Source of the DNA: Promethearchaeota archaeon
Lineage (GTDB): Archaea; Asgardarchaeota; Lokiarchaeia; Sigyniarchaeales; SOKP01
Direction of reading: 5' to 3'
Length of the DNA stretch: 19,808 nt
Assembly (NCBI GenBank): GCA_016839765.1
Contig: JAEOTP010000013.1
Span: 1 to 19,808, forward strand
Shown here: positions 1 to 19,808 of the stretch, one piece after another
Layout: each line of letters starts with the position of its first letter
Position numbering within the stretch: position 1 is the stretch's first letter
The notes under the pieces: model-generated
Seen by the model: the letters and a program-made list of their open reading frames with translations, nothing else
Database searches by the model: none
Told to the model about the DNA's origin: nothing
Program-made: the position numbers and the translations under genes

Positions 1-1328
1 ATTATTCCTGCTAATAGTTGATTGCTACCCCTTAGTGTTTCTTCAGCCCATTTACGTTCTAAAGCTCCACCAATAATTTCGGAAGAGGTTTTCAGTAAAT
101 AAAAATCTTCTTTACTCCATGTGTTCATCTTCTGAATATTATCAAACCCAATAAATCCATATAATTCTCCCTTTATATGTACTGGGAATGCTAAGAATGA
201 TTTTATAGCTAAGCTCTCTAATTTCTGTCTTGTTGCTTCAGCTTCCTTAGGAAGTTGAGAAACATCTGGAATGTAGACCTGTCCATGTTCCTGACATTGG
301 TTTAAGCACCATGGATATCTCTCAACATGAATTACCATAGAATCTAAATGTTTGGGTTCAATATCTTCAAGACACCATTGTTGAGTAAAAAATTCTAGAG
401 AGTTTTCTTCATTAAATAATAATAGGTAAGCACGATTTGCCTCTATTAACCTTCCCATTTCAATTAATGATAAATTAATTGTCATATCGGTATCAACATT
501 TCCGATAAACCTAGTAGAGATTGTTGACAAAAATTGTTCAATTATTAGTTTTCTTTTTATAATCTCTTCAAAATTTTTTTGCTCGGTAATATCCATAACA
601 ATTGTTTGCAATACTTTTTTTTTTCCCAATTTAAGTATTGACATTCTAGAACGAATCCATGCATTAGTCCCATCTTTTTTTTTAACTTGTAGCTCGATTG
701 GTTCTAATAACTCCCCTGCTTGTATCTTTTTATATCTTGATTTTAAAATTGATAAATACTTTTTTGGATATACTGGTAATTCTAAATAGTTTTTACTAAT
801 TATTTCTTCTTTCTGAAATCCAAATAATTGACTTGTAGAATCATTTAAATCTAAAATTTCTCCTTTTAAATTAACTAATATAATTGCATAAGGAGAATGT
901 TGAAATAAATGCCTAAACTTTTCTTCAGATTTTTTAAGATTCTTTTCAATTTTTATACGTTTACTTATATCTTCGGTATGTACTATGACTAAATCAGGAG
1001 GTACAAAATAATATCTAACAGATAAGTATAATTCTTTACCAGTAGTTTTCATCTTATATTTTAATTCTTTTATGTATCCTTTTTTCTCTTTTAAACATCT
1101 ATCTAATTCTACTAGAAGTTCTGGTTTATTTTCATGGAAAACAGAAGCGTTTTCACCTAAAAATTTTTTAATTATACCATTAGTAGCTTTTTCTGCAGCA
1201 ATATTATAATCTATTAGTATAAAATCGTTGTCAACCTTTTGCCAAACATATGAAGGAATAGGAATGTTGTTAAAAAAAGTTTTTATATTATCTTCTGATA
1301 TTTGAAATATATTTTCTATAGATGCCAT
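1..1328 (-). CDS. PAS-PAS-GAF sensory protein, probably the N-terminal part of a sensor histidine kinase; runs off the window start
   Basis: Not in the ORF track. Manual translation from ATG at 1328 (MASIENIFQISEDNIKTFFNNIPIPSYVW...) is open to position 1. PAS/PAC hallmarks: 'HTEDISKRIKIEKNLKKSEEKFRHLFQHSPYAIILVNLKGEILDLN' and 'KKKDGTNAWIR...VMDITEQKNFEE'. A GAF domain follows: 'ANRAYLLLF...IKSFLAFPVHIKGELYGFIGFDN...WSKEDFYLLKTSSEIIGGALERKWAEETLR'. The kinase domain is not visible in the window. Confidence 0.88.
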   Translation of the reverse strand, partial: MASIENIFQISEDNIKTFFNNIPIPSYVWQKVDNDFILIDYNIAAEKATNGIIKKFLGENASVFHENKPELLVELDRCLKEKKGYIKELKYKMKTTGKELYLSVRYYFVPPDLVIVHTEDISKRIKIEKNLKKSEEKFRHLFQHSPYAIILVNLKGEILDLNDSTSQLFGFQKEEIISKNYLELPVYPKKYLSILKSRYKKIQAGELLEPIELQVKKKDGTNAWIRSRMSILKLGKKKVLQTIVMDITEQKNFEEIIKRKLIIEQFLSTISTRFIGNVDTDMTINLSLIEMGRLIEANRAYLLLFNEENSLEFFTQQWCLEDIEPKHLDSMVIHVERYPWCLNQCQEHGQVYIPDVSQLPKEAEATRQKLESLAIKSFLAFPVHIKGELYGFIGFDNIQKMNTWSKEDFYLLKTSSEIIGGALERKWAEETLRGSNQLLAGI

Positions 1329-1471
1329 TAGATTTCTGCTCCTTAACTCTAAATAATATAATTATTTGGGAGGCTTCTAAAATATTACTTAAAATTTGTG
1401 TGCATTTATTTATTATTAGTTTTGTATATTTAAGAGTTTCTAATTAGGGTTTTTTAATTTTTGAAATTAAC

Positions 1472-1512
1472 GAGAAAATAAGGGATATGAGAAAATAAGG
1501 GATATGAGAAAA
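1472..1512. repeat. 17-bp tandem repeat GAGAAAATAAGGGATAT, about 2.4 copies
   Basis: Exact copies at 1472-1488 and 1489-1505, partial GAGAAAA at 1506-1512. Confidence 0.9.
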
Positions 1513-1523
1513 AAAAAATTTAA

Positions 1524-1811
1524 TTATATATCAAGATCTCCAAAGTTATAGTATTTTCTTACAGGTTTTTTAACATTCCATACGCACTTTAGACCTTTAG
1601 GAAATTGAACAAGATCTCCTTTTTTAAATTCAAGTTTTTCCCCTGTTGATGAATCTGTAACTTCAACTTCACCCTCTAGAATATAACAAGTCTCCGTATC
1701 GTTATATGACCAGTCAAAAACACTTTTCTCTTTTTCCCAGATACCCCAGGATTTAATATTTAAGTTATTTACTTCTTCTTCCGTAGGTTTTTTTTTTTTC
1801 ATTATTAACAC
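1524..1811 (-). CDS. Small cupin-fold protein (DUF861/EutQ-like)
   Basis: 'WGIWEKEKSVFDWSYNDTETCYILEGEVEV...FKKGDLVQFPKGLKCVWNVKKPVRKYY' is typical of DUF861 cupins. Start is GTG 1811 or ATG 1802. Confidence 0.88.
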   Translation of the reverse strand: MLIMKKKKPTEEEVNNLNIKSWGIWEKEKSVFDWSYNDTETCYILEGEVEVTDSSTGEKLEFKKGDLVQFPKGLKCVWNVKKPVRKYYNFGDLDI

Positions 1812-1980
1812 AGTTTTTTATTAGTGATGATATTTGGATGAAATTTATTTAATTAAATCTTTATAGTTTTCTCTTTACTTAAATTTAAAATTTTTAATTT
1901 CAACTATATATCTAAAAAAACCTTAATCAGAATTTTAATTTAAACTTAATTAAATCCAAAAAATAAAAAATAAAGATTTT

Positions 1981-2008
1981 TATCTAATATCTAATATCAA
2001 ATATCTAA
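1981..2008. repeat. 7-bp tandem repeat TATC(T/A)AA x4 upstream of the GTPase gene
   Basis: TATCTAA TATCTAA TATCAAA TATCTAA read directly. Confidence 0.8.
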
Positions 2009-2073
2009 CAAAATAAGTTTTAAAACTTTAAATCCTATTAAGAAGTTATAAGGAAAAAAGCTAAAAAAAAAAG

Positions 2074-2595
2074 ATGCCAAAAAAATTCATTTTAAAGATA
2101 TTGACAGCTGGAGAAGGTGGTGTAGGTAAAACGACTTTACTACACCGTTATGTAGAGGGAAGATTTTCAGCAGATACAAAAATGACGATAGGGGTTGAAT
2201 TTTTCCTTAAGGAGACAGAACTTGATGGTCAGCATTGCACATTGCAGTTATGGGATTTTGGTGGCCAAGAGCGTTTTCGATTTTTGTTAGAGAGCTATGT
2301 GTTAGGAGCAAAAGGAGCCCTTCTCATGTTTGATCTAACACGCCCCATAACATTAGAGAATTTGGAACAATGGGTCAATATCTGCCGAAAGAATAATCCA
2401 AATCTCCCTATCTTATTTTTAGGCACGAAAAATGATTTACTTGATGATGTAATGGTAGATGACGATTATGCAATAACTTTTCAGGAGGAATTTAACTTAT
2501 TTGATTACCTAAGAGTTTCAAGCAAATCTGGAGAAAATGTACAAGAAGCATTTAATTTATTAACAAGAAGGATTTTAGAAAGACAAACTTTTTGA
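2074..2595 (+). CDS. Rab-like small GTPase (Ras superfamily, Asgard type)
   Basis: G1 GEGGVGKT, switch I TIGVEF (RabF1-like), G3 LQLWDFGGQERF, G4 TKND, G5 SSK. No C-terminal Cys prenylation motif. Confidence 0.93.
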   Translation: MPKKFILKILTAGEGGVGKTTLLHRYVEGRFSADTKMTIGVEFFLKETELDGQHCTLQLWDFGGQERFRFLLESYVLGAKGALLMFDLTRPITLENLEQWVNICRKNNPNLPILFLGTKNDLLDDVMVDDDYAITFQEEFNLFDYLRVSSKSGENVQEAFNLLTRRILERQTF

Positions 2596-2619
2596 TATTA
2601 ATTCATAATAGATATTATA

Positions 2620-3051
2620 ATGTTTGAAAATGTAGTTGTAATTGATTCTAATTTCATTTTACTTCCCTTTCAATTTAAAGTAGATTATTTAAATGATATA
2701 TACTTAAAACTTGAGGGAAAAACATATTTTATTATATTCAAACAAATATTAAACGAATTAGAAGCGAAGAAAAACAGAGAATCGCAAGCTATAAAATTTC
2801 AAATGGAATTTAAATCAGGGTTATTATATTTAGATTCAAATAAAGATAAATTTAATATTTTATTTGATGGAAGTGTTAAGCAGAATTACGAAACAACCGA
2901 TGAATTTTTAATAACGCAATGTAATAGTTTAAAAAAGAGAAGTAAGCATGTCTTTTTGGCTACAAATGATTCTAATTTGCGTAAAGAAGCAAAAAGATTT
3001 GGAATTAGTACAATTTTCCTAAGACAAAAAACTTATTTATCATTCGATTAA
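2620..3051 (+). CDS. PIN-domain ribonuclease, archaeal Fcf1/Utp24-like (COG1412-type)
   Basis: N-terminal 'VVIDSNFILLPFQFKVD', 'ILNELE', 'TTDEFLI' and 'LATNDSNLRKEAK..GISTIFLRQK' carry the acidic PIN catalytic residues. Confidence 0.85.
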   Translation: MFENVVVIDSNFILLPFQFKVDYLNDIYLKLEGKTYFIIFKQILNELEAKKNRESQAIKFQMEFKSGLLYLDSNKDKFNILFDGSVKQNYETTDEFLITQCNSLKKRSKHVFLATNDSNLRKEAKRFGISTIFLRQKTYLSFD

Positions 3052-3077
3052 ATAAAAAATTATTTCCTTATTAAAAT

Positions 3078-4277
3078 TTATATTCGATTTCCAACGATCT
3101 TTCTTATATCTTCTTTTGTTAACAACACGGAATTGTTTTTTAATCCTGCACTGTTCACAATTTTTTCGATATCATCCTCTTCTATACCATGCTTTCCTAA
3201 TAGATCAATTTTTAAGTCACTCGTCCACCTTTCTAAAGTTTCAATCAATAGTGAACAGTAATAATCTATTTTAGTAGTATCAAAAGATTTATTTATATCA
3301 AACAATGCTCCAACATAAGCATATTTTTGTAATGCCAACTTCCCAGAGGTTCCTAATTCTTTTAATTTCTCTATATTCATTTTTGTACTTTCAGCTAAAA
3401 GAGTTCCACACACCACACCATGAGGTATTTCAAAAAAACCGCCAATTGGTGAAGCTAAACCGTGAATTATTCCTAATCCCGCATTTGCTAAGCATATGCC
3501 TGAAATTAAAGATCCATAAGCCATTGATGATCTAACACTCACATCAGAGGACCCTGTTGTGCAAGCAGGGATAATCGCATCTTTCATATACTTCATACCA
3601 CCATAAGCCAAGGAGTCTGTCATAGGATTTGATTTATTCGAAGTATAAGCTTCTAAAAGTTGGGTGAAAGCATCCATCCCACAAGCAGCTGTAACTGATG
3701 GAGGGCATGAAATTATAAGCTCTGGATCAATAATAGCATAATTAGGAATTAAATTATCATGCCTTAATGACTTTTTAAACCCTCCAGATCCAATTTCACT
3801 TATGACGGCATTTTTAGTTGCCTCACTTCCGGTTCCTGATGTTGTGGGAATGGCTATATAAGGGATTTTGTATCCATCATGTTTTTTAGTTCCCACTCCT
3901 TCAAGATAATTTTTAATTGAGTCTTTTTTAAGCATCATTGCAGAGATTGCTTTCCCGGCATCCGTTACACTACCTCCCCCTATTCCAACAACTAAATCAG
4001 GTTTTTTATCCCTATATTGATTTACTATAGTATCCACTAGAGTAGGTGAGGGTTCTCCTGAAACCGAAACATAATAATAATTTATTGAGTTAATTTCTAA
4101 ATTTTTTATTATCTCACTCCATTTTCCTGATTTTTTTAAAGATTTTTCACCAATTATAAAAAGTACAATCTTTCCAAATCTAGTAATAATATCAAAGAGT
4201 TGAGTTATTGCTCCAGGACTGAAAATAATATGAGGAATACTAGCAAAATTAAAAGAAGGAATCATAACTTTTATCAT
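3078..4277 (-). CDS. Iron-containing (type III) alcohol dehydrogenase
   Basis: GIGGGSVTDAGK, IPTTSGTGSEAT, metal-site motifs DAFTQLLE / GIIHGLA / PHGVVCG. Confidence 0.93.
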   Translation of the reverse strand: MIKVMIPSFNFASIPHIIFSPGAITQLFDIITRFGKIVLFIIGEKSLKKSGKWSEIIKNLEINSINYYYVSVSGEPSPTLVDTIVNQYRDKKPDLVVGIGGGSVTDAGKAISAMMLKKDSIKNYLEGVGTKKHDGYKIPYIAIPTTSGTGSEATKNAVISEIGSGGFKKSLRHDNLIPNYAIIDPELIISCPPSVTAACGMDAFTQLLEAYTSNKSNPMTDSLAYGGMKYMKDAIIPACTTGSSDVSVRSSMAYGSLISGICLANAGLGIIHGLASPIGGFFEIPHGVVCGTLLAESTKMNIEKLKELGTSGKLALQKYAYVGALFDINKSFDTTKIDYYCSLLIETLERWTSDLKIDLLGKHGIEEDDIEKIVNSAGLKNNSVLLTKEDIRKIVGNRI

Positions 4278-4432
4278 TCTTTACTTTATTTTAACATTTT
4301 TTATAAAAATTTATGAATAAAACATATCATCATTAAATGTAAGATTAAATCATTAATGTTTTTATAATAAGATTTTTAACTTTAATTGGATAATTTGTTT
4401 AATAATAAAGGCTATGGAATTGGTTATTCAAA

Positions 4433-4771
4433 ATGAAAAAAGTCAACGAAAATGATCTTGAATATAGAAAAGGTGAAAGTGGTGTAAAGTACCTAATGCG
4501 TGGACCAAGTATTGATTGGGGAGTAATCTTTCTTAAACCGGGTGAGATGATGGGAGATAAAGCGCATGGACATAATATTATTGATGAAACCTTCTATTTT
4601 ATGGAAGGTAATGGCGTTATGATTGTTAATGATAAAGAAATCCCTGCTCCTCAAGGTAGTGTCTTCCTTTGTGAACCAAAAGAAATGCATAATATTAGAA
4701 ATGATTCAAATAAACCCGTAAAGATTGTATTTATTAAAGGAGAGTATAAACCGGATGATAAAATTGAATAG
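4433..4771 (+). CDS. Cupin-2 domain protein
   Basis: Metal motifs 'HGHNIIDETFYFMEG' and 'PKEMHNIRN'. Confidence 0.88.
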   Translation: MKKVNENDLEYRKGESGVKYLMRGPSIDWGVIFLKPGEMMGDKAHGHNIIDETFYFMEGNGVMIVNDKEIPAPQGSVFLCEPKEMHNIRNDSNKPVKIVFIKGEYKPDDKIE

Positions 4772-4809
4772 CAAATTAGAAAAATAATAAGAATTTTGAG
4801 TTAATAAGT

Positions 4810-5199
4810 ATGGCAAAAAAGAAAGGTAAAAAAAGTAAGAAAGGAAAAGGACGTGGAGGGAGCAGTCTACCTCCCGTTATCACGCGTGTAAAATTTCCTA
4901 ATAAAGGATTAGGAGAAATGTTTGGAAGAGTAGTCGAAATCTATGGTAATGATCGTATGGGTATATTTTGCGAAGATGGAAAGCATCGAATGGGTAGAAT
5001 TCGCGGTAAAATAAAGAAAAGAGTGTGGATACGTAGGGGTGATCTAGTTATAGTGAATCCGTGGGATTGGGAGACAGAAACTAGTAATGAGCCTGGTAAG
5101 TGTGAAATAACATGGAGATACACAAATGCTGAGATAGGTTGGTTAGAACGTAAGAATAGGATACCTGAAATATTGGATATTAATAATATCCCCTTATAG
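4810..5199 (+). CDS. eif1a: Translation initiation factor aIF-1A
   Basis: OB-fold signature 'GEMFGRVVEIYGNDRMGIFCEDGKHRMGRIRGKIKKRVWIRRGDLVIVNPWDW...ITWRYT..EIGWL'. Confidence 0.95.
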   Translation: MAKKKGKKSKKGKGRGGSSLPPVITRVKFPNKGLGEMFGRVVEIYGNDRMGIFCEDGKHRMGRIRGKIKKRVWIRRGDLVIVNPWDWETETSNEPGKCEITWRYTNAEIGWLERKNRIPEILDINNIPL

Positions 5200-5296
5200 A
5201 TCATATAATATTTTTACCTCAAATGTTTCTGATTCATACGATTTATTATATTTCTTATTAAAAAGCAAAATTTTAAAATTTAGGAATACCTAAAGA

Positions 5297-5327
5297 TCTT
5301 AGACTTTTTTTTCTAAGACTTTTATAA
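5297..5327 (+). promoter_or_regulatory. Putative spt5 promoter: inverted repeat TCTTAGA-N8-TCTAAGA abutting TATA-like TTTTATAA
   Basis: Dyad arms at 5297-5303 and 5312-5318. TTTTATAA at 5320-5327, about 50 nt upstream of ATG 5374, with GTGAT ribosome-binding site before the start. Confidence 0.4.
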
Positions 5328-5373
5328 TAAATTATAATGTAGGAGAATTCAAATAAGGATTAAGTGATAAAAA

Positions 5374-6135
5374 ATGGTTGATCAAGAAAATAACGTCAAT
5401 GAAAGTGAAGAAAAAGAACTGAAAATTGATGAACCAAGTATTTCAAGTGATCTAGAGGAGAAGGAAGATTTAACTACTTTATTCGCAGTAAGAACAACGA
5501 TTAACCAAGAAAGCAATATTTTACGTCAAATTTTCTACCGGTTCAAGATACTCGAGGGTGTCCCTGATATAAGAGCTATGTTGGTTTCACCTCTACTTCC
5601 TGGCTACGTCTTTTTTGAGGCTCCTCAAAAGAGGGATGTACAGGTAGCAGTTCAGGGAATTCCTCATATTAAAGGAAGAATCGTACAAAACATCAAATTA
5701 AAAGAATTAAAACATGTTTTACTCCCAAGAAGTGTTACAGAATACTTAGAAGAAGGAGATACTGTAGAAATTATTAGTGGAGTTTTTGAAGGTGCCCGAG
5801 CTATAGTAATGCGAATGCCTCATGATACGTCAAGTAGCGAAGAGGTTGTAGTAAGATTATTACAAGAAGAGACTCCGATTACAATAAAGATTCATGGAGA
5901 TTATTTAAAATTAGTCGAAAAGAAAACACCAGAAAAGAAAGAAATACCAAAAGTGAGAATAAGTCAAGCAGAAATTAGCACTGATTTAGAAAAGGCAATT
6001 AGTTTTGATGATGAACTGGAAGAAGTTGAAGAAGAATATTCAGAGCAGTATAGCGAGGAAAAAGTTGAAGAATATACTGATGATGAAGAAGAATATGACG
6101 AAGACGATGAATGGGCTAAATTTGACGGATTTTGA
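5374..6135 (+). CDS. spt5: Transcription elongation factor Spt5 (NusG family) with acidic N- and C-terminal extensions
   Basis: NGN domain 'LFAVRTTINQE...LLPGYVFFEAP...VQGIPHIKG'. KOW domain 'LEEGDTVEIISGVFEGARAIV...EEVVVRLL...PITIKIHGDYLKLV'. Confidence 0.9.
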   Translation: MVDQENNVNESEEKELKIDEPSISSDLEEKEDLTTLFAVRTTINQESNILRQIFYRFKILEGVPDIRAMLVSPLLPGYVFFEAPQKRDVQVAVQGIPHIKGRIVQNIKLKELKHVLLPRSVTEYLEEGDTVEIISGVFEGARAIVMRMPHDTSSSEEVVVRLLQEETPITIKIHGDYLKLVEKKTPEKKEIPKVRISQAEISTDLEKAISFDDELEEVEEEYSEQYSEEKVEEYTDDEEEYDEDDEWAKFDGF

Positions 6136-6403
6136 TTTTATTTTTCTAATTTTAACATAATATATTCTAATTTTTACACGAATTAATTGATTTCTTAGTA
6201 GAGATTAACTTTTCATAATATCTGAGTGTGTTTTGTGTTAATTCTCCTTAAAATCATATTAATTGAAAATAATTTTTAGAAAGGATACTAAAAGTTAGTT
6301 GCCACCGTAAAAATATTATGATATGTAAAAGAGTTTTTATAGAAAAACTTTCATAAAAGAAATATAGAGGTAATTTTTAAGAATAATTAAATTTTAGATT
6401 GGT

Positions 6404-7150
6404 ATGATTAAAAACATCTTCATAATGAAATCAACAGGAGAATTAATTTTCTACAAGACATATGAAGATATTTTTAACATCAAATTAACAAGTAGTTTTT
6501 TGAGTGCAATTTTTAGTTTTGTAAAGCAAACTCTTCGAACAAAAGAATTATCCGAAATAGAGGTTGGACCTTTTAGATTTATATTTGAAATTGAGAAAGC
6601 AAATTCCAGCGAATTAATGTTTGCCTTGTTTAGTGATCGTACAGATAATTTAGTCGAACTAAGAAATCAGCTAAAAGAAATAAAAAGTCAATTTTTGGAT
6701 AAATTTGATTTAAATCTCCTTACAGATAATTTTGATGGAGAAGTATCAAAGTATCTAGAATTTGAGGATAATATACACGAGATCATGGAGAGAAGTAAAA
6801 AACTGATATCTAAAGAAATTCAAAAAGACCTGATAGAGGTATTTCAAGAATTGCATACTTTTTCTTCATTTGTTATTTCTTCAGCATTGTTAACTCAAAC
6901 AGGCAGAATAATTGTTTCCTATTTAGATACAAATGTCTTATCAGAAATAATTAGGCTTTTAGAAAGTCGATTTATTATAGGCAATTCAAGAATACATGAG
7001 TTAATATCCCTTGAGGATTATGGAATATTATCGTTAGTTGGAATAGATAATTTTATCTCAATTATCCAATTTAAAAAAAATTGCCCATTTGAATCTGCAA
7101 TGATAATTTCAAAAAAATTTTCTACAAGATTAAAGAAGCTAATTATTTAG
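6404..7150 (+). CDS. Longin-like N-terminal domain fused to a roadblock/profilin-like C-terminal domain (Asgard eukaryotic-signature-type protein)
   Basis: 'MIKNIFIMKSTGELIFYKTY...LTSSFLSAIFSFVKQT...LSEIEVGPFRFIF...LMFALFSD...LKEIKSQFLDKF...FDGEVSKYLEF' fits the longin pattern. 'LIEVFQEL...VISSALLTQTGRIIVSYL' fits a roadblock/profilin start. Fold assignment is by pattern only. Confidence 0.65.
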   Translation: MIKNIFIMKSTGELIFYKTYEDIFNIKLTSSFLSAIFSFVKQTLRTKELSEIEVGPFRFIFEIEKANSSELMFALFSDRTDNLVELRNQLKEIKSQFLDKFDLNLLTDNFDGEVSKYLEFEDNIHEIMERSKKLISKEIQKDLIEVFQELHTFSSFVISSALLTQTGRIIVSYLDTNVLSEIIRLLESRFIIGNSRIHELISLEDYGILSLVGIDNFISIIQFKKNCPFESAMIISKKFSTRLKKLII

Positions 7151-7242
7151 AAAATAAAATTTTAAAAAAATTAAAAAGCCAAATCATATTTTTTTAAGCA
7201 CAATCCTATAAAATAGCAAAAAATTTAAAGAGGAGTTAAAGG

Positions 7243-8547
7243 TTGGAAGAGAAAAAATTAAATAAATTTATGGATCAAGCCATTAATGATGAGATCCTTG
7301 AGAAATTAAGCTTAAAAAACAGATATCAATTCCTCAATACTACTCTAATGACTGCATTAGAACCAGAGCAGCTGAACTTCCTTAAAAAAGCTGAAAAATT
7401 TTGTATACGTTATGAAAAAAAGAATGATATCACTCATAGTGGTGATGAGGATTTATATGAGTGGATTCCTGATTTTGGAAAAGAAGGGTTAATCTCAAGA
7501 GTTCATCCATTTGATGAGATTGATCTTAGTTATCCAGAAAATGGATTGGCTGTTGAATTATTAAGATGCCTTGCACTTAATTTTTTCGATCCTCAATTCT
7601 CTATGGGAGGGGGGGCCACTGTACTTGCTATAAATCCTGTGTATGAACATCACGAAAACATTCCAATTAGATTAGAAGTTTTAAAGAAATTTGTTACTGG
7701 TGAAACTCCTGGAGCAATCCTTATTACAGAGCCAGAGAGAGGTTCAGATGCGGTTCATATGTTGAGTCTCTGCGAAGAGCAGCCAGATGGGAGCTTTATT
7801 TTGAATGGTGAAAAAATCTACAATACAAATGCTCCTAAGGCAGGATATGTTGTCGCTTATGCCACTGCAGAGAAAAACAATGGGAATACTATGGCTCAGT
7901 TTCTTATTGATACGACATGGGATGGTTGGAATTGTGATCGTGTTTTCATCCCTTGGGTTCCCAGAGTGTGGTTAGGCCATGAACACTTCGTAAATTTAAG
8001 AGTACCGAAAGAATTCGTATTAGGTGGAATTGGTAAGGGTAGAGAACATTTATTCGAAGGCTTGGTGCCTGAAAGAATTGGTATCGCATTAGATTCCACT
8101 TCTCAATGTTGGAATGCTATTGCTCATGCTGCAATATATGTAAATAATAGGAAGCAGTTTGACCAAGAAATACTTAAATTTCAAGGGGTTGGATTTCTAT
8201 TAACTGACTTGTGGGCGAGATTAACCAATGTTACCTTAGGTTTATTGCGTTTCTGTGAGAAATATGATGAAAAAGTAGAAAAGTTTGGCGGTGAATTACC
8301 AAAAAACCTTTCTCAAGCTATGGTAGCTTCTGCATCAATGTTTAAATATCATTGTACTTCCCTATCCATGCAGATCTGTTATGAAGCAGCAAATCTTATG
8401 GGAGGTGCTGGTTTGTGCGACAATACCTTGATGCATGACTTACTAAATATATCTAGAATTCAAGAAATTGTAGGTGGCAGTAGACAGATACAACAATATA
8501 TAATGTCTATGGCCATGAGAACCCTGTATAAGATGACAGGGATTTAG
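7243..8547 (+). CDS. Acyl-CoA dehydrogenase (paralog 1)
   Basis: ITEPERGSD, LNGEKIYNTNA, RKQFDQEILKFQGV, MGGAG, IQEIVGGSRQIQ. TTG start preceded by GAGGAG. Confidence 0.93.
   Translation: MEEKKLNKFMDQAINDEILEKLSLKNRYQFLNTTLMTALEPEQLNFLKKAEKFCIRYEKKNDITHSGDEDLYEWIPDFGKEGLISRVHPFDEIDLSYPENGLAVELLRCLALNFFDPQFSMGGGATVLAINPVYEHHENIPIRLEVLKKFVTGETPGAILITEPERGSDAVHMLSLCEEQPDGSFILNGEKIYNTNAPKAGYVVAYATAEKNNGNTMAQFLIDTTWDGWNCDRVFIPWVPRVWLGHEHFVNLRVPKEFVLGGIGKGREHLFEGLVPERIGIALDSTSQCWNAIAHAAIYVNNRKQFDQEILKFQGVGFLLTDLWARLTNVTLGLLRFCEKYDEKVEKFGGELPKNLSQAMVASASMFKYHCTSLSMQICYEAANLMGGAGLCDNTLMHDLLNISRIQEIVGGSRQIQQYIMSMAMRTLYKMTGI
7618..7652. repeat. 35-bp perfect inverted repeat, left arm (partner 9754-9788)
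   Basis: ACTGTACTTGCTATAAATCCTGTGTATGAACATCA; the reverse complement is read at 9754-9788. Confidence 0.9.
8397..8426. repeat. 30-bp perfect inverted repeat, left arm (partner 8980-9009)
   Basis: TATGGGAGGTGCTGGTTTGTGCGACAATAC; the reverse complement is read at 8980-9009. Confidence 0.9.
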
Positions 8548-8648
8548 GATAAAGACATTTAATTCATTTTTTCTTTTTTTTAGACTTTGTATTCGAATAT
8601 ATTAATCTAAACATTAACCTAAATTTATTTATGAGCTCTCATAAGAGC

Positions 8649-8730
8649 TTTAATAGTCAATAATAGAAGGAGATGATACTATAGTCCTTGGAGTCTCTTC
8701 CAATGATTACTAAAAAATTATACTTTTTTT
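8649..8730 (+). ncRNA. Candidate small structured RNA (two-stem hairpin with tandem G-A/K-loop-like apex)
   Basis: Lower stem 8649-8659/8704-8714, upper stem 8666-8674/8693-8700, tandem GA pairs 8675-8676/8691-8692. TATA-like TTTATTTA at 8624-8631 and T7 at 8724-8730. No family recognised. Confidence 0.3.
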
Positions 8731-8858
8731 AACTTTTTTCTGATAAGTTGCCAAATTAATACTAATTCTGTTACAATTCCAATACTAAAAATCTCAATTA
8801 ATGCTTAGAATTAAAAAATTTAAAAAAAAATTGAGTTCTTTAAAGTTGTATACCCAAA

Positions 8859-10157
8859 TTAGCTTACTGACATTTTAAAAAGTGTACGCAATGATAAACT
8901 CATAATATATTGCTGAATTTGTCGAGAACCGCCAACAATCTCCTGAATTCTCGAAATATTCATATAATCATGCATAAGTGTATTGTCGCACAAACCAGCA
9001 CCTCCCATATTATTAGCACACTCATAACAGACCTTTTTAGACAATTTTGAGAGATTATATTTAAACTGGCTTGCTGATGCGACCATTGCCTGTGAGATAT
9101 TTCTTGGAATCTCTCCTCCAAATTTCTCGTATTTCTCGTCGAATGCTTCACAGAATTTCAGCAATCCAAGCGTCAGATTTGTTGTACGAGCCCATAGATC
9201 TGCAAGTAAAAATCCAACTCCCTGAAATTTAAGGATTTCTTGATTAAACTGTTTTCTAATATTTGCGTATATGATTGCATGTGCTAATGCTCCCCAGCAT
9301 TCACTTATACCCATAACTGCGATTGAAATTCTCTCTGGTACAAGTCCTTCAAAGAGATGTTCTCTTCCCTTTCCTACACCACCCAATATATATTCTTTTG
9401 GCACCCTTACATTAGTTAGAGTTTCTTTTCCTAGATACAATTTTGGAACCCAAGGTATATTTACCCGCTCTACGTGAAATCCATCCCAAGAGGTATTTAT
9501 TAAAAATTGAGCCATCTTGCTACCTACATTCTGCTCTGCCGTAGCATATCCTACAACCCATTTTGATCGGGGTGCATTAGTATTATAGATTTTAACTCCG
9601 TTAAGGAGAAAGCTACCATCTTCTTGCTCATCACAAGTTGTTAATTGATGTACGGCATCGGAGCCTCGTTCTGGTTCTGTGATAAGAATTGCCCCTGGAC
9701 TTTGCCCTGTAACTAATTCTTTTAAGGCTTCTAATCTGACAGGTACATTTTCATGATGTTCATACACAGGATTTATAGCAAGTACAGTAGCGCCTCCTCC
9801 CATAGCAAATTGAGGATCAAACATATCAATTGCTATATTTCTCATCAAATCGGCTGCTAAGCCCCACTCTTCATAGTGTACGTCACATATATCAAAAGTG
9901 TGTTGGCGAGAAATATATCCTTTTTCTCCAAACTCAGGTACCCAATCATAAATATCTTCATCAGGACCGTGTGTAATATTATTCTTTTTCTCAAATCTCA
10001 AGCAAAAACGTTGGACTTCACGTAAAAAGTTAAATTCTTTCGGACTTAAGATTGAAGTTAAGTTATTATTTAAGAAAGCATACCGATTTTTCAAGCTCAT
10101 TTTTTCTAAAATTTCATCATTAATGGCTTGAACTTCAAATTTTTTTCTTTCACTCAT
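8859..10157 (-). CDS. Acyl-CoA dehydrogenase (paralog 2, convergent with paralog 1)
   Basis: Same motif set (ITEPERGSD, LNGVKIYNTNA, RKQFNQEILKFQGV, MGGAG, IQEIVGGSRQIQ), collinear with paralog 1 over the full length. Confidence 0.93.
   Translation of the reverse strand: MSERKKFEVQAINDEILEKMSLKNRYAFLNNNLTSILSPKEFNFLREVQRFCLRFEKKNNITHGPDEDIYDWVPEFGEKGYISRQHTFDICDVHYEEWGLAADLMRNIAIDMFDPQFAMGGGATVLAINPVYEHHENVPVRLEALKELVTGQSPGAILITEPERGSDAVHQLTTCDEQEDGSFLLNGVKIYNTNAPRSKWVVGYATAEQNVGSKMAQFLINTSWDGFHVERVNIPWVPKLYLGKETLTNVRVPKEYILGGVGKGREHLFEGLVPERISIAVMGISECWGALAHAIIYANIRKQFNQEILKFQGVGFLLADLWARTTNLTLGLLKFCEAFDEKYEKFGGEIPRNISQAMVASASQFKYNLSKLSKKVCYECANNMGGAGLCDNTLMHDYMNISRIQEIVGGSRQIQQYIMSLSLRTLFKMSVS
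8980..9009. repeat. 30-bp perfect inverted repeat, right arm (partner 8397-8426)
   Basis: GTATTGTCGCACAAACCAGCACCTCCCATA. Confidence 0.9.
9754..9788. repeat. 35-bp perfect inverted repeat, right arm (partner 7618-7652)
   Basis: TGATGTTCATACACAGGATTTATAGCAAGTACAGT. Confidence 0.9.
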
Positions 10158-10279
10158 TTTTAATGCCTATTTTTTATTTTGATTTATTAGTAGAAAATAA
10201 GTATAAAGAGGAAAATACAATGTGATTTTTTAAGTTTTTTTTATATCGAGGAGGTTGGGTTTTTATTTCAGATAATTTT

Positions 10280-10729
10280 TTAACCAACACCATGTTTACC
10301 TGCATAATAAGCACCAAACAAGTGTAAAAAGTAAGTAATAGCAGTAATACCTCCATAAATAACTCCTAATGCCCAAGTTAATCCCCACATTAAAATTATG
10401 CTCACATAAAATAATATAAGAAACGGGATCAGGATGGATTTCTTGCGTGGGTTTCGAAATTCAATTTTCTTAACGTAATCCACAATTAAACTAAATAATA
10501 TGAATCCTACTAATAATAGAGGAAAAAACCAATACCACCATTCACGTTGAAGTATAAGGTTAATTATTGCGAAAATTAACGTCGGGATTCCAAGCGATAA
10601 GGAAAAAATCCCAATCTTTTTTGATACTCCTGGATTTTTTACACGCGATAGAAAAAGTGCAAATACCGATAGATTAAATATGTTAATAATAATAAATTCC
10701 ATTATATCCAATATAAAGTTAATTTCCAT
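10280..10729 (-). CDS. Hypothetical integral membrane protein (about 5 TM segments)
   Basis: Alternating hydrophobic stretches and a 'VDYVKKIEFRNPR' loop. The GTG at 10738 is more likely part of a GTGAT ribosome-binding site, so ATG 10729 is preferred. Confidence 0.75.
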   Translation of the reverse strand: MEINFILDIMEFIIINIFNLSVFALFLSRVKNPGVSKKIGIFSLSLGIPTLIFAIINLILQREWWYWFFPLLLVGFILFSLIVDYVKKIEFRNPRKKSILIPFLILFYVSIILMWGLTWALGVIYGGITAITYFLHLFGAYYAGKHGVG

Positions 10730-10844
10730 AATTATCACTTTTATATTAAACTTTTAAGTTTATTAATCTTCCTAGATTTATCAATTGAATTAATAATAGC
10801 CCTAAATATTAAGGAACATAAAAACTTATAAATTTGATTTAACA

Positions 10845-11744
10845 ATGAAGATTTTAATTACTGGAAGTGCAGGATTTATCGGATCAAATCTTAAAGATTT
10901 ATTGGAAAAAGTAGGCATTGAAACCATATCTTATGATATCAGAGATAATCCTAAAGATGACGTGAAAGACTTTGATCGTTTACGGTCAAAAATTAAAAAT
11001 ATAGGAGGCGTTATTCATTTAGCTGCAGTAAGTAGGGTAAAAGTGGCTCAAGAAAATCCTTTAGAATGTGTACAAACTAATATAGGAGGGACAGTTAACA
11101 TTCTTGATGCTGCAAGACAGGAGATAGCTAATGGTAAACATCCATGGATTATTTTTGGATCATCTAGAGAAGTCTACGGAGAACCAAAAATTTTGCCTGT
11201 TACAGAAGATTTTCCTCGAAATGCGATTAATATATATGGAATTTCAAAAGTCACAGGAGAAGATTTATGCAAGATGTATTCTGAGCATTATAAGTTAAAA
11301 ACAAGGGTCTTAAGATTTTCAAATGTATATACCGGTCTTAAAGATCAATTAGATAGAGTAATCCCGAAATTTATTCTTCAAGCATTAAAGGATGAGGATT
11401 TAGTTATTAATGGAACTGGCGAGGAACTATTTGATTTTACCTATATTAATGATACTATTCAAGGTATAGATGCGTGTGTTCAAGAAGTTTTAAAAAGTGA
11501 TATTTCATTCGAGCATTTTAATATTTCAAGTGGAATTCCAGTTACTTTAAGAGAATTAGCTGAATTAATTATAAAGAAGACAGAGAGTAATAGCCACATA
11601 AAATTTACTAAATCAAGATCGTACGATGTAAACAAATTTTATGCTGATCCAATTAAATCTAAAAAAAGCTTAGGAATTTTCCCGAAAATATTAATAGACG
11701 GAGGAATCGAATTAGCTATTAAAGAATTAAAGAAAATTAAATAA
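10845..11744 (+). CDS. NAD-dependent nucleotide-sugar epimerase/dehydratase (extended SDR)
   Basis: ITGSAGFIG, IHLAA, SSREVYG, YGISK (YxxxK), LRFSNVY, FDFTYIND. Confidence 0.92.
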   Translation: MKILITGSAGFIGSNLKDLLEKVGIETISYDIRDNPKDDVKDFDRLRSKIKNIGGVIHLAAVSRVKVAQENPLECVQTNIGGTVNILDAARQEIANGKHPWIIFGSSREVYGEPKILPVTEDFPRNAINIYGISKVTGEDLCKMYSEHYKLKTRVLRFSNVYTGLKDQLDRVIPKFILQALKDEDLVINGTGEELFDFTYINDTIQGIDACVQEVLKSDISFEHFNISSGIPVTLRELAELIIKKTESNSHIKFTKSRSYDVNKFYADPIKSKKSLGIFPKILIDGGIELAIKELKKIK

Positions 11745-11782
11745 AATAAAATAATATTAATTAAAATTTATTAGAAAAAAAT

Positions 11783-11992
11783 TTATTCCTCTTCTTCTCC
11801 TCCCATTAAATCTTCAATCTTAGCTTCTATCTCTTCAACTTTATCGTCAAGTTCAGCTATCTTTTTATAGGTTTCGCAGGTTTCACATCCATCATCTTGT
11901 TCACATTCAGGAAGCGTATCACAAATTTCTTCTAGTTGATCTCTTTCTTCTAATAATTTTTCAACTTGATCTTCAAGTTCTTCAATACTCAT
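11783..11992 (-). CDS. Small acidic coiled-coil protein with central C-x5-C-x5-C-x2-C motif
   Basis: Strong ribosome-binding site GAAGGTG 6 nt before ATG. Heptad-like helices flank CDTLPECEQDDGCETC. Confidence 0.8.
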   Translation of the reverse strand: MSIEELEDQVEKLLEERDQLEEICDTLPECEQDDGCETCETYKKIAELDDKVEEIEAKIEDLMGGEEEE

Positions 11993-12129
11993 GGTTTACA
12001 CCTTCAAAAGTAATTATATAAAATTTATCATAATTTAAGTTTTTTTCTGTTTTAAAAACTCATCTAATAATCTACTAATATTTTAAGTAGAGCTTTTGCT
12101 AAAAAAGGGAAAAGTTAAAAAAATAAAAA

Positions 12130-14175
12130 TTAGGATGGTAATTTTTCCATTTTAATTTGAATTTCCTTATTCAAAGAATCGATGTCTTTATCTAATTTTT
12201 TCAGTTCCTTTGATATTATTTCAAATCTATTTTCTTGGTCATTAAATTTTTTAATATATCGCTCTTTTAGTGAAATTGATTGAGAATCATCACCCAAAAC
12301 GGAAATATTTTCTCGAAGTCTTGCTTGTTCATCTGTCATTACATCTCTTTCTTCATATAATTTTTCTCTTTTATTTTTAAGATCATTTAATTTCTGGATT
12401 GATTCTGCTATTTCTTTGAGTTGATTTTCGAGTGCGGTGTCAATAAATTTCTTTCTTACATAAAATCCAACTCTTTTTATAAAATCATCTTTTGACCAAT
12501 TCCATAAATAATTACTAGAGTAATTTTCTCTCTGTTCTTTTAATGTAAAAGTAATCGCATCCATAGGTTTTAATGAAATTTTAAACCGCCAATAGTTAGT
12601 GGTTTCCTCGGGATCTAAGGGTTTTTCAATGAATTTATAATCATAGTTTTTCGGGTGATCAAGATATAATTCCTTTTCTTCATTGGTTTTGTTTTTTATT
12701 TTATAGATCGTAGTAAGATTACTATAGTAATGTTCATAGGAATATCCGCTTCCGAAAGTGACTTTGTGTACACTTTGATTTTCTGATTTCTGCTCGTGAG
12801 TGATTATTATGGCTTGTTCCACAGCATAATTTAAAAGTCTAATATCTCCTTTATTCAAGAAGGGAACCATTGCTTCTCCAGCAAGATTATCATCATAAAT
12901 TATTGTAGCGGGTCCTCTTTCTAAAGTTAATTCTGTATTATTTGTTATCTCAATACAGGCATTAGGATTTTTATCATGCTCATTTTTGTTGTATAGCAAT
13001 ATCTTTTTTGCTTTAATTGATTCTGTTAAAATAGGTACTAAAGCCGATTGTTTTCTCTTTATTGAAACTGGTTTTGCTATATTATACTCAAATAGTTCTC
13101 CTAAATCCTTAGTTTGAGTTTGTGTTTGAGATTTAATTTTATCCATAAGTGCACCGTCGGATAATGTACTACCTAGAGCTCCAAAACCACCACTTGGTGG
13201 TGCCATCGCTGGCGGTGCTCCGGGAGCGGCCATCTTTGCTTTTCTTTTCATAGCTCTTGATGGTGAAGCTGCTTCTGCCATAGTGAAATCCCTAAATTTC
13301 TCTTTTTCTAATCCTTCTTCAATCTCAGTTGGTTTTGCGCTTAATACTCTTGGTGGTCGAATTACAGGTCTTTGAATAAAAATTGGTCTATAAAATTCGT
13401 ACTTAAAAGAAACGGGCATTCCAGCAACCAAACTCAATTCAATATTTTCCCAATCTTGATTGGTAGTGTTTTCGATTAAGCTCCATCCAGATAATAAACA
13501 CTTATTCTCTAAGGCTTGTTGTTTACTCATGATTAAGCGATATGAGGTCTTCCAAATTGGACTTTCTCTAATATATGATACAAAAATGTTCCTTTCAATA
13601 TCTTCCTCTCCACCAGATTCACAATTGATCATGATTTTTTTAGAATCTTTCTTTTTTCCAGCAATAACAGTATCCAAAAAAAATTTCAAATCTTTCTTTA
13701 TATCTTCATTTAATATATCTAATGATTTTATTTCCTCGAAGCTTATTTTTGTTATAGACTCCTGATCTTCTAATAAAACAAGTTTTTTTTCAAGAATTTT
13801 TTCATTTTTAATGGCTTTTTCTACTGTTTCAACGCCCATTATCGTTCCTGAAATCTTTTTTCCACCACCAATAGTTAGATCAACATTGGCACCCTTGATT
13901 TGTGCAACAAGAGAGCTAAATGAATCAATATCAGGTATGTTTAACATTATTGATTTTAATAATTGAGAGGTTTCTAAAGCAGCATCATAGGATATTGAGC
14001 TTATATATCCCTTCTCACTCGTATCTAATACGAAAAGAGATTTTAATATGTCATCCATCTCATCTATTTTAAATTCAATCTCAAACGTATCAGTTCCTTT
14101 AACATTACCCTCAAGAATATAGTAAGAAACTCCATGTTTAAAAATAATGACTTTCTTTACTTTTAGTTTTGACAT
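12130..14175 (-). CDS. DUF4139-like protein with C-terminal coiled coil
   Basis: 'VIIFKHGVSYY', 'MDDILKSL', 'PIWKTSYRL', 'GWSLIENTTNQDWENIELSLVAGMP' and 'LGELFEYNIAKPVSIKRKQSALVPI' resemble DUF4139-family motifs. Start is ATG 14175 or 14196. Confidence 0.78.
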   Translation of the reverse strand: MSKLKVKKVIIFKHGVSYYILEGNVKGTDTFEIEFKIDEMDDILKSLFVLDTSEKGYISSISYDAALETSQLLKSIMLNIPDIDSFSSLVAQIKGANVDLTIGGGKKISGTIMGVETVEKAIKNEKILEKKLVLLEDQESITKISFEEIKSLDILNEDIKKDLKFFLDTVIAGKKKDSKKIMINCESGGEEDIERNIFVSYIRESPIWKTSYRLIMSKQQALENKCLLSGWSLIENTTNQDWENIELSLVAGMPVSFKYEFYRPIFIQRPVIRPPRVLSAKPTEIEEGLEKEKFRDFTMAEAASPSRAMKRKAKMAAPGAPPAMAPPSGGFGALGSTLSDGALMDKIKSQTQTQTKDLGELFEYNIAKPVSIKRKQSALVPILTESIKAKKILLYNKNEHDKNPNACIEITNNTELTLERGPATIIYDDNLAGEAMVPFLNKGDIRLLNYAVEQAIIITHEQKSENQSVHKVTFGSGYSYEHYYSNLTTIYKIKNKTNEEKELYLDHPKNYDYKFIEKPLDPEETTNYWRFKISLKPMDAITFTLKEQRENYSSNYLWNWSKDDFIKRVGFYVRKKFIDTALENQLKEIAESIQKLNDLKNKREKLYEERDVMTDEQARLRENISVLGDDSQSISLKERYIKKFNDQENRFEIISKELKKLDKDIDSLNKEIQIKMEKLPS

Positions 14176-14289
14176 AGGATTATTATAAGCAACCATGAAT
14201 TTAAATATTAATTTGCTAGAATTAAATTCGGAATTAGAAGTTAAAATATTTAATAAAATTAATAAAAAGTTGGAAGAATTAGAGTACTA

Positions 14290-14796
14290 TTATAGACTCC
14301 TTAGAATTATTTCAAGCAAATCTTCTTCTAAAGTAGACTCATATTTTGGATTTTCTACAATAGCTCCAAGATAATCTCCATTCTTATTGAAAAAATAAAA
14401 GGTCGGAATTTTTTTTAAATCAAATTTAGGATCCACTACTTCTGGTGGTGATCGTGTTTTATGCCAAATAGTTTCCCCAGGTTTGTGAAATGCATTTGTC
14501 ATAATTCCATATAAAATTTTAAAATCCAAATTGTTTTTATTCATATACTTAAAAATCTTGATCATGGGAGGAATATTTTTTGAGCAATCAGGGCACCAAT
14601 CTGCTCCAAAAGCTAATATCTTTAAATTTTCATTTTTGCTATTTAGGAGTTTTTCTATTCTTTTAATGACATCAATTTTTAGCTTATAGCTTTTGTAGTT
14701 GTAGGCAATCTTATCATTATAAATCTTTAGATACTCATCTGGAGTCATGGTTGGAGAAACAAGTTCACTCCATTTTACTATATTTTTTGATGCCAT
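14290..14796 (-). CDS. Thioredoxin-family protein (WCPDC)
   Basis: 'ILAFGADWCPDCSKNIP...KIPTFYFFNKNGDYLGAIVENP'. The 19 N-terminal residues in the ORF track look like intergenic sequence, so ATG 14796 is preferred. Confidence 0.85.
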   Translation of the reverse strand: MASKNIVKWSELVSPTMTPDEYLKIYNDKIAYNYKSYKLKIDVIKRIEKLLNSKNENLKILAFGADWCPDCSKNIPPMIKIFKYMNKNNLDFKILYGIMTNAFHKPGETIWHKTRSPPEVVDPKFDLKKIPTFYFFNKNGDYLGAIVENPKYESTLEEDLLEIILRSL

Positions 14797-14948
14797 AATA
14801 CAAAGATAAATAACCATAATTAAAAAAAATTCTTGTAGTGAGTCATAAATCACTTGAATTTATAGAAGTTAATCAAAACTATAATAAATAAAAATTGAAT
14901 TATAACATTACAATCGAAAAATTCTTTTATTACTAAAGGTGGGAAATT

Positions 14949-16784
14949 ATTTTAAAAGGTTTCAGGGGGGAATTGTTAAAGATTGATTTAACTAATTCTG
15001 AAGCTTTTATGGAACTTTTAAATGAGGAAATCGCTAAAAATTTCTTAGGTGGAGCGGGTTATGCCTGTCGCTATTTATATAATAAATTAGATCAAAAAAC
15101 AGATCCGCTTTCTTCTGAAAATATTATCATGATAATGACTGGTCCGTTAAACGGAACATTTGCTCCAAATACAGGACGATGGGTTGTTTGTTCAAAATCT
15201 CCTTATACAGGGATTTGGGGGGAATCAAATTGTGGAAGTTGGTTTGGTGCTGAATTAAAGAAGGCAGGATATGATGGGATTATAATTTCAGGTATAGCTA
15301 ATAAACCTGTTTATCTTACAATCAACGATGACAAGATAGAATTTAAGGAAGCAAGTGAGTTATGGGGAAAAGGTACATACTATACAACAGAAAAATTAAA
15401 AGAGTGGTTTGGAGATCAAAAAGCTCAAGTTGCTTGTATTGGACCTGCTGGAGAAAATTTAGTTAAATTTGCAAATATTGTCTCAGAAGAAAGAGCAGCA
15501 GGTCGGACAGGTATGGGGGCTATTTTTGGCTCAAAAAAGCTAAAAGGAATAATTGTAAAAGGAGGTAAAATCAAATTAGATGTTGCTAATCCAGAACAAC
15601 TAAAAGAAATGATAAATAAAGCAAGAGACACAGTAAAAGCTTCATTTGCTACCCAAATGTTAAGGGATTTAGGAACATCAGGAGGAATGGATATGTATAA
15701 TGTGACAGGTGAATTACCAATTAAGTATTTTACACATCCTCAGTGGGAAGGTGCATATAATATATCTGGAGCAACAATGGCAGAAAATATTTTAGTTGGT
15801 AATAGATTTTGTCATTCATGTGTTATTGGATGCGGTAGGAGAGTCGCAATAAAAGAAGGTCCCTATAGGACCGCCGAGATCGAAGGTCCTGAATATGAAA
15901 CCCTTGTGAGTTATGGCTCTCTATTTTTAAATGATAATTTAGAATGGATTACTCATATAAATAGAAAGTGTTTTGACTATGGAATTGATACAATTAGTTC
16001 AGGGAGTATTATTTCTTGTGTTACTTATCACTATAAACAAGGTAATATCAAAACAGAGGATTTAGACGGATTAAAACCAGATTGGGGTAAAACAGAAGTT
16101 GCGGAAAAATTATTAGAAAGAATCGTATATAGAAAAGGAGTAGGAAATCTATTAGCTGACGGTTCTGATGCTCTCGCAAAAAAATTTAAAATATCTCAAG
16201 ATGAGATTGCTACGGTCAATGGTATGGAAGTAACATACCATGATCTACGTTCTAATTATGGAATGGCAATTGCATATGGGATGGGATTAAAAGGACCATC
16301 TCATAATTTACTAGATGCGTATTATGTTCTGATTGGAGTTCCATTAGAAGAGATTGGAATTGAAATGGTTGATAAATTCTCTGATAATGAAGATATGGCA
16401 GAATTATGTTCTTTAATTATGGATTATAGAGCCTTATACAGTTCTATGATAATGTGTTCTTTCTGTAATCCTCTACCGTCTCAAATTGCCAAATTAATTG
16501 AATATACTACAGGTTTGAAATTTGGACTTGATGAAGTTAAACAATATGGGGAACGAATTGCGAATCTTAAAAGACTATTTAATGTTAGAATGGGTTTAAC
16601 ATCGGAAGAAGATCGATTACCTGAAATTTTATTGAAGATTTTTAGTGAGGGTGGAGCAGCTGGTAAATCTCCTGATTTTGAAAAACTTAAATCATTACTC
16701 TATAAGTTTAAAGAATGGGACCCTACTTCTGGTAGACCAAGTATAAAAAAATTGAAAAATTTAGGTTTGAATGACTTACAATAA
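14949..16784 (+). CDS. aor: Aldehyde:ferredoxin oxidoreductase (tungstopterin family)
   Basis: KSPYTG, GESNCG, ACIGPAGEN, RAAGRTGMGAIFGSKKLK, 4Fe-4S motif CHSCVIGC, GPEYET, DYGIDTIS, MIMCSF, EDRLPE. The ORF track starts at TTG 14973, but AOR-like sequence extends upstream to ATT 14949 (see findings). Confidence 0.93.
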   Translation: MLKGFRGELLKIDLTNSEAFMELLNEEIAKNFLGGAGYACRYLYNKLDQKTDPLSSENIIMIMTGPLNGTFAPNTGRWVVCSKSPYTGIWGESNCGSWFGAELKKAGYDGIIISGIANKPVYLTINDDKIEFKEASELWGKGTYYTTEKLKEWFGDQKAQVACIGPAGENLVKFANIVSEERAAGRTGMGAIFGSKKLKGIIVKGGKIKLDVANPEQLKEMINKARDTVKASFATQMLRDLGTSGGMDMYNVTGELPIKYFTHPQWEGAYNISGATMAENILVGNRFCHSCVIGCGRRVAIKEGPYRTAEIEGPEYETLVSYGSLFLNDNLEWITHINRKCFDYGIDTISSGSIISCVTYHYKQGNIKTEDLDGLKPDWGKTEVAEKLLERIVYRKGVGNLLADGSDALAKKFKISQDEIATVNGMEVTYHDLRSNYGMAIAYGMGLKGPSHNLLDAYYVLIGVPLEEIGIEMVDKFSDNEDMAELCSLIMDYRALYSSMIMCSFCNPLPSQIAKLIEYTTGLKFGLDEVKQYGERIANLKRLFNVRMGLTSEEDRLPEILLKIFSEGGAAGKSPDFEKLKSLLYKFKEWDPTSGRPSIKKLKNLGLNDLQ

Positions 16785-17399
16785 GAGTGGAAGACAGGTA
16801 GTAAATCCTGTGAAAATACCCAAAAAACATCCAATAATTAAATTAATAATAGCTTTCTTAATATAGAATCTATTATAACTTACAATTAACCAGATACTCA
16901 CAAATATCTCTAAAATAGCAAAGAATGAGCCTAAGGCAATTGTATAGAAAATAGTTCTTTCAAGAGAAGTTAAACTGCTAAGTTCATTGATTCCATTTAA
17001 ACCCCAAGGATTAAAAACGCCAATAAAATTAATAAAGATAAAAAGGTATCTGTCTGGAATAGGGTCAAGTACCCAAATTAGAAAGTATATTAACAAATTT
17101 GATAATACACCTATACCAAATATAATGTAAAGGACACCTAAGACCATATGAGAAAGTTTAACTACTATTTTCTCATCCAAGTTATTTTGAAATGTATTTG
17201 TATTATATTTCGAATAGTTTTTCTTAAATCGGAATAAAATTAAAGTTCCTAATATTATAAGAATAAACGATAATATGTATTTAAGAAATACAAATAAAAT
17301 TGAAAATATGTTACTGACCCAATCAAAACCCCAATCAATGTTTTGATAAAAAGAATCAATTGAAAAAGCAATTAAAATTGATCTAATAAATAGATTCAT
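16776..17399 (-). CDS. Hypothetical multi-pass membrane protein
   Basis: 207-aa ORF with 4-5 hydrophobic segments; its stop overlaps the aor 3' end by 9 bp (convergent). Confidence 0.75.
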   Translation of the reverse strand: MNLFIRSILIAFSIDSFYQNIDWGFDWVSNIFSILFVFLKYILSFILIILGTLILFRFKKNYSKYNTNTFQNNLDEKIVVKLSHMVLGVLYIIFGIGVLSNLLIYFLIWVLDPIPDRYLFIFINFIGVFNPWGLNGINELSSLTSLERTIFYTIALGSFFAILEIFVSIWLIVSYNRFYIKKAIINLIIGCFLGIFTGFTTCLPLLL

Positions 17400-17710
17400 T
17401 TATGTATAATCAAAAGGAATATATTTAAAGTCGCATTAAAATAGGAAATTATAGCCAATTACTAAATCGATAATACTCCGAAAATCTCGCTAACCACAGC
17501 TCATAGCTTATCAAAATTTCTTGGAAGTATAACTGAATACACAGAATTAGTCCCATTTGGGGGAAAGATGCTAAAAGTCTTTTTCCATCGTGATTTTGTT
17601 TAGATGATGGAATTATAAAAGAAATTGCAATTATTGGACTCCCACTCATTAATCAATTATCTTTGAGATGAATATATTAGATACCTAAATATTAAAATTC
17701 GAAAACGAAA

Positions 17711-18454
17711 ATGTCAAATATAGGTGTTAGAAAAGAATTTCATGATTTTGGGAAATATATTCAAGTTGCTGCAATTTTAACGATTGTAAGCATTACCACA
17801 GGAATAGCTGGTTTTATAGCACTGATTTTTATTTTTATTGCAATGGGAAGTCTTAAAAGGGCAAATTATACCTTAAATAACTCGTTGTTACATGAATTTC
17901 GCTCAAAATACATCAAGGGTTTTATATCAAGAATATGTGGTACGGTCGTCTTGATTACCGGAGGTGTTAACCTTGCCTTATTTTTTTTTATCCCAACCTC
18001 GTTCCCTATCTATATCTCGCTCTCTGTACCTATAATTCTTATGATATCGGGTATAGTGTTTATATATGTAGGCGTGGCAGCTGAAATGAAAGCGTGGAAA
18101 AATCTGAAAATATTTTTTGAGAATAATTTTAAGATGTTTCCAGCTAATATATCTGAAGAGGCAATTAAGGGGTGTGATAAACTAAAAACAGGTACACTCT
18201 TAAGTTCATTAGGGTTTTTAATCGTTCCAGCAATTATCGGATTTATCTATCAAGTTAAAGGGTATTTTATGCTAGCAACATTAAACAAATTGTCGACTAA
18301 TGACGCTCCAGAATCTTCAGAACTGCAAGCAGATTTATATAAACCTCAACCAATAAAAAAACCTGAAAGAAAAATTAATTTTTGCCCAAATTGTGGAGCC
18401 AAATTATCTGAACTAGGAAAATTTTGTGCTTTATGTGGTTCAGAGATTAGCTAA
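17711..18454 (+). CDS. Membrane protein (DUF973/DUF996-like) with C-terminal double zinc ribbon
   Basis: Several TM segments, then a linker and 'FCPNCGAKLSELGKFCALCGSEI'. Confidence 0.8.
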   Translation: MSNIGVRKEFHDFGKYIQVAAILTIVSITTGIAGFIALIFIFIAMGSLKRANYTLNNSLLHEFRSKYIKGFISRICGTVVLITGGVNLALFFFIPTSFPIYISLSVPIILMISGIVFIYVGVAAEMKAWKNLKIFFENNFKMFPANISEEAIKGCDKLKTGTLLSSLGFLIVPAIIGFIYQVKGYFMLATLNKLSTNDAPESSELQADLYKPQPIKKPERKINFCPNCGAKLSELGKFCALCGSEIS

Positions 18455-18473
18455 CCTTTATTTTTTTTTTTTA
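18455..18473 (+). terminator. Oligo-T archaeal terminator between convergent genes
   Basis: T13 run just after the stop at 18454. Confidence 0.5.
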
Positions 18474-18503
18474 TAATTTCTTGAAAATATTTACAAAAAT
18501 CTA

Positions 18504-18887
18504 TTATATCTTATCTTCCCAAAGACTTATTAAATTACCTTCAGTATCATTGATCTGAGCAAAATATGCAAAGTCAGCTATAGGAATTTTATCTAATACT
18601 TTTTTACCTCCATTTTTTTCGACTTTAGCAATAGTGTCATCAATTGATTTTACCTTAATAAAGATACTTGTCACTTGCTGCTTATACGTACCTCGCTGCA
18701 ATAGCCCTCCATTTATTCCACCCGGTTCAGTTGGAAGACCATTTTCATTAGTTGGGACTGTAGTGGTAAAGTGATGATTTCCATCCATACCCGTAGCCAA
18801 AAAATCCCAACCAAACGTCTTACTAAAAAATTCTTTAGCACGGTCCATATCATCTACGGGCAGATTAAAAAGATTTACTCCATCCAT
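18504..18887 (-). CDS. VOC/glyoxalase/bleomycin-resistance family protein
   Basis: 'FNLPVDDMDRAKEFFSKTFGW...PGGINGGL...IFIKVKSIDDTIAKVEKNGGK...FAQINDTEGNLISLWE'. ATG 18887 is preferred over GTG 18899, which is part of GTGAT. Confidence 0.9.
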   Translation of the reverse strand: MDGVNLFNLPVDDMDRAKEFFSKTFGWDFLATGMDGNHHFTTTVPTNENGLPTEPGGINGGLLQRGTYKQQVTSIFIKVKSIDDTIAKVEKNGGKKVLDKIPIADFAYFAQINDTEGNLISLWEDKI

Positions 18888-18959
18888 GTTTATTATCACG
18901 ATAAAAAATTATATTAAATAACGTATTCTTACTGATTTAAAAAATATTTATCCTATAAA

Positions 18960-19112
18960 TTATAACTGATATTGAATCAATAATTTCTGAATCAATCTAT
19001 ATAAAGTAAATCCAATAAAAAATGAGAAAGAGAAGAAACATAAAAGTAGAACGCTGAAAGAAAGATATGCATGAATACACCATCTCTTGTATATAATCGT
19101 TGAACTAATCAT
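18960..19112 (-). CDS. Candidate 50-aa single-TM small protein
   Basis: Manual translation MISSTIIYKRWCIHAYLSFSVLLLCFFSFSFFIGFTLYRLIQKLLIQYQL*. Co-oriented with both neighbours; no clear ribosome-binding site. Confidence 0.3.
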   Translation of the reverse strand: MISSTIIYKRWCIHAYLSFSVLLLCFFSFSFFIGFTLYRLIQKLLIQYQL

Positions 19113-19248
19113 AGTTTTAATTTAGTTTTTTCAAAGGAAATTTCATGGAAATCAGACTCTGAATTTACCTTTCCATTCTAATTTCAAAGGATATTGAGAC
19201 AAAATTTAAAAATGTTTGAATCGGTGTTTTTGGGGTATAATAGATGCT

Positions 19249-19808
19249 CTAACTATTCTGAGTAATTCTTGTGGGTTTTTTCAAATGTATTTTTTCTAGG
19301 AGATAATGGCTTATTAAATAGCAGAGAATAACTGAAACCGTTAATACAATAATTATTTTTATAAGAGGAGAAAGGGCTATAGAAGCAATTCCAAGGGATA
19401 CGGGGATTACGACGAAAGGATGAATTAGGTATATATAATATGAGCTATCAGAAAAATTCTTTAGAATTTTTCCTTGCTTGTTGAATTTTGCATAGAAAAT
19501 TTTAATTAACACAAATATCATTCCCATACAAGCAATACTCTCTACCAGTGCAAATATAAGAGCCTGTAAATGAAGACCTCCGAAAAAAAGACTATAATCT
19601 GAATCTACACCTACAAAAACAAAGAAATACGTAAAAAAGAATATCACTGCCGCAAAGATTGTAAGAGCCCAGATCTTAACATGTCGTCTAGTCATCTGAT
19701 CGAACCAACCATATCTATAAGCGATGATACCAACGCTAAACATCATGAAATACTGAATCATATAAGCAAGTGGTAATCCAAACGGAAATTGTTCTACGGG
19801 AACAACTA
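19249..19808 (-). CDS. Acyltransferase-3 (OpgC/MdoC-like) membrane acyltransferase, C-terminal part; the 5' end lies outside the window
   Basis: Frame open to the window end (VVPVEQFPFGLPLAYMIQYFMMFSVGIIAYRYGW...). 'FSDSSYYIYLIHPFV' is the S-Y-x-I-Y-L-x-H signature. Confidence 0.85.
   Translation of the reverse strand, partial: VVPVEQFPFGLPLAYMIQYFMMFSVGIIAYRYGWFDQMTRRHVKIWALTIFAAVIFFFTYFFVFVGVDSDYSLFFGGLHLQALIFALVESIACMGMIFVLIKIFYAKFNKQGKILKNFSDSSYYIYLIHPFVVIPVSLGIASIALSPLIKIIIVLTVSVILCYLISHYLLEKIHLKKPTRITQNS

Follow-up and report, generated by a model that had tools for sequence, protein, structure and literature searches.

Two short patches in a Lokiarchaeial acyl-CoA dehydrogenase-like gene were probably copied from its convergent paralog by gene conversion

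Results

Two ancient paralogs face each other across a short spacer

The window analysed here is the whole 19.8-kb stretch of DNA (19,808 nucleotides) taken from a Lokiarchaeial (Promethearchaeota) MAG, a short-read assembly of 3.3 Mb in 96 contigs that is 96% complete with 3.45% contamination and has a GC content of ~30%. Within it, two genes of the acyl-CoA dehydrogenase (ACAD) family, A and B, point towards each other and share tracts of identical sequence in inverted orientation. The features of the locus are as follows.

7243-8547, plus strand: gene A, ACAD-family paralog, 434 codons counted from the first TTG (start putative); probable recipient of both patches
8548-8858, no strand: AT-rich spacer of 311 bp between the stop codons of A and B
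8859-10157, minus strand: gene B, ACAD-family paralog, 432 codons, convergent with A; probable donor of both patches
7618-7652, plus strand: 35-bp patch in A, encoding TVLAINPVYEH(H), 35/35 identical to B
9754-9788, minus strand: presumed 35-bp donor copy in B, 28-33/35 identical to B orthologs (33/35 to the G013 ortholog)
8397-8426, plus strand: 30-bp patch in A, within the codons for (M)GGAGLCDN(T), 30/30 identical to B
8980-9009, minus strand: presumed 30-bp donor copy in B, 22-25/30 identical to B orthologs
7275-7292, plus strand, with partner 10114-10131, minus strand: 18-bp stretch coding for a conserved peptide, shared at chance level

The initial annotation had described facing genes with a 311-bp gap and two perfect inverted tract pairs. 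On recomputation the gap proved correct to the base, and each tract in A was exactly the reverse complement of its partner in B. The tracts were located by direct string comparison; a repeat search at default settings gave only long inverted arms of 73-74% identity. The arms of the 35-bp pair lie 2101 bp apart and those of the 30-bp pair 553 bp apart, and all three tracts, including the 18-bp stretch, are restricted to A and B within the 3.3-Mb assembly. The exact 35-mer occurred in no other record of the genome and metagenome collections searched.

The Pfam models Acyl-CoA_dh_M (PF02770) and Acyl-CoA_dh_1 (PF00441) exceeded their gathering cut-offs in both A and B, and over the ~140 N-terminal residues the N-terminal ACAD domain PF02771 gave no Pfam match at E ≤ 0.001 in either. 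The closest solved structures were CarC caffeyl-CoA reductase (6fah_C) and butyryl-CoA dehydrogenase (1buc), with which A and B have a middle beta-domain and a C-terminal helical domain in common (E = 4e-22 (~1e-22)). Aligned with CarC, A and B have Gly in place of the Glu in the CarC YEG motif and carry a Glu in a PER motif instead, at a position that would correspond to that of the catalytic base of isovaleryl-CoA and long-chain ACADs. Judged from these domains, A and B belong to an ACAD-like family and are putative enzymes.

Identity between A and B is 69% at the protein level and 66% at the DNA level. Trees placed gene A in an A orthogroup and gene B in a B orthogroup, and the two orthogroups remain clearly distinct across the genus. 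The duplication is older than the diversification of this Lokiarchaeial genus, and the paralogs are ancient. With the tracts left out, gene A shares ~96% DNA identity with its ortholog in genome G019. The convergent arrangement is also present in the four nearest relatives (L038, L039, L040 and L059), where the spacer measures ~90 bp; the spacer here is ~220 bp longer, and its alignment to G019 contains 219 gap columns. In BLAST searches the 311-bp spacer matched nothing in relatives, and within its own genome it gave only short AT-rich hits, and an Rfam search of the same spacer gave no credible match (best E = 0.65).

The two longer tracts exceed chance

Silent sites of the two genes are otherwise saturated, since at positions with identical residues 130 of 288 codons were the same, and 129 +/- 7 would be expected after permuting the codons of each gene. 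The two identical peptides quoted in the initial annotation were recounted and differ, as it had reported, at 11/17 and 14/20 codons. Against this background, 20,000 shuffles in which codons were permuted within each gene gave P = 0.0009 for a longest run of at least 35, and a second run of at least 30 was never obtained (0/20,000; P < 5e-5). As a natural control, we compared 571 A-vs-B pairs taken from different genomes. Their longest runs had a median of 16 and reached 40 at most; none of the 571 had a second run of at least 30. Gene A of the window shared at most 26 bp with foreign B genes, and gene B at most 21 bp with foreign A genes. The shuffle test was well calibrated, with 6 of 150 between-genome controls falling at P ≤ 0.05. 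The claim that the tracts are unexpected by chance was therefore upheld by shuffles and between-genome controls alike, both tract lengths lying beyond the codon-shuffled expectation. The third tract fared differently: the 18-bp stretch is indeed shared (7275 on the plus strand, 10114 on the minus strand), but a longest run of at least 18 is not significant (P = 0.38). It is found whole or one change off in several orthologs of both clades and contains no diagnostic site.

The tracts are lineage-specific and gene A is the altered copy

In the A/B pairs of the four nearest relatives the longest identical runs reached only 20-26 bp; the tracts were not found in any of the four, and the sequences of these relatives differ inside the tract positions. 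Compared with its nearest ortholog, gene A differed at 12 of 65 positions inside the tracts and at 53 of 1234 outside (Fisher P = 4.4e-5). Gene B, compared with its orthologs, showed no such excess (11/65 inside, 206/1231 outside, P = 0.54). At all four sites within the tracts that are fixed differences between near A and near B orthologs, gene A of the window has the B state, two amino-acid changes among them. We therefore regard A as the altered copy and B as the donor. The direction rests on these four sites, the only strictly diagnostic ones.

The same asymmetry was seen in each patch. The 35-bp patch is identical to A orthologs at only 26-28 of 35 positions, although A is ~96% identical to them elsewhere, and it encodes Glu (GAA), as do all B-clade genes in the alignment, at a position occupied by Asn, Phe or Tyr in near A orthologs. 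The 30-bp patch matches the nearest A orthologs at 25/30 positions and encodes the Cys (TGC) of the B clade in place of Ser (TCT). On the donor side, the identity of the 35-bp tract to B orthologs is normal or better for gene B, and that of the 30-bp tract matches the ~82% found over the remainder of the gene. The 30-bp tract contains TGC-GAC, which is exact in neither ortholog set; for this, gene B would have had to gain one or two additional substitutions ahead of the transfer. An origin of the patches from a foreign A allele was also considered and ruled out, the resident B gene matching at 35/35 and 30/30 positions and the residues being those of the B clade.

Sequences flanking the tracts retain their orthology

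Segment affinity was judged from per-segment identities together with a clade-affinity scan, midpoint-rooted trees of the segments being uninformative. Gene A was 96.5%, 95.3% and 95.8% identical to the A gene of G019 in its N-terminal, middle and C-terminal segments, respectively, and only ~60-70% identical to B orthologs. The clade-affinity scan of A dipped solely in the two bins that contain the tracts. All segments of A thus resemble A orthologs and all segments of B resemble B orthologs, each grouping with its own kind. No switch of affinity at the 3′ end was detected in 21 A-type and 28 B-type genes (0/49), which means that no ortholog was chimeric, and the genes of the window are collinear with their orthologs.

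Gene order and orientation of the cluster vary within the genus, and one arrangement has an inverted MFS gene and a third paralog between B and A. We considered whether this genus-level inversion (G005 versus G017) had occurred through the 3′ ends of the paralogs. This was unsupported, as the 3′ bins and the 3′ flanks stay orthologous.

Identical tracts recur between neighbouring paralogs

Among ACAD paralog pairs that share a locus in Lokiarchaeia, 34 of 80 (~40%) had a significant run at P ≤ 0.01, compared with 2 of 150 between-genome controls; these counts exceed the number of independent events because the pairs are phylogenetically related. The longest run had a median of 27 and a maximum of 170 in same-locus pairs, against a median of 17 in between-genome pairs. 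Tracts of at least 30 bp in the other pairs were scattered along the whole gene and had different sequences, and they recurred in many MAGs from different studies with differing styles of contig naming. Significant tracts were found in 23/38 convergent, 8/26 tandem and 3/11 divergent pairs, a contrast that is confounded because the surveyed pairs share ancestry. When paralogs of any family were examined in the genome under study, 7 of 30 neighbouring pairs (about a quarter) had tracts versus 3 of 86 distant pairs, and neighbouring paralogs of other families in the same orientation were among those bearing them. With the unlinked paralogs on C63 and C1, the longest runs of A and of B were not significant. 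All in all, exchange of short patches between neighbouring paralogs is common across Lokiarchaeia and in this genome.

A broader proposal would be that micro-conversion of 30-170 bp is pervasive and orientation-biased in Lokiarchaeia, with a preference for convergent pairs, and reflects a specific short-patch pathway that feeds residues between paralogs. We hold this to be possible but doubtful. Were it true, tightly restrained synthesis-dependent strand annealing or template switching at inverted repeats would be candidate pathways, and single amino-acid states would be passed continually between otherwise diverged enzyme paralogs.

Discussion

Gene conversion had been one of the options raised for this locus, and it was borne out by tracts that are lineage-specific, with A altered, B as donor and the flanks orthologous. 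We favour it because the tracts are significant, confined to one lineage and directional, with no exchange of flanks. With high probability, judging from the pattern of substitutions, A has received from B two recent, very short patches by ectopic gene conversion of the non-crossover type. The events would have taken place after this lineage split from its closest sampled relatives, when stretches of ~28-35 bp and ~20-30 bp of A would have been overwritten by the matching sequence of neighbouring B. Such non-reciprocal homologous repair, proceeding with no crossover, would leave the flanks of A untouched, and each patch would have brought A closer to B by one residue, Glu for Asn/Phe/Tyr in the 35-bp patch and Cys for Ser in the 30-bp patch. 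The likely route would be RadA-dependent strand invasion of the paralog, then short repair synthesis or a heteroduplex patch, and then dissolution without crossover. A profile search of the genome identified two full-length RadA genes above the curated cut-off, and the Pfam model of the Hjc resolvase had no match in the MAG, which is 96% complete. By the standard of classical conversion tracts, the patches are unusually short. The inverted identities of 35 and 30 bp would then be a by-product and not a functional site.

Alternatively, a nascent strand might briefly have copied the inverted paralog during replication and then returned to its own template, by copy-choice or a correction like that at quasi-palindromes. 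The very short patches (30-35 bp) agree with such template switching, as do the large imperfect inverted repeat that A and B form just 311 bp apart and the greater share of tracts in convergent pairs. However, tandem and divergent pairs also have significant tracts, as do same-orientation neighbours of other families, and the orientation contrast is confounded by common descent. In addition, 0.55 and 2.1 kb separate the arms, which in classical quasi-palindromes are much closer together. We therefore consider template switching unlikely. Its footprint is identical to that of RadA-mediated repair, and the two are indistinguishable by sequence alone.

The initial annotation had also suggested an invertible locus with up to four chimeric arrangements, in which crossover at the inverted tracts flips the interval, some of the population makes chimeric enzymes and the tracts are retained to this end. 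Perfect in-frame inverted repeats of 35 and 30 bp would permit a crossover that keeps both frames, and the variable order and orientation of the cluster in the genus could be seen in the same light. Nevertheless, the tracts are not maintained sites, because the nearest relatives do not have them, and neither their position nor their sequence is conserved. None of the 49 orthologs is chimeric, the genes of the window being collinear with theirs; the inversion within the genus did not disturb the orthology of the 3′ ends of B and A or move either gene's own 3′ flank; and equivalent tracts occur in tandem and divergent pairs, which could not invert. A domain search of all ORFs of at least 95 aa in the 19.8-kb window revealed no recombinase or invertase domain, in agreement with the annotation, which had seen none, and the genome and metagenome collections, searched for a flipped arrangement, held no independent assembly with the 35-mer. 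The suggestion thus found no support, and we regard an invertible locus as very improbable.

We judge a chance coincidence or an artefact of MAG assembly or consensus to be just as improbable. The former could be favoured by the extensive blocks of identical peptide and the biased codon usage that the genes have in common, and the latter by the short-read origin of the MAG. Yet chance is excluded for the two tracts together by the calibrated shuffles and the between-genome controls, mis-threading of the assembly would be expected to swap the flanks and not to leave a patch of 35 bp bordered on either side by A-type sequence, and the phenomenon recurs in MAGs from separate studies. Finally, selection at the nucleotide level on an element shared by both mRNAs, be it a binding site for protein or RNA, the target of an sRNA or a site of translational pausing, is hardly credible: both tracts do code for parts of highly conserved peptide blocks, and some of their codons end in G or C, which is uncommon in a ~30% GC genome, but silent sites inside the tracts vary freely in orthologs of both genes, the exact 35-mer is in no other genome or metagenome record and the identical stretches of other genomes lie elsewhere in the gene with other sequences, so that the shared binding site proposed earlier is refuted, neither tract sequence nor position being conserved.

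Ectopic conversion of this kind bears on several questions. Exchange of patches carries amino-acid states from paralog to paralog, and patches this short can mislead fine-scale phylogenies and scans for recombination or selection in Asgard gene families. Asgard archaea are the closest archaeal relatives of eukaryotes, and their recombination proteins are close to the eukaryotic ones. For organisms that can hardly be studied in the laboratory, the patches allow tract lengths of homologous recombination to be read from sequence.

Among known systems, Hin/Gin-type invertases, shufflons and homologous inversion resemble the A/B locus in having inverted repeats in or beside coding sequence at which ends could be exchanged in frame. 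Unlike these programmed systems, A and B have neither a dedicated recombinase nor conserved recombination sites, and their relatives show no chimeric products. The repeats are of recent origin and incidental; as scars of recent repair-driven copying and not a switch, they give no reason to expect programmed chimeric enzymes.

Polyploid archaea offer a second comparison. Gene conversion equalises genome copies in Haloferax volcanii (PMC11276520) and, according to a passage of PMC12993045 that cites such work, in methanogens. Archaeal homologous-recombination machinery and non-crossover conversion are common to these cases and to ours, but there allelic copies on sister chromosomes are converted over long stretches, whereas A and B are 66%-identical paralogs on the same chromosome with tiny tracts.

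A close parallel is ectopic conversion between paralogs, which is also known from bacterial tuf genes and rRNA operons and from archaeal chaperonin paralogs. There, likewise, copying is non-reciprocal and within one genome, tracts of identity stand out against saturated silent sites, phylogenetic conflict is limited to the tract and the effect is stronger for closely linked copies. GENECONV has detected gene conversion between the archaeal paralogs mtrA-1 and mtrA-2 of methanogens (PMC4632066). A literature search, judged by title and opening of the abstract, found no paper on paralog conversion in Asgard archaea. A and B differ from the known cases in that no concerted evolution of a whole gene or domain is seen; the Lokiarchaeial pairs have only micro-patches of ~30-170 bp, and the host is an Asgard archaeon. 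We regard the A/B patches as a fresh example of an already known process, ectopic gene conversion.

Two convergent paralogs share perfect inverted tracts

In this window, of ~30% GC, two acyl-CoA dehydrogenase (ACAD)-like paralogs, A and B, face each other across 311 bp. The two genes align collinearly, with 69% protein and 66% DNA identity, and CarC and butyryl-CoA dehydrogenases were their best solved-structure matches. Both carry the middle and C-terminal ACAD domains, and Pfam detected no N-terminal ACAD domain in either. Alignment to CarC (6fah_C; residues about 275-285 and 405-412) showed that the Glu of the YEG motif, the usual catalytic base in ACADs, is Gly in the A and B proteins, and that a PER motif supplies Glu where CarC has GR, the site of the catalytic Glu in isovaleryl-CoA and long-chain ACADs. 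The tracts described in the initial annotation were recovered with exactly its coordinates and identities, and its codon counts were equally exact (11/17 and 14/20 codons differ in the two peptide blocks it had quoted). No further copies of the three tracts were found elsewhere in the 3.3-Mb assembly.

Features of the A/B locus
7243-8547, + strand: ORF A, middle and C-terminal ACAD domains
8859-10157, - strand: ORF B, same domains, convergent with A
7618-7652, reverse complement of 9754-9788: 35-bp tract, 35/35 identical
8397-8426, reverse complement of 8980-9009: 30-bp tract, 30/30 identical
7275 and 10114: 18-mer common to A and B
8548-8858: spacer flanked by the two stop codons, exceeding the spacer of the nearest relatives (about 90 bp) by about 220 bp

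The two long tracts exceed chance expectation

Synonymous codons were shuffled within each gene 20,000 times. At residues common to A and B, 130/288 codons were identical, compared with 129 +/- 7 expected from the shuffles, so that, codon bias aside, the silent sites are fully randomised. This check, which the initial annotation had named, placed both long tracts beyond expectation: a longest run of at least 35 bp had P = 0.0009, and a second run of at least 30 bp occurred in 0/20,000 shuffles. The 18-bp run was ordinary (P = 0.38 as longest run). A natural control of 571 A-type versus B-type comparisons, with partners from different genomes, agreed: the longest run had a median of 16 and a 99th percentile of 33, and the second run never reached 30. 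Against any foreign B, the longest run of window A was at most 26, and that of window B against any foreign A at most 21.

Short patches probably moved from B into A

The ACAD subfamily was present in 24/24 sampled same-genus species genomes, mostly as two or three clustered copies. Trees separated A, B, a third type X and a type on contig C63 of the window's genome into clean orthogroups; since A and B form clean orthogroups across the genus, their duplication predates it. X is missing from the window's subclade, which has lost it. Within the genus, the clustered genes differ in their order and orientation (B> <X <A; B> X> MFS> <A; B> A> <X).

Clusters of variable order
L044:3499-9079
L045:1843-8073
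L047:144-4564
L043:4117-8587

The convergent B/A arrangement is kept in the four nearest relatives (G019, G013, G022 and the L059 MAG), where synteny with the window runs at 88-94% identity on either side. None of their A/B pairs has the 35- or 30-bp tract (longest runs 20-26), and silent sites at the tract positions vary among them. The initial annotation had proposed comparing segments around the tracts for signs of exchange. No swap was seen in the flanks, where all A and B segments retained their own orthology (window A versus G019 A: 96.5% N-terminal, 95.3% middle, 95.8% C-terminal); affinity did depart inside the tracts, where only 28/35 and 25/30 positions were identical. Pooled over the tracts, A showed 12/65 differences versus 53/1234 elsewhere (P = 4.4e-5), and B no excess (11/65 versus 206/1231, P = 0.54). 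Fixed differences separate near A from near B orthologs at four tract sites, and window A has the B state at 4/4. At two of these sites the amino acid of A is changed: to Glu, the residue of every B-clade gene shown, in place of the Asn, Phe or Tyr of near A orthologs, and to Cys in place of the Ser of the nearest A orthologs. The excess in A, its absence in B and the 4/4 B states thus identify B as donor and A as recipient for both tracts, and, since the flanks retain their orthology, the patches in A are non-crossover. With zero differences over 65 bp, the patches would be considerably more recent than the divergence from G019.

Taken together, the significance of the tracts, their absence in relatives, the B-into-A direction and the intact flanks support the gene-conversion alternative of the initial annotation, and the tracts very probably arose by ectopic gene conversion, with linked paralogs as the partners. 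A switch of template during replication, a less probable route, would look identical to RadA-mediated repair at the level of sequence alone. Two full-length RadA recombinases scored above the curated cut-off, and the 96%-complete MAG gave no match to the Pfam model of the Hjc resolvase.

RadA genes of the window's genome
C3:29571-30494
C72:15904-16830

The initial annotation had also proposed an invertible domain-swapping locus, and its geometry is sound: a crossover in the 35-bp or the 30-bp pair would exchange the gene ends with both frames intact. Nothing, however, points to such crossovers taking place or being selected. Relatives do not conserve the tracts, which are recent, clade affinity towards the 3′ end is unchanged in 21/21 A-type and 28/28 B-type genes, and, as already noted there, no recombinase domain occurs in any window ORF examined. 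Genomes G005 and G017 differ by an inversion, located between B and A, of a segment that contains X and a gene for an MFS transporter; B and A are still orthologous in their 3′ parts and each gene retains its own 3′ flank, so this inversion shows no trace of exchange inside the paralogs. We consider an invertible locus highly improbable. Assembly error is an implausible source: misthreading at a shared k-mer would exchange the flanks rather than place a 35-bp patch between A-type flanks, and the same pattern recurs in many MAGs whose source studies and contig-naming styles differ. The shared nucleic-acid binding site also considered in the initial annotation was rejected, as neither tract sequence nor position is conserved and the 35-mer is absent from every other public assembly.

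Patch exchange among neighbouring paralogs

The survey covered 86 loci in Lokiarchaeia, which yielded 148 distinct ACAD genes. Same-locus paralog pairs had a longest identical run of median 27, 90th percentile 57 and maximum 170; for between-genome pairs of equal divergence the median was 17 and the 99th percentile 32. By per-pair codon shuffle, 34/80 same-locus pairs were positive at P <= 0.01; calibration on between-genome pairs gave 6/150 at P <= 0.05 and 2/150 at P <= 0.01. The 68 tracts of at least 30 bp were spread over the whole gene, differed in sequence among genomes, and were found in convergent, divergent and tandem pairs alike. Significant pairs numbered 23/38 convergent, 8/26 tandem and 3/11 divergent, counts that include pairs sharing ancestry and are only suggestive that convergent pairs may convert more often. 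The largest patch lies in a convergent pair, 74% identical overall, of the Hermodarchaeota-labelled MAG DZ1M.447 (L065:2992-6020), with a perfect 170-bp tract plus 53-bp and 41-bp tracts.

An all-against-all ORF screen of the window's own genome, covering various families, found significant tracts in 7/30 neighbouring (under 10 kb apart) versus 3/86 distant paralog pairs. Compared with their unlinked paralogs on contigs C63 and C1, neither A nor B had a longest run that reached significance. The survey and the own-genome contrast therefore show a general, proximity-dependent exchange between paralogs, which is not peculiar to the A/B locus or its sequences. Six neighbouring pairs other than A/B, from unrelated gene families, have identical runs of 27-58 bp and are further candidates for conversion.

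Candidate conversion pairs in the window's genome (codon shuffle, P <= 0.01)
C14:9287-12722
C33:17933-27795
C96:9797-15529
C33:148254-160020
C67:144583-145709
C4:28811-31166

Spacer, flanks and neighbouring genes

Searches with the spacer gave no homolog in relatives and no credible Rfam hit; in the rest of the genome the only matches were short and AT-rich. Together with B (8550-10050) it is only 74-88% identical to G019; identity is mostly 91-99% to the left of 8550 and 98-100% in the right flank at 10950-12300. The B differences are mostly silent (protein 92-93% identical). This pattern suggests a mosaic history, in which a divergent B allele may have been imported by homologous recombination or the flanks recently exchanged.

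Eukaryote-like genes adjoin the pair: a Ras-family small GTPase (2074-2595), a 253-aa Spt5 with long extra tails (5374-6135) and a 248-aa protein (6404-7150) whose match to the first FUZ/MON1/HPS1 longin domain is weak (E = 0.001, short of the cut-off). The window also encodes aIF1A.

Relation to known gene conversion

Ectopic gene conversion between linked paralogs is a long-established process. A literature search of titles and abstract openings returned no publication on paralog conversion in Asgard archaea, and in an Asgard review the term gene conversion is confined to the reference list. The A/B patches would be a further instance of this known process. In archaea, gene conversion between mtrA paralogs has been documented with the same kind of test (PMC4632066). 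The process is also related to the allelic gene conversion studied in polyploid haloarchaea (PMC11276520). Unlike in classic concerted evolution, A and B stay clearly diverged, and only micro-patches move between them.
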